Positions 1 through 48,415 of a stretch of DNA of 48,415 nucleotides are shown here, piece after piece. The notes below the pieces were generated by a model. That model had not been told where the DNA came from and made no database searches. It worked only from the letters and a program-made list of their open reading frames with translations. Source of the stretch: a virus; IMG/VR virus record IMGVR_UViG_3300045988_036789, positions 1-48,415 of that record. The stretch is one strand, 5' to 3'. The translations under genes were made by a program, and so were the position numbers. Position 1 is the first letter of the stretch; each line of letters begins with the position of its first letter.

Positions 1-986
1 AGCGCACCAGCACCACCGCCGGAAGTGTCGTGGAAACACGAACCCCGGAAAGGCAGTCTTTCGCCGTTGTTTCTTGCCCAAAATCTACCCGGCGTTGTCT
101 GCGCACTGTCTGGGAATAATCCTGCTGCAATTAAAATCTGCGGAATACTTACGCCGCTTGCTGCCTTTACGTCCTTGAAAGGCTGGCTTGTATCGTTGCT
201 GTCGGTTGTCTGTGTTGTAACTGACGTGTTAATGCGCAGTGTTGCGTCACTGGCGCTGGTTCTGTCAATCTTTAATGTTCCAACTGTTCCCGGTGCAACA
301 AGTGTGCCGTCCGGCTTAATTGCTTTCCACTCTGTACTATTTGCACCCATGTTGCAATCAGACTTCATGGCGTTTCCGTATGGTATAATCTGGATTTCAC
401 CATCTACGCAGCGCAGACCAGATACCCACTCCCAGCAGTTGCCGCAAAGGTCAGCAATTCCAGCCGGGCTGCCGTCGTGGTTCCAAGTTACCGGACCAGA
501 ACCAGTTGCAGTTCTGCCGCCGCCGTGTGAACCATCAATATATGTGTTGATACCCTTTTCATAGCCCTTTTCATAGCTTCTGTCCCAGTTTGTGTTTCCA
601 CGGGGCGTGAAGCCATTTTTCATGCACCAAAGGTTGATTGCGGCAAATACGCCGTTCTGGTTAAGGTGCCAGCCCTCACCCTTTCTGCGGCATACTGCAA
701 GTGCTGTGTCAAAGTCAATGTATGCTTTAGGGTCTTTCAGTGCTAAAGAGTATGCACGGTCATTGACTACGGTGTTAATGTACTTAGACACCCAGATAAC
801 TTCTTTCTCTACCCCGTCAATTTTCCACCACGGCAATACTTCCTGTGTGCCGCCTGTGATTAAGTCGGAATATTTCATTTTTGGAATACCCACCATAATT
901 GACGGCATACCCAAATCATCAAACTTTACTGCATTGTTGCCGCCAAAGGAAGCAACCGCCATGCTTAAATCATCAAAATTAGACAT
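1..986 (-). CDS. DGR target protein 2 (variable FGE-sulfatase/C-type-lectin-fold protein), 5' 986 nt of a 1,053-nt CDS that continues into 48360..48294
   Basis: Own minus-strand translation is open from ATG at 986..984 (GGAGGT RBS at 1002..997) to position 1: MSNFDDLSMAVASFGG...CRRKGEGWHL...LCGNCWEWVSGL...LPFRGSCFHDTSGGGAGAL. It is a paralogue of 35529..36551. It is missing from the ORF track because it runs off the window edge. Confidence 0.85.
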   Translation of the reverse strand, partial: MSNFDDLSMAVASFGGNNAVKFDDLGMPSIMVGIPKMKYSDLITGGTQEVLPWWKIDGVEKEVIWVSKYINTVVNDRAYSLALKDPKAYIDFDTALAVCRRKGEGWHLNQNGVFAAINLWCMKNGFTPRGNTNWDRSYEKGYEKGINTYIDGSHGGGRTATGSGPVTWNHDGSPAGIADLCGNCWEWVSGLRCVDGEIQIIPYGNAMKSDCNMGANSTEWKAIKPDGTLVAPGTVGTLKIDRTSASDATLRINTSVTTQTTDSNDTSQPFKDVKAASGVSIPQILIAAGLFPDSAQTTPGRFWARNNGERLPFRGSCFHDTSGGGAGA

Positions 987-992
987 AATGTT

Positions 993-1346
993 TTATACCT
1001 CCAATCCCCAAAGAATAAGTGTGCAAAGCGACATATCAAACGGAATAGGCACCGGGATTTCCTTTGGTTCTCCGTTTTCGTCCTCTCCGTCTTCGATAAC
1101 GTCATAACGTCTGGCAGGAATAACAATCTGCGCAGCGTACTTCTGCGCCTTGCCGCCAGTTCCAATCACCACGCCGTCTTCTTCGTCAATGCAAATGTCC
1201 AGTGATACTTCATAATCTCTTTCACGGCTTGCAAGGTTGATTGTCAATTCGTCGTCACCAAAAGTGATTTTTTTACCGCCAGACAACGCATATTCAATGT
1301 GTGTGCCCGGCGTCTTCTCAACTACGTTGATTTTATTAGTAGCCAT
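993..1346 (-). CDS. hypothetical protein (117 aa) between tail fibre and DGR target
   Basis: Inner start MATNKINVVEK preceded by GGAGGT. The stop lies 7 nt before the DGR target start. Confidence 0.55.
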   Translation of the reverse strand: MATNKINVVEKTPGTHIEYALSGGKKITFGDDELTINLASRERDYEVSLDICIDEEDGVVIGTGGKAQKYAAQIVIPARRYDVIEDGEDENGEPKEIPVPIPFDMSLCTLILWGLEV

Positions 1347-1521
1347 AATACTTTCTACCTCCATTCTGATTTCTTGCAACTTCACTGCTTCTTGCTGCGA
1401 TAACTTCCGCTGCTTCTCTCTGGGCTGCCGTTCCGCTGCCCTGTACGCCAAAAGAACGCATTACAGCTTCTTCATGCTGTCTGCGTTCCTCTGTCTTAAT
1501 AATCACGCCTGCTGCCATCAA
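1336..1521 (-). CDS. small hypothetical protein (61 aa)
   Basis: ORF track. Its start overlaps the upstream stop and its stop overlaps the downstream start, which suggests translational coupling. Confidence 0.4.
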   Translation of the reverse strand: MMAAGVIIKTEERRQHEEAVMRSFGVQGSGTAAQREAAEVIAARSSEVARNQNGGRKYYGY

Positions 1522-2012
1522 TAAAACCCGCCTTTCACATAGATTTTTACTGTCACGCTTTTTGCGCTTCCTGTGTGTGCCATCTTAAAACCATTCAGCA
1601 ACTTGTCTGAAATAACAATGTCACCCGGAAAACCGCCCGTATAGTCCACAATTTCTGCGTCCACGGTGTAGTCCATGTGGTTTCTTTCTGTCGCCAGTGC
1701 CACGGACTGTTGGGAATTATTGAACGGGTATGACTGCGTATTTTTCAAAGTCACTGTCTTTGTTTCGCCCTGCAAGTCTGCTATTGCCTGCTGGTGATGA
1801 ACCGCTGAAAGTGCCATAAGCGCTGCCACCTCTGTTGCGTTTGAAATTCCATTTTCCATGTGGTTGAAATTGGTTGCGTTCTGCGGCGTTCCCTGCTGGA
1901 TAATTTCGCCCTCAACTGGTGTGTGGGTGATTGTTCCATCATCATTCCTGCTTTCCGTGTATCTGTCTTCAAATTCAGTTACATGGTCCTGCCACAAAGT
2001 CTGTTCGTACAT
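1518..2012 (-). CDS. short tail fibre-like protein
   Basis: N-terminus GTPQNATNFNHMENGI resembles the conserved tail-fibre/collar motif. It sits distal to the baseplate gpJ/gpI genes. Confidence 0.55.
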   Translation of the reverse strand: MYEQTLWQDHVTEFEDRYTESRNDDGTITHTPVEGEIIQQGTPQNATNFNHMENGISNATEVAALMALSAVHHQQAIADLQGETKTVTLKNTQSYPFNNSQQSVALATERNHMDYTVDAEIVDYTGGFPGDIVISDKLLNGFKMAHTGSAKSVTVKIYVKGGFY

Positions 2013-2015
2013 CTG

Positions 2016-2327
2016 TTACACCTCCTTTTCTGTGAAATCAAATGTAAAACGGTATAACACGCCCTCTTGCACATTCTTCAAAGGAATGTTCACCGCTTTG
2101 TCTGCCCACAACTTATTGTTTTTGTTGTAAAGCTGCACCCGCTGCACAGTAGCGATTCCGCTTACCTGCGGGGTAATCTGCACATATACAGCAACCCTGC
2201 CGTCTTTTAGGCGTTCCCTGCGGTGTATCACCTTTTTTTCAGAAACGCCGTTGACCGTTACTTTTGCATAGGCAATGATGTTGTCAATGAAATCTTTGAA
2301 ATCATTGATTGCGTCTGTTGTCAACAT
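2016..2327 (-). CDS. hypothetical tail-module protein (103 aa)
   Basis: ORF track, tight spacing within the tail operon. Confidence 0.55.
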   Translation of the reverse strand: MLTTDAINDFKDFIDNIIAYAKVTVNGVSEKKVIHRRERLKDGRVAVYVQITPQVSGIATVQRVQLYNKNNKLWADKAVNIPLKNVQEGVLYRFTFDFTEKEV

Positions 2328-2343
2328 GGCTTTTCACCTCCTT

Positions 2344-3345
2344 TTATAGCTTCCGGGTGCTTCCACACGGCTTGACGCCGTATGAATACCCCATTGCCTG
2401 CGTGTTGGTTCCCACGGTGCCGCCCTGTGTCTTCTGCACCGTGCTTCTTTCTGGGACGGTTCCTGTTGCCGGAACCGTGAAGCTGTATGCTTCCACCGTG
2501 TCAGCCATTGTGACTGCTGCCCCGTCTGTTTGCCCTCTGGTGTTCCTCTGCGGCTCTTCTCCGGCTCTTATTCGTCCGGCTGGTGTATTTGTATACCCAA
2601 ACACGTTCAATGCCGTGTCTGCGTCAATATGCGCCGCCTGCTGCGCAAATACAGTGCTTCTATATGGCACCGTGCCTGCTGCTGGTGCTGTGAATATAAA
2701 CCCGGCTGCTTCTGTACCCACAATGAATGTGTCCGCACCTATGCCGCCCCTTGTGTTCCTTTGCGGGTGTGTTCCGGCTTTTAATCTTCCGGTCATTGGT
2801 GTTTTATACTTGAAATACTCACCGTGGGTGTATATGACCCCGTGGACTTGTCCTTGATAGGTTAATTCGTCCATGTGTGCTGATAATCTCTTGTACATTT
2901 TCACCGCCCGGATAATAGCTGCATAATCTGCCGTGATTTTCTGGTTTGTCACGTCAAGAATAATATGAAAGTGTCCGGGTTCTCCCTCATACTGGAACCA
3001 CTCTTCAACCTCGCTTTCTGGAAATAAGCTGCCCAGTGCTGTTTCAATGGCGTATTTCGTACCCATCTTCTTATGAACCTTGACACTGTTTTTCACTAAA
3101 TCCCGTTTTGCTTCCAGCGGGTAATTGTAGTCGTACCAGTCAACGTGCATATCGTATGCCAGAATGTCCACCAGTTCTTCCGGCAGCTCGTCAAATCTGG
3201 AATAAATCAAAACTGTGTCCATTATCCCGGAAGTGTCCAGAAGTGCTGCTGCTGTGGCGTTTGCCAATGCAACCATTTTGTGGTCTTTTTTTAGTGCTTC
3301 TGGCAGGCAGTCTGAATAGTCGGCATTGTAAATTGTATTAGACAT
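2344..3345 (-). CDS. baseplate/tail protein I-like (P2 gpI family) with C-terminal ~72-aa tandem repeat
   Basis: N-terminal half (LPEALKKD...DILAYDMHVDWYD...KRDLVKNSVKVHKKMGTKYAIE) is gpI-like. Start MSNTIYN follows GGAGGT. It lies downstream of gpJ. Confidence 0.65.
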   Translation of the reverse strand: MSNTIYNADYSDCLPEALKKDHKMVALANATAAALLDTSGIMDTVLIYSRFDELPEELVDILAYDMHVDWYDYNYPLEAKRDLVKNSVKVHKKMGTKYAIETALGSLFPESEVEEWFQYEGEPGHFHIILDVTNQKITADYAAIIRAVKMYKRLSAHMDELTYQGQVHGVIYTHGEYFKYKTPMTGRLKAGTHPQRNTRGGIGADTFIVGTEAAGFIFTAPAAGTVPYRSTVFAQQAAHIDADTALNVFGYTNTPAGRIRAGEEPQRNTRGQTDGAAVTMADTVEAYSFTVPATGTVPERSTVQKTQGGTVGTNTQAMGYSYGVKPCGSTRKL

Positions 3346-4480
3346 TTTCAATACCTCCATTCAGAATGTTTTGATTTCCCAGTTTCGCAACCTTTATATC
3401 ATCAACCACCGCAAATGCTGGCTTTCTGACTTCAACACGTTTCACGCCTGCTTCCATCAGCTTTGCTGTAAGATATGACGGGTTAATGTCACGCCCCATC
3501 TTGCTTGTTTGCCACTCCACGTACTCTTCAACCGCCTGTTTTGCCGCCGCTGCAATTACCGTGGCGCTTGCTGCGTCCGGTTGTGGAATGTAAAAGGTCA
3601 CGTCAATGTCAAATGGTACTGTTTCCGGCACTGATACTGTCACTATATCTGTCAGCGGTCGAACGTCAGAAGCGTTCAGCGCTGTTTCAATTTCTTTCAG
3701 AACTGCTTCTGTTGCCTGCTGTCCTTTCTGCAAAAGCACCCGGACGTCTACCACGCAGGCTTCCGGGCTTGTCACTGCCACGTCTGCCACTGCTGGTGAC
3801 ACAGACTTTGTAAAATAGATATATCCGTTGATAGGTCCAGCCGTGCTGAAACTCTCCATACTCTCACGCATACGCTCATAATAGCTGGCGTCGTCCTCTT
3901 CTTCCGCTCCACCGCTTGTGGCTGTTATGTTCTCCGCTTTCTGGTAGTAGTCGTATAAGTCAACCAGTTCTTTGACCTGCCCCGCTGCCAGATTGTTTCC
4001 AACCTCTCCGGCAGTAGTACAAACGCCCTCAACGTCCCCGTATGTCTGCCCGGCTTTGATTTCCAGATTTTCTTTTGTTTCAAACAGAATTGCACCGTCA
4101 AAAGAAATTCTGGTGCCCGCAGGAATAATCACTGATTGTGCCTGCGCCTGTGATATGTAAAAGCGGAACATTGCGGACGCCGGACTTGCTGGCAATCTTT
4201 CCAAATCCTTGAATAATTCTGCCAAGCTGTCCAAGTATTCACCGTCCGCATATCGTGGCACGTTCTTTTTTGCTGTTTCATTGATTATGACACGCTGTTG
4301 CACAATGATATTTGCAACCCATGATATGAAAAGTCTTTCCGGTGACGCTGGGTACACTTTGTAGCGTTCACGCCCCGGCACCTGCTGCACAAAGTTTTCA
4401 TATAGCGCAATCAAGTTACTTTCTATGGTTTCCGTGTCCGTTTCCACAAAATCAACGTCCGGGTATTTTCTGTCACTCAT
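3338..4480 (-). CDS. baseplate J-like protein
   Basis: 380 aa, located between the gpW/gp25-like and gpI-like genes. Order and size match the P2 gpJ family. Confidence 0.75.
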   Translation of the reverse strand: MSDRKYPDVDFVETDTETIESNLIALYENFVQQVPGRERYKVYPASPERLFISWVANIIVQQRVIINETAKKNVPRYADGEYLDSLAELFKDLERLPASPASAMFRFYISQAQAQSVIIPAGTRISFDGAILFETKENLEIKAGQTYGDVEGVCTTAGEVGNNLAAGQVKELVDLYDYYQKAENITATSGGAEEEDDASYYERMRESMESFSTAGPINGYIYFTKSVSPAVADVAVTSPEACVVDVRVLLQKGQQATEAVLKEIETALNASDVRPLTDIVTVSVPETVPFDIDVTFYIPQPDAASATVIAAAAKQAVEEYVEWQTSKMGRDINPSYLTAKLMEAGVKRVEVRKPAFAVVDDIKVAKLGNQNILNGGIENV

Positions 4481-4799
4481 CTTCTGTCACCTCCTCCAAA
4501 TAGATAATAGGTATTGTGCGCCCTGTGGCTGCGTCGTGTTCAAACTGAATGTCTGCCACCCGTGCCCGTGGTTCAAATTCTTCTATCTGGTCATATAAGT
4601 AACCAACCATTATATTTTCAACCACTGGCTGCGGTCTTCCGTACAAACTGCCCGGCAATCCAAAATCACGGAACATAGGGCAGGACCCCTGCACTGTGTC
4701 CAGAATAACTGCTATATTCTGCAAGACGGCTTGATGTACGTTTGCTGGTGCAAGGTCAATTTCTTTCAGCAAACTTCCGTCACCTCTTATCACGTCCAT
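4473..4799 (-). CDS. baseplate wedge protein (gpW/gp25-like)
   Basis: 108 aa. Position is upstream of gpJ with an overlapping stop/start. Confidence 0.7.
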   Translation of the reverse strand: MDVIRGDGSLLKEIDLAPANVHQAVLQNIAVILDTVQGSCPMFRDFGLPGSLYGRPQPVVENIMVGYLYDQIEEFEPRARVADIQFEHDAATGRTIPIIYLEEVTEDE

Positions 4800-4805
4800 G
4801 CTTTG

Positions 4806-5207
4806 TCACCTCTTTGGATATTCTTTCAATGTTACGTCTGCCGTGGCAGCCCAGCAGTTGCCCGCATTGTCATATTTGCTCAAAGTGTTGCTAATGCCTG
4901 TTATAACCCACTTATAAGACCCGTATTTTCTGCCGCCCAGAACCAGCGTTGAAATTTCGCCGTTATGGCACATTTTGTTCAGCTTCTTGACTTCGTTTAA
5001 TGGGTTTACTCCGTGAAAAACACTAAATGCCATCTTGAAACTGATTGCGTCCGGCTCCGGTCCTAAAAACTCCAATACGTCCCGTTTGATATGCCTGTCG
5101 TGTGTCGCATACTTTGAAGACACTTTCCAGCTTAGTTCATCAAACGTGCGCACCGTATTTTCTGATACTGAAAAAACCAGATTTCCCAGACTTCCTATTT
5201 TTGCCAT
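4806..5207 (-). CDS. phage tail protein (possibly P2 gpU-like)
   Basis: 133 aa in the baseplate cluster. The family assignment is tentative. Confidence 0.45.
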   Translation of the reverse strand: MAKIGSLGNLVFSVSENTVRTFDELSWKVSSKYATHDRHIKRDVLEFLGPEPDAISFKMAFSVFHGVNPLNEVKKLNKMCHNGEISTLVLGGRKYGSYKWVITGISNTLSKYDNAGNCWAATADVTLKEYPKR

Positions 5208-5210
5208 GCG

Positions 5211-5561
5211 CTACACCTCCCCAATAATGAACCCGTCACCGTCACCATCTGGAAGCATTATGCAAAGCACCATATCATTGACGCCCGGAACCCATGCGGA
5301 CACAAAGGCTTCATGGCTATGGCTTACTTTCTTTAGCAGTTCGCCGCCGTAGTCGTATTTCAGTTCTGTTTTTGCCGTCTGTCCCTCTGTCCCGCTTTCC
5401 ATTGCTGGCAGGACGTACACCGGGCGTTTGATAATGTGCAAATCGCCGGACGTTATGCCGCCTTTATCTTTGAACTTCACACGGGCTGTCATTTTTTTGG
5501 CGTCTACACTCTGCACCGTTCCAATTCTTATGGTGTTTTTCATTTCTGTTAAGTCTGCCAT
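5211..5561 (-). CDS. baseplate spike/assembly protein (gpV-like)
   Basis: 116 aa; N-terminus IRIGTVQSVDAKKMTARVKF resembles the gpV OB-fold; lies after the gpD-like gene. Confidence 0.55.
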   Translation of the reverse strand: MADLTEMKNTIRIGTVQSVDAKKMTARVKFKDKGGITSGDLHIIKRPVYVLPAMESGTEGQTAKTELKYDYGGELLKKVSHSHEAFVSAWVPGVNDMVLCIMLPDGDGDGFIIGEV

Positions 5562-6860
5562 TTAATAGCCCTCCAATACCTGTTTTAATTCAATCTGTGT
5601 GGTATAACCTCCGGTCAATTTATGTGTGGCTTTGGTTATTTTGTACTTACGGTCAAACTGCTGGAAGCCCTTTAATTTGACTGTTGCGCCAGCCACCAAC
5701 TGCACGTCACCAAGCATGGTGAAACTGGCTGTGAACTGCTGTGTATTCTTTTCACGCAGCCGTTTTTTTGCCAGTTCGTATGCTTCACTTGTGCTGCTCA
5801 CCTTTTCGTTGACTTCAAGTTTCTGTCCGGTTCCCTCCGTGCTATCTGCCGTGTATGTGCTTTCAATGGTTTCTTTGCTGTCCGGGTCTGTATATGAAAC
5901 ATGGCAGCTGGTGTATGCTGTATCATGCAGGCTGGTTCCCAGCTTGTATGAAATATAATCACCGCTGCCATATTTTATAGTTTTGATAGGGGGCTTGCTG
6001 TCGTACTCTTCGGCGTCATAAATAACAATATTTAATGTGGTTACTTTCAGCGCCAGTCCTGCTGCTTTGCATAGTTTCTGTAAGAAAACAATATCTGACG
6101 TTTGCACCTGTTCTTTTCGCTTGTACTTCGGTACGTTTGCTGCAAGATACATCATTTTCAAACTGCTTTCTTTCGCTACCTGCCCGGCAATCACTTTCAA
6201 ATCCGTGTTTTCCCACGCCCTTGATTTTCTTTCAACCCTCAATGTTGATGTATAAGGAATTGAAGTGCCTTTCAGCGTGATTTTCGTTGGCGGTCCGCTG
6301 GCGTCTACGCTGTCCAGTTCAAAGGTTCCGCAGTCAAGCACTGCGTCTTTTCCGTTGTCGTGCCAGTTCTTCTGCACAATCGTTGCTGAAATCAACTTCG
6401 GGTCTGATACTTTCTTTGTGGTTTCCTTTGTTTCTGTCACTGTCTGCGTCGCTGTGCCGCCTGTTGTGATTTTGAAAACCTGCCCCGGATAAATCAAGTT
6501 AGGGTTTTTAATATTGTTTTCAGAAGCAATCTGCGGGTATTTCGTACCACTCCCCAGATACTTTTTGGCAATAGCCCAAAGGGTATCACCTTTCTTTACA
6601 ACATAATTGACAGTTGCCGCAGTTTCTACCTGCTTTTGCACTGTCGTTGTGGTCTTGATATACGTTGGCTTTACTTCCAGCCAACTTCCCAGCCACTTTC
6701 TTTCTCTATCATCAAACGCAAGCTGCAAGTCGTCTGCGTTGTCTTCTTCTTCATCAGTGAAAGTAAGGCTGCTTAAATATTTGTTAATGTCTGCCGGAAC
6801 TTTTACGTTTTGAAACTTCAAGCGCAGTTCCACCCGGCGTGCCATGTTTTTATCACTCAC
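5562..6860 (-). CDS. late control gene D-like tail protein with internal LysM domain
   Basis: 432 aa. LysM motif YVVKKGDTLWAIAKKYLG...IKNPNLIYPGQVFKI. Position is after the tape measure and gpX. Confidence 0.7.
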   Translation of the reverse strand: MSDKNMARRVELRLKFQNVKVPADINKYLSSLTFTDEEEDNADDLQLAFDDRERKWLGSWLEVKPTYIKTTTTVQKQVETAATVNYVVKKGDTLWAIAKKYLGSGTKYPQIASENNIKNPNLIYPGQVFKITTGGTATQTVTETKETTKKVSDPKLISATIVQKNWHDNGKDAVLDCGTFELDSVDASGPPTKITLKGTSIPYTSTLRVERKSRAWENTDLKVIAGQVAKESSLKMMYLAANVPKYKRKEQVQTSDIVFLQKLCKAAGLALKVTTLNIVIYDAEEYDSKPPIKTIKYGSGDYISYKLGTSLHDTAYTSCHVSYTDPDSKETIESTYTADSTEGTGQKLEVNEKVSSTSEAYELAKKRLREKNTQQFTASFTMLGDVQLVAGATVKLKGFQQFDRKYKITKATHKLTGGYTTQIELKQVLEGY

Positions 6861-6861
6861 G

Positions 6862-7077
6862 CTACGTCAGCAACCCCCTTTTCCATGGTGGCAATTCCAA
6901 GTCTTCTTCGTCTTCCACCTCCGGGATTGTTAATACAACCCCGGCTGGGAAAACGTAGGTGCTGGCGTACTTGACATTAGCTTTCATCAGTTTGTCTGTG
7001 TGCAGGGCGCTTCCCATCTGTTCAAATGCGATTTTGTCCCACATATCCCCAGAAATTGTTGTATAGCTTTTAGTCAT
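6862..7077 (-). CDS. tail protein X-like (LysM-like)
   Basis: Inner start MTKSYTTISGDMWDKIAF overlaps the tape-measure stop; P2 gpX-like size and position. Confidence 0.6.
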   Translation of the reverse strand: MTKSYTTISGDMWDKIAFEQMGSALHTDKLMKANVKYASTYVFPAGVVLTIPEVEDEEDLELPPWKRGLLT

Positions 7078-10000
7078 ATTTCTGCCGCTTCTCCTTGTCC
7101 TCTTTTTCGTCCAACAAGTCTTCAACGTCACGCAGCAACTTTCTGTTGTTCTCTTCCAGTTTTGCGTCCAAGTCTTCTGGCTTGTCCCCGTTGATAACGA
7201 TTGTCGGACTGTTGTTGATAGTTACATTGTTTGCACTTCCACCGCCGCTTCCCGCGCCCGCTGTTACCTCTGGCGCTGTGTTGTAGTTGTTCACCGTCTG
7301 CGGTGTTGTTGTGGTCTGTGCTGCTGTTGGCGCTACTGCTGCCGCTGTTGTGGCTGCCGTATTCTGTGCAGCCAGAATGTTTCTTGTCTGGTCTGCTGTA
7401 AACACCGTGCGCCCCGGTGCGTTCGTGATTAACTCTGGTCCCGCTTCACCAGCAATGAACGTGTCTGGTGTATTTTTGGAACCTTTCGCCAGCATAGGTA
7501 TTTCAGATATGTTTATACCCTTTCCACCTACGCCCGGCACCCAGTCTGGCACTTTTACTTTGTTCAATCCACGTATAACCGTGTTGACCGCAGATATAAT
7601 GCCGTTGATAACTCCCGTACACACTGACTTGATACCCTGCCAAATTCCAGAAAATATTTGCTTTATGCCCTCCCAAGCCTGCCGCCAGTTCCCGGAAAAT
7701 ACACCAGTTATGAAAGTGATAATTCCATTCAGTACGGTTGCAATTCCAGAAATTACACCGGAAATTGCTTGAACTCCGCTTTGTACGATAGACTGGATTG
7801 TTGGCATTGCAAATTGTATTGCTGCTAAAATTCCTTGAATTATTGGTGAAACTATGTTCCAGATTGTCGTCAGTGCTGTTTGTATCGCAGGTAAAAGCGT
7901 TTGCAATACGTTTGTCACCACTGGCAAAATTGCTTGAATTGCTGCGGAAATTGCCGGAAGCACCGTGCTACAAATAAAGCTGAATAATTCTGAAATAATC
8001 GGCAAAACATAAGTTGAAATGAATGTGATTATTTCTGAAATAATCGGCATAAGACCAGCAATGAAGCTTCCTATCACTGGAATAATTGCACCGATAAAAT
8101 CAGCAATGCTTTGTATAATCTGCATAATGGTTGGGGCTGCCGCTTGAATAAAACTAACAATCCCCGGTATTACCTGTGTAACAATTACCTGCAATACCTG
8201 TTCTGCAACTGGTACAACGTATGTGGTTATAAAGCCCACAACCTCTGAAACTGCGTTCTTGACTGTTCCCAGTACATTTACGAACGTGTCAAAGACTGCT
8301 GCGCCTTTATCTCCGAACAACTCTTGTATCTTGTCACGGGCTGCACCTATGTTCCCATCAGAAAACACATTCTTTATGGTGTCGCCTATGTTGGTAATGA
8401 CTGAAACAATCTTGTCAAAGACTGCCAGTGCTTCATCACCGAAAGTCCGCTGTATAAATCCCCTTATCTCTTCAAGATGGTTCTTTACAAGCTGTATTAC
8501 TGTAATAATTGTTGTGATAACGCCCACAACTGGCAGTATCTTTCCTGCAATACCTCCAAGCGGTCCCAGTGCTGTTTTTGCAAGGTTTCCAATAGGACCC
8601 AGCACCGTTTTTACCGCATTTCCCAGCGGTGCAATCAGTGTTGTTGCCTTGCTAAATGCTCCGGTAATTCCCTTTGTTATGAAGCCGCCTACTTTTCCAA
8701 GTGGGCTGTTTGCAATCGCACTGCCTACCGTTCCAAGTATCGGACCCAGCTTGCCGCCAATTAGTGAAAATGGTTTCAGCATAAGTCCCAGCATTTTTGT
8801 CCCGGCTCCTGTCAATGCTCCGCTTGCTTTTCCTGCAATTCCTAAAAAGCCGCTGACAATGGACTGCTTCACGCCGCCCATAAAGCCTGTTACTGCTCCA
8901 ATAACTCTGTTGCCACTGAATATATTACCTATTACAGAACCTACGCCGCCCATAGCGCCTTTTACATTGCCAAAATATGACAATATACCGCTTCCGGCTG
9001 TTTTCAGCTTTTCCGCAAAACTTACGCTTGTTGCTGCGTTTTCAATAAATCCGGCACGCAGTCCCACCAGCTTTTTTGCCAGTGACAATATGCCGTCTTG
9101 CGCTGATAATGTAACCAGCTTTGTTGTCAACATTCCCACTTTCAATGCTGCCAGCCCCGCTGCTACCTTTAGGGCTGTTTGCACTAATTTTGGGTTTGCT
9201 GCTGCAAATTCTGAAACTTTAGTGACCACAACCGCCACTTTGTCTGCCAGATTTCCGACAATCGGCAGTAAGTTTTGACCAAGAACAATACCCAAGTTTG
9301 CTATACTGTTCTTTGCCTTTTCCATTTTGGCTTCTGTGGTGTCTTCCATTTTGGCAAATGCGCTGTCTGTTGCCCCAACGCTGTTTACCATGTCTTGTAC
9401 GCTTGAATTGAAGCCGTCAACTCCGTTTGACAGAAGCGACATTGCCGCTTTTCCGGCTTCTGAACTGCTGAACATATCAGATAGGGCAAGACCAGACTTG
9501 CTGGCTTCTTCCTGTATACCTCCCAGAATTTCCCCAAGTGATTTACCGCTTGCCATCAATTCTGCAAAGCTGCCGCCCATCTTCTGCCGCAATAGCTTGT
9601 CTGTCGTACTTCCAGACTTTGACAACTCATTTAACATACTGTTCATGTATGTTGTCGTTTCTGCGGCTGCAATACCTTTGCTGGTCATTATTGCATATCC
9701 GGCGCATAACTGTTCCAGCGAAACATTGCTGGCGTTTGCAGTCGGTATGATTTTACCCATACTGCTTGCCAGTTCTCCTACTGTCACTTTACCTTTGTTC
9801 TGCGTCTGTACCAGCATATCTGATACTGTGCTTACTTTGTCCGCACTCATGCCGTATGCGTTCAATACGGTTGTTAATACGTCCAGCGTTTGCGAACTTT
9901 CCGCAAATCCGGCTTTTGCTAACTTCGTACTGTTTGTAACAAAGTTTACGGCGTCACCTGTCTTCTGCCCGGCAGATATAGCGTTGTACACATCATCAGC

Positions 10001-10717
10001 AATGGCATTGGCTGCAATTCCTGTCTTGTTTGACAGTTCCATTATCTGTTGTGACAATGTGCCCAGTGGGACTTCCTGCGTATCTGCAATGGTTCCCACC
10101 TTTGCTATTGCTTTTTCGTACTGCTGCGCTGCCTGCACGGGTCCTGCATACACTGCGGCGGCTACGGCACTAATTGCGCCAATAGTTCCCAGCAGTTGTC
10201 CTTTTGTCTTTGAAATGCTCTGTTCTACCTGCTGTTGCTTGTCATTCAGTTTTTGCAACGTCTGCTGTGAAGTTTGCAGCTTTTCATAAGACTTTTGCAG
10301 TCTTCCGTTGGCTTCTTCCAGATTATCCGTATTTACTCCGGCTGCTTTCAGTTCGTTGGCGTAACTGTTTAATTGTTTTTCCTGTTCTTCAATTTTGGCA
10401 GTGGTCTGTTGTATCTGGTTTTCATTCTTTTCAAGCTTCTTCCGCAGTGCTTCTGTGGGTTCGCCTGTCTGCTGCAATTCCTGCTGTAATCGGTCATGCT
10501 CTGCGTTAAGCTGCGCCAGCCGTTCTTTGTTCTTGTCAATAGCGGCAGACTGCTTTGTGTAGCCGTCAATCTTTGATTGCAGGGAATTGACATTTTTTAA
10601 GCTGTCCCGTAACTGGTTATTGGTGTTAATTGCGCTTTTGAATGTGCTGTTAAAATTGCCACCCAGCGACGCTTTCAGCTTAAAAAGCAGTTCAAATTCC
10701 TTTTGTGACCCTGCCAA
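7070..10717 (-). CDS. tail tape measure protein
   Basis: 1215 aa with a coiled-coil N-terminus and Gly/Ala/Ile-rich hydrophobic repeats. TTG start after GGGAGGTG. Follows the chaperone pair. Confidence 0.9.
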   Translation of the reverse strand: MAGSQKEFELLFKLKASLGGNFNSTFKSAINTNNQLRDSLKNVNSLQSKIDGYTKQSAAIDKNKERLAQLNAEHDRLQQELQQTGEPTEALRKKLEKNENQIQQTTAKIEEQEKQLNSYANELKAAGVNTDNLEEANGRLQKSYEKLQTSQQTLQKLNDKQQQVEQSISKTKGQLLGTIGAISAVAAAVYAGPVQAAQQYEKAIAKVGTIADTQEVPLGTLSQQIMELSNKTGIAANAIADDVYNAISAGQKTGDAVNFVTNSTKLAKAGFAESSQTLDVLTTVLNAYGMSADKVSTVSDMLVQTQNKGKVTVGELASSMGKIIPTANASNVSLEQLCAGYAIMTSKGIAAAETTTYMNSMLNELSKSGSTTDKLLRQKMGGSFAELMASGKSLGEILGGIQEEASKSGLALSDMFSSSEAGKAAMSLLSNGVDGFNSSVQDMVNSVGATDSAFAKMEDTTEAKMEKAKNSIANLGIVLGQNLLPIVGNLADKVAVVVTKVSEFAAANPKLVQTALKVAAGLAALKVGMLTTKLVTLSAQDGILSLAKKLVGLRAGFIENAATSVSFAEKLKTAGSGILSYFGNVKGAMGGVGSVIGNIFSGNRVIGAVTGFMGGVKQSIVSGFLGIAGKASGALTGAGTKMLGLMLKPFSLIGGKLGPILGTVGSAIANSPLGKVGGFITKGITGAFSKATTLIAPLGNAVKTVLGPIGNLAKTALGPLGGIAGKILPVVGVITTIITVIQLVKNHLEEIRGFIQRTFGDEALAVFDKIVSVITNIGDTIKNVFSDGNIGAARDKIQELFGDKGAAVFDTFVNVLGTVKNAVSEVVGFITTYVVPVAEQVLQVIVTQVIPGIVSFIQAAAPTIMQIIQSIADFIGAIIPVIGSFIAGLMPIISEIITFISTYVLPIISELFSFICSTVLPAISAAIQAILPVVTNVLQTLLPAIQTALTTIWNIVSPIIQGILAAIQFAMPTIQSIVQSGVQAISGVISGIATVLNGIITFITGVFSGNWRQAWEGIKQIFSGIWQGIKSVCTGVINGIISAVNTVIRGLNKVKVPDWVPGVGGKGINISEIPMLAKGSKNTPDTFIAGEAGPELITNAPGRTVFTADQTRNILAAQNTAATTAAAVAPTAAQTTTTPQTVNNYNTAPEVTAGAGSGGGSANNVTINNSPTIVINGDKPEDLDAKLEENNRKLLRDVEDLLDEKEDKEKRQKYD

Positions 10718-10731
10718 GCTGTTTCACCTCC

Positions 10732-11336
10732 CTACGCATTATTGCTGTTCTGTTTCTGCTCTTCCGCTTCTTCTTTTTCCACTTCATTTATGGTTTCAAT
10801 CCATGCAAAAAGTCTGCGTATAGGCATTTGCAGCCAGAACGGGACGGGCGTATGTGAAGCCCTTGACATTTTGTATATCTGCTTTCTTATGAACTTTGCG
10901 GGTTCTTTAATTTTTAATAGCCCGCAGCAATTAAAAAATCCCTTGCTTTGTTCTTAATCTTCATGTAATCACCTACCGGAAGACGTCTGATTTCATCAGA
11001 AGCAACCCCCGCAGCTTTTGCCGCAAGAATACACTGGAACGCAGAGGAAATTTCCGGTGAAAGTGCATATTTGTTCTGGTCTGCAAGTTCCTGTTCTACT
11101 GCTTCAATATCTTCACCAGTTAAATTGTCAAAATAGAAAGTTAATTTTGTATACTTCTTTCCCTCAATCTCTCTGGGCTTTTTGAATGTGTGTGTATAAT
11201 TCAAACTGCCGTCTTCTTCCTTGTCTTTCTTCTTGTCGTCAAAATTGACCACGCCGCTTGCCTGTGCTTCCTGCATTTCCTTTTCCTGCTCTGTTACCTG
11301 CTCCATGTTTTCAGTTGTATTTGTTGTATCTGACAT
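10732..11336 (-). CDS. tail assembly chaperone, -1 frameshift-extended product
   Basis: After T_TTT_TTA (10938..10932) the -1 frame stays open for ~65 codons (NCCGLLKIKEPAKF...EEAEEQKQNSNNA). It stops at 10734..10732, directly before the tape-measure RBS. Confidence 0.6.
10914..11336 (-). CDS. tail assembly chaperone (short, zero-frame product)
   Basis: 140 aa acidic protein between the tube and tape-measure genes. Contains a slippery heptamer near its 3' end. Confidence 0.75.
   Translation of the reverse strand: MSDTTNTTENMEQVTEQEKEMQEAQASGVVNFDDKKKDKEEDGSLNYTHTFKKPREIEGKKYTKLTFYFDNLTGEDIEAVEQELADQNKYALSPEISSAFQCILAAKAAGVASDEIRRLPVGDYMKIKNKARDFLIAAGY
10932..10938 (-). promoter_or_regulatory. 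-1 programmed ribosomal frameshift slippery heptamer T_TTT_TTA
   Basis: Zero-frame codons are gaT TTT TTA, a perfect X_XXY_YYZ pattern. Confidence 0.6.
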
Positions 11337-11370
11337 TGTTTATTCCTCCATATCTTTGATTTTAGGCAGG

Positions 11371-11395
11371 AAAAAACCAGCGGTCTTCCCGCTGG
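11371..11395 (-). terminator. intrinsic terminator after the tail tube gene
   Basis: Minus strand reads CCAGCGG-gaaga-CCGCTGG followed by TTTTTT. Confidence 0.55.
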
Positions 11396-11410
11396 CTCCT
11401 GCTGTCTTTT

Positions 11411-11929
11411 TTACTTGCCTAATGCTTTTCTGACGTCCTTTAAGTAATCTTTGCCATTGATAATGCACACAAAGTTTAACGGGTCAATTTCCGTTACCTT
11501 TGAACCGTCCAAGTACATTGCATAGTATGAAACGGCATATTCACCGCTTACATCAGCTGTTGAAGCTGCCGCAACTTTTCCAAGTGCTGTCTTCTTCGGC
11601 TTTACTTTCATAATGTGCTTAACGCCGGACACTTCGTTTGCGCTTGTGCGCAGGTTCATTCTCTGCTGTGCAACTCGCAGGTCAATTCTGTGTACCCGTG
11701 GTTCCATCAGCTTGACTGCTGCCGCTGTGACAGTTCGGAAATTGAAAGTTGTTGACATTGCATTTAAGTGACCGATAATTATTTCTTCGATATTTCCCGC
11801 AATGCCTGCGCCGCTCAACTCTTCCGTCATGTACTCCAAGTCTGGCAGTGTCACTTCTGTGGTTCCCAGATACTCTACGGCGTCTTCGTAAATCGCATAG
11901 TTAATAACTAATTCGTCAACTTTTGACAT
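11411..11929 (-). CDS. tail tube protein
   Basis: 172 aa, immediately downstream of the sheath gene. Confidence 0.8.
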   Translation of the reverse strand: MSKVDELVINYAIYEDAVEYLGTTEVTLPDLEYMTEELSGAGIAGNIEEIIIGHLNAMSTTFNFRTVTAAAVKLMEPRVHRIDLRVAQQRMNLRTSANEVSGVKHIMKVKPKKTALGKVAAASTADVSGEYAVSYYAMYLDGSKVTEIDPLNFVCIINGKDYLKDVRKALGK

Positions 11930-11945
11930 TCTGTTTCACCTCCTG

Positions 11946-13376
11946 TTATGCTGCCACCAGTGCTGCAAGATATGACAAGTCATATTCAAGCACAAAGTCC
12001 ATTTTCTGCATTGGTGATGGCGGCGTCATATAAATGTGAAAACGCACAATTCCTGCTGCAAGCTGGCTTGTGCTGTTTTCGCTTTCGTTGAACTCCACAC
12101 GTCCACCAATGATTTTTTCATCAGTTGCAAGGCTTGCCAGCCAATCATTGATTGACTGCACAACTGCGTCAATCAGACGTCTTTTAATTCCTCTGTCAAT
12201 GTAGTTCCAGTACGTCAAAATAAGCGTCTTTGCAACCCACTTGAACATACGGTTGATACAGTAGAAATAGTCCGTCACGTCTGTGCTGGCAGGATAACAA
12301 GCCGTATAATTTCCCCAGCTCACAAAGCCATTAAAGAAATTAAGTGCAGTCACAACGCCGTTTTCGTTCAAGTAGTTTGCCTGCTGAATATCCATGACTA
12401 CTTCCGAACCGTCCGCAGTAACCATTCTGTCTGCCTGTATACCCTTGTTTGAAGCACTTTCGCAAGGTGTGCCGCCGCCGTACTCTTCCGCATTATCTAC
12501 GGCTGACATACTGGCTGCAAGCTGTGTTGAAAGATTGAAAACTCTATCTCCCAGCGCAACTTTAGGGAAGCAGACAACTTCTGTTCTTTTTGTGAAGTTT
12601 TTCTGTTTCTTCCATGCTGGCACTTCCGTGTAGTATGTCGCCCCGGTTTCTGCCGTGCAGTCAATGTCCAGAATTGCTTCACCCTCAAACAGTCCGTTGA
12701 TATTCTCTGCCTTTGCAGACATTACAGCTGCAACCTCTGCGTCATGTGACCAATTCGGACACAAAATAAGGTCTGGAACCTTTGTATAAAGTGGAAATAC
12801 ATTGTTAATCAGTTCAAGCCCGGTTGTCTTGTGTGTGCTTACGCTGTAACCGCCGATAATATCACTTTTTGTGACCTGTGAAGCGTCCACGGCGTCATAT
12901 TTCACGGTAAGTTTGCCTGTTGTTTCTTTTAAGAACTCCACAACGCAGTTTGTGTCGCTGTAAAATACTTCGTAATCTTCCCCGGCTGTCTTTCCTGTGA
13001 TTTCCACACTGCCTGCGATTGCTTCCGCAGGTAATACAATCTGACCGTCTACAACGTCTATCTGTGTTTCATCAACTGTTTTCTTGTGCTTCTTAGGGTC
13101 AAGAACATTTACAAAGAGCACCTGCGCAGAATTGAACAATGTAAACGCTGTGTAAATCTCTTCACAAAGACTGTATTTCTTCCAGTCGTCGGAATATCCC
13201 AACGCCTGCACTGCTTCTTTGTAGCTTGAAGCCATAATGACTTCATTTACTTTTCCGTTTACCATCTGCACGGGTGCTGTTCCAACCACAAAATGCACGC
13301 CAGTATCTACGGACACGGGCGTGATTGCGCCATTGTTTGTCTTGCTGGCGTTTACTCCATGTGATACGTCACTCAT
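11946..13376 (-). CDS. contractile tail sheath protein
   Basis: 476 aa; size and position upstream of the tube gene. Confidence 0.85.
   Translation of the reverse strand: MSDVSHGVNASKTNNGAITPVSVDTGVHFVVGTAPVQMVNGKVNEVIMASSYKEAVQALGYSDDWKKYSLCEEIYTAFTLFNSAQVLFVNVLDPKKHKKTVDETQIDVVDGQIVLPAEAIAGSVEITGKTAGEDYEVFYSDTNCVVEFLKETTGKLTVKYDAVDASQVTKSDIIGGYSVSTHKTTGLELINNVFPLYTKVPDLILCPNWSHDAEVAAVMSAKAENINGLFEGEAILDIDCTAETGATYYTEVPAWKKQKNFTKRTEVVCFPKVALGDRVFNLSTQLAASMSAVDNAEEYGGGTPCESASNKGIQADRMVTADGSEVVMDIQQANYLNENGVVTALNFFNGFVSWGNYTACYPASTDVTDYFYCINRMFKWVAKTLILTYWNYIDRGIKRRLIDAVVQSINDWLASLATDEKIIGGRVEFNESENSTSQLAAGIVRFHIYMTPPSPMQKMDFVLEYDLSYLAALVAA
12744..12762 (-). repeat. parS-like 19-bp site, copy 3 (inside the sheath CDS, inverted relative to the other two)
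   Basis: Minus strand reads GTGTCCGAATTGGTCACAT, identical to 22065..22083 and 26533..26551 on the plus strand. Confidence 0.5.
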
Positions 13377-13379
13377 TTG

Positions 13380-13760
13380 TTATACCTCCTGTTCTGCGTA
13401 TGCAAGGGCGGCAGCCTTTAAGTCTGAATAATACTTGTTGTATACATTCCCGGTTGTCTTCACCTTGTCTTTCTTGTCTGCCAGTTCGGAAATAGGAACC
13501 AGCATTTTTCTTACAAGCGGGAACTTTTCAAGAATGAAAGAAAGTTCTTCTTCAATCTCTTTGTCTGTTCCCTCAAAAATCTTGTTGCATGGCAGCATTG
13601 CTTTTGGCAGGTTCGGTCCAATGTAAATCAGCTTTACTGTTTCCGACTGCGTATTTGCCGTTTTTACGGCTTTTTCTTCTGTTGTGGTATTTTCTACCGC
13701 CTGCACCTTTTCAGCGTCCTTTTCGGCTGCTGTGGCGCTTGCTGTGGTCGCTTTTGCCAT
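13380..13760 (-). CDS. hypothetical virion-module protein
   Basis: Inner start MAKATTASA follows CAGGAGGAAG. Confidence 0.55.
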   Translation of the reverse strand: MAKATTASATAAEKDAEKVQAVENTTTEEKAVKTANTQSETVKLIYIGPNLPKAMLPCNKIFEGTDKEIEEELSFILEKFPLVRKMLVPISELADKKDKVKTTGNVYNKYYSDLKAAALAYAEQEV

Positions 13761-13776
13761 TTTGTCTTCCTCCTGT

Positions 13777-14274
13777 CTATAAATTGTGCAAAATCTCTGC
13801 CACATCACGTTGCGTGACTGGCATACTCCAATTTGTCACCATTTCGCCCATGTAGTATGGCGGCGTGGTGTCTTGATATACGATATATTCCAGCGGCAGT
13901 TCCAAAGCAAATTGACCGCCGCCGATTGTCCCGGCTTTCTTCAATTCGCTGCGCACTCTCAAAATCAGATTAAGAAGTGCAAGTGGTCCGTCCTGTCCAT
14001 CTTCTGAATACACCGCAAATATTATTCTTACTTTGCAACTGTCTTCCTCTGGTTCGCCCGCTTTCTTGTCGTCCGTCCCTGTTAGGAACTTTAACAGAAT
14101 GTATGGTACTTTCTGTTGCACGTCGTCTGCTTCCGGTAGCCCCATTTTATAAACTGCTGCTGCTCTTTCTTTTTCTTCGTTGCTTCCCGTTCTGGTTCGC
14201 ACTGGCAAAATAATGTCAGACGTTTTGGAACTAATGAATTTCTGCAATTCTTCCAACAAAAAAACTGGTGTCAT
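13777..14274 (-). CDS. putative head-tail/tail completion protein
   Basis: 165 aa, between the head-completion genes and the sheath gene. Call is by position only. Confidence 0.4.
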   Translation of the reverse strand: MTPVFLLEELQKFISSKTSDIILPVRTRTGSNEEKERAAAVYKMGLPEADDVQQKVPYILLKFLTGTDDKKAGEPEEDSCKVRIIFAVYSEDGQDGPLALLNLILRVRSELKKAGTIGGGQFALELPLEYIVYQDTTPPYYMGEMVTNWSMPVTQRDVAEILHNL

Positions 14275-14280
14275 AACGCT

Positions 14281-14847
14281 TTACCCTCCATAACCGTTCA
14301 AAATCCTGTTCATTTCGTGTATAATTCTTTCGTTTACCAGTTCTTGTGCTTCCTTTTCCAGCCCGTCTATAATATCTTCATTTCCCACCATCTGTGCTGC
14401 TGATAGTCCCATTTTCTCTTCAATCGGAAAACGCTTGCGCCCTGTCCTCTCAAATACTCCTGTGTGACCATTGCTTTTCATTTCTGCAACGAAAGCGTCT
14501 TCAAACGGTGTCCCGCTGCCACCTTTTTTGACCGCCGCCCGCACCTGCTTTCCGGTTCCGGGCTTCGTCGGCGTTACTTTGAATTTGTACAGTGGTATTT
14601 TCACGCCAGAAAACGAAACAAAGCCCGCAAGGTTTCCCGTGCTGGCTTTTGTTATATTTATTCTGGTTGCTTTCGTCAGTGCTGCGCCATTTACGGCATA
14701 TACGGTTTTTACCTGCTTTATTGCCTGTGTCTTCACTCTGGAAATACCACGGTTCATAGCGCTGGCAAATACTCTTTCTGCACCTTTTGGAACGTCTGCC
14801 AGCAGGGTTCCCACTCTTTCTATTGCGTCAGATGTTATTTCAATCAT
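14281..14847 (-). CDS. putative head-tail joining/tail completion protein (gpZ- or gp10-like)
   Basis: 188 aa. Call rests on position and weak resemblance. Confidence 0.4.
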   Translation of the reverse strand: MIEITSDAIERVGTLLADVPKGAERVFASAMNRGISRVKTQAIKQVKTVYAVNGAALTKATRINITKASTGNLAGFVSFSGVKIPLYKFKVTPTKPGTGKQVRAAVKKGGSGTPFEDAFVAEMKSNGHTGVFERTGRKRFPIEEKMGLSAAQMVGNEDIIDGLEKEAQELVNERIIHEMNRILNGYGG

Positions 14848-15188
14848 TCTTCCAACATCTCCAATTCAAGAATTATTTCCCCGTCCTCGCAGTCTGCTTT
14901 TGAAATGTTATACATATTGATTGCCCCGGCTTCGTCAATTTCAAGCTGGCGTCCTTTTTTGGGAACGCAACCAAAATCATATAATGACATATAGACCAGA
15001 CAAGAAGCACGGTTTATGCCCTCTGCATTGTCCCCGTTTCCTCTCTGCCGTTCGTCGGCTGCCGTGTGGTCAATGATTATGGGCAAATAGTGTTTCTTGC
15101 CTTGATACCATATATCAGTCATAGTTGCCATTTCTCCACAGTTGTGAAACACTTTCATGTCACTGGCAAGCTGTGCTTTGAAGTCCAT
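14844..15188 (-). CDS. putative head-tail connector protein
   Basis: 114 aa, directly after the major capsid gene with an overlapping stop/start. Confidence 0.45.
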   Translation of the reverse strand: MDFKAQLASDMKVFHNCGEMATMTDIWYQGKKHYLPIIIDHTAADERQRGNGDNAEGINRASCLVYMSLYDFGCVPKKGRQLEIDEAGAINMYNISKADCEDGEIILELEMLEE

Positions 15189-16243
15189 TAGATAGGCGTT
15201 GCAACAAACCAGCTGTCTACATCATGCGGAACGCATAACGGTGCAGAAGACAGATTAAGGAAGCGGCGGGCAGGCTTACGCTTTGTCCATGCGTCCGGTA
15301 CATATTTACCCTCTACGGTCATAAAGTTGCCGTCCGGCTCCTTAATAAGTGTGATTGCTCCATAGTACATGGAATAATCAGCGTTTGTGCTTAACAGTGC
15401 CAAGCTGTCAGCAGGTACAAGCGGCTTGTCTTCCGGTTTGTTCGGGTTTGTCCAGTCGTCAAGATACCACTCATTGTACTTGTAAATATCAAGTCCCAGT
15501 TCGTGAATGGTTCCAAGGTATGTGACGCCGTTCGGTAACTGTTTAGGCTGTATAACCGCAAGGTTGAAGTTTTTCACATCAAGCATTTTCTGCACCTTTG
15601 CATGATTTACAAACGCATTTGCAACGTCGCCACCCATAACACAAATATCACAGTTTACAAATCCGGTCTTCTGTACGGTTTCGTGCCAGCGCTTCAAATC
15701 TGCGATAGGGTCGGAAGTGTCAGCAGTCCACTTCTTCGCTGCTGTTGTGATTTTCTCTTTGTTTGTAAAAGAGAAGTCAATCACTTCATTTACTCCGTCG
15801 CCAATGATAGGGATTGTGCCAGTAAAAATGGTCTGTACGCACATTAACTCTTCACGGCGTAAAATCATTTCTCGCAGTTCCTTGAAATCATCAGCCATTT
15901 TAAGCACTGCACGTTCCGCAGGTGTTCTGCCAGAATAAAGGCTTTCACCCGGTCTGCGCTGTAAAAGGTCGTCAACCGTTGTGACCTTTTCCGGTGCAAC
16001 TAAAGGCGGTGTGTAGGTCTTTGTTTCATAGCCAGTGTTTGGCACTACCTTTCCACCAATTACACGGCTGACAAACGGTGCAACCTTTCTGCTTCCTTTC
16101 TTGAAATCAACATCAACATTCTTTGTCACGAATGTTTCTTCATGTTTGAAAAATGTACTTCTGAAAAAAGTACGCACGGGCGGTAACTTCTGAACCACTC
16201 TGCCCATTGTTCGTGGTTCGTAAATAGATACTTCATTTGCCAT
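15188..16243 (-). CDS. major capsid protein (lambda gpE family)
   Basis: 351 aa. N-terminus IYEPRTMGRVVQKLPPVRTFFRSTFF is typical of the gpE family. Follows a decoration-like gene. Confidence 0.85.
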   Translation of the reverse strand: MANEVSIYEPRTMGRVVQKLPPVRTFFRSTFFKHEETFVTKNVDVDFKKGSRKVAPFVSRVIGGKVVPNTGYETKTYTPPLVAPEKVTTVDDLLQRRPGESLYSGRTPAERAVLKMADDFKELREMILRREELMCVQTIFTGTIPIIGDGVNEVIDFSFTNKEKITTAAKKWTADTSDPIADLKRWHETVQKTGFVNCDICVMGGDVANAFVNHAKVQKMLDVKNFNLAVIQPKQLPNGVTYLGTIHELGLDIYKYNEWYLDDWTNPNKPEDKPLVPADSLALLSTNADYSMYYGAITLIKEPDGNFMTVEGKYVPDAWTKRKPARRFLNLSSAPLCVPHDVDSWFVATPI

Positions 16244-16259
16244 GATTGTTTTATCCTCC

Positions 16260-16595
16260 TTACTTCAAAAAGATTGATACTTTTCGCAGTGCTTCTTTGA
16301 TTTTTGCTAAATCTGCGCTTGCTTCAAGGTTTAATGCGTCAGTGAAAAACTCACCTGTCAAATAATATGTGACTGGCTCGCCCTTTCCTGCTGCTGCCGC
16401 AGAAATTCCGATTGCGTTCGCTTCTTTTGTTGTAGCAACCGGAATGATTTTGTTTTCGTTCTCTGTGTCAACCATTACTGGTGCATACTCTTTGATTTCT
16501 GCGCCTGCAACTCCCGTTTCCGGTACTGTTGGGAAGTCGCCAGCAAAGAAATTCTTTGGCGCTGTTTCTCTCTTCTCTACTGCGTATTCACTCAT
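16260..16595 (-). CDS. head decoration protein (gpD-like)
   Basis: 111 aa, between the protease/scaffold gene and the capsid gene. Confidence 0.6.
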   Translation of the reverse strand: MSEYAVEKRETAPKNFFAGDFPTVPETGVAGAEIKEYAPVMVDTENENKIIPVATTKEANAIGISAAAAGKGEPVTYYLTGEFFTDALNLEASADLAKIKEALRKVSIFLK

Positions 16596-16609
16596 TTTGC
16601 GCTACCTCC

Positions 16610-17836
16610 TTATTTTGTATCTGGAAACAACTTGTCAATAGCGGCATTGAACGGGTCTTTTCCGTCACCGCCTGCGTTGTCCTCCGGTGTTACGCCAGAT
16701 ACGCTGTTTGCCCCGCTGTTCTGTGCGTCCTGCTGGCGGTTCTGAATGTAAGTTCCACCCGCTTTGTTCTGCTCTGCAATGATTTTCACTGCAAGTTCCT
16801 GCGCAGAAATAGGGTTTTCAAACTTTGCGTCTGTCGCAAGTGCTGCATAGTTGCCGTTTGCCAAGTCTTCAATGCCTTTAATTCTTGCACGTTCTGTGGC
16901 TGCGGCTTCGTTCTGGATTGTCGCTACTAAATCCGGGTATGCGGCTTTTAGTGCGTCAACCGTTGTGATTTTGTTTTCTGGTGCTGCCATTTCTGGTTCC
17001 TCCTTTTCTTTTGGCTTGTTGATAGGTTCTGTTGCACTATTTACTAAACTACCCGGATTTTGATTGTGCGGGCTGTTTAATAACTGGGTTGGAATACTCT
17101 TGAACATGGAAACGTCAATAGGCACTGAATTGACAACGATTTTTGAAGAATTTTCAACAACTGTTGTGCTGTCTTCAAACATCAATTCATCACAAAAGCC
17201 GTTTTCAACGGCAATGTCGCCCGTCCACCATGTTTCGTTTGACATAAGCTGTTCTATGTCTTCTGTTTTTTTGCCAGTCTTGCTGGCGTATGTATTGACA
17301 ATGCTTTGTTTAATCACTTTCAGTTCATCAGCCATCTTCAAAAAGTCTTCTGCTCTGAAAGTGTCCCAGACTGTCATTGCTGGGTCATGTATCATAAATA
17401 CACCGTTTCTGGCAATCTTGATTGTGTCGCCAGCCATAGCAATGATTGTGGCAGCGCTTGCCGCCCAGCCATCAATTTTGACTGTCACTTTAGCTGAACA
17501 ATCTTTCAATCTCGTAAAAATTGCATTTGCTGCGAACACATCACCGCCGCCGCTGTTAATTCGCACGATAATTTCCGGCACATCACCAAGCGCCGCAAGT
17601 TCTTGATTGAATTGCTGTGGCGTCACCCTGTCTTCCCACCATGACTGCTGGCTGCTTATTGCGCCGTATAAAAGCAGTTCTGGTGGTTTGTCGCCTGTTG
17701 CTGGAATAAAATTCCAGAATTTATTTGTCGTCACTCCGTATGGATTGCCCGGCGTCCTGTTGTCCTGCTGCTGGTTCATTCCCTGCGCCTGCTGCGGCTG
17801 CTGGGGATTTTGGCTTGTTTGCATTGGCATTGGCAA
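16610..17836 (-). CDS. head maturation protease (ClpP/S49-like) with C-terminal scaffold-like region
   Basis: NSGGGDVFAANAIFTRL...DGWAASAATIIAMAG is a ClpP-like core; the C-terminal ~130 aa are helical and scaffold-like. The start is uncertain because the ORF overlaps the portal 3' end. Confidence 0.75.
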   Translation of the reverse strand: MPMPMQTSQNPQQPQQAQGMNQQQDNRTPGNPYGVTTNKFWNFIPATGDKPPELLLYGAISSQQSWWEDRVTPQQFNQELAALGDVPEIIVRINSGGGDVFAANAIFTRLKDCSAKVTVKIDGWAASAATIIAMAGDTIKIARNGVFMIHDPAMTVWDTFRAEDFLKMADELKVIKQSIVNTYASKTGKKTEDIEQLMSNETWWTGDIAVENGFCDELMFEDSTTVVENSSKIVVNSVPIDVSMFKSIPTQLLNSPHNQNPGSLVNSATEPINKPKEKEEPEMAAPENKITTVDALKAAYPDLVATIQNEAAATERARIKGIEDLANGNYAALATDAKFENPISAQELAVKIIAEQNKAGGTYIQNRQQDAQNSGANSVSGVTPEDNAGGDGKDPFNAAIDKLFPDTK

Positions 17837-19355
17837 TTTTCTTCACCTCTCTTAACTCTTTTTCTTCGTGTTTCAGTTGTTCAATATTGTTGTAGTAGCT
17901 TGTGCCCGTCATTTGCATTGTTTCGTCGCTTCGTGTGCTAAAGCCGTTCTGCACCCGCTTTTCTGCGGCTGTTACTTCTTTTACCGGGTCTAACATACCC
18001 TTTGCAGGTCCGTTCCATTTCGCCCCGCAATATGCTTTTCTAATCACCGGGTCAGTAAAGAAGCCCGGTGCCTTGATACGCCCTTTTGCAACTGCTTCTG
18101 TCAACCACTCTTCATATACTGGCTGGCAAAAGTCAGTTGCTAACCAGTCCCGGTACATATTAAACATTTTCCACGCTTCTTCCAGTGCGCCTTTACTTGC
18201 TGTATAACTGGAATTAAAGCGCTTCATAAGCAATTCATAAGGTATTTCAAGGCTGGCGCCTATCTGCTGGCATATAGCTTCCACAAAGCCGCCAAAATTG
18301 GCGTTTGGTCTTCCGGGGTTCATGTCGTGTGCCTTTTCACCCTCGTTTAAGTCGATAACGGCACCCGGCGCAAGTTCAATGGTGGTTTCGTCCTCTGCGT
18401 CCACCTGCACTTCCTCCGGTATAATGCTTCCTATTGCGTCTTCGCTGCTTGCGTCTGCCTTTTCGATAAACACCGTGAACATACCGGACACAACCGCTGC
18501 AACCAGTTCGGCGTCCGTGTATCTGCCAAGCTGTTTTAGGCTTTCAATGACCGGGGCAAGGAATGGAACGCCCCTGCGCTGTCCTATTCGTTCACGGTTC
18601 ATAAGGTGTAGTACGTTTCTTCTTCCGGTTGTTTTTCCGAACGCTTCCACCCTCTGCCAGCTAATATCTGCGTAGGCGTAAGACAACGGGTGGTGGTCTG
18701 CTATGTGATACGCTACAACTTCCCCGGACTTGTCAACCTCCACACCTCCAACAATTTTATTGTCTATGGTGTCGCAGTTGTCCGGGCTGCATAATCTGTC
18801 CGCTTCTATCAGCTGCACACGCAGGTCATATGGCTGGTTCAGTCGTGGTTTGACCGGAAGCACTGCCAGACAGTCCCCAGAAATAAGCCAATTCAAAAAA
18901 GCTAACTGCTGCAACTCACAAAAGTTGTCAATTCGTGCCATGTCACAATCTGTGCTTTCTGCCCAGATATTCCATTCACGTTCAATCTGCTTTTCAAGTG
19001 TTCTTCTTTCCTCCGGTGATATGCCCAGCAATTCTGTGTCAATGTTCGGCTTCAAACGTAGCCCACGCCCAACAATGTTGGTTCGCATGGTTTTGACAGC
19101 GCCATTTGCAATAGGCACGCCCATGTATAAATCACGGGTACGCTGTCGCAGTATTGAAACATTGTCTTCTATATCTTCACGACTGCTGCCGCCCGCATGA
19201 ATCCACCCTGCAAGTGATTTTTTCACTACGCTGGCACCATAATTGCTGTACCCGCTGTTCAAAATCTGCAATTTTTGTCTTGCCGCAGTACGTTTCAGTG
19301 CTGTTTGCGGTGCCACAACTGCTATTGCTTTGTCAATTCCCGCTGCAATTCCCAC
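17721..19355 (-). CDS. portal protein (lambda gpB family)
   Basis: 544 aa, GTG start after AAAGGAGGTG. Order is terminase-gpW-portal-protease. Confidence 0.85.
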   Translation of the reverse strand: MGIAAGIDKAIAVVAPQTALKRTAARQKLQILNSGYSNYGASVVKKSLAGWIHAGGSSREDIEDNVSILRQRTRDLYMGVPIANGAVKTMRTNIVGRGLRLKPNIDTELLGISPEERRTLEKQIEREWNIWAESTDCDMARIDNFCELQQLAFLNWLISGDCLAVLPVKPRLNQPYDLRVQLIEADRLCSPDNCDTIDNKIVGGVEVDKSGEVVAYHIADHHPLSYAYADISWQRVEAFGKTTGRRNVLHLMNRERIGQRRGVPFLAPVIESLKQLGRYTDAELVAAVVSGMFTVFIEKADASSEDAIGSIIPEEVQVDAEDETTIELAPGAVIDLNEGEKAHDMNPGRPNANFGGFVEAICQQIGASLEIPYELLMKRFNSSYTASKGALEEAWKMFNMYRDWLATDFCQPVYEEWLTEAVAKGRIKAPGFFTDPVIRKAYCGAKWNGPAKGMLDPVKEVTAAEKRVQNGFSTRSDETMQMTGTSYYNNIEQLKHEEKELREVKKIANANANKPKSPAAAAGAGNEPAAGQQDAGQSIRSDDK

Positions 19356-19377
19356 GTTTTCACCTCCTTTATTGCAT

Positions 19378-19403
19378 GAAAAAAGCAGCTTTTCACGGCT
19401 GCT
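19378..19403 (-). terminator. intrinsic terminator-like hairpin in the leader of the portal gene
   Basis: Minus strand reads AGCAGC-cgtgaaaa-GCTGCT followed by TTTTTT, ending 22 nt upstream of the portal GTG. Confidence 0.5.
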
Positions 19404-19433
19404 TTTCGTCTTTTCTCACTTATTCACGCTACA

Positions 19434-19499
19434 ATATTACCCCATTTTTGCGGGCAATGGGGGGAAATAAAGCCCCAAAACGGGCAATCACGGGCAATG
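19434..19499 (-). promoter_or_regulatory. late-promoter-like unit: three phased CATTGCCCG/GATTGCCCG boxes plus a -10 TAATAT
   Basis: Plus-strand cgggcaat at 19451, 19481 and 19491 (offsets 30 and 10 bp). The proximal box is followed by 11 nt and then TAATAT (19439..19434). Confidence 0.45.
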
Positions 19500-19501
19500 T
19501 T

Positions 19502-19738
19502 TTATAAATCCCGTGGTACAAATCGTTTTGCACGGTTCCTGCCGCCATATTTTGCCGCATTTTCAAGCGCAGTGACTTTCCCTTGCCAATATTCAATAGA
19601 CTTTCTAATTTCGGTCAGATTGGCTTTTGTCATAGTCCTGCTGCCTATCGTGTATGACTGGGCGTTTGTCACTGCCAGTTCTGCTTCCAACCATGCGTCA
19701 AGGTGTCTTTTTGCTGTTTCCAGTGTAATTCCTGCCAT
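19502..19738 (-). CDS. head-tail joining protein (lambda gpW-like)
   Basis: 78 aa, between the large terminase and portal genes as in lambda. Confidence 0.65.
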   Translation of the reverse strand: MAGITLETAKRHLDAWLEAELAVTNAQSYTIGSRTMTKANLTEIRKSIEYWQGKVTALENAAKYGGRNRAKRFVPRDL

Positions 19739-21571
19739 TTATAAAATTCCTCCACTTCTTCTTCTGCCACGTTTTACAATTTTCTTTGCTTGTGTGGCGT
19801 CTTTCTTTTTGTCTGGTTTTTTCAATGGTACGTTGATAATTTCAATGGCTGCCGTTGCGTAGTTTCGGCAGTCCAGCGCTTCATTTCGTTTGTGTTCGCC
19901 TTTGTCTTTCAGTTCCCATGCAAAATATGGTCTGCCCATCTTGTAACGCATTACCTTTTTTTCTGACGTTAAGCCCTTGAAATACTTTTCGTCATATCCC
20001 TTGCCCTCTTCTTTTGGAAAATGGCAAAAGCCGGGTCCCTCTTCCTCCAGCTTTAGTCTGTCCATAAGCAGGCTTTTTCCGGTATCAACTCCCAGCGTGA
20101 AAAGATATGCGCCCTCACGGTTGCTTTTTGATGGCTTCTGGATATACGCTGCGGCGCTATCGTTTGAACCTTTGATTGCAAATACTCTGCGATTGAACCG
20201 GGCTTTGCAGAATTTATATACTTGATTGGTTCTGTGTCCTCCACTATCAATACAGACGCATGACAGCTTCATTTTCGTTCCGTCTGGTTTTTCAAAGGTC
20301 TGCAATAAGAACGTGTCAAGGTCTTGCCAGACTTGATTGTTGATGTCTGAATTGTCGCCGTATATTGCCGCATACCTAATGCCCCAGCTTTCATATTCTG
20401 GACCCCAGCCCACAACTTCAATTTCAAATCTGTCGTCCTGCGTATCCACGCCAGCTGTCAAGTACAGCACTTCTTCTGGTACTTCGCACTTGTATTTCTC
20501 CCGGCGTTTCATCAGTTCGTCGTCTTCTATGGTTTCCCCGTCTTCTTCCCACGTTTGCCCCATTTCGGTATTAGTCCATACTTTCATAAGTTCCACGTTG
20601 CCTTTTTTCATCTGGTCATTTGCCGTCAGAAACTTTTCAACAACTTCTTGCCATGTGGTCAATGTGGAAGCAAGCGTGTTCAAGTGGAACCCACGCACGG
20701 GGTTGTCTGGGTCTTCATGTACAAAGGTTCCGTCAATAAAGTGTTCTTTCCATTCTGCTTCACTGGATATGACGCCGCACTTGCTGCAAGCGTATCTGAT
20801 TTCTGATAGGTCGTTTTTGTCGAACACAACATTTGACCAGACCAGCGGTTGCAGTTCTCCGCAGCACGGGCACGGTGCGTTCCATTCTCCCCGGCTGCTG
20901 TTTTCGTACTCCACTTCTATTCTGGAAGCCCCTTTGACTGTCGGTGTTGAAATGTCCACCTGCTTTTTATTCCAGAATGTTGTCTGACGCTTTGAAGCCA
21001 GCAAAAGTGGGTCGCCCTCTTTTCCTGCACTGGCTGGGTATGCGTCTATCTCGTCTGCAAGCAATATTCTGATTGTGTGGCTTCGCAGTCCCGTTGGGCT
21101 GTTTGCGCCTGCAATCGTTATGAAGCCGCCCGGAAATATCTTTTGCATGATTGTGTTACCGCTGTTGCGGCTCTTCTCATTGATACGGTCAGCCAGTACG
21201 GGTGTATCACGCAACATAGGTGACAGCTTTTCTTTTGAAAACTTCTCTGCCATGTCTATTGTCGGCTGTATAACCATAATCGGTGACGGGTCATAATGCA
21301 CATAATATCCAATAGGGTTCAGCACCATTGCGTCTGTCTTTCCCACCTGTGCTGCTGACATAATCACGACTTTTTTTATTGTAATATCTGTTATGGCGTC
21401 CATAATCTCTTTTTGATACGGTGCCTTTGCTGTCTTCCAGCGCCCCGGCTCTGCGGAAGACCCGGCAGACAGTCTGCGGAACTTATCTGCCCACTGTGAA
21501 AGTGTCATTTCCGGCGGTGGTTGTAGCACTTTGAAAATCCGTGTGAACATATCAACTGTGTTTTTCTTCAT
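19739..21571 (-). CDS. terL: terminase large subunit (lambda gpA family)
   Basis: 610 aa. LSQWADKFRRLSAGSSAEPGRWKTAKAPYQKEIMDA is gpA-family-like. Contains a Walker-type region and a Cys-rich zinc motif. Confidence 0.9.
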   Translation of the reverse strand: MKKNTVDMFTRIFKVLQPPPEMTLSQWADKFRRLSAGSSAEPGRWKTAKAPYQKEIMDAITDITIKKVVIMSAAQVGKTDAMVLNPIGYYVHYDPSPIMVIQPTIDMAEKFSKEKLSPMLRDTPVLADRINEKSRNSGNTIMQKIFPGGFITIAGANSPTGLRSHTIRILLADEIDAYPASAGKEGDPLLLASKRQTTFWNKKQVDISTPTVKGASRIEVEYENSSRGEWNAPCPCCGELQPLVWSNVVFDKNDLSEIRYACSKCGVISSEAEWKEHFIDGTFVHEDPDNPVRGFHLNTLASTLTTWQEVVEKFLTANDQMKKGNVELMKVWTNTEMGQTWEEDGETIEDDELMKRREKYKCEVPEEVLYLTAGVDTQDDRFEIEVVGWGPEYESWGIRYAAIYGDNSDINNQVWQDLDTFLLQTFEKPDGTKMKLSCVCIDSGGHRTNQVYKFCKARFNRRVFAIKGSNDSAAAYIQKPSKSNREGAYLFTLGVDTGKSLLMDRLKLEEEGPGFCHFPKEEGKGYDEKYFKGLTSEKKVMRYKMGRPYFAWELKDKGEHKRNEALDCRNYATAAIEIINVPLKKPDKKKDATQAKKIVKRGRRRSGGIL

Positions 21572-22052
21572 TGTCTACACCGTACCCAAACACCGTCTGG
21601 AAGTCCGAAAGTTCTTCCAACACTTCATCAATGGCGCTTTTCAGCAGCTTAAATATTTCTGTCTGGTCCTTTTTCTTTGATAAAATGGGGCTTAACTTTG
21701 CAGGTATAGCCATAAGCCTTGTTTTGAACCTAACAAGTGTGTCTGTCATTACCTGTTCCACGTCCTCCGTGGTGTGTACCTCATTTCTGCGCAGCTGCAA
21801 TTCCAGTTCTTGTGCTTCTCTTTTTGCTCTGACCAGTTTTGCACGTTCTGCGTTATAATCTATTGCGCTTTCACTTTCCGGGTTGTTTTTGCGCAAATAA
21901 TTTATGTACTGGTGGTTTACGGTCTTCAAGTCGTACAGCCCCGGTCTGATTTCCGTTATAACCTTTTCGTCACGCAGCTGGCGCACTCTGCGTTCTGAAA
22001 TATCCAGCCAAGCGGCAACCGCCTTTGAAGTGTACGCTTTCAAAAACCGCAC
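21552..22052 (-). CDS. terminase small subunit (Nu1-like, N-terminal HTH)
   Basis: YTSKAVAAWLDISERRVRQLRDE is an HTH; the gene lies immediately upstream of and overlaps terL. The start codon is uncertain (GTG 22052 or TTG ~22043). Confidence 0.6.
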   Translation of the reverse strand: MRFLKAYTSKAVAAWLDISERRVRQLRDEKVITEIRPGLYDLKTVNHQYINYLRKNNPESESAIDYNAERAKLVRAKREAQELELQLRRNEVHTTEDVEQVMTDTLVRFKTRLMAIPAKLSPILSKKKDQTEIFKLLKSAIDEVLEELSDFQTVFGYGVDNEEKHS

Positions 22053-22064
22053 CCCCTTTCTTCT

Positions 22065-22083
22065 GTGTCCGAATTGGTCACAT
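22065..22083 (+). repeat. parS-like 19-bp site, copy 1
   Basis: GTGTCCGAATTGGTCACAT, 13 nt upstream of the Nu1-like gene. Confidence 0.5.
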
Positions 22084-22217
22084 TTTTTTCTTTTTTAGCC
22101 CCTACCCCTTTATTTTTTTACCGGGTCGGAAGCGGAAATGAAATTTTCAAAATTATATCTGGGCAGGTTTTGGGCGTCGGCGTACCCGCAGCGCTTCCAG
22201 ACCGCCGGAAGAACCTA

Positions 22218-23030
22218 TCAAACGTCGTCCACAACGTCTGTGATTTCGTCGTTTTCTGTGCTTCCGTCCGGGTCAATGTCAAATTCACCCGTTAGCTTCT
22301 GTTTGTTTAACTCTAATTGCTTTTCTGCAAGCTGCAAGCGTCTGTCCTCTAACTCATACGCCTTTATGCTGTCCAGTTGCTTGATGATACGCCCATGTAG
22401 CTTGTTTAGTTCAGCTTCCACTTTCATTGCTCTTTCAAATGGGCTGGACTTAATAACAGACTTCATGGCTGTTTTATATGTTTCGCTCTTGCCGCCCTCT
22501 GGGTCTGCGCACTGCTGGTGTTCCATGCCGCAGTCCTCTTCCTGCTGTCTTTCTTCCATGCTCTTTGGTACAATCATGTGTACTATTTTATCTGTGTAAA
22601 AGCCGCCTGCTTCCGGGCTTTCATACTCTTTCAATAGGCTTTCCAGATAGGCTTTGCGCAGGTACAATGCCTGCAATTCCTCCATCATTTGAGATAGTGC
22701 GGACGGTGTGCCCATGTTCTGTATTGCTGCCGCCTGCGCTGGGTCTATGTCTTCATAGCCTGCCTGTGCAAAGGCTCCGTGTGTGACGGCATTTTTGTTC
22801 CCCTTTTTTGCCGGGGTTTTTCCCGCAGCATTTTTATTGCCTTTTTGTCCACCCCTTTTTTTAGGCTTCTTTTTCAAGGCTTCGTCCCAGCCGTCTTCTG
22901 ACTTCCATTTTCTTATCCTTACTTCTGGCACCCCTGCCAGCTTTGCCAGTTCTGCTGTTTCAATCTTGCCGTCTGTGTCCAGATAGCGTTGCATTGACTT
23001 GTCCCGCTCCGGGTTTCGTGGTCTTCCCAT
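22218..23030 (-). CDS. second small-terminase-like / YjcR-like DNA-binding protein
   Basis: N-terminal HTH (ETAELAKLAGVPEVRIRKWK) followed by GGQKGNKNAAGK...KKGNKNAVTHG repeats, typical of PBSX/YjcR-type small terminases. Confidence 0.55.
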   Translation of the reverse strand: MGRPRNPERDKSMQRYLDTDGKIETAELAKLAGVPEVRIRKWKSEDGWDEALKKKPKKRGGQKGNKNAAGKTPAKKGNKNAVTHGAFAQAGYEDIDPAQAAAIQNMGTPSALSQMMEELQALYLRKAYLESLLKEYESPEAGGFYTDKIVHMIVPKSMEERQQEEDCGMEHQQCADPEGGKSETYKTAMKSVIKSSPFERAMKVEAELNKLHGRIIKQLDSIKAYELEDRRLQLAEKQLELNKQKLTGEFDIDPDGSTENDEITDVVDDV

Positions 23031-23088
23031 CTTCTCACCTCTTTTCGTTCGTTTTCATTCTTTCCAACTCTTCCGGTTTACGGAAGTA

Positions 23089-23132
23089 TAAAAAATTATG
23101 GGCTTTGTAATTTCAAAAAATCACCAAAGCCC
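23089..23132 (-). terminator. intrinsic terminator-like hairpin in the leader of the packaging operon
   Basis: Minus strand reads GGGCTTTG-17 nt-CAAAGCCC followed by ATAATTTTTTA. Confidence 0.5.
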
Positions 23133-23184
23133 ACTATTGCCAACGTGCAAATATAACGGCGTAAAGCCTGCTTTGCTGATATAA

Positions 23185-23220
23185 ATTATACCAGTGAAAC
23201 GCAGGCAATGGCGGGCAATG
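23185..23220 (-). promoter_or_regulatory. late-promoter-like unit: two phased CATTGCC(C/T)G boxes plus an extended -10 TGgTATAAT
   Basis: Boxes at 23202..23210 and 23212..23220 (10-bp offset), then 11 nt to TATAAT (23190..23185). Confidence 0.5.
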
Positions 23221-23225
23221 ATTGC

Positions 23226-23708
23226 TTATGCAATCTTCTTGAATTGTGAAATTATCTGGTTTTTTTCAAACCTCTGTGACAGCGTAGCAAGTGCGTTATC
23301 TCTAATGTTCTTGCACTGCCGTTCGCTATATGAATTGCGTACCGCTACTTGTTCCCATTTGAGGTTGTGAATGTAAAAATCGAAAATAATACGCTTTTCT
23401 TTCAGTTTCAGTCTTGAAATCTCTTGCAAAAGCTGTGCTTTCAAACTCTGTAACTGCTGCACCTTTGCTTCATAGTCTTTGATTTCTCCGCTGACAAAAT
23501 CTGGAATGTTCAGCGCCATATTTTCTGTTTGTCGTGATATATTATTTTTTCCTTTTGGTAGACCGTCGCACTGTATAGCGCCAATGGGGTTGTAGTATTG
23601 GTCCGTCAAGTCATTTATAATCTTTCTATATATGCTCACCTCCCCGTCTATGTCTTTGTAATATTCCAGCAATTCAATTACCTTGCTTCTTTCCATTGCC
23701 TGCGCCAT
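23226..23708 (-). CDS. ArpU/RinA-like late transcriptional regulator (sigma region-4-like C-terminus)
   Basis: 160 aa from MAQAMERSKVIELLEYYKD (GGAGGA RBS). C-terminus RIIFDFYIHNLKWEQVAVRNSYSERQCKNIRDNAL is HTH-like. Lies just upstream of the packaging genes. Confidence 0.5.
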   Translation of the reverse strand: MAQAMERSKVIELLEYYKDIDGEVSIYRKIINDLTDQYYNPIGAIQCDGLPKGKNNISRQTENMALNIPDFVSGEIKDYEAKVQQLQSLKAQLLQEISRLKLKEKRIIFDFYIHNLKWEQVAVRNSYSERQCKNIRDNALATLSQRFEKNQIISQFKKIA

Positions 23709-23751
23709 TTGTTGTTCCTCCATTTCATTTATTGCCAGTCTTTCCCGGCTG

Positions 23752-23886
23752 TCAGCCTTGCACGTCAACTTTCTGTTTGCCTGCTGCCTGCTGCCGCTCT
23801 TTGTAGCCCATACACTTCATGTACCTTTCCGGCTTTCCGCAGCTTTCGTAATATTCGCAAGACTTGCATACGTTTTCTTGCGTCAT
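23752..23886 (-). CDS. small Cys-rich protein (44 aa)
   Basis: MTQENVCKSCEYYESCGKPERYMKCMGYK; RBS AGGAAAAGGAA; ATGA overlap with the upstream ORF. Confidence 0.4.
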   Translation of the reverse strand: MTQENVCKSCEYYESCGKPERYMKCMGYKERQQAAGKQKVDVQG

Positions 23887-24050
23887 TTCCTTTTCCTCCG
23901 TGATATGTACCCTGCGCACTCCGGCTGCCCCCTTAATAACTGCATGGAACACGCCCCGCCGCACTTATAAGCCTTTGTGATATGCTTTGCACACTTTGTA
24001 TTTGCGCACTGGTTCCGGCAAAATACGGGCATATCGTCCGTATTAAGCAT
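23883..24050 (-). CDS. small Cys-rich protein (55 aa, not in the ORF track)
   Basis: Own translation: MLNTDDMPVFCRNQCANTKCAKHITKAYKCGGACSMQLLRGQPECAGYISRRKRK. Confidence 0.35.
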   Translation of the reverse strand: MLNTDDMPVFCRNQCANTKCAKHITKAYKCGGACSMQLLRGQPECAGYISRRKRK

Positions 24051-24169
24051 TATTATTGGTCTGTGTTAAATCACATTTTCTTTGCTTTCTTTTCCGTCAT
24101 TTTGCTGCATTACCTCTTCAATCAAGCAGACAACCTGCTTTTGCACGTCTTTTTTCACTGCTGCACCTC

Positions 24170-25105
24170 CTATGCTGTTTCATGCAAAATTATCTTTCTG
24201 AACATACTTTCAAATATCGGAACTGCAATGCTGTTTCCAGCCTGCTTGTATAACGCCATTCTATATCTTCCAGAACGCTTCTGGACTGCTTTTGCCCTTT
24301 CGTAGTCTTCGTCTGTATATCCTTGCAGGCGCCAGCACTCACGTTCTGTCAAATATCTATAACGCCCGTTTCCGCAGTCAATCACCTGTGCTGGTGTTCT
24401 GTCCTGTCTGGTCGTGATTGTGTATGCAAAATCTTTTATTACTGTTGCACGTTTTATTCCGGTGCAGCCAATCACATTGTATACGCTCGGTTGTGTTACG
24501 TCGTATACTTCCGGCACTTCGTTGTTATTCAGAAGAAATTCTGATATATCTTTCATTGGTGTTCTGATTAAGTCCGAAAAATCAAACTTTTCACCATTCA
24601 GCACTGATACCGTGAAAACTCTTTCCCGTGCTTGTGGCAATCCAAAGTCCCTTGCGTCTAATATCTCATAGCTGTTTGAATATCCCAGCTTTTCCATTTC
24701 TGATTGATACCGCTTAAAGTTTGCAATCATGTGTTTTGATAACACATTCTTGACATTCTCCCATATAACGTATTTCGGTTTCCATTTGCCCATATTTTGA
24801 ATAATGTGTATTGTTTCCCACATTAGACTCGAACGTGTTTCGCTTCCCTCTTCTGCGCCTTTCTGTTGTCCGGCTATGGAAAAATCTTGACATGGGCTGC
24901 CATGTATCAAAATATCTGGTTTAAGGTTCCAGCCCACCACTGATTGTGTTTTATACTCTAATTCTTCCGCAAACATTGCATTGTATGACCTTACGGCGTT
25001 TTCGTCTATTTCCACATAGTCAATGGCTTTTGTTGGAATGTTCAAATTTCGCAAAGCGCATCTGGGGGAACCAATTCCCCCAAATAGTTCTAAAATCTGT
25101 ACCAC
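24170..25105 (-). CDS. DNA (cytosine-5)-methyltransferase, orphan
   Basis: Motifs ELFGGIGS (I), GSPCQDFSIAG (IV), IWENVKN (VI), QARERVF (VIII), GNSIAVP (X). GTG start after GGGAGGTG. No adjacent endonuclease gene. Confidence 0.9.
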   Translation of the reverse strand: MVQILELFGGIGSPRCALRNLNIPTKAIDYVEIDENAVRSYNAMFAEELEYKTQSVVGWNLKPDILIHGSPCQDFSIAGQQKGAEEGSETRSSLMWETIHIIQNMGKWKPKYVIWENVKNVLSKHMIANFKRYQSEMEKLGYSNSYEILDARDFGLPQARERVFTVSVLNGEKFDFSDLIRTPMKDISEFLLNNNEVPEVYDVTQPSVYNVIGCTGIKRATVIKDFAYTITTRQDRTPAQVIDCGNGRYRYLTERECWRLQGYTDEDYERAKAVQKRSGRYRMALYKQAGNSIAVPIFESMFRKIILHETA

Positions 25106-25107
25106 GT

Positions 25108-26514
25108 TTACACCTCCCGCAACGCTATAACACAATAGCCCTCTTCAAGTGCGCTGCTGGTCGTGTCGTCGTCCATGCAGATAATTTTCATGTCAGCCGT
25201 GTTTCCGGTTGCTCTTCCCTCTGCAAACTCAATCAGCTTCACTGTGTCACCCTCTCTGTAATCGTCATTTTTCAAAATCATATATGGTCTTGTATGGTCG
25301 ATTGCAACGGCTTTCATTTTGTCCGGTGATACTCTGATTGTTTTTTCTTTTCTATCATCAGACGGCAAATGTTGCATTTTCTCTTCCTGCTGCTTTTCAC
25401 GCAATTTCTTTTGTGTTTCCCGGTCAATAGCTGCCTGCTCTTCGTTGTACCGTTCTTCGTCCGTTTTCTGGGCTTCTCTGCGGTCTTCATAGGCATTGCA
25501 GTTTGTCACGGTTGCTGTCTTGTCGTGGCACTCTTCATAGTGCGTACAGCTGTAACAAAGTGAAGTCATGCTTTCTGGCTGTGGGTCAACATATTCTGGC
25601 TGCTGCTCTGTGGCTTCTCCTGCCCCCTCTGCGGCTGTTTCTTCCTGCTGCACGTCTGTTTCATCATCTGCGGTGTTTTCCTGCGCCTGCTGCTCTTCTG
25701 GTTGTTCCTGCAACTGGTTTATGTCCATCTGCCCCGGTATCTGCTGTGTTGCTTCGTAGTTCTTTTTTAACTGCTTAATGTCTGCCAGCGTCAGCACTTC
25801 ATTTTCCCGGAATATCTCTGCTGCCTGCTTCTGGTAATCTTCCGGCAGCCCGGACGCTTCATAAATAACAGATACAACAATTCTGTTTGCCTTAAATTCT
25901 GCCATCAGTTCTGCAATGATGTTGTTATATATTGCCTTGTATCTTCCAAGCTGTGCCGGGGACGTTTCTATAATTTCCGCTAACAAATCACGGGTTCTGC
26001 CCGGAATGTTCATGCTGTCTTTTAATTCCAGCACCAGCTTTTCTGTTTCCAGCGCTTCTGTCATACGTTCCCAGTCCGTCTTCTCTCTGAAACGGTTTGC
26101 CATAATCAATGCTAATCTGTCTATAATGGCGTTTTTCTTTGGTTTGATTAAGATTGGAACCTGTCTGAAACGCTCTTTGCCCTCATCTACCAACTGCATG
26201 ACCGCCAGCCGTCTTCTGTGTCCTGCAATGATACGGCGCTTGCCGTCCTCTTCCTCTTCTGTCACCAGAAGCGGTTGCAGCACTCCCAGAAGTTCAATGG
26301 ACTGTTTCAAGTCCTGCACGTCCTCTACGCTGTAAAAGTTGCCTTTTGACGGTATAAGGTCGTATATATCAGCTGTACTGCTCACGCCCTCTTCTGGCGT
26401 GGCAATCTCTGCGCCTGCTGCCTGCTGCTGTTCTGTTTTCTGCTGCTCTCCAGCTTCCTTTGACCGCTGGTTTAATAACTCTGTCAAGTTGAATTTCTTT
26501 GCTGCTCCTGCCAT
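25108..26514 (-). CDS. parB: ParB-like protein with C-terminal DUF3850/ASCH-like (PUA-fold) domain
   Basis: ParB/Srx N-domain LLGVLQPLLV...IIAGHRRRLA. Acidic linker with a Cys cluster. C-terminus RPYMILKNDDYREGDTVKLIEF...GYCVIAL resembles DUF3850. Confidence 0.75.
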   Translation of the reverse strand: MAGAAKKFNLTELLNQRSKEAGEQQKTEQQQAAGAEIATPEEGVSSTADIYDLIPSKGNFYSVEDVQDLKQSIELLGVLQPLLVTEEEEDGKRRIIAGHRRRLAVMQLVDEGKERFRQVPILIKPKKNAIIDRLALIMANRFREKTDWERMTEALETEKLVLELKDSMNIPGRTRDLLAEIIETSPAQLGRYKAIYNNIIAELMAEFKANRIVVSVIYEASGLPEDYQKQAAEIFRENEVLTLADIKQLKKNYEATQQIPGQMDINQLQEQPEEQQAQENTADDETDVQQEETAAEGAGEATEQQPEYVDPQPESMTSLCYSCTHYEECHDKTATVTNCNAYEDRREAQKTDEERYNEEQAAIDRETQKKLREKQQEEKMQHLPSDDRKEKTIRVSPDKMKAVAIDHTRPYMILKNDDYREGDTVKLIEFAEGRATGNTADMKIICMDDDTTSSALEEGYCVIALREV

Positions 26515-26532
26515 TGTCTTTTCCCTCCTAAC

Positions 26533-26551
26533 GTGTCCGAATTGGTCACAT
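26533..26551 (+). repeat. parS-like 19-bp site, copy 2 (parA stop / parB RBS junction)
   Basis: GTGTCCGAATTGGTCACAT. An imperfect palindrome, TGTGtCCgA-A-TtGGtCACA. Confidence 0.55.
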
Positions 26552-27307
26552 TCTCAACCATTCTTCCACTAACGCTTTATAGTCGGCACTTGCGCCGCAG
26601 CGTGGGGAATATAAAATGATTGGTAATCTTTCAAATGTGCTGGGCTTCATTTTTGGTGTCTTTCTGATATGTGTTTCAAACACCGGATATTCAAGCGTCT
26701 TCAAGAACTCTTCGCCCTGTGTGTCTGCTTCATTGGTTCTGTCGTACTGTGTGACAAAGCAGCCACAGAAGCGCAACTGTGGGTTTAAGTCCTCACGGGT
26801 GTTGTCAATCTGTTCTTTCAGTTCTGCCAGCCCATCTATTGCAAAATCATCAATGGTTATAGGCACCATGACGTCTTGTGAAGCTACCAGCGCATTTATG
26901 GTTGAAATGTTAATGTCTGGGGCGTTGTCAATAATGCAGTAGTCATATTCATTCTGTAAGCCGTCCAGAAACTTTTTGAAGCGTGTCTGTTGCGGTCTTG
27001 ACTGGTCCAGCATGACTTCAAGGTTGGCTGTAAGCAAATTCATGTTCGCTGTGATAATGTCCAGCCCGTCAAAGTCCGTGTGTTGGATAACCTCTGCCGG
27101 GTCAATGCCCCGCTGTGTCATTACCTCTGCCGTGCCCTTATGGTCATAGCTGTGGCGGTTCATAATCTTACTTGCGTTGCCCTGCTTGTCATTGTCAATC
27201 AGCAGGACTTTGAAGCCTTTTACTGCTGCCAGAATATGTGCCATGTTTACGCTGGAAATGGTCTTTGCCACTCCCCCTTTAAGATTGATAATTGATAATA
27301 CTTTCAT
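26546..27307 (-). CDS. parA: ParA partition ATPase
   Basis: Deviant Walker A NLKGGVAKT; 253 aa; immediately upstream of parB. Confidence 0.9.
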   Translation of the reverse strand: MKVLSIINLKGGVAKTISSVNMAHILAAVKGFKVLLIDNDKQGNASKIMNRHSYDHKGTAEVMTQRGIDPAEVIQHTDFDGLDIITANMNLLTANLEVMLDQSRPQQTRFKKFLDGLQNEYDYCIIDNAPDINISTINALVASQDVMVPITIDDFAIDGLAELKEQIDNTREDLNPQLRFCGCFVTQYDRTNEADTQGEEFLKTLEYPVFETHIRKTPKMKPSTFERLPIILYSPRCGASADYKALVEEWLRM

Positions 27308-27358
27308 GTGGTATTCCTCCTTGTATCTGGTATGAATTTATAGTTGCTTTCCCAGTAA

Positions 27359-27465
27359 TGCGGCAGGCTGGATTTGAACCAGCGACATCATAGACACGGA
27401 CTGACAACGGCTGCTGCCGTTTTATTTCACCGTGCCCGTCCCTCTACCAGCTGGGGTACTGCCGC
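27359..27465 (-). ncRNA. tRNA-like RNA gene, non-canonical (107 nt)
   Basis: Perfect 7-bp acceptor stem GCGGCAG/CTGCCGC plus discriminator A. D-loop AGCTGGTA. T-arm GCTGG-TTCAAAT-CCAGC. The anticodon position is replaced by a 44-nt extended arm with no 7-nt anticodon loop. Confidence 0.55.
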
Positions 27466-27492
27466 CCGTTTCCGGGCGCTTGTCCCGGTCTT

Positions 27493-27699
27493 TTACGCTT
27501 CTACTGTTTCACTGCCTGTGAAAAATACTTCTCTGCTTCCCCAGTCGTGAACTTTCGCCCGCTTTTCTTCTCTGCGGTTTTCGTTGTATCTTCCGGCGTG
27601 GTGTATTGCTGCGTATGTGACAGTTTTTGCAGTTCTTTTTGTGATTTCAAATACAACTGCGCTTTCTCCGTATCTCTTGCCAACTTCAAATGTTCTCAT
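27493..27699 (-). CDS. hypothetical protein (68 aa)
   Basis: GGAGGT RBS; first gene downstream of promoter module A. Confidence 0.55.
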   Translation of the reverse strand: MRTFEVGKRYGESAVVFEITKRTAKTVTYAAIHHAGRYNENRREEKRAKVHDWGSREVFFTGSETVEA

Positions 27700-27739
27700 G
27701 TTTTATACCTCCGTTTGCTTTACTTCTTTAACTGTCTTT

Positions 27740-27768
27740 ATTATATACTTACGGAAGTATAAAGTCTA
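27740..27768 (-). promoter_or_regulatory. promoter module A (-35 TAGACT, 17 nt, -10 TATAAT) with embedded palindromic operator
   Basis: The spacer carries TATACTTCCGTAAGTATA (27744..27761). The module is near-identical to those at 41164..41192 and 42178..42206. Confidence 0.55.
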
Positions 27769-27835
27769 TTGACATTCTGCACAATCTTACGGAAGTATAT
27801 TTGTATATTTTGTATACTTCCGTAAGTATTTGTTA

Positions 27836-28132
27836 TTATCTGCCACGGCGTTTCAGTTCGTCTGCAAATTCTCTGACCGGAACTTTCACGGTCAACGGTT
27901 CGTACTTCCCGCAGCCGTCCAGTTCATACAAGAACTGTGTTTCGCCTTTTTTCAGATAGTGAAGCGTTGCAATGTCTGTGACCTTATGCAGTGCAACTGC
28001 TGCCGTTGTAATCACCGTGCAGCCCTGTGGCAAATAAAGTGCTTCTTTTGTTTCTCCGTCCTTTGCTGCCTTGATTGCTACTGTGTCCCCAATTTCTAAC
28101 GGACACACCGCCTTGAAAAATTCTGCTTTCAT
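27836..28132 (-). CDS. hypothetical protein (98 aa)
   Basis: Inner start MKAEFFKAVC; ATGA overlap with the upstream small ORF. Confidence 0.5.
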   Translation of the reverse strand: MKAEFFKAVCPLEIGDTVAIKAAKDGETKEALYLPQGCTVITTAAVALHKVTDIATLHYLKKGETQFLYELDGCGKYEPLTVKVPVREFADELKRRGR

Positions 28133-28293
28133 TCCTCTTTGTCCTCCTGTTCGTGCTTCTCTCTGTTCTGTCTTCTTACCTCCCAGCCAACTTCTCTGAC
28201 TACTACAAAGACCAGATATAAAATGCCCAGCCCTACGCATACCGCAAAGAATGTTACCAGTGCTTTTACAACATCAATCAGAAATGCAATCAT
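28129..28293 (-). CDS. small membrane protein (54 aa, not in the ORF track)
   Basis: Own translation MIAFLIDVVKALVTFFAVCVGLGILYLVFVVVREVGW... after GGGAGGGAAAG. Confidence 0.4.
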   Translation of the reverse strand: MIAFLIDVVKALVTFFAVCVGLGILYLVFVVVREVGWEVRRQNREKHEQEDKEE

Positions 28294-28477
28294 TGTTCTT
28301 TCCCTCCCTCATTTTCTGTTTCGCCCAGCCAATAGCCCGGCTGCTTGCGTTTATCTGGTGTAGCTGGCGTATTCTGATATTGTTCGTCTTTTCTTCTTCC
28401 TCTGCCTGCTGCCGTTCCAACTGTCTGCGGTAAAGCAATTCTTTTCCGCTGTAATACTTCCGTTTCTTTTTCGCCAT
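28274..28477 (-). CDS. hypothetical basic protein (67 aa)
   Basis: ORF track. Confidence 0.4.
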   Translation of the reverse strand: MAKKKRKYYSGKELLYRRQLERQQAEEEEKTNNIRIRQLHQINASSRAIGWAKQKMREGKNNDCISD

Positions 28478-28479
28478 CT

Positions 28480-28740
28480 TTATTCCTCCGTAGCTAACAC
28501 GTTCAAGATTTTTTCAACTGCCTTGTCCCAGAAGATATTTGCAAATTCTTCTACATTGCAAACCTCGTCACCGTCCCAGTCAACAACCATTGCGTCGTCA
28601 CACTGGCACAACTCGCAGCCACTTTCTTTCAGTGCTTCATTTGCAATCTCTGTTACCACTTCTTGTGTTGCTGCGTAATCGCAACCACGGTTCAAAATGT
28701 CTTCCAGATTTTCCATTGTCTTTTTAGATATTTTCGCCAT
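28480..28740 (-). CDS. hypothetical acidic protein (86 aa)
   Basis: ORF track; tightly packed. Confidence 0.55.
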   Translation of the reverse strand: MAKISKKTMENLEDILNRGCDYAATQEVVTEIANEALKESGCELCQCDDAMVVDWDGDEVCNVEEFANIFWDKAVEKILNVLATEE

Positions 28741-28751
28741 CTTTATTCCTC

Positions 28752-29312
28752 CTAAAAGTATTTGCGCTTGTATCTGCTGCCCTTGCTTGACTGTTTGCGT
28801 CGCTGGCGCTGTTTTCTTCTCTTCTGGTACTGGGCGTCTTCTGCTGCTGCCACCTGCCTTTTGACTGCTTCGTGGTCTATGTTGTTCACCTCTTCTTGCA
28901 GGACTTCCAGCACTTCAACTTCACTGTCCTTGAAAGTGAATGTCATACCGGGGTCATACTCACCACTTGTCCAGTCTTTCTGGAACTTCTCAAAATTATC
29001 TCTGTATCTATACGGTGCCTGTGGGTGGTACTGTTCGGCTTCATATATGCCCAGCATAACTTCTTTGTCGTCCTTGTCGTCCCAGTTGTAAAGGTGCCAG
29101 CTTTCGTGGTTGTCCCAGTTCCACTTTGACAAATACAACACTATTCCGTCAAAGTAGTTGCCCTCACGCACCATGCCTTTCATTTGCTTGCAGGTGAAGC
29201 CCTGCCCCTTTAATTCCTCTTTGATTTTTTCATAGTCCCTGCCGCCAGTATGTAATCTTGCTTTTACCACTAACGGCAAATACTGTGGCTGTTTATCTTC
29301 TTTTCTTGCCAT
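28752..29312 (-). CDS. hypothetical protein with basic C-terminal tail
   Basis: Inner start MARKEDKQ. Confidence 0.55.
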   Translation of the reverse strand: MARKEDKQPQYLPLVVKARLHTGGRDYEKIKEELKGQGFTCKQMKGMVREGNYFDGIVLYLSKWNWDNHESWHLYNWDDKDDKEVMLGIYEAEQYHPQAPYRYRDNFEKFQKDWTSGEYDPGMTFTFKDSEVEVLEVLQEEVNNIDHEAVKRQVAAAEDAQYQKRRKQRQRRKQSSKGSRYKRKYF

Positions 29313-29544
29313 TGCTTGTCCTTTCCAGTCTGTCTGCAATCCTCAATATGCTTTCCATTGACTTTCTAATGTTTGTGTCTGTGCCCTCTGTGATTTTCAG
29401 CACGTCTGCTATGTCCCGCAGTTCTTGTGCCATTTCTTCTGTTTCCCCGGTTACAATGTCATATTTATTGCGGCAGGCGGTGCAGACCTGCGAACCCTCC
29501 GGGATAACTTCACCGCATATCAAGCAGCGGTCAACGCCGTTCAT
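29293..29544 (-). CDS. zinc-ribbon protein (83 aa)
   Basis: CLICGE...CTAC motif. Confidence 0.55.
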   Translation of the reverse strand: MNGVDRCLICGEVIPEGSQVCTACRNKYDIVTGETEEMAQELRDIADVLKITEGTDTNIRKSMESILRIADRLERTSNGKKRR

Positions 29545-29837
29545 TCTTCCCAGCTTTCGTATTTCTTCACACGCCTTGTCAAGTTCTGCACCTGCTCAAC
29601 AAGGTTTGCAACCTCATGTGGTGACAATCCGGTTTGTTCATAGTCATACAGCTTCTTTGCGGCTTGATTGACTGTGACGTGCGGTTTCAATACTGCTTTC
29701 TGTCCGTTCTGGCTGTATTCTGTCAGCGTCGTTCTTTTCTGTCGCTTCCGTGGCTCCTGCTGCTTAAATGCTCCGGCACGCTTCATGGTGCTGTAATATG
29801 GCACCGTCTTTTTCAATGTGTGGTCCATGTAACCCAT
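29541..29837 (-). CDS. hypothetical protein (98 aa)
   Basis: Start MGYMDHTL overlaps the VRR-NUC stop (TAATG). Confidence 0.5.
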   Translation of the reverse strand: MGYMDHTLKKTVPYYSTMKRAGAFKQQEPRKRQKRTTLTEYSQNGQKAVLKPHVTVNQAAKKLYDYEQTGLSPHEVANLVEQVQNLTRRVKKYESWEE

Positions 29838-30241
29838 TACAATTCCACCTTTCTTCCCGTCTGCTCCATAACTCCCAGATAACCTGCTATTGTGTCCATT
29901 GCTTCTTCCGCTGACCAGCAAACCGCCGTTTCATATCCCTGCTGCCGTAGCTGTTCCAGCCACCAGTCCTGCTTCTCTGTGGTCTTGTTATTCTGCCACT
30001 TCATTTCCACATACAGCCCGTGTTTGCCGTTTCTTGCCACTGGCAAGCATAAGTCCGGCACACCAGCTTTCACGCCCTGCCTTTTAAGGTTCGCCGCTTC
30101 CAGCTGGTTTCTGCTGCCGCCGTTCGGTATGTGGTGCAGCAATTCCAATTCCGGGAAGTCCTTTGCATAGAACCTCGCCCAGTTTATAACTCTTTCCTGC
30201 TCTGTGGCTTCACTGCGCTTTCTGTAATATCCTCTACTCAT
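29837..30241 (-). CDS. VRR-NUC domain nuclease
   Basis: PD-(D/E)xK-type GVPDLCL...LYVEMKW with the surrounding VRR-NUC pattern. Confidence 0.7.
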   Translation of the reverse strand: MSRGYYRKRSEATEQERVINWARFYAKDFPELELLHHIPNGGSRNQLEAANLKRQGVKAGVPDLCLPVARNGKHGLYVEMKWQNNKTTEKQDWWLEQLRQQGYETAVCWSAEEAMDTIAGYLGVMEQTGRKVEL

Positions 30242-30848
30242 TGGCGTTTGTCCTTTCGTCAAGGTGTGTTGCCATCATGTCTGCAATGTGAAGCATGGCT
30301 GCAAGCCTGCTGCCTGCAAAAGCATTGTTCATATCATAGCTGCCGCCCTTTACTGAATAATCAAAAGCGCCCATGTGCCATCTGATAGCCAGCATTTCTT
30401 CTTCCGTAAGCTGCATATATCGCATAATCTGGATAATTGACTTTTCACCGTGTCCCAGCGGCAGGCTGTTTGTATATCCGTATACCTCAACTTCTTTCCA
30501 GCTTCCGTCTTTCTGCTTCTGGTTCTTCTTTTCCACCTTGTAGGCGTCAACCTTGCAAACATCATGCAGAAGCGCTGCAACTGCGATTGTGTCCACTGTG
30601 TATTCCGGGTACGTTCTGCCCTGTCTTTTGTCCTCTGTGTCTGCCAGCTGAACCAATCTTCGGTATACATGGTTTGTATGCTCTACCAGACCGCCTGCGT
30701 AGGCTCCGTGATACTTTGTGCTTGCCGGGGCTGTGAAAAATCCTGCTTCTTCCAGCCAAGCAAGTAGTTTATCTGCTCCCGGTCTGCTTATGTATGAAAA
30801 GTAATTCTTGAACTTCTCAACCTCTGCCATTCTCTGTGCTTCATTCAT
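30234..30848 (-). CDS. HD-domain phosphohydrolase
   Basis: KYHGAYAGGLVEHT...ALLHDVCK...LGHGEKS. Inner start MNEAQR after CAGGAGGAAAAG. Confidence 0.75.
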   Translation of the reverse strand: MNEAQRMAEVEKFKNYFSYISRPGADKLLAWLEEAGFFTAPASTKYHGAYAGGLVEHTNHVYRRLVQLADTEDKRQGRTYPEYTVDTIAVAALLHDVCKVDAYKVEKKNQKQKDGSWKEVEVYGYTNSLPLGHGEKSIIQIMRYMQLTEEEMLAIRWHMGAFDYSVKGGSYDMNNAFAGSRLAAMLHIADMMATHLDERTNANE

Positions 30849-31209
30849 TGTCTTTTCCTCCTGTGGTTTCTTCCCGGCTGTCCACCAGATATATTTTGCC
30901 GTCCTGCTCATACAGCATGACTTTTCCTTTCAGTGCCGCCAGCGTCATTTCTGCTTTCATTCCGTCTGATACGCCGTATTTGTTGCCAATCAGAATGTAT
31001 TTGCAGTTTTCAAGTATCTTCATTCCCGCTGTCATGCCCCGGCTTCTTTCTTCCGGGTTCTGGTCGTCTGTAACTTCCGTCAAGTATAAATGCACCGTGA
31101 CCGGGACAAAGCCATTGTTTATGGCTGCCCTTGTCAACTTCCGTGCATATTCCTTGTTGCGCTTCGTGTCGCCCCGGTACGGGCTGCACACATATAACAA
31201 ATCATTCAC
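30841..31209 (-). CDS. DUF4406-like (nucleoside 2-deoxyribosyltransferase-fold) protein
   Basis: LYVCSPYRGD...VPVTVHLY pattern. Tentative. Confidence 0.45.
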   Translation of the reverse strand: MNDLLYVCSPYRGDTKRNKEYARKLTRAAINNGFVPVTVHLYLTEVTDDQNPEERSRGMTAGMKILENCKYILIGNKYGVSDGMKAEMTLAALKGKVMLYEQDGKIYLVDSREETTGGKDNE

Positions 31210-31222
31210 CCGCCGTCACCTC

Positions 31223-31507
31223 CTAATCTTCCAGCGTCAGTTCTTCACCTGCTGCCGCTGGTTCTTCTTCTCGCTTCCATTCGTCCAAATCCAGAAGCGT
31301 TCCGCATTTACTGCAATAATTGAAATCACGGGACACATGGAAGTAATAGCCGTCTTCCCGGTCTTTCCGCAAATCCTTGTCATACGCTGAAAACAAATGC
31401 TTTCCGCATACCGGGCAATAGTAGCTGTTCAAATATCCCAGCTGCCCCGGCAATGTGGGGTATTCGCTCTTCTGCGCTTTCGGCTTTCTGGGTTTCCTTG
31501 TTGCCAT
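31223..31507 (-). CDS. zinc-ribbon protein (94 aa)
   Basis: CPVCGK...CSKCG. Confidence 0.55.
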   Translation of the reverse strand: MATRKPRKPKAQKSEYPTLPGQLGYLNSYYCPVCGKHLFSAYDKDLRKDREDGYYFHVSRDFNYCSKCGTLLDLDEWKREEEPAAAGEELTLED

Positions 31508-31510
31508 GCG

Positions 31511-31897
31511 CTACACCTCCATTGCTGCTTTTTCAAGCTGCCTTTGCAGGTCTTCAAACTGCTGCTGCAAGCCTTTTGTATTTTTATATGTGCTGCACGT
31601 TTCGCATTCCGGTTCTTGCAAAAGAACTTGTCTGCACATTTCACACGTTTTTTGTTCTTCATTTAGGCTGTATACAATCAGTGCCATTCTGAAGCTGATA
31701 CCCCAGAATTTTTTCAAGTCAATTCTGCTTATGTCTACCGGAACTGCTGCCCGGTTCACTTCTTCGTCTGTAATGCCATAGCGCCTTTTTAATGCTTCAT
31801 ACATCTGCTGCGCTGTCTGCTGTTCTCCACCTATGCCACGTTCTGCCAGTGCTTTGATTTTCACCAGCTTTGCAATTATTTTCTGTCTATCTTCCAT
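31511..31897 (-). CDS. DUF2786-like protein
   Basis: N-terminus KIIAKLVKIKALAERGIGGEQQTAQQMYEAL; a paralogue of the 32470 gene. Confidence 0.55.
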   Translation of the reverse strand: MEDRQKIIAKLVKIKALAERGIGGEQQTAQQMYEALKRRYGITDEEVNRAAVPVDISRIDLKKFWGISFRMALIVYSLNEEQKTCEMCRQVLLQEPECETCSTYKNTKGLQQQFEDLQRQLEKAAMEV

Positions 31898-32232
31898 CAG
31901 TCTTCTTCCTCCGGTTCTCCTATCAGTGCCCGTGGCGGCTGGTTTCCGTCCATGAAGCCCGCAAAGAAAGCAGCCTTTTTCAACATTCTTTTTTCTTCGT
32001 CTGTTCTTTCCCGTTCTTCTCCTTTATGCTCTTGATAGCAACGGGCGTTTTCGTCCGGGAATAGGTTGTTTTTGAACTTAAAGCCTGCCATGAACGCTTC
32101 CATTTCCCGTTTTAGTTCCTCTTTGTAGAAATTGAAATATAGTGTGATTTCTGCTGCTTCAACCTCTGTGCAGTCGCAGCCACGCTTTTTTTCTGCGGCT
32201 ATAACTTCCGGTGTATCTGTGATAGCTGGCAC
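31897..32232 (-). CDS. C-terminal part of a split DUF2786-family gene
   Basis: Overlaps 32159..32470 in the +1 frame; the frames meet at an A7 run (32192..32186). Confidence 0.45.
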   Translation of the reverse strand: MPAITDTPEVIAAEKKRGCDCTEVEAAEITLYFNFYKEELKREMEAFMAGFKFKNNLFPDENARCYQEHKGEERERTDEEKRMLKKAAFFAGFMDGNQPPRALIGEPEEED

Positions 32233-32470
32233 TTCCTGTCACCATGAAGAAAATCTGCGTCAGCAGGTCTTCTTCTAAATCGTTCTTGTAGCTGAACCAG
32301 TGCAGCGTCACTTCGTCCAGTGTTATTTCTTCGTCTTCAATTTCGTATCTGGCTTTTAATTCCTCGTACATACGCATTGCGGTTTCTTTCTCTCCACCTA
32401 CGCCACGTTCTGCAATGGCTTTTATCTTTGCCAGCTTTGCTTTGATTTTGTCATGTTGTATCTGGTCCAT
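32159..32470 (-). CDS. N-terminal part of a split DUF2786-family gene
   Basis: KIKAKLAKIKAIAERGVGGEKETAMRMYEEL. Terminates 8 codons after the A7 run. Confidence 0.5.
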   Translation of the reverse strand: MDQIQHDKIKAKLAKIKAIAERGVGGEKETAMRMYEELKARYEIEDEEITLDEVTLHWFSYKNDLEEDLLTQIFFMVTGSASYHRYTGSYSRRKKAWLRLHRG

Positions 32471-32474
32471 GTTC

Positions 32475-32876
32475 TCACCTCATATACTGCCACGACTGCG
32501 GCGCCCTTTTAATTCCCAGTTCTTCCAGTGCCACTGCCCGTGGGTACTCTTTCACGTCTGCGACTTCCCAGCCGTAAACCTTGTTGTGGCTCCCTGCTGC
32601 ATAATTGTGAATATCATGTGCAGGAACCTTGCTTTTCTTCTCTGCTTCTTCAAAGTTCTTGATTTGTAAAACCTCCGGGCAAATAAATTCACCCAGCACC
32701 CCGGCACCGCCTGTCACGTATACCAGCACCCGGAACGGTGCTTTGCATTGTGGCTTTGTCTTCCGCAGTTCCAGAACCTTTTCACCCGCTGCCATTTTTT
32801 GCCACCATTTCTGGTGCAGTGATAATATGACCACTGGCATTTCTTCCAGTTCTGGTGGTTCCCATTGCTGCTTCAT
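32475..32876 (-). CDS. ASCH domain protein
   Basis: ILSLHQKWWQKMAAGEKVLELRK...VLVYVTGG pattern. Confidence 0.65.
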   Translation of the reverse strand: MKQQWEPPELEEMPVVILSLHQKWWQKMAAGEKVLELRKTKPQCKAPFRVLVYVTGGAGVLGEFICPEVLQIKNFEEAEKKSKVPAHDIHNYAAGSHNKVYGWEVADVKEYPRAVALEELGIKRAPQSWQYMR

Positions 32877-32888
32877 GCTCTTTTCCTC

Positions 32889-33188
32889 CTAAATCTTCAA
32901 TACCTGTCCCGGATATATCAAATCCGGGTTCTTAATGCCGTTTTTGTGTGCCAGTGCATAGCAGTCGGCACCGTTTCCGTAAAACCTCTGTGCAATCTTC
33001 CAAAGGCTGTCACCTTTTTGCACTGTGTATTCTTTCCGGTCTGTCTGGTTTCTTCCTACAACCTCTGGCGGTTCCTCTGGTTTGTAGTAGAACGCTTCTG
33101 CTACTGACCCGCAATACTGGCACCGTTCGCCCAGCTTTACTTCTGCCCCGCAAAATTTACACTTCATGTGCTGTCCCTCACTGTTCAA
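32889..33188 (-). CDS. zinc-ribbon plus LysM domain protein
   Basis: CKFCGA...CQYCG, then YTVQKGDSLWKIAQRFYG...IKNPDLIYPGQVLKI. Confidence 0.7.
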   Translation of the reverse strand: MNSEGQHMKCKFCGAEVKLGERCQYCGSVAEAFYYKPEEPPEVVGRNQTDRKEYTVQKGDSLWKIAQRFYGNGADCYALAHKNGIKNPDLIYPGQVLKI

Positions 33189-33507
33189 ATTCGCTTTTCA
33201 GTTCAATTCTGATATACAGAATGTGTTGCAGGTCTTCCACCCGGTATTGTGTGAATTGTTCAACTGGCACCTGCTCCGGCAGGCTGTCTGTTTTCTCCCA
33301 ATCCCACATTTGTTCCGTGGCTCTGTATGTTTCCATGCCAAGCCCCATTTTCTTAATGCGTCGCTGCGGGTTCAATGTTCCATGCACTGCGTTTGCAGCA
33401 TATCCACGGTATACAACCTGTCTGGCTGCGTTATATATCACCACTCTGTCACTGGGCGTCAGCTTGTCCATAATGTCACCCAGTCTGATTTCATTTTCCA
33501 TCACCAT
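33178..33507 (-). CDS. hypothetical protein (109 aa)
   Basis: ORF track. Confidence 0.5.
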   Translation of the reverse strand: MVMENEIRLGDIMDKLTPSDRVVIYNAARQVVYRGYAANAVHGTLNPQRRIKKMGLGMETYRATEQMWDWEKTDSLPEQVPVEQFTQYRVEDLQHILYIRIELKSEFEQ

Positions 33508-34244
33508 TCACCCCTCATTCTTCTTTCAATTCTTTCTTTCGCCTGCTGCACCTCTCTTGAATACTCTGTTTCTGTCAATCCTTTGTTCCATACGTGTTCA
33601 TAAGCACCAGTAACACCGTAGTTGTAGGCTGTCAGCACTTCTGCTTCTGTGTCGAACCTCTCTTGCAGTTCTGCCAGATAATCTACACCGACAAGCACGT
33701 TGAAATATGGATTTTCCATATTATCGACATTCAGCCTGCGCATACGCTCTTTGTGCCACTTCGGCAATACCTGCATATATCCGGTTGACCCCTCTTTGCA
33801 GCTTGCGTCCCATCTGTACCCGCTTTCTATCTCGATAATTGCCAGCACCAGCGTATACTCAACGCCATACTGCTTGCAGATTATGTATGTGTACTGCTGC
33901 ATACATTCCGGTAAATACCCGCCGTTGTCTGCGTAGTCCTCCGGCACTTCATAGCGTGTCCAGCCGTCCAGTGCTTCCCCGTCCCAGTCAAATGACATAA
34001 GGTTGAACGGGTACGCTTCCGCTTCTTCTGTGGTGCTTCCTGTCGGCTGTGTGGTCTGTACTGGTTCCGGTGTGTTCTTCGGCAGTGTGCTTGCTGTCGG
34101 CTTTACTGCCGCACCTACCACAGCCACGCACACAATGAATACCAGCACGCCTGCTGCAATGTAATTTCCGTATGCCTTAATTGCTCTTTTTATCCTCTTA
34201 CGCCTTAATATCCTGCGCAGCCTTGTTTTTCTTCCTGTTTCCAC
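33501..34244 (-). CDS. membrane-anchored lytic transglycosylase (SLT domain)
   Basis: N-terminal TM segment; AIIEIESGYRWDASCKEGSTGYMQV is the catalytic E-S ... GYMQ motif. Confidence 0.75.
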   Translation of the reverse strand: METGRKTRLRRILRRKRIKRAIKAYGNYIAAGVLVFIVCVAVVGAAVKPTASTLPKNTPEPVQTTQPTGSTTEEAEAYPFNLMSFDWDGEALDGWTRYEVPEDYADNGGYLPECMQQYTYIICKQYGVEYTLVLAIIEIESGYRWDASCKEGSTGYMQVLPKWHKERMRRLNVDNMENPYFNVLVGVDYLAELQERFDTEAEVLTAYNYGVTGAYEHVWNKGLTETEYSREVQQAKERIERRMRGEW

Positions 34245-35253
34245 TTCGTTTTCCTCCTTGTCCTGCCTTTTTTGGCTCTTTTTTCCACATTTTCAAGTAA
34301 ATATGCCACCCGGTCTGTTCATAAAAGACCGCTTCACATGACACAATGTTGTAATTGCTATATATCTTTCTGAACTCTTCCAGCCCTGCGTCCGGTGATT
34401 TTGCCAGCTGTTCCACTTTTCTTTTGCTGTACTTAAAATCATTGCACTTTTCTTCCGGTGCGTTCAGATTTCGGCTGTATTTCCAGTGGTTCTGGTCACG
34501 CTGCTGTTTCTCCCCGCTGTCCTCTCTGGTTGTTTCCGGGCGGTCAAGGTTTCTGCTGCTGGAATAGCGTTTCTTTCCCTGCGGGTCCTTGACAATATAC
34601 TTGCAAAGTCCCTCTATTCCGTTTTCATTCATTTGCAGGCGGTCTGCGTTCACCCAGCCCATCTGCTTTATACTGGCTCTGTATTCCGGGTCTTTTGTCT
34701 TTTTCCAGTTAATGCGGTCTTTTGTCCACATTAGTTCCACGTCGTCACGGTCAAGCCCGCCATTCATAATGATGTGGTGATGTATACGCTTTAGGCACTG
34801 CCCGTCCTTGCTGTATTTGTATTCTGTTACCAGTATGTATTTAAGGGGTTCAAGCCCCAGTTTATTTCTGCGGTACGCTATGCGGCGCAGGTAGTTTGTC
34901 ACTATCTTTTCTGCTTCTTCGACTGTTTCCGGCAGGTTCTCTGCGTCATAGGTGCATGACGTGTGCAGGTCCCCTATGTGGAAGTTGCCATTTCCCAGCT
35001 GCACCAGATACCGTTTGGCGTTCTTGTCGTTAAGGTCTTTTTGCTTTGGGGCATTGACTTTTCTTTTCTTACCCCTCTTCCCTCTGGCTGCCTGCTCTGC
35101 TGCTTCTGTTCGTGGTATTATGTCCACTTCTCTATAATTGGCACAGTCTGTCTTCTTCTCTCTGATAAACACCACTGCACTTCCTTTTCTGTCTGATACC
35201 TTTTTCAGCGTATAAGGGTACACCAGAAGTGGGGTGGTTCTATCCTCCATCAA
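34198..35253 (-). CDS. rolling-circle replication initiator (HUH endonuclease, P2 gpA-like role)
   Basis: LHTSCTYD (motif 1-like), RIHHHIIMNG (HUH), GLCKYIVKD (catalytic Tyr motif). Confidence 0.6.
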   Translation of the reverse strand: MMEDRTTPLLVYPYTLKKVSDRKGSAVVFIREKKTDCANYREVDIIPRTEAAEQAARGKRGKKRKVNAPKQKDLNDKNAKRYLVQLGNGNFHIGDLHTSCTYDAENLPETVEEAEKIVTNYLRRIAYRRNKLGLEPLKYILVTEYKYSKDGQCLKRIHHHIIMNGGLDRDDVELMWTKDRINWKKTKDPEYRASIKQMGWVNADRLQMNENGIEGLCKYIVKDPQGKKRYSSSRNLDRPETTREDSGEKQQRDQNHWKYSRNLNAPEEKCNDFKYSKRKVEQLAKSPDAGLEEFRKIYSNYNIVSCEAVFYEQTGWHIYLKMWKKEPKKAGQGGKRSGNRKKNKAAQDIKA

Positions 35254-35378
35254 TCCTGTTTATTATCCATACAGCGTATATATATTTATATATTTCGTAG
35301 GAATGTTAATACCCCATACAAGCCCGTTTAGCAGGGATAAAACCCGCTATTTTCAAGGACTTTTCAGCCCTAAAATGT

Positions 35379-35407
35379 TTGACTTGTAACCGCCAATATG
35401 GTATAAT
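35379..35407 (+). promoter_or_regulatory. near-consensus orphan promoter (TTGACT, 17 nt, TGgTATAAT)
   Basis: -35 at 35379..35384, extended -10 at 35399..35407. No plus-strand CDS downstream. Confidence 0.5.
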
Positions 35408-35442
35408 AAACATGTATTGAATTATTAACATATTGACTTTTG

Positions 35443-35488
35443 AAAAGCCTTTGATTTTGTGTTTCCGGCACAGCTTCAAAGGCTTTTT
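35443..35488. terminator. bidirectional intrinsic terminator
   Basis: AAAAGCCTTTGA-21 nt-TCAAAGGCTTTT, with A/T tracts on both sides. Lies 41 nt past the stop of the DGR target 1 gene. Confidence 0.6.
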
Positions 35489-35528
35489 GCTTGCCATTTT
35501 TCTTTGTTCAATTTAGAACGTCTGTTTG

Positions 35529-36551
35529 TTATGCGTGTGCTTCCGCACCCGCTTTCAGTAAATCAGTTACCAGTTGCCAGCTTTCCAAAAACAAAGCGGA
35601 ACGGAACGAAGCGAAGTCGTGGACGCAAGAACGGGGGGAGCTCAAGCCCAGCGCACCAGCACCACCGTCGGAAGTGTAGCTGAAACACGAACCCCGGATA
35701 GGCACGGCTTCTTCAAGTTCGCTGTCTGCCCATATTCCGGCTGTTTCGTTCTTCCAATCGTGCGGTACAATTCCCAGCTTGTACGCAATTTCCGGCACGT
35801 CTTCCAACTCTTCCAGCTGCAATTCTGCAATGTGGCAGCCGTCCCAGTCCTTTTCTATCTTTTCTGCGGTTGACATAACCACGCCGCCGTCACTGCTGCC
35901 GTACAGCTTCAATGGCTTTCCGTTTATCTCTGCAACGGTCCAGTCCGGGGCTTCGTCTTTGTAGCCCTCCACTGCTGCGTCATTGTCCTTTGTGTACTCC
36001 ACAACGCCTTTGTGCAGGCGTAAGCCCGTTACAAATTCCCAGAAGTTGCCGCAGATACCGAACACGCCGCCTGCGGTTCCGTCATGTGACCATGTAAGCG
36101 GGTCACACCCGGTCAGTGTTCTTCCGGCGCTGTCGTATACAACGCCCTTTTCCTGCGGGTTGTCTGCATTGCTTCCGTGGTTCGTGTTGCCGCCTATCGT
36201 GTGCCCCAGTTCTTCCGCTTCATGTAGCAGATAGACAAATTCCGTGTTTGTCATAAGGTGCCAGCCCTCACCCTTTCTGGCGCAGGCTGCCGCCGCTTCA
36301 TCAAGTGTGATTGTGTGGCGTGGCTGCTGGTACGGCAGGGACACTGCAACGTCACCGCCCATGCTTTTCATTGTTGTGTTGTGGTACTGTGAAATCAGAA
36401 TTGCCGGAACAATCTTGTTTCTGATTTTGAACATTTCCGGCACGTCCTCCGGGTTGTACGTCCCCGGCTCCATGTAAAACATGGTCATGTAGTTTGGCAG
36501 TCCCAGTCTGTCTTTGACAATGACCGCTTTTTTCTTCACAAATTCTTTCAT
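35529..36551 (-). CDS. DGR target protein 1 (remote; FGE-sulfatase/C-type-lectin-fold variable protein)
   Basis: 340 aa; ARKGEGWHLMTNTEF...ICGNFWEFVTGL...PIRGSCFSYTSDGGAGALGLSSPRSCVHDFASFRSA. The C-terminus carries VR1. Confidence 0.9.
   Translation of the reverse strand: MKEFVKKKAVIVKDRLGLPNYMTMFYMEPGTYNPEDVPEMFKIRNKIVPAILISQYHNTTMKSMGGDVAVSLPYQQPRHTITLDEAAAACARKGEGWHLMTNTEFVYLLHEAEELGHTIGGNTNHGSNADNPQEKGVVYDSAGRTLTGCDPLTWSHDGTAGGVFGICGNFWEFVTGLRLHKGVVEYTKDNDAAVEGYKDEAPDWTVAEINGKPLKLYGSSDGGVVMSTAEKIEKDWDGCHIAELQLEELEDVPEIAYKLGIVPHDWKNETAGIWADSELEEAVPIRGSCFSYTSDGGAGALGLSSPRSCVHDFASFRSALFLESWQLVTDLLKAGAEAHA
35594..35707 (-). repeat. DGR variable repeat VR1
   Basis: 114-nt alignment to the TR has 16 mismatches. 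15 are at TR adenines and 1 is non-adenine (35611). Confidence 0.9.
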
Positions 36552-36654
36552 TTGCGCTTTTCCTCCTTGTATCTGGTATGTTTTATCTTGAATAGCTTTT
36601 CGCTACTATTCACATTTTGACTATTGAAAAACCTTTGCTTTTTTCGCCCAGCGC

Positions 36655-36792
36655 CTATGCTGACCGCTGCTTTTTCTCTTCCGGCTCCGGCTGCTTCACA
36701 GTCACGGTGACTTTTACGCCCTCCCGCTGTGAAATAATCATTGCCAAAGTGTCAAAGAAGCGCTGGGCATTGAATGTTCCTTGCACTTCCAT
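36655..36792 (-). CDS. small hypothetical protein (45 aa, not in the ORF track)
   Basis: Own translation MEVQGTFNAQRFFDTLAMIISQREGVKVTVTVKQPEPEEKKQRSA after GGAGGTGG. Confidence 0.35.
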   Translation of the reverse strand: MEVQGTFNAQRFFDTLAMIISQREGVKVTVTVKQPEPEEKKQRSA

Positions 36793-36804
36793 TCCCGCCA
36801 CCTC

Positions 36805-36966
36805 CTATGCCGTCTGTGGCTGCGGTGTGGTTCTCTGGCGCTCCTGCTGAATACCCAGCATATAGCCCAGAATAAACATTTGATTGTCGCCATTTAACTT
36901 CTGGAACTCCTGTGCGGTCTTCTCAATCATTTCTTTTTTCTTATCTTCCATTGCAACTGCTGCCAT
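36805..36966 (-). CDS. small hypothetical protein (53 aa)
   Basis: Inner start MAAVAMEDKKKEM after AAGGAGGAA. Confidence 0.45.
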   Translation of the reverse strand: MAAVAMEDKKKEMIEKTAQEFQKLNGDNQMFILGYMLGIQQERQRTTPQPQTA

Positions 36967-37060
36967 GCTCGTTTCCTCCTTTTCTGTGTTGTGGTCCTCT
37001 GCTATACTTGAACTGTCAGCCAATGCAGGGCTGGCAATTCATAGCAAAGGGGGTGTTGTT

Positions 37061-37225
37061 ATGGGTTATGTGAAATCTGGAACCGTGCCGGGCAAGGGTG
37101 ACTATATCTGTATCAAATGTAATACCGTAAACCGTGTATACTCTGATAGCCAGACGCTTTTTGTGTGCCCTCGCTGTGGCGGTTCTGATTTTCAAAAGTT
37201 GTGGTCTTCTGGGTCCAGCAAGTAA
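37061..37225 (+). CDS. zinc-ribbon protein (54 aa)
   Basis: MGYVKSGTVPGKGDYICIKCN...CPRCGGSDF after AAGGGGGTG. Confidence 0.5.
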   Translation: MGYVKSGTVPGKGDYICIKCNTVNRVYSDSQTLFVCPRCGGSDFQKLWSSGSSK

Positions 37226-37395
37226 ACCTTGCGCCAGAATGTATGACCGAACCAGCTGAACCAGATAGCAACATATTTTCTCATGTCTTGCAGGTGTTCC
37301 GGGTCTGGTGCGCTTCCAAACTCCGTGTACTGCAAGCGTGGGAAAATTGCTAAAACATAGCGGAAAAAGTGATTATATAGAAATCTCTTTGCCAT
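37192..37395 (-). CDS. hypothetical protein (67 aa), first gene of the leftward early operon
   Basis: Inner start MAKRFLYNHFF after GGAGGTGG; downstream of the leftward promoter. Confidence 0.4.
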   Translation of the reverse strand: MAKRFLYNHFFRYVLAIFPRLQYTEFGSAPDPEHLQDMRKYVAIWFSWFGHTFWRKVYLLDPEDHNF

Positions 37396-37463
37396 CTGCT
37401 GCCACCTCCGTTCTTTTTTGTTCCACCAACTCATTTTATGTTTCTCTGTTGGTTGATAGGCTT

Positions 37464-37492
37464 ATCATAGCATTGTTTTGTTGGTCTGTCAA
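37464..37492 (-). promoter_or_regulatory. leftward early promoter (TTGACA, 17 nt, TATGAT)
   Basis: -35 is the reverse complement of 37487..37492; -10 is the reverse complement of 37464..37469. The palindrome GTTGGTCTGTCAAC (37480..37493) overlaps the -35. Confidence 0.55.
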
Positions 37493-37524
37493 CTCACTTT
37501 TCTATATTTATTCTTATTTTTTGG

Positions 37525-37553
37525 TTGACTAACACATTTTCTTGTTGTATAGT
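37525..37553 (+). promoter_or_regulatory. rightward promoter of the repressor gene (TTGACT, 17 nt, TATAGT)
   Basis: Back-to-back with the leftward promoter; 32 bp separate the two -35 boxes. Confidence 0.55.
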
Positions 37554-37589
37554 GAACACATAAAATAAAAGAAAGGGGGTATCTACTCA

Positions 37590-38078
37590 ATGGAAGTTTA
37601 CGAACGAGTGCGATTATTAAGAAAAGATACTTTGAAAATGAGTATGGAAGCATTTGGAAAACGTCTGGGTGTCAGTCGTGATGTTATTAACAATATTGAA
37701 CATAACCGACTTGCGAAGCCGGACCAGAAATTGTCATTATATAAATTGATATGTAGTGAATTTAATATCAGTGAAGAATGGCTGCTGAATGGCACTGGTG
37801 ATATGTACGCCAGCAATGAAGCTGAATACAGCGCACTTATTGACCGGGTAATGACCGGGCAGAATGAGTTTGCAAAGAACATTTTCAAGACGTTTGCGCT
37901 TTTTGATGAAGCAGACTGGGAAGCGCTGCGGCGTATGATTGATAAATACATAGACGTTGCAGACGCAGAAGACGTGCCGGAAGAAAAGCCATTGTATGAC
38001 GACGTACCGGACACACCGGAAGAATTAGAAAAGCAATGCCCGCCAGCTGATAGCGGCGGCAATAGTGACGTTGGGTAG
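37590..38078 (+). CDS. XRE-family HTH transcriptional regulator (CI-like repressor candidate)
   Basis: RVRLLRKDTLKMSMEAFGKRLGVSRDVINNIEHNR is an HTH_3 pattern. Transcribed divergently from the early operon and upstream of the integrase. Confidence 0.8.
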   Translation: MEVYERVRLLRKDTLKMSMEAFGKRLGVSRDVINNIEHNRLAKPDQKLSLYKLICSEFNISEEWLLNGTGDMYASNEAEYSALIDRVMTGQNEFAKNIFKTFALFDEADWEALRRMIDKYIDVADAEDVPEEKPLYDDVPDTPEELEKQCPPADSGGNSDVG

Positions 38079-38324
38079 TCCCCCTAAAGGGACGCCCAGC
38101 GGTCCCGCTTTACTTTTTAATGATTAGTTGTGTCGTTCCTGTGAAGTTAAGATTGATATACATTGTGTTGTTGCTGCTGTAATAAATAGCAAATATATTA
38201 TGGTTGCTATGATATATGTATTTCTTTTTCATTATCTCCCACGACCTTTCTTTTATCGGAAAAGCTGGGCGCTTTTCAATTATAAAGGTCTGGCAGGTTC
38301 ACAACTACTGTTAAAAATTGGCAA

Positions 38325-38402
38325 TAAAAACACCCGCAGTGCTGGGAACACTCCGGGTGCGGTGCAAAGATATATCATACCAGATACAACATACCGTCTG
38401 CA
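38325..38402 (-). ncRNA. candidate small RNA (~75 nt), antisense to the int upstream region
   Basis: Extended -10 TGATAATAT (reverse complement of 38409..38417). Terminator CCCGGAGTG-7 nt-CACTGCGGG plus TGTTTTTATTG (38357..38322). Contains UUGUAUCUGGUAUG. Confidence 0.3.
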
Positions 38403-38465
38403 CTTATTATATTATCACGGCATGACGGGAAATAAAAGGAAATTGACAAGAATTGTGGTGATATT

Positions 38466-39836
38466 ATGAGGAATAAGAAAATTGCCCCGGCGCTTGTCCG
38501 GGTTGCTCTATATATAAGGGTTTCCGGTGAAGAACAAAAGATAAAAGGCTTGTCACTGGAAGCCCAGCAAGAACGGCTGGAAGCATACGCAAGGGAACGT
38601 GGCTGGGTCATTGTTGGGATTTATATTGACGCCGCAAAGACCGCCAGAAAGAACATTCACAAAAGAACTGAATTTCAACGCATGATGGACAGCGTGAAGC
38701 GTGATGAAGTGGACATTTTGCTTTTTGCCCGCCTTGACCGCTGGTTTCGTTCCGTTGCTGATTATTACAAAGTTATGGAAATATTGCAGGCGCACAACTG
38801 CGACTGGAAGACCACTGATGAAGAGTACGACACGACAACCGCAAACGGGCGTCTGTATATCAATGTGAAGCTGTCCATTGCGCAGAATGAAGCCGACATA
38901 GACGGTGAAAGAATAGACGTGGTGTTTGACAGCAAGATTGCGCACGGCACCGTTGTTTCCGGTTCTGCTCCGTTCGGTTTCCGTGTGAATGAAAAAAAGC
39001 GGCTGGAAGTCGTACCGGAAGACGCAGCCATTGTGCAAGACGCTTTTAATTATTTTGAAAACACAGTTTCCCAGCGGGCTACTGTTCGTTATATCCGGGA
39101 AACATACGGCGTGAACTGGTGTGACGCCACATTTCGGCGTATGCTGAAAGAAAAGCTGTACACTGGCGTGTATGACCGGGGCGGCAGATATAATGACCAA
39201 TTCTGCCCGGCAATCATAAGCAGACAGCAGTTTGACCGTGTGCAAGCGCTTCTGACACGCAATGTGCGTTCCGCTCCATCTGGCAAGGTTTATATTTTCA
39301 CTTCCATTCTGACTTGTGCTGAATGTGGGCACAAACTTGTTGGCTACAAATCCAGTGATTATTTTTATTACCGCTGCAACCAGCATTTCCAGCGTGGGCG
39401 CTGCTCTCATAATCATTCAGCCCGTGAAGACGTTGTGGAACAATGGCTGTTTGAACACTTAGGGGAAGAACTGGAACGCTACCAGCTTGAATGGGACGTG
39501 GAAGCAGCCAAAAAGAAAGCGTCCGTTGCCCGGACTGACAAAGCCGCACTGAAACGGAAGCTGACTAAATTAAAAGAACTGTATGTGAATGACCTTATCG
39601 ACATTGAAGACTATAAAAAGGACTATCAAATATATGTTTCTGCACTGAACCAGATACCGGAACCAGCGCAGGAAGCACCGCCAGACTTTGCAGCTGTGCG
39701 CAGGCTTCTTGATAATAGCTTTAGAACCATTTATGATACTTTGACCCGTGAAGAAAAACGCACGCTTTGGCGTTCGGTCATTAAAGAAATAAGAATTGAC
39801 AATGACCAGAATATCACGGGTGTTGTTTTTGGGTAG
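38466..39836 (+). CDS. int: large serine recombinase (integrase)
   Basis: Resolvase-type N-terminus ALYIRVSGEEQ...LSLEAQ, recombinase domain, Zn-ribbon CAECGHKL...YYRCN, C-terminal coiled coil. Confidence 0.9.
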   Translation: MRNKKIAPALVRVALYIRVSGEEQKIKGLSLEAQQERLEAYARERGWVIVGIYIDAAKTARKNIHKRTEFQRMMDSVKRDEVDILLFARLDRWFRSVADYYKVMEILQAHNCDWKTTDEEYDTTTANGRLYINVKLSIAQNEADIDGERIDVVFDSKIAHGTVVSGSAPFGFRVNEKKRLEVVPEDAAIVQDAFNYFENTVSQRATVRYIRETYGVNWCDATFRRMLKEKLYTGVYDRGGRYNDQFCPAIISRQQFDRVQALLTRNVRSAPSGKVYIFTSILTCAECGHKLVGYKSSDYFYYRCNQHFQRGRCSHNHSAREDVVEQWLFEHLGEELERYQLEWDVEAAKKKASVARTDKAALKRKLTKLKELYVNDLIDIEDYKKDYQIYVSALNQIPEPAQEAPPDFAAVRRLLDNSFRTIYDTLTREEKRTLWRSVIKEIRIDNDQNITGVVFG

Positions 39837-39888
39837 TGTTGTACTAATTGAACACTACCCGTGGGCTGTGTTAAGTTAGTACAAAATA

Positions 39889-39935
39889 AAGAACCCCAGC
39901 AAGGTTGTTGCCTACCGGGGTTCTTCTTTTTATTT
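39889..39935. terminator. bidirectional intrinsic terminator between int and the convergent early genes
   Basis: AAGAACCCC-19 nt-GGGGTTCTT followed by CTTTTTATTTT, with a T-rich tract on the other strand as well. Confidence 0.6.
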
Positions 39936-40115
39936 TGTCTTGTGCAGTTCTGGCGGGTGTTTTCTCCCATCTATCCACCCGGACAGTTTTTGCCCGCACT
40001 CCGGGCAGTTTTCCGGTTGTCCCGTGTAGTCATCAATCCAGTTCCCGCACGTCGGACAAAATACACCCTCCAGCGCTTTGTCTGGGTTCCATATCGCAGG
40101 TTTGCTTTCTTCCAT
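39930..40115 (-). CDS. zinc-ribbon protein (61 aa)
   Basis: Inner start MEESKPAIW; CPTCG...CPECG. Confidence 0.5.
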   Translation of the reverse strand: MEESKPAIWNPDKALEGVFCPTCGNWIDDYTGQPENCPECGQKLSGWIDGRKHPPELHKTK

Positions 40116-40137
40116 CTGCTTTCCCTCCGTATTTACT

Positions 40138-40341
40138 TTATATGATTGTAACATACTTTCTTGCTAATTCCCAAACCGCTTCATAGTCCTGCTGCTCTTT
40201 ATATTCTCTGTTCCATGCTTCCGCTTTTTCCGTCTGCCCTGCTCTTTGCAATGCCTTATTCACTCTTGAAACAAGCATAAACACATTGTCGCCGTAGTAT
40301 TCCGACACTTCGCAAATCGGCTTTTCATTTGTCTGTGCCAT
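40138..40341 (-). CDS. hypothetical protein (67 aa)
   Basis: Inner start MAQTNEKPI after GGAGGGGAAG. Confidence 0.5.
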   Translation of the reverse strand: MAQTNEKPICEVSEYYGDNVFMLVSRVNKALQRAGQTEKAEAWNREYKEQQDYEAVWELARKYVTII

Positions 40342-40357
40342 TTGTCTTCCCCTCCAT

Positions 40358-40840
40358 TCACATTTCCAGTTTTTGCGGGTCAACTGTGTATCTTGTGCCG
40401 TTGTATTCCACTTTCACAAAGTCACCATACATATTCTGCAATGTTCCAGTTATTTTCACTTTTGCCCCTGCTGGTATCGGTTCTTTCTTCTGCGCTGCTG
40501 CCGTCTTCCAGTCTTCGTCCAGTACCTCTTCTTTTGTTGTTGCTGCGTCCGGAACCTCCGGGCGTTCAACCTCTCCAATGCAGTTGTAATAGTCTACTGC
40601 TTCAAGCCAGTTTTCAAAATCAACTGGTTTTTCTCCTGCTTCTTTTACTCTGTAAAATGCTTCTGGACTTCCCTCTGCTCTCACTCTTGCAACTGCAACC
40701 AGTTCTTTTGCTATCCTGTTGCCGCCTTCATAAGCCAGCATTGCTTCTGTTTCGTGACCGTCCCAGCTGAACGGGTCTGAAATTCTCTGTGCTGTGTCCT
40801 TTTCCTTATGTTCCATCATGTCTGACATTTTCCATTCCAT
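40358..40840 (-). CDS. hypothetical protein (160 aa)
   Basis: Inner start MEWKMSDMM after GGAGGT. Confidence 0.5.
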   Translation of the reverse strand: MEWKMSDMMEHKEKDTAQRISDPFSWDGHETEAMLAYEGGNRIAKELVAVARVRAEGSPEAFYRVKEAGEKPVDFENWLEAVDYYNCIGEVERPEVPDAATTKEEVLDEDWKTAAAQKKEPIPAGAKVKITGTLQNMYGDFVKVEYNGTRYTVDPQKLEM

Positions 40841-40958
40841 GTGGTGTACCTCCGTATTGAATTTATATTGACCTTGCCACGTTTTCTTGTTATTATCTAT
40901 ACAAACAGTTTGGGGCTTTGGTGGCAAGCCCGCCGCCCCTCTGTTTTGTCCCTGTCAG

Positions 40959-41105
40959 CTATTCGGCTGACTTTTCTTTTTTCTGGTCTTCTGTAAGTTC
41001 CTTAACCTTTGCTTTTGCTTCGTCAAGGTCTTTGCAGCCGTCCAAAATCATTTCAACCATTTTCAAGATTTTTTCAAACTGTTTATCTGTCATATTGTCT
41101 GCCAT
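40959..41105 (-). CDS. small hypothetical protein (48 aa, not in the ORF track)
   Basis: Own translation MADNMTDKQFEKILKMVEMILDGCKDLDEAKAKVKELTEDQKKEKSAE after AAGGAGAA. First ORF downstream of promoter module C. Confidence 0.4.
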   Translation of the reverse strand: MADNMTDKQFEKILKMVEMILDGCKDLDEAKAKVKELTEDQKKEKSAE

Positions 41106-41163
41106 GTTTTCTCCTTTCCCTTGCCGTATTCGTTAAAGTGTTGTTGCTTCTTTAACTATCTTT

Positions 41164-41192
41164 ATTATATACTTACGGAAGTATAAAGTCAA
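41164..41192 (-). promoter_or_regulatory. promoter module C (TTGACT, 17 nt, TATAAT) with embedded palindromic operator
   Basis: The operator TATACTTACGGAAGTATA at 41168..41185 fills the spacer. Confidence 0.6.
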
Positions 41193-41197
41193 GCGTT

Positions 41198-41461
41198 TTA
41201 TCTAAATTTTTCAATTTTTTCCGGCTCGATTATATTGTAGTGCGGCACACTCTTTGGCATGATATGTGGCTCTACTTCTCCCGTCGCCATTATTTGTGCG
41301 CTTTCTTTTTCCATTTCAATTCTTTTTATCATATCCCGTCCTATTTCCGCACCGCTCCCATCTGGTAGCGTTATTTTGTAGCCCATCTTTGTTTCTTCAA
41401 TTTCTGCGTCAATGTTGTATGTGCGCCCGTTTGTAAGTTCCAAAAATACTTTTGTTATCAC
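41198..41461 (-). CDS. hypothetical protein (87 aa)
   Basis: ORF track. Confidence 0.5.
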   Translation of the reverse strand: MITKVFLELTNGRTYNIDAEIEETKMGYKITLPDGSGAEIGRDMIKRIEMEKESAQIMATGEVEPHIMPKSVPHYNIIEPEKIEKFR

Positions 41462-41820
41462 TCGTTTTCCCTCTCCGTTTTCTCTTTCATATATTCTTCA
41501 ACTCTCCTTTTCGTGTCTGGCGCCATGATTATTCTTGCTTTCCCGCCATCTTCTTTTATTTTGAAATCTTTATATTTTTTCATGCAGCCTGCGCAATATG
41601 GTTGCTGTATGCAACCTTTGCACTCTCTGTGCGCTGGTTCTGTGCTTGCCATTCCTCCCCGCAGTGGTATGACCTCATGTGCAGCAGCAAGGCTTTCTGC
41701 CATTGCCCTTGCCCGTCTTTTTTCTTCTGTCACCCGCTCTGGTTCAGTGTACCAACCCCAGACGCTTTTCCCGGTTGTTTCTGGTGTTCTGTCTATATTT
41801 CCAAAACGTACATTTGCCAT
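41458..41820 (-). CDS. hypothetical Cys-containing protein (120 aa)
   Basis: ORF track; overlapping stop/start with its neighbour. Confidence 0.5.
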   Translation of the reverse strand: MANVRFGNIDRTPETTGKSVWGWYTEPERVTEEKRRARAMAESLAAAHEVIPLRGGMASTEPAHRECKGCIQQPYCAGCMKKYKDFKIKEDGGKARIIMAPDTKRRVEEYMKEKTERENE

Positions 41821-41823
41821 GTG

Positions 41824-42081
41824 CTATTCCTCTTCTTTCTTCCATGTCAGTTCTTCCCCGGTGTCCCGCTGGTACTTCTCTTTCACCGCTTCCACAACAT
41901 AGTTATTCTGCGATGAATAGCCCTGTTCTTTCGCAATCTCTTTTATGCGGGCTTTCATTCCTTTTGGCACCGCAAGTTCCATGCGGTCATAATTATTGTC
42001 ACGGTATTTGTTCTTTGCTGCCGTGGCTGCTGGTCCTCTCGGTATGGTCTTCTTTTCTGTTGTATCTGGCATTTTCTGCAC
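41824..42081 (-). CDS. ribbon-helix-helix (Arc/CopG-like) DNA-binding protein candidate
   Basis: YDRMELAVPKGMKARIKEIAKEQGYSSQNNYVVEAVKEKY fits an RHH beta-alpha-alpha pattern. Abuts operator region B. Confidence 0.5.
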   Translation of the reverse strand: MQKMPDTTEKKTIPRGPAATAAKNKYRDNNYDRMELAVPKGMKARIKEIAKEQGYSSQNNYVVEAVKEKYQRDTGEELTWKKEEE

Positions 42082-42177
42082 CTCCTGTGGTTTTTAATCA
42101 GTATATCACACTTTGTTTTCTTACGGAAGTATACATTTTATACAATCTTACGGAAGTATATTTGTGTATTTTGCCGA

Positions 42178-42206
42178 TTGCTTTTATACTTCCGTAAGTA
42201 TATAAT
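42178..42206 (+). promoter_or_regulatory. promoter module B (TTGCTT, 17 nt, TATAAT) with embedded palindromic operator
   Basis: Operator TATACTTCCGTAAGTATA at 42185..42202. Two further half-sites upstream at 42120..42133 and 42147..42160. Confidence 0.6.
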
Positions 42207-42247
42207 AAAGACAGTTAAGGAAATCAAACACACGGAGGTCAAACGAT

Positions 42248-42544
42248 ATGGGAAAAATCATTTACATGGAAGATAGAATAAACGGGCTGCACTGCTACAC
42301 CCCAGAAATGGGACAGCGCAAGCCAGAAGTCAAAATGGAAGCCAGCCTTTCATATTATGGCAAACATTATTTTGTTGATACCCCGCTTGAATTAAAAGGC
42401 AGGGGCATTACAGAAATTGAAGCCCACTGGATTGATGGTTGCCAGAAGAAAATTGAAAACTGGCGCAGCTACCGGGTCACAAAGGCTGCTTTTGAAAAAT
42501 TAAAAGCGCAATATCCAATTTCAATGGAATGTTGCCTTGACTAA
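42248..42544 (+). CDS. hypothetical protein (98 aa), accessory plus-strand operon
   Basis: RBS ACGGAGGT. Confidence 0.6.
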   Translation: MGKIIYMEDRINGLHCYTPEMGQRKPEVKMEASLSYYGKHYFVDTPLELKGRGITEIEAHWIDGCQKKIENWRSYRVTKAAFEKLKAQYPISMECCLD

Positions 42545-42593
42545 TAACTACACGGGCGGCGCTGCTGCCGCCCAGAAAGAATGGTGATAATAT

Positions 42594-42827
42594 ATGGGAA
42601 AATCTTATAATAGACGTTTCAGAAAGAACGGGCTTTCATTCATGGTGCAGGACACGCACCCAGCAGACCGCAAAAGTGATACTGATAAATACTATCTGAC
42701 GGTAAACAAAGGCGGCATATACAAGATTGTGTACGACAATATCACATGGGAAATACCAAAGTTTCCAACTATACACGCAGCCCAGTTCTGGGCGCTTACC
42801 AGTTCTGATTTTATCGGCACAATGTAG
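42594..42827 (+). CDS. hypothetical protein (77 aa)
   Basis: ORF track; same operon. Confidence 0.55.
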   Translation: MGKSYNRRFRKNGLSFMVQDTHPADRKSDTDKYYLTVNKGGIYKIVYDNITWEIPKFPTIHAAQFWALTSSDFIGTM

Positions 42828-42833
42828 GGGGGT

Positions 42834-43148
42834 GTGAATATGTCTGATATAATTACTTGCAGCAAGTGTGGCGGCTCCGGTAAATTCATTTACAAATCCG
42901 GTGTGACCGGGCATTGCTACCAGTGCAACGGCAAAGGTGCTGTGAAGCGCATTGCTCACAAATCCTTTGCAATATCCATTATGAACAATGATGGGGTCCG
43001 CATTGACTGGCTGCATATAAGCGCCAGAAGTCAAAATGAAGCCATCAGAAAAGCCCGTGTTACTGCTGCCCGTGGCTGCTATAAAGACCAGCTGGACACA
43101 ATCACTGCAACTGAAAGTGGGATTGAGTACACATATAAAACAATATAA
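42834..43148 (+). CDS. DnaJ-type zinc-finger-like protein (104 aa)
   Basis: CSKCGGSG...CYQCNGKG (CxxCxGxG twice). Confidence 0.55.
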   Translation: MNMSDIITCSKCGGSGKFIYKSGVTGHCYQCNGKGAVKRIAHKSFAISIMNNDGVRIDWLHISARSQNEAIRKARVTAARGCYKDQLDTITATESGIEYTYKTI

Positions 43149-43171
43149 CGCCGTATTTGCCCCGTAAACGC

Positions 43172-43216
43172 AAAAAGACCGCAAGTGGTGTATTTCTCCA
43201 CTTACGGTCTTTTCTT
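43172..43216. terminator. bidirectional intrinsic terminator between the plus-strand operon and the lysis genes
   Basis: AGACCGCAAGTGG-9 nt-CCACTTACGGTCT flanked by an A-run and a T-run. Confidence 0.6.
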
Positions 43217-43251
43217 CTCATTCTGGCTTATTCTGCAAAGCGTCAGCGGCA

Positions 43252-43839
43252 TTATTTAAAGTCTGCCAGCGTGTTTCCCTCTTCGTCAACAATCTTCGTG
43301 ACTTCTGCTGCCATCTTCTCTGCTTCTTCCTTTGTCACGCTCCCGGTAATGTTCCCGGCTGCGTCATAAAGGTTCACTGTGCCGTCTGCGTTGGTTTCTG
43401 TTGCACCCTCCGGCACATTGTCTGTGGCAATAGCCACTTTCTCTGTTGTTGTCACTGGTGCCGTTGTGTTAATCACTACCGTTGCAGCTGGTGTGGCTGT
43501 GAGTGCTTCCAGCGGTTCTGCGGTGTTGCTTTCTTTCTCTCCGGCTTTCATGGCATTGTATGCCGCCTGCGCAATAGCTTTCAGCTGGTCTTCTGTGACA
43601 TTCAGCCCGGCTTCATCAGCAATCTTCTTCAACTGCTCCACAACTGCTGCCATCTTCTCTTCCCCGGTCTTATCCTTTTTGAACTCTTTTGCCCATTCCA
43701 CAAACTTTGCTGCCCACTCTGACAATTCGCCCAGCTTGTCTGTTACAGTCTTTGGAATGTTTGGGCAAACGTACTTTCCAATCAAGAACGCCCCCAGTGT
43801 TACGGCAAAATATACGGCTGCATAAATTACATTATCCAT
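43252..43839 (-). CDS. holin-like protein (LL-H family-like)
   Basis: Single N-terminal TM segment plus a long helical tail. Immediately downstream of the endolysin. Confidence 0.5.
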   Translation of the reverse strand: MDNVIYAAVYFAVTLGAFLIGKYVCPNIPKTVTDKLGELSEWAAKFVEWAKEFKKDKTGEEKMAAVVEQLKKIADEAGLNVTEDQLKAIAQAAYNAMKAGEKESNTAEPLEALTATPAATVVINTTAPVTTTEKVAIATDNVPEGATETNADGTVNLYDAAGNITGSVTKEEAEKMAAEVTKIVDEEGNTLADFK

Positions 43840-43858
43840 TGTTTTTTCCTCCTGTTGA

Positions 43859-45277
43859 TTATGCAGGCAGCTTCAATGTCTGCCCAGCGTAAATGGTGTT
43901 ACTTGTAAGACCGTTCATGGTCTTAATTTCATTGTATCTGGAACCGTCGCCCAGCTGCTTTGCTGCGATTGCCCAAAGGCTGTCACCGCTCTTTACGGTG
44001 TATGTACGCACGCCGCTTCCCGGAATTTTGATTTTCTGCCCAACACTAATGACGTTAGGGTTTGCAATTCCGTTGTAGCTTGCTAACTTCTGGTATGTGG
44101 TGCCATACTTTGCAGCAATGCCAGAAAGTGTGTCACCTCTCTGCACGGTGTATACCTGTTCCCCGGCTGTTCCCTGTGCAGGCTGTGCGGGTGCCGCAGG
44201 CTTTGCAGGTTCGCTGGTTGCTTTCTTTGAGAAGTCCGGCACGCCATAACCTCTGATATAACGCCCGTTGACTTCCAGTGTTCTTCTTCCAACGGCATTG
44301 GACTTGTTGCCCTCAACAACTGTGATAGTGCTACCGTTGCAGCTTTCCACAACGCCCACATGGTCTGAACTGCCTGTGCAGTCACCAGCGCCGTTGTCGT
44401 CCCAGTCATAATAGATATAGTCGCCCGGTTCCGGCACCTTTGCGTCATTCTCGCACCAACGCCCCATCTGCTGCCACAACTTAATCTGACGGTCACAACT
44501 GCACTCCGTAGGGATAATGTCTGTGTAGCCTGCTTCAATGGCAATCTTTGAACCAAAGGTTGCACACCATGCGTCATGGTATGTCACTTTGTACCCCTGT
44601 GCTAACGGCTTGTGGTTGTTGTAGGCGTCAATGATTGCGTGGTGTGCTGCTGTACCCTCTTTCACTCCCACATACGCTGCCGCCCTTGCTGCAAATTTCT
44701 TTCTTACTTCTGATACATTCATATTGCTTGTACCTCCATTCTTTTTATTGCTAACGGCTCCGGCTGCGTACTGGTCATAGTATTTCTGCCCATATCCTGC
44801 ACGCTTTGTCTTCACCGTGTCGCTCTGGTCTGCCGGGCGCTCAAACTGTGTCAGCACTGCATTTGAAGCAGCAATGACGGTCTGTGCGCTCTTTAATACT
44901 GACAGTGTGGCTTTGTAGCCCTCTGTCAATTCTTTCATAAGGAACCCCAGCTGTGTTTCAAGGTCGCCAATAGACTTCCCGGCGGTTTTTGCATATTCCA
45001 GCAAAGCGGCTTTTCTGGTGTGGTATGTCCACTGCGCCAGCCCATAGCCTGCGCCGTCCCTTGCAAAGTTTCCATAGCTGCCGTTGTCCACGGCTGCTGT
45101 GTAGCTTGCGTCAGTGTGTCCCAGCTTCTTTTCATAGCTGTTCTGCAAGTTCTGCGGGTTCAGCCCGCTTTCTGCATATAAGTTCCCCATCAATCCGGCT
45201 GCCCCACAACTGGACAGCCCTTTTGATTTCAGAAAATTCCAAATCTTTTCTGGTGTTGTTTTTCCTATTAGTCCCAT
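43859..45277 (-). CDS. endolysin: lysozyme-like N-domain, CHAP domain and two LysM repeats
   Basis: [14 protein letters not shown] (phage-lysozyme2-like), [10 protein letters not shown]...SDHVGVVE (CHAP Cys/His), and two YTV(Q/K)(R/S)GD(T/S)L...G(Q)(K/T)(I/L)K(I/L)P LysM motifs. Confidence 0.85.
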
Positions 45278-45296
45278 GTCTTATACCTCCCCGGCG

Positions 45297-45680
45297 CTAC
45301 TGCGTCATACTTGAAAAGTCAGACAGCGCGCCGGACAACTCCGGGTATGCAGCTTTGATTTTCAGCAGGTTTTCTGCCTTTGCTTTCCAGCAATAGAACG
45401 CTACTGCGGCAGCAGTTACCCCGCCAACGAACGTCAAAAGGACTGATAACTGGTAAAAATCCTTTGTGACCACTACCCACACGCCCACGGCAAATGCTAT
45501 GTAGTAAGTTGCCAGAATTGAAAAGATAATGATTTTTGTTGCGCTGGTCTTTCGCTCCGGGTGTTCCTGCAACTCTTCTTTTCTCTTCTTCCTGCGCTGT
45601 CTGAAATACTGCAAATTCCATAAAAAAAGCACTGCTAATGCCAGTGCAAATCCAATGATAAAAAATATTAAACTTTTCAT
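45297..45680 (-). CDS. three-TM membrane protein, holin candidate
   Basis: Hydrophobic segments FFIIGFALALAVLFLW, IIIFSILATYYIAFAVGVWVVV and VLLTFVGGVTAAAVAFYCW. Lies upstream of the endolysin. Confidence 0.5.
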   Translation of the reverse strand: MKSLIFFIIGFALALAVLFLWNLQYFRQRRKKRKEELQEHPERKTSATKIIIFSILATYYIAFAVGVWVVVTKDFYQLSVLLTFVGGVTAAAVAFYCWKAKAENLLKIKAAYPELSGALSDFSSMTQ

Positions 45681-45698
45681 ATTGCTGTTTTGTACCTC

Positions 45699-46148
45699 CT
45701 ATGGTTCTTTCGGCTTTGACAAAGCAAAATCATTTGTGCGCATACACTCTTTGTATATTTCCAGTATGTATTCATGCGCAACATCAACTTGCCCATTAGT
45801 CAACTTGCGGTCTTTGATGTACTTGTCATACTTTGCCAGTATGTCAATGATATGGTCGAACTCTTCTTTTGTATGGCGTCTGTGATTTATGCAACTGCTC
45901 TGAAATTCCAGAATTTCCATACGCCAGCTGTCAACCTTGTGGTCTGTAAAGTCTTTTTGCAGCTGGTCCAGTTGTTCTTTCATGTCGTGGTTCATAAGAT
46001 TTCCCAGCTGTTTAATCAACCAACGCACGGGCTGTACTTTAATTCCCGGCGTTATGTCAATAACAATCCCAATTCCCGCAAGCCATACAATAGCTTTCTG
46101 TACCATTTCCCAGACGTCCGCTGGGTTAAGCGTCTGTATTGCTTCCAC
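45699..46148 (-). CDS. hypothetical protein with N-terminal TM segment
   Basis: ORF track; lies between the RT gene and the lysis genes. Confidence 0.5.
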   Translation of the reverse strand: MEAIQTLNPADVWEMVQKAIVWLAGIGIVIDITPGIKVQPVRWLIKQLGNLMNHDMKEQLDQLQKDFTDHKVDSWRMEILEFQSSCINHRRHTKEEFDHIIDILAKYDKYIKDRKLTNGQVDVAHEYILEIYKECMRTNDFALSKPKEP

Positions 46149-47340
46149 TGTCCGTCACCTCCTTTTCTTCTGGCTGCTTGATATAATCATCAGTGCTGCC
46201 GTAATATCCGCAGAATAGACCGCATTTGCTGGCTGTCTTCTTCTCCGGTTCTGGATATGGCTTGCCCATTTCCTGCAAGTACAGTTCGTTTAGACTCTGG
46301 CGCATACCGTAGCTGTTGAAATGCTGTAATATGCCCCGATATGAAGCAACGGACCTATCCAGTGTATCTTTGTCAATCTCTCCTGCGTGATATGCTGCAA
46401 ACATATATTTCAATCTACGTTTCAGCTTCTTTGCCGTCTTCTTACGCAATTTTATGTGTGTTGACCAAATGCGGAAGCCTACAAACTCAATGCCCATGCT
46501 GGTTGGTCTTATGCAAGTTTTCTTGTTAAGCTGCAAATGCAGCTTGCTTCCCAGAAAGTCCGCAATTTTGTTCTTTATCTTTTCCAGATACTTTTTGTCT
46601 GGGTGTAAAATAATAATGTCGTCCATATAGCGTATGTAATAATGCAGGTGCAGTTTGTGTTTGCAGAACTGGTCAAGTTCATTTAAGTACAAATTTGCAA
46701 ACATTTGTGAAGTCAGATTGCCAATAGGCAGCCCAACTTCTCCCAGCAATTCATCAAACGCCACGTCGCCAATGTCGGCACCCAGCGGCAGACCAAAGTT
46801 TGTGTCTTCGCAGTTTATTATTACTGACAAGACGTGCAACAAATCTTCATCAGCAATCTTCTTCCGCAAAATACCCATCAATACTTCATGGTCTATCCGG
46901 TAAAAATACTTTGCAATATCCAGTTTTAAATAATAGAAACGCTGCGGCTTCCGGTCAGTCTGCTTCAACCAATCATGCAGGCGGTTGACTGCTTTGTGTG
47001 TTCCCCTGCCTACTCTGCAAGCGTAGCTGTCAGAAATGAACTGCTTTTCAAAATATGGGTTCAGCTGGCTATATATAGCGTGCTGCGCCACCCGGTCTTT
47101 GAAAGTGAGTGACATAATCATGCGCTTTTTCGGCTCATAAACATAAAATATGTTGTAGCGCCCCACGGTGTAGGTCTGCCAGATAAATTCATTCTGTAAT
47201 TCAATCAAGTTTTCTTCCAGCTTATCCGTGTACGCCATCACATCTGGTCTGTACCTCTTGCACTTTATCCCGGCTTTGTACGCATTGAAAAGATTTTCAA
47301 AGTCGTAAATCATAGGGAAAATGTTTTTGATTTTGTGCAA
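46126..47340 (-). CDS. DGR reverse transcriptase
   Basis: YIRYMDDIIIL (YxDD), LPIGNLTSQMFANLYL (DGR-type I/LGxxxSQ), N-terminus FENLFNAYKAGIKCKRYRPD. Start uncertain: TTG 47340 after GGAGGG, or ORF-track 47379, or ATG 47313. Confidence 0.9.
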   Translation of the reverse strand: MHKIKNIFPMIYDFENLFNAYKAGIKCKRYRPDVMAYTDKLEENLIELQNEFIWQTYTVGRYNIFYVYEPKKRMIMSLTFKDRVAQHAIYSQLNPYFEKQFISDSYACRVGRGTHKAVNRLHDWLKQTDRKPQRFYYLKLDIAKYFYRIDHEVLMGILRKKIADEDLLHVLSVIINCEDTNFGLPLGADIGDVAFDELLGEVGLPIGNLTSQMFANLYLNELDQFCKHKLHLHYYIRYMDDIIILHPDKKYLEKIKNKIADFLGSKLHLQLNKKTCIRPTSMGIEFVGFRIWSTHIKLRKKTAKKLKRRLKYMFAAYHAGEIDKDTLDRSVASYRGILQHFNSYGMRQSLNELYLQEMGKPYPEPEKKTASKCGLFCGYYGSTDDYIKQPEEKEVTDSGSNTDA

Positions 47341-47601
47341 TTCCCTTTTCCCTCCTGTTGTTAAAATTTCGCCGTACAAATCAAACTGCGGTTCTTCCGC
47401 AGCCCAAACGTGATATATACATTCAGTGCCAGTGTTTCCGGCTCTGACTTTCAGCCTGTGGCTTACTAACTATCTTTACGGCAATTCAATATTTTTCCTA
47501 CGGCTCCCGGCTGGCAGCCTTTGGAATGGAAATAAACCCCTTTAACCCAAATGCACTGGACGTGTCCACTTGTGGGCACGACTACGGGCAAATATGGGGT
47601 G

Positions 47602-47715
47602 AAGCGGAACGGAACGAAACGTTGTTGTTGACGTTAGAACGGGGGTTGTTCAAGTTCAGCGCACCAGCACCACCGTTGGAAGTGTTGTTGAAACTCGAAC
47701 CCCGGATAGGCACGG
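47602..47715 (-). repeat. DGR template repeat (TR)
   Basis: 114 nt. The coding-sense strand has 23 A, including 10 AAC codons. It aligns to VR1 and VR2 with adenine-specific mismatches. Confidence 0.9.
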
Positions 47716-47769
47716 CAAGTCCTCTATTAACGGCTTATTCCCATAATATAAAAAGCAGGTGTTACCCTG

Positions 47770-48213
47770 CTATTTACCATCTTTCTTCTTTGTGGTTTCA
47801 CTGCCGTTTATTGAGTTGAAATAACCGCCTATCATGCGTCCTATTTCATTTATTTTTCTTGACATTATTTCATACTTTTTCATTGGCAAACATGGTTTCT
47901 TGCTTCTTGTATATTCTGGGTCAGCTGCAAGCCTTACCAAATGTCTTAATGTATCAACTTCGTTGTCAAGTTCTCCCAGCGTCGTTTTCTTGTAATGTTT
48001 GTTTTCAAGCGCCACAACCAGACGCAGGACATCAAGCATTGAACTGTCAATTTTCTTTGCAAGTTCTCTTTTCGCTCTCGGAAATTCTTCAAGCTGTGGT
48101 CCTGCATATAATAACAATTCATATACTTTATTTTTCATTTTGAAGTCTTCCTGCGTCGCATTGTCCTGCACATTGTCCAGCTGTGGCATTTGCTCTGCTG
48201 TGTTTTCCGGCAT
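47770..48213 (-). CDS. avd: DGR accessory variability determinant (Avd-like)
   Basis: 147-aa basic helical protein (YELLLYAGPQLEEFPRAKRELAKKIDSSMLDVLRLVVALENK). Located between the target gene and the TR. Confidence 0.75.
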   Translation of the reverse strand: MPENTAEQMPQLDNVQDNATQEDFKMKNKVYELLLYAGPQLEEFPRAKRELAKKIDSSMLDVLRLVVALENKHYKKTTLGELDNEVDTLRHLVRLAADPEYTRSKKPCLPMKKYEIMSRKINEIGRMIGGYFNSINGSETTKKKDGK

Positions 48214-48245
48214 TTTTATTCCACCTTTGTTGTATTTTCAAAATA

Positions 48246-48267
48246 GGGGCTTACTGCCGTAAGCCCC
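48246..48267 (-). terminator. 9-bp-stem, 4-nt-loop hairpin downstream of VR2 (terminator and/or DGR target-recognition hairpin)
   Basis: GGGGCTTAC-tgcc-GTAAGCCCC, 37 nt past the VR2 3' end. On the minus strand it is followed by TATTTTG. Confidence 0.6.
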
Positions 48268-48293
48268 ACAGTATAACAGTTCCCAGTTTCCAG

Positions 48294-48415
48294 TTATTCC
48301 ACAAAAGCGGAACGGAACGAAACGTTGTAGTCGACGAAAGAACGGGGGTTGCGCAAGTGCAGCGCACCAGCACCACCGCCGGAAGTGTCGTGGAAACACG
48401 AACCCCGGAAAGGCA
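48294..48415 (-). CDS. 3' end of DGR target protein 2 (continues from 1..986 across the circular junction)
   Basis: Reading frame is continuous: ...GAGALHLRNPRSFVDYNVSFRSAFVE, stop TAA at 48296..48294. 48361..48415 duplicates 1..55. Confidence 0.85.
   Translation of the reverse strand, partial: PFRGSCFHDTSGGGAGALHLRNPRSFVDYNVSFRSAFVE
48305..48415 (-). repeat. DGR variable repeat VR2
   Basis: 111-nt alignment to the TR has 13 mismatches, all at TR adenines. Confidence 0.9.

Follow-up and report, generated by a model that had tools for sequence, protein, structure and literature searches.

The single DGR of this phage almost certainly acts on two proteins, the second of which is encoded far from the cassette by a 340-aa gene (35529..36551, minus strand; GGAGG ribosome-binding site; phrog_2889, which carries no assigned function) whose variable repeat, VR1, appears from its sequence to be a genuine and active target. 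As the best overall explanation, and one that we hold to be reasonably probable, this remote gene would be a second DGR acceptor encoding an early-operon binder with a separate role. The window, by which we mean the whole 48,415-nt stretch of DNA analyzed, has a 55-nt terminal overlap and thus represents the complete circular 48,360-bp genome of a gut temperate phage.

The cassette itself is canonical, with an adjacent target and its variable repeat VR2, bAvd, template repeat (TR) and reverse transcriptase (RT) in one element between the tail and lysis genes. [ILV]GxxxSQ is a marker motif of DGR RTs, and the RT of this phage (46126..47379, minus strand; PF00078, E = 5e-23) has IGNLTSQ at residue 219 and YMDD at residue 251; this DGR-type RT shares the element with the accessory gene bAvd (47770..48213, minus strand; PF22296, E = 6e-20). 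Between avd and RT lies the TR (47602..47716, minus strand), whose in-frame codons comprise 10 AAC plus ATC, AGT and ACT, and which is 95-100% conserved among close relatives in which the VRs vary. VR2 (48305..48415, minus strand) is a 111-nt match to the TR, the last 55 nt of which are repeated at window positions 1..55. Its gene is joined over the circular junction, with the 5′ part at 1..986 (minus strand), and reads in full as complement(join(48294..48415, 56..986)), encoding a 350-aa protein (phrog_2889, E = 2e-119) and following the baseplate genes 2344..3360 and 3338..4480.

VR1 (35594..35708, minus strand), which encodes residues ~282-319, matches the TR over 115 nt without gaps, one nucleotide beyond the 114-nt alignment (35594..35707) described in the first-pass annotation. 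Among the 16 differences, 15 fall on the 23 sense-strand adenines, the same count on re-tally, and one on the 92 non-adenines (Fisher p = 3e-12), leaving a repeat near-identical to the TR with differences essentially at TR adenines. Within its homology to the TR, VR2 differs at 13 of the 23 adenines and matches every non-adenine; its changed adenines are a partly different set with other substituted bases, as had been claimed. The same adenine specificity holds in 13 related genomes, in which VR1 departs from its own TR at 154 of 301 adenine sites versus 8 of 1194 non-adenine sites, and in which lineage-specific non-adenine variants of the TR are common to TR, VR1 and VR2. Within clusters of VR1-type proteins at 90% identity or above, 4-9 alleles are seen solely at TR-adenine codons, and the hypervariability of near-identical orthologues equals that of VR2-type proteins. 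The earlier proposal that one TR serves two targets is thus upheld by adenine-specific differences, a full set of cis-elements, concerted TR-VR1 evolution across 13 genomes, hypervariability of the orthologues, and a dN/dS of 0.06-0.37 outside the VR, which indicates purifying selection.

These observations bear directly on the alternative that VR1 is a relic, either a decayed duplicate of the adjacent target or a repeat whose similarity to the TR or VR2 is due to ordinary recombination or gene conversion, and no more subject to mutagenic retrohoming. Such a reading could draw on the single non-adenine mismatch in this genome and on a mismatch in the stem of the VR1 hairpin, but the first-pass concern that the gene might be a decayed duplicate is countered by an intact ORF in more than 200 homologues under purifying selection, and recombination would not yield differences from the TR almost wholly at adenines in 13 genomes. 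The hypervariability on a par with VR2-type proteins and the compensatory changes that maintain the recognition hairpin argue against it as well, so that we regard it as largely refuted and its residual probability as very small. Two technical readings were rejected. The lone non-adenine difference (plus strand, A at 47619 vs G at 35611; sense T to C, Val to Ala) is present as first described, within a segment then called IMH-like; it is no IMH feature, however, because other genomes share TR-specific changes at the nearby positions 103 and 108 in both VRs, and position 98 is free of mismatches in all 12 others. Unique to this genome among the 13, it has the look of a plain point mutation or an error of the RT. 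An assembly chimera of VR1 and VR2 was dismissed in view of their distinct flanks and the recurrence of the layout, which is seen in over 40 contigs and in the genomes of two cultured phages. Separately, one database protein, P0204, looks like a chimera of the VR1 and VR2 types.

Both VRs carry a common recognition module, consisting of TR homology that ends in an adenine-free 20 nt, a VR-specific spacer of 37-41 nt with AACTG repeats, and a GC-rich hairpin of 8-9 bp with a 4-nt GRNA loop. At VR1, the IMH-like spacer (35553..35593, minus strand) lies inside the ORF, where it encodes LFLESWQLVTDLLK; the VR2 flank has it as well, and the TR flank lacks it. Next to it is the hairpin or cruciform (35533..35552, minus strand), which reads GCGGGTGC-GGAA-GCACACGC in the sense direction. 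The VR2 counterparts (48246..48304, minus strand), a spacer with AACTG repeats at 48268..48304 and the hairpin GGGGCTTAC-GGCA-GTAAGCCCC at 48246..48267, sit mostly past the stop codon at 48294..48296, whereas the VR1 module is within the ORF. Genome-wide, the motif CTGNNAACTGNNAACTG is found only at the two VR flanks, against 0.11 occurrences expected by chance. The VR1 hairpin has a DNA fold of -8.6 kcal/mol (z = -4.7), and in a comparison of 24 VR1 and VR2 flanks pairing holds in 90.7% of cells, with compensatory changes at 7 of the 9 pairs, a level that 0 of 500 shuffles reach and that compares with 31-46% pairing in slid controls. The TR 3′ flank (47540..47601, minus strand), which is distinct from both VR flanks, has a short conserved stem with compensatory changes recognizable by eye, the fold of which was not significant on its own in the DNA fold test. 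In most relatives, the VR1 hairpin stem contains a G.A mismatch, which might lower homing efficiency.

The hairpin 3′ of VR1, preceded by an IMH, agrees with the target hairpin defined experimentally in BPP-1, namely a GC stem of 7-10 bp with a 4-nt GRNA loop (PMC3240598), although the hairpin-to-TR-homology distance of 37-41 nt is slightly past the 4-34 bp reported there. BPP-1 (mtd-avd-TR-brt; Guo et al., 2011, PMC3240598) further resembles the window phage in cassette order, adenine mutagenesis, an AAY-rich TR, and a C-terminal VR in a CLec fold; in both, an IMH region and then a GC-rich hairpin with a 4-nt GRNA loop lie 3′ of the VR. It has a single target, however, while the window phage has two acceptor sites, into which homing is inferred from sequence, with the remote spacer and hairpin located inside coding sequence. 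There the recognition module encodes a C-terminal helix, LFLESWQLVTDLLKAGAEAHA, and the fact that AACTG heptad repeats and the GRNA hairpin, a DGR recognition element, are translated into a protein is a novel point. The AACTG-repeat spacer and hairpin also provide a concrete, mutable definition of the DGR acceptor site in this family, which is useful for engineering DGR targeting.

Structure prediction presents the remote target as a soluble 37-kDa single-domain protein of the CLec/FGE fold, in keeping with the C-type-lectin/FGE fold that had been anticipated. Its AF2 model (pLDDT 90.2) matches TaqVP in Foldseek with a TM of 0.81 and E = 5e-27, followed by PvdO, Mtd and TvpA; the alignment behind it held 87 sequences including VR2-type paralogues (pLDDT 90), and a model from 37 close orthologues alone (pLDDT 42) was discarded. 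At the profile level, the protein matches PDB 5VF4 (TaqVP) with E = 4e-29, VR aligning with VR. TaqVP, from a Thermus aquaticus prophage (PMC6328139), therefore offers a full-length homologue at ~25% identity that is likewise a single globular FGE-type CLec domain with a C-terminal VR; it differs in being cassette-adjacent, and the remote target has an extra C-terminal helix, the one encoded by the recognition element. An AAY-rich TR (10 AAC) is thus paired with a VR encoding the C-terminal region of a predicted CLec fold, and membership of the FGE-type CLec class is supported at the fold level by the model. A Pfam search of the protein returned no family at E <= 0.01, PF03781 (FGE-sulfatase) included, and a few of its homologues carry precomputed PF03781. 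Neither a transmembrane (TM) segment nor a signal peptide was found in it.

The remote target has 238 homologues and is, as had been recognized, a paralogue of the tail-distal target, to which it is 34% identical (residues 14-323 vs 23-350, E = 1e-43). Compared with the VR2 type it is shorter by ~10-20 N-terminal residues; the N-terminal ~90 aa of the two proteins, which had been described as different, are indeed divergent but can be aligned from residue 14 and are not unrelated. The remote copies of three phages are mutually closest, and the duplication is therefore old and has been retained.

The surroundings of the gene are those of an early rather than a virion module, as was first noted and as is mirrored in FP_Lagaffe. 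Directly downstream in every relative examined is a HUH/rolling-circle-type Rep (34198..35253, minus strand; PF23343), and upstream lies the immunity/lysogeny module (37590..39836, plus strand), with an HTH repressor at 37590..38078 and a serine integrase at 38466..39836 identified by Pfam. The att site lies just past the integrase, at ~39867..39930, given that prophage-form contigs lose homology at 39867 and circular-form contigs run to ~39930. The 12 kb originally put between TR and VR1 consequently applies on the circle only; in the integrated prophage, with att at ~39.87-39.93 kb, the two are ~36 kb apart. The position upstream of rep and downstream of repressor and integrase is conserved at 58-95% protein identity, also in Saumur and Lagaffe; the gene is present in nearly all integrase-anchored loci that extend far enough upstream, and it was outside the structural module in every context examined. 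Against phage genomes, megablast gave a partial match to Saumur only, and Lagaffe was reached by tblastn.

A consensus scan places an early promoter-like site pointing leftward, TTGACA-17-TATGAT and an extended TG, at 37464..37492 (minus strand), where the first-pass annotation had put the promoter upstream of the target, and this site faces a repressor promoter-like site at 37525..37553 (plus strand). Between promoter and target are three small early ORFs (36655..37434, minus strand) of 80 aa (37434..37192), 53 aa (36966..36805) and 45 aa (36801..36655), the latter two with GGAGG ribosome-binding sites, and counterparts of these ORFs are called in relatives. The remote target is thus the fourth minus-strand gene of the leftward operon and the last before rep, and no terminator-like site was found on the minus strand between the early promoter and the target. 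Because the gene occupies this place in an operon issuing from the divergent promoter region of the immunity switch, its early expression is plausible, and we rate early-operon expression, as read from the sequence, as somewhat favored. A small plus-strand Zn-ribbon ORF (~37058..37225) lies antisense within the leftward operon, the transcription of which could, given this ORF, be more complex than gene order implies.

The earlier description left room for lysogeny-associated expression and gave the gene a bidirectional terminator of its own at 35443..35488, features that would suit a moron or lysogenic-conversion gene, one transcribed between its own promoter and terminator in the prophage state and serving, for example, superinfection exclusion or host benefit. 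The gene does lie near the immunity region and the prophage end (~3-4 kb from att), its GC content is 0.53 vs 0.46 for the genome, and in this genome it has a 103-nt leader and a downstream hairpin. That hairpin, however, sits in a conserved rep-leader segment and belongs to the rep-leader module, and in most relatives an extra 61-aa ORF intervenes between it and the target, so that the terminator assignment does not stand; Rfam gave no match at gathering thresholds over the window, and only chance-level ones around this hairpin. No sigma-70-like promoter was found on the minus strand from 36552 to 37464, the target lies downstream of the early promoter opposite the repressor gene, and the whole lineage carries the target, so that neither an autonomous promoter and terminator nor the sporadic distribution of a phage moron is seen; a signal peptide or TM segment for a surface role is missing as well. 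We therefore consider a moron improbable, and of the two timings proposed at first, the early one is retained as plausible from position and the lysogenic one is not.

From established DGR biology, TR RNA would be made from the cassette and copied by RT-Avd with adenine-specific misincorporation, and the resulting cDNA would replace either of the two VRs. At the remote site, homing would randomize up to 13 codons in a C-terminal region whose counterpart in the TaqVP alignment is the ligand-binding VR. Going by position, the remote target would most likely be made early after infection or induction and be repressed in the lysogen, and the VR2 paralogue would be made with the tail genes. The remote copy may then be a diversifiable binder whose role is distinct from that of the tail-end receptor-binding paralogue, probably inside the infected cell.

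A non-virion role of the remote target, as suggested by the sequence, falls a little short of an even chance. Alternatively, the virion could carry it as a second receptor-binding or adhesion protein whose gene happens to lie outside the late module, and the two targets would between them broaden or double the exploration of host range, an idea put forward for the Lagaffe pair by Gulyaeva et al. (2024; PMC11792537). Its paralogy with the tail-end target over the full length and a fold shared with the phage receptor-binding proteins Mtd and TaqVP speak for it, as do the many structural matches in BFVD annotated "tail collar fiber". Yet the gene is strictly kept in the early operon before rep and is absent from structural modules in the contexts examined, the N-terminal residues of the VR2 type are missing, and the old split of remote and adjacent copies into separate lineages points to distinct roles; we regard a virion-borne protein as less likely than not. 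Within the preferred reading of an early binder with a separate role, a more specific and quite tentative idea, against which we would still bet, is that the protein serves as an early, cytoplasmic DGR-diversified binder in intracellular phage-host conflict, for instance by neutralizing variable host defense or takeover targets. If true, it would be for phages what the proposed "antigen sensors", cytoplasmic and DGR-diversified, are for bacteria, and this separate role would explain why it has always stayed at the head of the replication genes since before the Lagaffe-like and Saumur-like genera diverged.

Among the closest known systems is the DGR with two VRs of the Faecalibacterium phage FP_Lagaffe (Lagaffe_CP, NC_047911; Gulyaeva et al., 2024; PMC11792537). 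Like the window phage, it has one RT-Avd-TR cassette after the tail genes with an adjacent FGE/CLec target and a paralogous second target (gp40) in the early region just past the lysogeny module; both of its VRs differ from the TR at adenines only, and its remote copy groups with the other remote copies. The two phages belong to different genera and hosts, however, with ~32-35% protein identity, and they diverge in several details: the remote VR of FP_Lagaffe is internal and followed by a C-terminal extension of ~118 aa, its flank repeats are ATCTG instead of AACTG, its downstream neighbors are an exonuclease and recombination genes instead of the HUH Rep, and its integrase is IS30-like instead of a serine recombinase.

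Non-adjacent or distal second targets have also been reported in surveys of prophage DGRs (Wu et al., 2018, PMC5758913; Nature 2025, PMC12629997), in which, as here, one target is cassette-adjacent and one lies elsewhere in the same prophage, within 50 kb. In gut temperate phages, distal VRs occur next to non-structural genes such as a DNA methyltransferase, the four reported species being mostly Bacteroidota phages (PMC12629997). These surveys do not include the present lineage, the paralogy, the early-operon site directly before rep, or the embedded cis-element. The tentaclin/Hoc-like two-target DGRs (PMC10743442) likewise use one TR for two CLec-containing proteins of one phage, the second of them not a tail protein, but both targets are within the cassette, and the second protein, unlike the remote target, combines an N-terminal CLec with Ig domains and is proposed to be virion-anchored.

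Distal second DGR targets have thus been published before (PMC5758913, PMC11792537, PMC12629997), among them the paralogous pair of the related phage Lagaffe, and this layout is on record for related gut phages; the role of non-tail, non-adjacent phage DGR targets is a question raised in several of these studies (PMC10743442, PMC11792537, PMC12629997). What the present lineage contributes is a clean, abundant and conserved case, in which two paralogous single-domain CLec proteins share one TR and the remote copy is fixed directly before the replication gene. Natural VR variants number in the thousands in public data, and cultured or inducible relatives exist in Clostridium phage Saumur (Enterocloster clostridioformis), LM41 phi3, and FP_Lagaffe (F. 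prausnitzii and Blautia). The published labels on these genes are misleading, ranging from "hypothetical protein" to "host metabolism: formylglycine-generating enzyme" and "SUMF1/EgtB/PvdO nonheme iron enzyme".

The second, remote DGR target, a 340-aa gene at 35529..36551 on the minus strand, is real, and its interpretation as a target of the retroelement is correct. The template repeat (TR) and the variable repeat of this gene (VR1, 35594..35708) align without gaps over 115 nt with 16 differences, 15 of which fall on the 23 sense-strand adenines (p = 3e-12 for enrichment at adenines), much as the first-pass annotation had described them save for a one-base end coordinate. TR translates as AVPIRGSSFNNTSNGGAGALNLNNPRSNVNNNVSFRSA, with ten AAC codons. 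The sole non-adenine difference, a sense T-to-C at 47619/35611 that turns Val into Ala, occurs in the window alone among 13 genomes; the simplest explanation is a point mutation or an occasional error of the RT. The variable repeat of the cassette-adjacent target (VR2, 48305..48415) carries 13 adenine changes, to different bases and at sites partly other than those of VR1.

Three lines of evidence, namely cis-elements, concerted evolution and population diversity, argue that VR1 is a working acceptor site. A 37–41-nt spacer with AACTG repeats (CTGG.AACTGG.AACTG....ACTG) lies 3′ of both VR1 and VR2 and is absent 3′ of TR; genome-wide, the repeat motif occurs only at these two flanks, the chance expectation being 0.11 matches. 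The spacer is followed by a GC-rich hairpin of 8–9 bp with a 4-nt loop, GGAA at VR1 and GGCA at VR2. Across 24 distinct VR1- and VR2-type flanks, pairing reaches 90.7% with compensatory changes in seven of nine pairs, a covariation attained in 0 of 500 shuffles, while slid controls paired at 31–46%; the VR1 stem of the cultured Clostridium phage Saumur is wholly re-coded (GTGGGCGT/ACGCCCAC). The architecture is the same as in phage BPP-1, in which a GC stem of 7–10 bp and a GRNA loop are required and sufficient for targeting (Guo et al., PMC3240598). The recognition module of VR1 sits within the ORF, coding for a C-terminal helix (LFLESWQLVTDLLKAGAEAHA), and that of VR2 lies 3′ of the stop codon.

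The spacer pentamers recur with a 7-nt period, as AACTG in the window (35553..35593 and 48268..48304, minus strand) and as ATCTG in phage FP_Lagaffe (locus L128, 22564.. and 32707..). Since they are maintained both in the coding spacer of VR1 and in the non-coding one of VR2, they may constitute a sequence-specific recognition element, of which we found no description in the BPP-1 target-site paper (PMC3240598). The 3′ flank of TR is itself conserved (47540..47601, minus strand; TR flanks of loci L048–L127) as CACCCCAT...GTCGTGCCCAC-AAGT-GGACACG...GGGTTAAAGGGG, and contains a short stem with compensatory substitutions between relatives. Folded by itself the stem lacks significance; it is probably a structured part of the DGR RNA for priming.

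Integrase-anchored and RT-anchored loci were taken from IMG/VR, and TR, VR1 and VR2 were paired in 11 contigs, the window and Saumur. Comparison of each VR1 with the TR of its genome over these 13 genomes shows changes at 154 of 301 adenine sites, against 8 of 1194 other positions, four of the eight lying at the 5′ homology boundary. Where a lineage has non-adenine TR variants of its own, VR1 and VR2 of that genome carry them too. Among orthologues at 56–95% identity, and likewise within individual 90%-identity clusters, some with thousands of sequences, 4–9 alleles are seen, only at TR-adenine codons, a level of variation equal to that of VR2-type proteins. Outside VR, dN/dS is 0.06–0.37; a decayed duplicate can be dismissed. 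One database protein (P0204, 566 aa) has an N-terminal part of VR2 type fused to part of a Rep (PF23343); a chimera of metagenome assembly, arising via the repeat shared by VR1 and VR2, is the most likely explanation.

A Pfam search with the remote protein returned no family. Its orthologue profile matches PDB 5VF4 (E = 4e-29), VR aligned to VR; this is TaqVP, a monomeric, single-domain variable protein of CLec/FGE fold from a Thermus prophage DGR (PMC6328139). The AF2 model (87-sequence alignment; pLDDT 90.2, pTM 0.92) retrieves TaqVP first in Foldseek (TM 0.81, E = 5e-27), followed by PvdO, Mtd and TvpA, so that the fold anticipated by the first-pass annotation is indeed the one predicted. 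The paralogy proposed for the two targets holds as well; their N-terminal ~90 aa, which had been said to differ, are divergent rather than different, since the proteins share 34% identity across almost their entire length and both belong to phrog_2889.

The remote target stands in a minus-strand series that runs from a promoter-like site (TTGACA-17-TATGAT, 37492..37464), facing that of the repressor, through an 80-aa ORF, two ORFs of 53 and 45 aa behind strong ribosome-binding sites and the target, with a GGAGG site, to Rep (PF23343); no terminator-like site was found 5′ of the target in this leftward operon. The order, from integrase and HTH repressor through the small ORFs to the target and Rep, is kept in relatives down to 58% identity and also in Saumur, in which the counterpart is annotated as hypothetical. 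Membership in an early operon is thus well supported by position, which makes the early expression previously suggested plausible; expression in lysogens found no support. The hairpin at 35443..35488 folds well and had been taken for the target's own terminator, a reading that does not stand, as it lies within a rep-leader segment (35254..35501) common to relatives, in most of which a further ORF, of 61 aa, separates it from the target.

Many phage-associated DGRs have an adjacent and a non-adjacent target in the same prophage (Wu et al., 2018, PMC5758913), and the two-target arrangement has been described in several papers, of which the window is a further case. The layout recurs in FP_Lagaffe, where gp40 lies between the lysogeny module and early recombination/replication genes, with 11 of 25 adenines changed in its VR and zero other changes; the second VR of this phage, the homology of both targets and hypermutation signals at both were reported by Gulyaeva et al. 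(2024, PMC11792537). A 2025 Nature paper described, in four gut prophage species, a second VR that is distal and lies close to counter-defence genes (PMC12629997), and for phi3 of C. clostridioforme LM41 two "FGE" ORFs (13 and 71) were listed with Avd and RT and not recognised as targets (PMC11318856). When protein bodies without VR are compared among the window, Saumur and Lagaffe, the remote copies are mutually closest, as are the adjacent ones, indicating that the duplication is older than these genera and that both copies have been retained.

What is at stake is the task of an early-region, soluble, hypervariable CLec protein, and cultured relatives allow testing. We favour a role other than that of the tail-end paralogue, one that would probably be exercised early and inside the cell; the protein has neither a transmembrane segment nor a signal peptide, and its gene sits in the early region. 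That it is a second virion receptor-binding protein, like in fold and descent to the tail-end copy, is a serious rival to the intracellular role. The early operon around the target is a hotspot of accessory and counter-defence-type genes: Saumur (L003, 45258..46406) has a PAPS-reductase-like gene immediately 5′ of the target, and two other relatives (L129, L130) have DNA methyltransferases a few genes 3′, beyond rep. A mini-gene for a 56-aa zinc ribbon (CxxC...CxxC), equipped with a separate ribosome-binding site (~37058..37225, plus strand), lies antisense within the operon, convergent with the 80-aa ORF, and is absent from relative L015, in which there is a 200-bp indel (window 36990..37191). 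The conserved segment 35379..35495 (plus strand), without a match in Rfam, holds a strong rightward sigma-70-like promoter match (TTGACT-17-TATAAT, extended TG, 11/12) and, after it, the 35443..35488 hairpin with a run of T; a ~80-nt countertranscript antisense to the rolling-circle-type rep leader could arise from it, as in RCR plasmids.

With its first 55 nt (1..55) repeated as its last 55 (48361..48415), the window represents an entire phage genome, circular and 48,360 bp long, and nearly every gene is on the minus strand. The canonical cassette follows the baseplate genes (phrog_6, 3338..4480; phrog_14404, 2344..3360) and comprises the 350-aa adjacent target, complement(join(48294..48415, 56..986)), bAvd (PF22296, 47770..48213), TR (47602..47716) and the RT (PF00078, 46126..47379; IGNLTSQ and YMDD motifs), after which come endolysin and holin genes. 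The contig is closed or broken within VR2; the assembly junction therefore falls inside a hypervariable repeat and splits the adjacent target gene over the window ends. Beyond the HTH repressor (37590..38078, plus strand) and the serine integrase (38466..39836, plus strand), homology to prophage-form contigs ends at 39867 and that to circular-form contigs extends to ~39930, which places the predicted attachment site just past the integrase. In three prophage-form relatives (left ends of L001, L130 and L131) the insertion lies at the 3′ end of a gene for an ABC-transporter ATPase (PF00005) that overlaps the end of the integrase gene, which suggests this 3′ end as attB.

Follow-up and report, generated by a model that had tools for sequence, protein, structure and literature searches.

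We think it rather probable that the minus strand just upstream of int, the large serine integrase gene of this phage, encodes a new family of phage small RNA (sRNA), which would have two or three leaders as trans targets and would also act in cis on int. The window, that is, the whole stretch of 48,415 nucleotides that was analysed, is a temperate tailed phage of about 48 kb. A first-pass annotation had proposed for it a candidate sRNA complementary to the leaders of a parA-like gene and of a DGR target gene; every part of that reading that could be tested computationally held, and the sRNA stays a prediction drawn from sequence. The same annotation described it as one riboregulator linking partition, integration and a diversified protein. 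The sRNA on which this statement depends is supported, but 'partition' proves to be loose wording, since the phage is an integrating prophage and its ParA/ParB-like pair may serve another function.

The genes that concern us here are int itself (38466..39836, plus strand; Pfam Resolvase, Recombinase and Zn_ribbon_recom), which is divergent from the sRNA gene, and the two predicted targets, both on the minus strand. These are a parA-like ATPase gene (26546..27307; Pfam AAA_31, CbiA and ParA), which belongs to a parA/parB-like pair, and a remote DGR variable-protein gene of 340 amino acids (35529..36551), whose variable repeat at 35594-35704 is of repeat family D1. The latter is a genuine DGR target: within the repeat core, the differences between template and variable repeat fall almost only at template adenines. 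The window also encodes the DGR, together with an HTH repressor-like gene (37590..38078) and divergent promoters near 37464-37553. Its two ends, positions 1-55 and 48361-48415, share an identical 55-nt sequence, which points to a circular assembly; this overlap lies inside a DGR variable repeat, with further near-copies at 35650 and 47658, so that the circular junction could also be a repeat artefact.

Relatives are numerous. The sequence next to int is found in Lachnospiraceae prophages, including those of Hominiventricola, Otoolea, Acetatifactor and Mediterraneibacter, and the box described below, fused to GGAGG, occurs in more than 118 viral contigs and in many genomes. The DGR carriers that have the candidate form a widespread prophage group of human and mouse gut Lachnospiraceae. 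A megablast search of the region against the phage collection gave no matches, and neither did a distant search against the plasmid collection. One relative is cultured: Clostridium phage Saumur (ON453901.1), with a 47-kb genome, which is an inducible prophage of Enterocloster clostridioformis YL32 (PMC10197239).

The connection between the int-proximal region and the two target genes is a 14-mer, CATACCAGATACAA, which occurs without mismatch exactly three times in the window, at 27321-27334 and 36567-36580 on the minus strand and at 38376-38389 on the plus strand. When up to two mismatches are allowed there are seven matches, compared with 0.38 expected from shuffled sequences, and seven was reached in none of 100 shuffles. 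Both minus-strand copies directly abut GGAGGAA, which is followed by the ATG of parA (27307) in one case and of the 340-aa gene (36551) in the other. The earlier claim that an exact complement of part of the RNA is fused to the Shine-Dalgarno (SD) sequences of these genes is thus borne out with no mismatch at either leader, as is that of a 15-nt pairing with the parA leader, where one extra U-A pair is formed. The third copy has the opposite orientation, and its complement is read on the minus strand, inside the cassette that would give rise to the sRNA.

Transcription of this cassette is predicted from a minus-strand extended -10 element (TGaTAATAT), TGATAATAT, found at 38417-38409 as first reported, with a predicted start at about 38403-38401. 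Of the 35 unique variants, 34 have a TGnTAnAAT motif at a distance of 10-11 nt from the GCAG in hairpin 1, while the surrounding bases vary, and the element is kept in diverged homologues (TGCTAAAAT in contig L229, TGGTATGAT in L483 and TGATACAAT in phage Saumur). TTGACA, or any other recognisable -35 hexamer, is absent from this promoter. This feature, together with a central G/G mismatch in the terminator stem, explains why a generic scanner for promoters and terminators missed both elements. The -35 region is instead occupied by a direct repeat, ATTTCC-N4-ATTTCC (38428..38443, minus strand), conserved in nearly all variants. We assign it to the sRNA promoter rather than to the ribosome-binding site of int because it is retained in Saumur and in contigs L255 and L272, which lack int; as read from its position, it may be an upstream promoter element or a site for a regulator.

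The cassette folds in a strand-specific manner. The RNA running from 38405 to 38320 forms two hairpins (-38.8 kcal/mol, z = -6.3), whereas the complementary plus strand folds poorly (-19.6 kcal/mol, z = -1.8) and does not form hairpin 1. In the minimum-free-energy fold, hairpin 1 (38362..38403, minus strand) has 19 pairs, six of them G-U, and a CUG loop. Its 5' arm and loop, CGGUAUGUUGUAUCUGG, are invariant across 25 diverse aligned sequences. Substitutions are seen in the 3' arm, and these only ever keep G-U, A-U or G-C pairs on the minus strand, whereas on the plus strand they would give A-C mismatches; indels among the relatives also fall in the 3' arm. No double compensatory changes occur in hairpin 1 within the 25-sequence alignment.

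The apex of hairpin 1 carries the putative seed, 5'-UUGUAUCUGGUAUG-3' (38376..38389, minus strand), whose reverse complement is found, without mismatch, in the boxes at 27321-27334 and 36567-36580. This block is invariant in the 25-sequence alignment and is the most conserved part of the RNA, and its core, UGUAUCUG, is kept in all homologues, L229 and Saumur included. One variant, L055, has a seed change that produces a mismatch with its own targets. Seven further invariant bases, CGGUAUG, are not accounted for by pairing with the targets. In the predicted fold only the CUG loop of the seed is open: its other bases pair within hairpin 1, with an unpaired probability close to zero, in an apical stem that is rich in G-U pairs; a 7-nt loop contains the seed centre in L229 and L157, and a 6-nt loop does so in Saumur.

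Hairpin 1 is followed by an intrinsic terminator (38322..38360, minus strand), and here too the first-pass annotation was right: a stem-loop at 38360-38330, with an apical UUCCCAG at 38348-38342, precedes a U-tract that ends at 38322. The arms of the hairpin, CACCCGGAGUG and CACUGCGGGUG, enclose the central G/G mismatch. Among the 25 diverse sequences the stem shows compensatory double changes at seven pairs, with 97% of cells paired, and its covariation score of 0.253 compares with 0.141 for shuffled alignments, none of 500 of which reached it, and with at most 0.09 when the partners are slid. The interval between promoter and terminator, said to hold no open reading frame, does contain one, but of only five codons and with no SD sequence, so that its description as non-coding stands. 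When 38250-38480 was compared with Rfam, no family reached its gathering score and none was credible at E values of up to 10.

Could the 42-bp imperfect palindrome at 38362-38403 be a site in DNA rather than a hairpin in RNA? Large serine integrases use imperfect palindromes of about 40-50 bp beside int, and the copies of the 14-mer at 36567 and 38376 are mutually inverted, two points in favour of the palindrome as attP or as an inversion site, with the 14-mers as recombination sites. We find this scarcely credible, because the dyad is good only as a minus-strand RNA with G-U pairs, no relative has the segment 36581-38375 inverted or the 27-36 kb segment deleted, and the junctions of integrated prophages lie elsewhere. 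Homology with integrated Lachnospiraceae prophages ends at 39865-39867, whereas with unintegrated relatives it runs to 39930 and beyond. These junctions near 39866 are downstream of int, about 30 nt past its stop codon, and none falls inside 38362-38403, which was accordingly rejected as attP. The attP of the serine integrase is probably contained in 39840-39900, an approximate interval with the crossover near 39866.

The sRNA cassette, int and attP together make up a conserved block, about 38322-39867, that is sharply bounded in the Lachnospiraceae prophages. Its left edge, at 38322-38339, is the terminator, and its right edge lies some 30 nt past the int stop codon. To the left of the terminator the relatives have unrelated sequence, and the neighbours downstream of the cassette vary. 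This boundary and these differing neighbours imply that the RNA stands alone rather than forming the leader of a gene downstream. A role as leader or attenuator of a 40-aa open reading frame (38232-38110) was considered and rejected, the sequence past the terminator being completely different among the relatives. Replacement of int in Saumur, L255 and L272 has left the cassette in place. Copies with no serine integrase are found in the Lachnospiraceae genome contigs L255, L272, L271 and L319, of which the first two have an IS30-like transposase nearby and the last two have an apparently non-phage context; such copies may be prophage remnants, or may point to independent mobility of the cassette. 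Where int is present, any transcript that enters it from upstream would be fully complementary to the predicted sRNA, a geometry that allows cis-antisense action. No convincing plus-strand promoter was found between the cassette and int.

The leader of parA (27314..27334, minus strand) consists of the box CAUACCAGAUACAA fused to the SD sequence GGAGGAA. Loci retrieved through the ParA protein, and therefore blind to the motif, show that nearly all relatives with at least 79% ParA identity have the box directly before the SD sequence, even though the flanks differ. Upstream of the boxed leaders there is, depending on the relative, a tRNA gene, a tRNA-like element or a hairpin. In most parA leaders a second element, CUGGGAA, is found 8-27 nt upstream of the main box (27349..27355, minus strand, in the window), and in L213, L215 and L216 it is shown in a hairpin loop. 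It is complementary to the terminator loop UUCCCAG and may thus provide a possible second contact, bringing the complementary blocks to 14 nt plus 7 nt in most lineages; this contact is absent at the variable-protein leader, and in Saumur both partners are degenerate. The varying distance between CUGGGAA and the box is less easily explained by a promoter or by a protein site of rigid geometry than by two RNA contacts. It also contributed to our rejection of the sense-strand boxes as sigma-70, sigma-54 or ECF promoters, for which the hexamers and spacings, judged by eye, are unfit. In one lineage, represented by L217 and L219, parA has no box, and there no match to the sRNA model was found within about 3 kb beyond the repressor gene.

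In the window, the position directly upstream of the parA leader is occupied by a tRNA-like element (27359-27465, minus strand), which scores 40 bits against the Rfam tRNA model. Its acceptor, D and T arms are intact, the anticodon region carries a 36-nt insertion, and ARAGORN makes no call. The relatives L162 and L201 have a regular tRNA-Arg(CCG) in its place. parA may therefore share a transcript with a tRNA and owe its 5' end to tRNA processing.

The second boxed leader (36560..36580, minus strand), again with the box fused to the SD sequence, is that of the DGR variable-protein gene. The second boxed gene in relatives is always a homologue from this variable-protein family, which has a C-type-lectin fold, and the N-termini of these homologues include MKEFVK, MSKMT, MKHEN, MEIKK and MSEFV. 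A few relatives have the box before a methylase gene or another gene as well. No structure is predicted around the box and SD sequence of the target leaders.

A weaker candidate target, AAUGCCAGAUACAACA (42058..42073, minus strand), spans the start codon of an 82-aa Arc/ribbon-helix-helix-like gene (42072..41824, minus strand). It could form 12 Watson-Crick pairs and one G-U pair with the sRNA, with two more pairs, and is conserved only in close relatives, being absent in Saumur; it may be a chance match. The same gene is surrounded by copies of a near-perfect palindrome, TATACTTCCGTAAGTATA, which occurs five times (27745-27761, 27813-27829, 41169-41185, 42113-42133 and 42185-42205), in two regulatory regions, the one there and another upstream of the operon of small open reading frames, tRNA and parA. 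These copies look like protein operators of a second control circuit.

Comparison of sequences within single genomes indicates that seed and targets have changed together in two diverged genomes, Saumur and L229. The Saumur seed, CUGUAUCUGGCAUG, has two U-to-C changes. In the Saumur parA leader, CAUGCCAGAUACA, one A-U pair has become G-C, and a U immediately 5' of the box also pairs, giving 14 contiguous nucleotides; no complement to hairpin 1 elsewhere in the 47-kb genome is as long. The other A-U pair has become G-C at the variable-protein and methylase leaders, which end in ...CAGAUACAG. In L229, whose integrase is 58% identical to that of the window, the seed is GGUUUGUAUCUG, and the variable-protein leader, CAGAUACAAACC-a-GGAGG, matches it at 12 of 12 positions, while the parA leader has an 11-nt match with one mismatch. 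The L483/L215 contig has kept a 12-nt match, along with a CUGGGA/UCCCAG loop pair. For the CAUG seed of L157, a matching parA box was found only in another contig, and a looser scan returned mostly unrelated coding sequence among the matches listed. L229 also contains, at about 2140-2225 on the plus strand and directly downstream of its first copy, a second, partial sRNA-like copy that has the same 3' arm and terminator and a different 5' arm, with a seed around AAUGUAUCUGAUUUC.

The same co-variation would be expected if a protein were reading the sense strand, since every copy of the motif points the same way with respect to the gene behind it. Such a protein, a phage-encoded translational repressor or a nut/boxB-like factor, would recognise CAUACCAGAUACAA, accompanied in some copies by a CUGGGAA hairpin or box, as an RNA or DNA element common to the int, parA and variable-protein leaders, and the minus-strand promoter and terminator would then be secondary. 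A CUGGGAA hairpin loop on a variable stem, reminiscent of boxB, does precede int on the plus strand and parA in L213, L215 and L216, and the invariant CAUACCG beside the int-proximal copy, which target pairing does not explain, would fit a protein site. We nevertheless regard this as unlikely. The hairpin that contains the int-proximal copy can be folded by the minus strand alone, and a conserved extended -10 lies on one side of it and a U-tract terminator on the other, both oriented along that strand; the spacing of the two boxes is not fixed; the variable-protein leader has no CUGGGAA; the cassette outlasts the loss of int downstream in three relatives; and no candidate protein was found.

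We return to an sRNA acting in trans as the preferred reading. The duplex prediction against both leaders, called for as a check on it, gave modest net gains once the opening of the hairpin is included. Translation-initiation regions, 193 in all, were ranked by cofold differences, the ViennaRNA duplexfold energies being implausible and set aside; the net cofold gain is -8.3 kcal/mol for the variable-protein gene (rank 5 of 193) and -4.6 kcal/mol for parA (rank 9 of 193).

These modest binding energies in trans, together with the sequestered seed, would also suit a function confined to the neighbourhood of int, to which, with attP, the cassette is tightly linked. The transcript would then be an antisense RNA, or the cassette an insulator ending leftward transcription, that controls int and protects the immunity region, and the C/A-rich box at the remote leaders would be an independent translation enhancer or standby site that shares its ancestry with the int leader. 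A C/A-rich stretch just upstream of an SD sequence is indeed a known translational enhancer (PMC3879156). Against this, no other part of the RNA is as conserved as the seed, seed changes in Saumur and L229 are mirrored at remote leaders of the same genomes, and the cassette has been retained where int was replaced; a role limited in this way therefore seems improbable to us.

The mechanism that we propose for trans action is as follows. A stand-alone RNA of about 80 nt would be transcribed leftward from the promoter at 38417-38409 and end at the terminator at 38360-38322. It would belong to the lysogeny module, moving with the serine integrase and attP as one cassette. What the sequences show is the anatomy of this cassette, its conservation and strand specificity, and the matched change of seed and targets; its transcription, its pairing in vivo, its repressive effect and its timing in the phage life cycle are inferred. 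The G/U-rich seed in the 5' hairpin, UUGUAUCUGG(UAUG), would pair in vivo with the unstructured C/A-rich box that abuts the SD sequence in the parA and DGR variable-protein leaders and, in some relatives, that of the methylase gene too. In most lineages the terminator loop UUCCCAG could make the second contact, with the CUGGGAA of the parA leader. The most likely effect would be translational repression, as the duplex would occupy the 30S landing zone just 5' of the SD sequence. An activating role, in which the sRNA opens a closed leader, is unlikely because the target leaders are predicted to be unstructured. The sRNA would in addition be a perfect antisense to transcripts reading into int.

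If this is correct, the RNA would connect the lysogeny module with two genes, one parA-like and one for a hypervariable DGR protein. A more tentative extension, which we consider possible though doubtful, is that sRNA, int and attP constitute a portable, RNA-based cassette for immunity and specificity. RNA expressed from the prophage would silence both the parA-like and the variable-protein gene, in the resident phage as well as in any incoming phage with the same box, and matched drift of seed and boxes, as in the canonical, Saumur and L229 types, would define heteroimmune groups. Were this so, it would be the first case of a DGR-diversified protein controlled by a riboregulator. The prediction is directly testable, since there is a cultured relative, Saumur, whose host E. 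clostridioformis YL32 belongs to the OMM12 model community. In the Saumur record (ON453901.1; L485) a CDS for a hypothetical protein, WAK79531.1, is annotated over the homologue of the sRNA cassette at 1998-2135 and is probably spurious. The candidate thus flags a probable mis-annotation in a GenBank phage record as well as a family that is absent from Rfam.

How does the predicted RNA compare with known regulators? To our knowledge, almost all known regulatory RNAs of temperate phages come from those that infect Proteobacteria, and a riboregulator of this kind has probably not yet been described for DGR phages of gut Lachnospiraceae and lies outside any curated family. The closest parallel is the c4 RNA of phages P1 and P7, a small structured antisense RNA of the immI immunity region in which short blocks complementary to sequence upstream of the ribosome-binding site block translation, and whose specificity varies from one related phage to another because RNA and target have changed in step. 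The predicted RNA is likewise placed in a lysogeny region, with a short complement just upstream of the ribosome-binding site and matched changes between relatives. Whereas c4 is cut from the same transcript that carries its target, however, the present RNA appears to be made from a promoter and to end at a terminator of its own, with targets in separate transcription units at distances of 1.8 and 11 kb. No homology to c4 in sequence or structure was found, Rfam giving no match, and the host is a Gram-positive member of the Lachnospiraceae.

In its mode of recognition the predicted RNA resembles sRNAs of the GcvB type, which pair with C/A-rich enhancer elements upstream of the SD sequence (PMC3879156). 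Both have a G/U-rich seed directed at an unstructured C/A-rich stretch immediately 5' of the SD sequence, rather than at the SD sequence or AUG itself, and both have several targets. GcvB, by contrast, is chromosomal, enterobacterial and Hfq-dependent, with a single-stranded seed, whereas here the RNA is phage-encoded, the seed is at the G-U-rich apex of a hairpin and the targets are phage genes. The sar RNA of P22, the OOP RNA of lambda and aQ are cis-antisense RNAs of temperate phages (reviewed in PMC12197685). Like them, the predicted sRNA would be a short terminated transcript that opposes an mRNA in a region controlling lysogeny; unlike them, it would not be confined to the overlapping gene, having exact complements at remote leaders too. 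That review contains no sRNA from Lachnospiraceae or other Clostridia gut phages and none tied to a DGR target; the first-pass annotation could point to no described precedent in DGR phages.

The nearest system in culture is phage Saumur. It differs from the window phage in having a transposase gene near the cassette, with no serine integrase annotated in the record, and in its two seed substitutions and different terminator loop. The two phages nevertheless share the same gene order, with a DGR, a parA/parB-like pair and a variable-protein gene, and Saumur carries a homologous cassette at about 2058-1950 on the minus strand, with matching boxes at three leaders.

Follow-up and report, generated by a model that had tools for sequence, protein, structure and literature searches.

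The prototype diversity-generating retroelement (DGR) is that of Bordetella phage BPP-1 (mtd-avd-TR-brt), in which a target gene is followed by avd (accessory variability determinant), a template repeat (TR), a spacer, and a reverse transcriptase (RT) gene. Its variable repeat (VR) encodes the C-terminal part of a protein with a C-type-lectin fold, whose gene closes the tail module. The VR differs from the TR by adenine-specific mismatches, and a GC-rich hairpin, its tetraloop of the GRNA type, follows after 4 nt. Guo 2011 described the element expected downstream of a VR as a GC-rich hairpin or cruciform with a 4-nt GRNA loop (PMC3240598), and the signature of DGR RTs is [I/V/L]GxxxSQ (PMC7826257). 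At the RNA level, an avd:Sp 'cPRT Stop' duplex and an Avd-binding stem-loop have been described for BPP-1, and such elements were predicted in 207 other DGRs. Among the Rfam RT motifs, which adjoin RT genes, RT-10 lies between TR and brt in BPP-1, while RT-14 was not assigned to DGRs and it was only speculated that further RT motifs serve them (Weinberg et al. 2017).

Relatives closer to the locus described here are known as well. Among deposited phages, the closest is Clostridium phage Saumur (ON453901, Enterocloster clostridioformis; RT region 76% identical in DNA, RT 74% in protein), which has the same module order of baseplate, hypothetical target, Avd, RT, two small ORFs, and endolysin; only 54% of the 2.7-kb query was aligned in a comparison limited to that query. 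The C. clostridioforme LM41 prophage phi3 has two phrog_2889 proteins (orf13 and orf71), Avd (orf73), and RT (orf76), i.e. the same two-target layout. Saumur and LM41 phi3 are both different phages from the present one, and in both, TR, VR, hairpins, and RNA are unannotated. The Thermus aquaticus variable protein TaqVP (PDB code: 5VF4) folds as an FGE-type C-type lectin, its VR occupying the last ~40 residues.

In this study, the whole stretch of 48,415 nt in IMG/VR virus record IMGVR_UViG_3300045988_036789 (the window) was analysed. Overall, it appears with a probability of about 0.93 that the window holds an intact Avd-type DGR, carried by a temperate phage whose hosts are gut Clostridia, probably Lachnospiraceae. 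An earlier note had proposed a complete DGR (target, avd, TR, RT); each of these elements was found where that note had placed it or within a few bases, and every proposed test that was run came out for a DGR. The element belongs to a well-known kind, and closely related Enterocloster phages are already described; gut-phage DGRs are well catalogued, and the element itself teaches little new. Its order of target, avd, TR, spacer, and RT is that of BPP-1. It differs from BPP-1 in its host, a Gram-positive anaerobe, and in having a second target at a distance of 12 kb.

Locus and target proteins

The window is a circularly closed contig because bases 1-55 are identical to 48361-48415. Therefore, the coding sequence of target 2 runs on the minus strand from its ATG across base 56/48415 to its stop codon, and the reading 986..1 continuing 48360..48294 is confirmed with a product of 350 aa. 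The cassette is located between baseplate/tail genes and lysis genes, and baseplate genes, an endolysin, a serine integrase, and a replication initiator are found as neighbours. The features of the element are listed in Table 1.

Table 1. Features of the retroelement and its two target genes in the window
Feature	Position	Strand	Remarks
Target gene 2, 5' part	1..986	-	ATG at 986; bases 1-55 duplicate 48361-48415
Target gene 2, 3' end	48294..48415	-	includes stop TAA 48296..48294
VR2, variable repeat	48305..48415	-	111 nt; encodes C-terminal 37 residues of target 2
ACTG array x4 after VR2	48269..48294	-	first bases 48294, 48287, 48280, 48272; spacing 7, 7, 8 nt
Hairpin after VR2	48246..48267	-	9-bp stem GGGGCTTAC/GTAAGCCCC, loop GGCA (GRNA type), then T-rich tail
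avd, accessory variability determinant	47770..48213	-	147 aa; NCBIfam, Pfam, phrog_3206 'Avd protein of DGR'
Terminator-like hairpin	47754..47771	-	AGCAGG..CCTGCT + TTTTT; directly after avd stop; hairpin and T-run at the same place in relatives
Long-range duplex, upstream strand	47732..47744	-	AUGGGAAUAAGCC; predicted; 13 bp with 47538..47526, brackets TR
TR, template repeat	47602..47716	-	115 nt against VR1, 111 nt against VR2; 23 adenines, 10 AAC codons
Structured spacer RNA	47438..47601	-	immediately 3' of TR; Rfam RT-14 match, covariation
DGR reverse transcriptase	46126..47340	-	404 aa, putative TTG start; Pfam RVT_1, phrog_1423 E 5e-139
VR1, second variable repeat	35594..35708	-	115 nt; ~12 kb from TR
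VR1 flank	35533..35581	-	GCTG + three ACTG at heptad spacing (35581..35556), then hairpin 35552..35533
Target gene 1, remote second target	35529..36551	-	340 aa; phrog_2889 E 1e-61

Target 2 matches phrog_2889 (E 2e-119) and aligns over its full length with TaqVP (5vf4; E 1e-62, residues 5-349 against 11-384), with the VR at the equivalent C-terminal place. Target 1 is 34% identical to target 2 and matches TaqVP at E 8e-21. Judged by homology, both targets are C-type-lectin-fold DGR variable proteins with a C-terminal VR, as in BPP-1. TaqVP differs from the phage targets, whose fold is read from sequence homology, in the insert lengths between core elements; it is also chromosomal, apparently intracellular, monomeric, and outside a phage tail module. 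Target 2 is encoded at the end of the tail module, as is the BPP-1 target, and target 1 in the replication/lysogeny region. From its gene position and the analogy with Mtd, target 2 is most likely a receptor-binding protein. Two proteins of a common gut-phage lineage that are annotated as 'hypothetical' or 'sulfatase-like' can now be annotated as DGR-diversified binding proteins, one of which probably sets the host range.

The 147-aa protein that the earlier note had called Avd-like scores 85 bits against the NCBIfam DivGenRetAVD equivalog (cut-off 80), which confirms it as Avd, and 72 bits against Pfam bAvd (cut-off 40). Both this protein and the RT are homologous to their BPP-1 counterparts.

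Repeats and reverse transcriptase

TR (47712..47602) and VR2 (48415..48305) align without a gap over 111 nt. Realignment and a tally by TR base reproduced the 13 mismatches previously counted, 13/13 of them at TR adenines, and none of the other 88 positions is changed; with 23 adenines among 111 nt, the hypergeometric chance of such a placement is 3.8e-11. VR1 differs from TR by 16 mismatches, of which 15 are at adenines (chance 3e-12) and one is T>C (TR 47619 / VR1 35611), so that the mismatches are strictly adenine-specific, as had been claimed, in VR2 and not in VR1. The TR was proposed as 114 nt (47715..47602); its bases 47715..47713 have no match in VR2 but do align with VR1, and the repeat is now given as 115 nt (47716..47602).

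The stop-free design proposed for the TR was borne out, together with its counts of adenines and AAC codons. All 23 adenines fall at codon positions 1 or 2, in the 10 AAC codons and in ATC, AGT, and ACT; therefore, a stop codon cannot arise. No A occurs in the last 20 nt, CGTTTCGTTCCGTTCCGCTT, which TR and VR2 share without a difference, as the earlier note stated. Its term 'IMH-like' should be toned down: these 20 nt are only the shared 3' end of the repeats, and the sequence that distinguishes VR from TR starts just past them, where the flanks become unrelated.

The same pattern extends to relatives. A total of 125 RT relatives adjoin TR/VR pairs in which adenines account for 92-96% of the mismatched positions (822/856 in 69 viral loci and 700/757 in 56 genome loci), although only 21% of the TR is A. 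Among related contigs the TR is invariant or almost so while the VRs differ: 16 contigs share the VR2 flank yet differ in VR, and VR1 is hypervariable among seven. These counts bear on the possibility that the locus is not a DGR at all, its RT being of a group II intron, a retron, or a defence system, and its three repeats being ordinary paralogous or recombining copies, for example from gene conversion of a tail-fibre-tip cassette. Ordinary divergence or gene conversion cannot confine mismatches to the adenines of one invariant copy (chance 4e-11). The adenine pattern recurs in the 125 relatives, and an avd gene adjoins the RT of the window.

The RT itself offers that possibility some ground by name, since its best NCBIfam match is TIGR04416 (group II intron RT/maturase) and some database relatives are labelled 'retron-type' or 'RT G2'. 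However, the TIGR04416 score of 130.6 bits is far below the cut-off of 300, and the retron and Drt models fail as well (Retron St85 52.5 against 235, Drt3a 62.6 against 200, other retron/defence models lower). Similarity searches place the RT among those of DGRs: Bordetella phage bRT (8ub7, E 5.7e-50) is by far the best PDB relative, group II intron/retron-type RTs follow at 2.4e-18 or weaker, and tblastn against BPP-1 brt gives 34% identity (E 5e-44). The ORF and motifs noted earlier were recovered, namely YMDD and IGNLTSQ, which is of the IGxxxSQ type (PMC7826257) and not QGxxxSP; equivalents of bRT R74 and I181 are also present. When 45500..48415 was searched with Rfam at E values up to 1, group II RNA families gave no match; retron RNA was not found near the RT either, and the only match there is RT-14 in the spacer. 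With the family cut-offs failed and neither ribozyme nor msr/msd RNA found, assignment of the RT to group II introns, retrons, or defence systems (Drt, AbiA) was rejected, and an origin outside the DGRs is regarded as very improbable.

The RT of this DGR has no ATG at the predicted start. Since relatives and bRT align from residues 1-5, a start at TTG 47340 is plausible.

Template RNA and VR flanks

The spacer between TR and RT is 261 nt, in agreement with the ~260 nt noted earlier. All model positions 1-144 of Rfam RT-14 (RF02921) align to 164 nt of it with 46.7 bits (E 2.6e-5), which is 1.4 short of the gathering score of 48.1, and 14 related loci likewise have no match at gathering. Therefore, the spacer is called RT-14-like and not a member of RT-14. 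The RT-14 structure is nevertheless well kept: across 24 relatives, paired cells make up 91.5%, and sliding the partners lowers this to 46-60%; the covariation score reaches 0.496, with slid controls no higher than 0.12, and 14/21 pairs have double changes. The predicted parts are a helix of nt 3-14 with 48-57, a 9-bp CAAG-tetraloop hairpin (47582..47559) whose loop is UACG in relatives and in which all eight counted pairs covary, the downstream strand of the long-range duplex (47538..47526), a stem followed by an A-run, and a hairpin with an AGUA/GAA internal loop.

The long-range duplex shows compensatory changes, and 21/24 sequences pair best with their own partner (cognate mean -18.2 kcal/mol against -11.5 for non-cognate). 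A template:primer-like helix shows little covariation, with -8.8 kcal/mol for cognate and -8.0 for non-cognate means. The duplex appears analogous to the BPP-1 avd:Sp 'cPRT Stop', with the difference that its upstream strand lies inside avd in BPP-1 and here is intergenic, past the terminator-like hairpin. Pairing to sequence upstream of the TR is not part of the Rfam RT-14 model. The predicted spacer architecture as a whole resembles the BPP-1 DGR RNA, with RT-14 here in place of the RT-10 reported for BPP-1. The orphan RT-14 family can be interpreted as the scaffold on which the template RNA of this clade of DGRs is built, in parallel with the BPP-1 cryo-EM structure.

The terminator-like hairpin and its T-run separate avd from the TR-proximal duplex strand, so that the gene arrangement does not fix where the template RNA begins or which promoter it uses. 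A search for a promoter of this RNA gave five promoter-like sites against 5.6 expected, none of them convincing.

What sets VR apart from TR is the flank: a CTG-heptad array and a GRNA hairpin follow each VR, and an RNA helix follows the TR. The hairpin noted earlier between target and avd was confirmed with its 9 bp at 48267..48246; that of VR1 has an 8-bp stem with one mismatch and the loop GGAA. Both are hairpins of the kind described by Guo 2011, at distances from the VR (37 nt for VR2 and 41 nt for VR1) slightly over the published 4-34 bp (PMC3240598) and longer than the 4 nt of BPP-1. In relatives, the loop is G[AG]NA in 71/73 cases with 42 different stem sequences. The VR2 hairpin is a candidate DGR target-recognition hairpin and may also act as a terminator.

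Between VR and hairpin, four (A/T)CTG motifs spaced by 7-8 nt occur throughout the clade, a pattern that is possibly new.

Within the window the array is confined to the two VR flanks and absent from the TR flank, and at least three motifs are kept in 62/69 distinct VR flanks of the clade. The VR-hairpin interval of BPP-1 is not known to hold a CTG heptad array. Conversely, a BPP-1-type IMH/IMH* pair, i.e. a (GC)14 stretch and near-identical 21-mers, is absent at the VR and TR 3' ends here; this pair is a feature of BPP-1 and is not required for DGR membership. The array could be bound by an RT-Avd-RNA particle, or by a host factor guiding the integration of cDNA. How target sites are recognised and cDNA is integrated is poorly understood, and the array offers a candidate for this step that is concrete and can be mutated. 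The broader proposal, that the array is an undescribed target-recognition determinant (an IMH equivalent) for a large clade of Bacillota-phage DGRs with RT-14 as its template-RNA scaffold, is tentative and perhaps somewhat doubtful.

Possible mechanism and recent diversification

By analogy with BPP-1, transcription, priming chemistry, retrohoming, and the receptor-binding role can be potentially described as follows. An RNA spanning the avd-TR intergenic segment, the TR, and the structured spacer would be transcribed and would fold around an RT-Avd complex. The tetraloop hairpin just past the TR is the likely Avd-binding element, and the helix that starts exactly at the end of the TR/VR homology may position the priming site. 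The RT would then copy the TR to cDNA, faithfully at U, C, and G and with misincorporation opposite adenines, and the cDNA would replace the homologous 111-115 nt at the 3' ends of the two target genes. The target site may be marked by the shared A-free 3' end, the VR-specific flank, and the GC-rich GRNA-loop hairpin. With 23 adenines, ~3.7e13 protein variants per target could be reached without stop codons, and the variable residues would form the ligand-binding face of the C-type-lectin-fold protein. Since target 2 is most likely a receptor-binding protein, the element may switch host tropism.

From comparison with its relatives, we infer that this copy is active. The number of substituted adenines, from which activity had been argued earlier, is weak on its own; VR differences between contigs at the same TR are stronger. 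The locus might instead be a real DGR by descent whose present copy is inactive, the TR/VR differences being historical and the present VRs fixed alleles. The non-adenine mismatch in VR1, the hairpin between avd and TR with no clear promoter found, and the non-ATG start of the RT would agree with such a history. On the other hand, all ORFs are intact with catalytic and signature residues present, the cis elements at both RNA and DNA level are undamaged and agree with the consensus of the clade, and non-adenine decay is minimal, as seen in VR2. Genomes with 99.8%-identical flanks also carry different VRs, with almost all of the differences in adenine columns. An inactive copy is thus considered quite unlikely, and an intact DGR remains the preferred reading.

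Among contigs that carry the exact TR of the window, with 98-99.8% identical flanks, 22/23 adenine columns vary against 2/88 non-adenine columns. By this evidence the lineage has diversified very recently, because near-identical contigs (99.8% flanks) carry different VRs: contig L037 is 99.8% identical to the window over 400 nt upstream and over the 592-nt VR-to-TR interval, and differs from it at 15/111 VR positions.

Anatomy of the retroelement

The first 55 bases of the window (1-55) are identical to its last 55 (48361-48415); the assembly is therefore a closed circle, and its true length is 48,360 bp. Target gene 2 and its variable repeat (VR2) cross the closure junction. The template repeat (TR) and VR2 align without gaps over 111 nt, and all 13 mismatches fall on TR adenines, of which the aligned stretch holds 23 (chance, 3.8e-11). 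The earlier note had called the exchange strictly adenine-specific, which holds for VR2 but not for a second repeat, VR1, where 15 of 16 mismatches are at adenines and the remaining one is T>C. The TR length of 114 nt stated there is corrected to 115 nt when measured against VR1 or 111 nt against VR2. In the target frame the TR reads ..PIRGSSFNNTSNGGAGALNLNNPRSNVNNNVSFRSA, with ten AAC codons and all of its adenines at codon position 1 or 2; therefore, stop codons cannot be generated, in agreement with the stop-free design proposed before. Positions of the features are collected in the table.

Features of the retroelement and its surroundings in the window
Feature	Position	Strand	Remarks
Target 2 ORF	986 to 48296..48294	minus	350 aa; from ATG across the junction to the stop codon
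VR2	48415..48305	minus	last 111 nt repeat, at target 2 3' end; gapless alignment to TR 47712..47602
Target 1 ORF	36551..35529	minus	second ORF
VR1	35708..35594	minus	second repeat, at target 1 3' end
VR2 hairpin	48267..48246	minus	stem GGGGCTTAC/GTAAGCCCC, loop GGCA; 37 nt after VR2, GC-rich
VR1 hairpin	35552..35533	minus	stem GCGGGTGC/GCACACGC, loop GGAA; 41 nt after VR1, GC-rich
CTG arrays	48269-48294 and 35556-35581	minus	four (A/T)CTG motifs, spacing 7, 7, 8 nt; each between VR and hairpin
Predicted 13-bp duplex	47744..47732 and 47538..47526	minus	AUGGGAAUAAGCC (upstream of TR) with GGUUUAUUUCCAU (spacer); compensatory changes
Terminator-like hairpin	47754-47771	minus	with T-run
Spacer 3' hairpin	47460-47480 region	minus	
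149-aa ORF	45699-46148	minus	GTG start
Endolysin	43859..45277		
Baseplate genes	2344..3360, 3338..4480		
Replication initiator	34198..35253		
Serine integrase	38466..39836		
Direct repeats	27720-27812, 41144-41193, 42113-42210		palindromic core TACTTACGGAAGTA

The accessory variability determinant (Avd) ORF, the 261-nt spacer between TR and reverse transcriptase (RT), the RT ORF with its YMDD and IGNLTSQ motifs, and the hairpin downstream of the target all lie where the earlier note had placed them. Avd scores above the cut-off of the curated NCBIfam DGR Avd equivalog (85 bits vs 80) and passes Pfam bAvd; since a sequence search of solved structures gave no match, its family assignment rests on profile models. 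The RT matches Pfam RVT_1 and phrog_1423, and its best solved relative by far is the 328-aa 'Reverse transcriptase' 8ub7 with eight sister entries (E 5.7e-50), whereas RT structures of group II introns and retron type reach only E 2.4e-18 or weaker. By its chain length and molecule name, 8ub7 is taken to be the Bordetella phage RT (bRT); a literature search found no paper for PDB code 8UB7. The identification also draws on tblastn, which independently recovered the annotated brt gene of Bordetella phage BPP-1 (34% identity, E 5e-44). In the alignment with bRT, the catalytic aspartates are present, IGNLTSQ stands opposite IGSLTSQ, and an arginine and an isoleucine stand opposite R74 and I181, the residues that promote adenine mutagenesis; [I/V/L]GxxxSQ is the DGR signature, replacing QGxxxSP (PMC7826257). 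The RT falls far under every cut-off of the NCBIfam group II, retron, Drt and AbiA RT models. By similarity search and signature motif it is therefore placed with the diversity-generating retroelement (DGR) enzymes, as had been proposed, and not with group II or retron RTs.

Along its full length, target 2 shows homology to TaqVP (5vf4; E 1e-62), the Thermus aquaticus DGR variable protein, which has an FGE-type C-type-lectin fold with the VR in its last ~40 residues (bioRxiv 10.1101/432187). Target 1, which shares 34% identity with target 2, matches TaqVP as well, and phrog_2889 includes both. Pfam gave only a sub-threshold FGE-sulfatase match for target 2 and none for target 1; what is known of the targets came instead from the PDB search and PHROGs. 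The original DGR observation is confirmed and its interpretation supported. The window comes from a temperate phage of gut Clostridia and carries a complete Avd-type DGR, whose single TR has two targets. It is of a well-known kind, with close relatives already in databases.

Genomic setting and diversification

Baseplate genes and three small conserved ORFs precede target 2, and two small ORFs followed by an endolysin gene come after the RT. The first of these two, of 149 aa, has a hydrophobic N-terminal segment and shares 23 nt with the 3' end of the RT gene; the second is a 127-aa membrane-like ORF. Both probably have to do with lysis and are unlikely to be DGR accessory genes. Target 1 adjoins the replication-initiator gene near an XRE-type regulator and the serine integrase; it is 12 kb from the TR, in the replication/lysogeny region and not in the tail module. 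The closest deposited phage, Clostridium phage Saumur (Enterocloster clostridioformis), shares the module order of the window, has an RT 74% identical to that described here, and carries two hypothetical ORFs between RT and endolysin. The two-target layout is also that of prophage phi3 of C. clostridioforme LM41, for which two phrog_2889 proteins (orf13, orf71), Avd and RT are listed and the targets are read as 'sulfatase enzyme / host metabolism' (PMC11318856). Elsewhere in the window, direct repeats of 29-47 nt, up to 96% identical and with several copies clustered near 42.1 kb, look like operator or regulatory sites unrelated to the DGR.

Relatives of the RT are encoded by 246 IMG/VR contigs and 66 GTDB genome contigs, the latter mostly from Lachnospiraceae and other Clostridia; these relatives point to a host in Lachnospiraceae/Clostridia. 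No GTDB genome matched an exact 33-mer of TR/spacer. When TR/VR pairs upstream of the RT were tallied across the clade, 822 of 856 mismatches (96.0%) at 69 viral loci and 700 of 757 (92.5%) at 56 genome loci were at TR adenines, although adenine makes up only 21% of the TR in both sets. The exact VR2 3' flank is common to 16 contigs, and those whose locus also contains the TR, counted with the two VRs of the window, have 191 of 198 mismatches at A. Among contigs with the exact TR of the window, 22 of 23 adenine columns vary, compared with 2 among the 88 remaining ones. Contig L037 matches the window at 99.8% in the 592-nt VR-to-TR interval and in 400 nt on the upstream side of the VR, yet differs at 15 of 111 VR positions, and VR1-type repeats are hypervariable in seven contigs. 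Given the near-identical flanks, differing VR2 and hypervariable VR1, both targets appear to be diversified over short times in this lineage. The intact parts suggest that this copy is itself active.

Hairpins and the CTG array downstream of the variable repeats

Retrohoming of BPP-1 requires hairpins of the kind found after both VRs, and those of phage DGRs are conserved, with GC-rich stems of 7-10 bp and GRNA loops (Guo et al. 2011, PMC3240598). Among 73 distinct VR flanks of relatives, 71 have a G[AG]NA loop, on 42 different stem sequences; thus the structure is kept and not the sequence.

Between each VR and its hairpin lies an array of CTG motifs. Exactly four motifs are found in 49 of 69 distinct VR-hairpin intervals and at least three in 62, whereas shuffled intervals have a mean of 0.21 and never reach four. 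Within the 48-kb genome the array is confined to the two VR flanks; the TR flank, spacer and avd lack it. It is kept across RT relatives (L018-L163) down to about 45% identity. Since it is non-coding past the target 2 stop codon but coding in target 1, and three does not divide its period, it would act at the nucleic-acid level. No partner, either complementary or a same-sense array, was found in the spacer or avd of the DGR RNA. The last 20 nt of the repeat had been described as IMH-like; their being A-free and common to TR and VR2 is confirmed by alignment, but the VR-specific information sits in the CTG array and hairpin and not in this 20-mer. A literature search on CTG arrays in DGRs returned nothing relevant, though it was a weak search and a prior description is possible; this conserved, VR-specific heptad array merits a specialist's look.

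The template RNA

The 164 nt directly 3' of the TR match the whole Rfam RT-14 model (RF02921) with 46.7 bits against a gathering threshold of 48.1 (E 2.6e-5), and at that threshold no Rfam match was obtained for 14 related loci. RT-1 to RT-19 are motifs adjoining RT genes; RT-10 was located in BPP-1, between the TR and brt, and others were speculated to serve DGRs (Weinberg et al. 2017, PMC5737381). When 24 diverse spacers of RT relatives were aligned, pairing in the helices reached 91.5%, compared with 46-60% for slid partners. The covariation score came to 0.496 (no more than 0.12 in slid controls), and 14 of 21 pairs have double changes.

The architecture was compared with that in the BPP-1 RNP structure paper (bioRxiv 10.1101/2023.10.23.563531). 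A predicted 9-bp stem just 3' of the TR, with a tetraloop (CAAG in the window, UACG in relatives), resembles the 'Avd-binding stem-loop'. The predicted 13-bp duplex bracketing the TR resembles the 'cPRT Stop' duplex (13 bp on average) and is followed, as in BPP-1, by a covarying stem and then an adenosine run. Its cognate partners average -18.2 kcal/mol, compared with -11.5 for non-cognate ones, and the own partner is the best pairing in 21 of 24 sequences. RNAalifold offered a local GGGG/UUCC hairpin, which was rejected for the long-range duplex between the spacer and the segment upstream of the TR, since the latter duplex covaries. Another predicted helix (spacer nt 3-14 with 48-57) starts exactly at the end of TR/VR homology, the position of the BPP-1 template:primer duplex; it shows little covariation and is weakly supported because the energy test did not discriminate (cognate -8.8, non-cognate -8.0). 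A reading of Rfam RT-14 as a BPP-1-like DGR RNA scaffold would be worth a specialist's look.

No convincing promoter for the TR RNA was found. The terminator-like hairpin directly follows the avd stop codon and lies just ahead of the first strand of the duplex that brackets the TR; in relatives, too, this place holds a hairpin and T-run. In the 3' hairpin of the spacer, a nearly invariant UAGUA stands opposite GAA(A), which we take to resemble an internal loop of loop-E / sarcin-ricin type, and which could be a protein-binding site.
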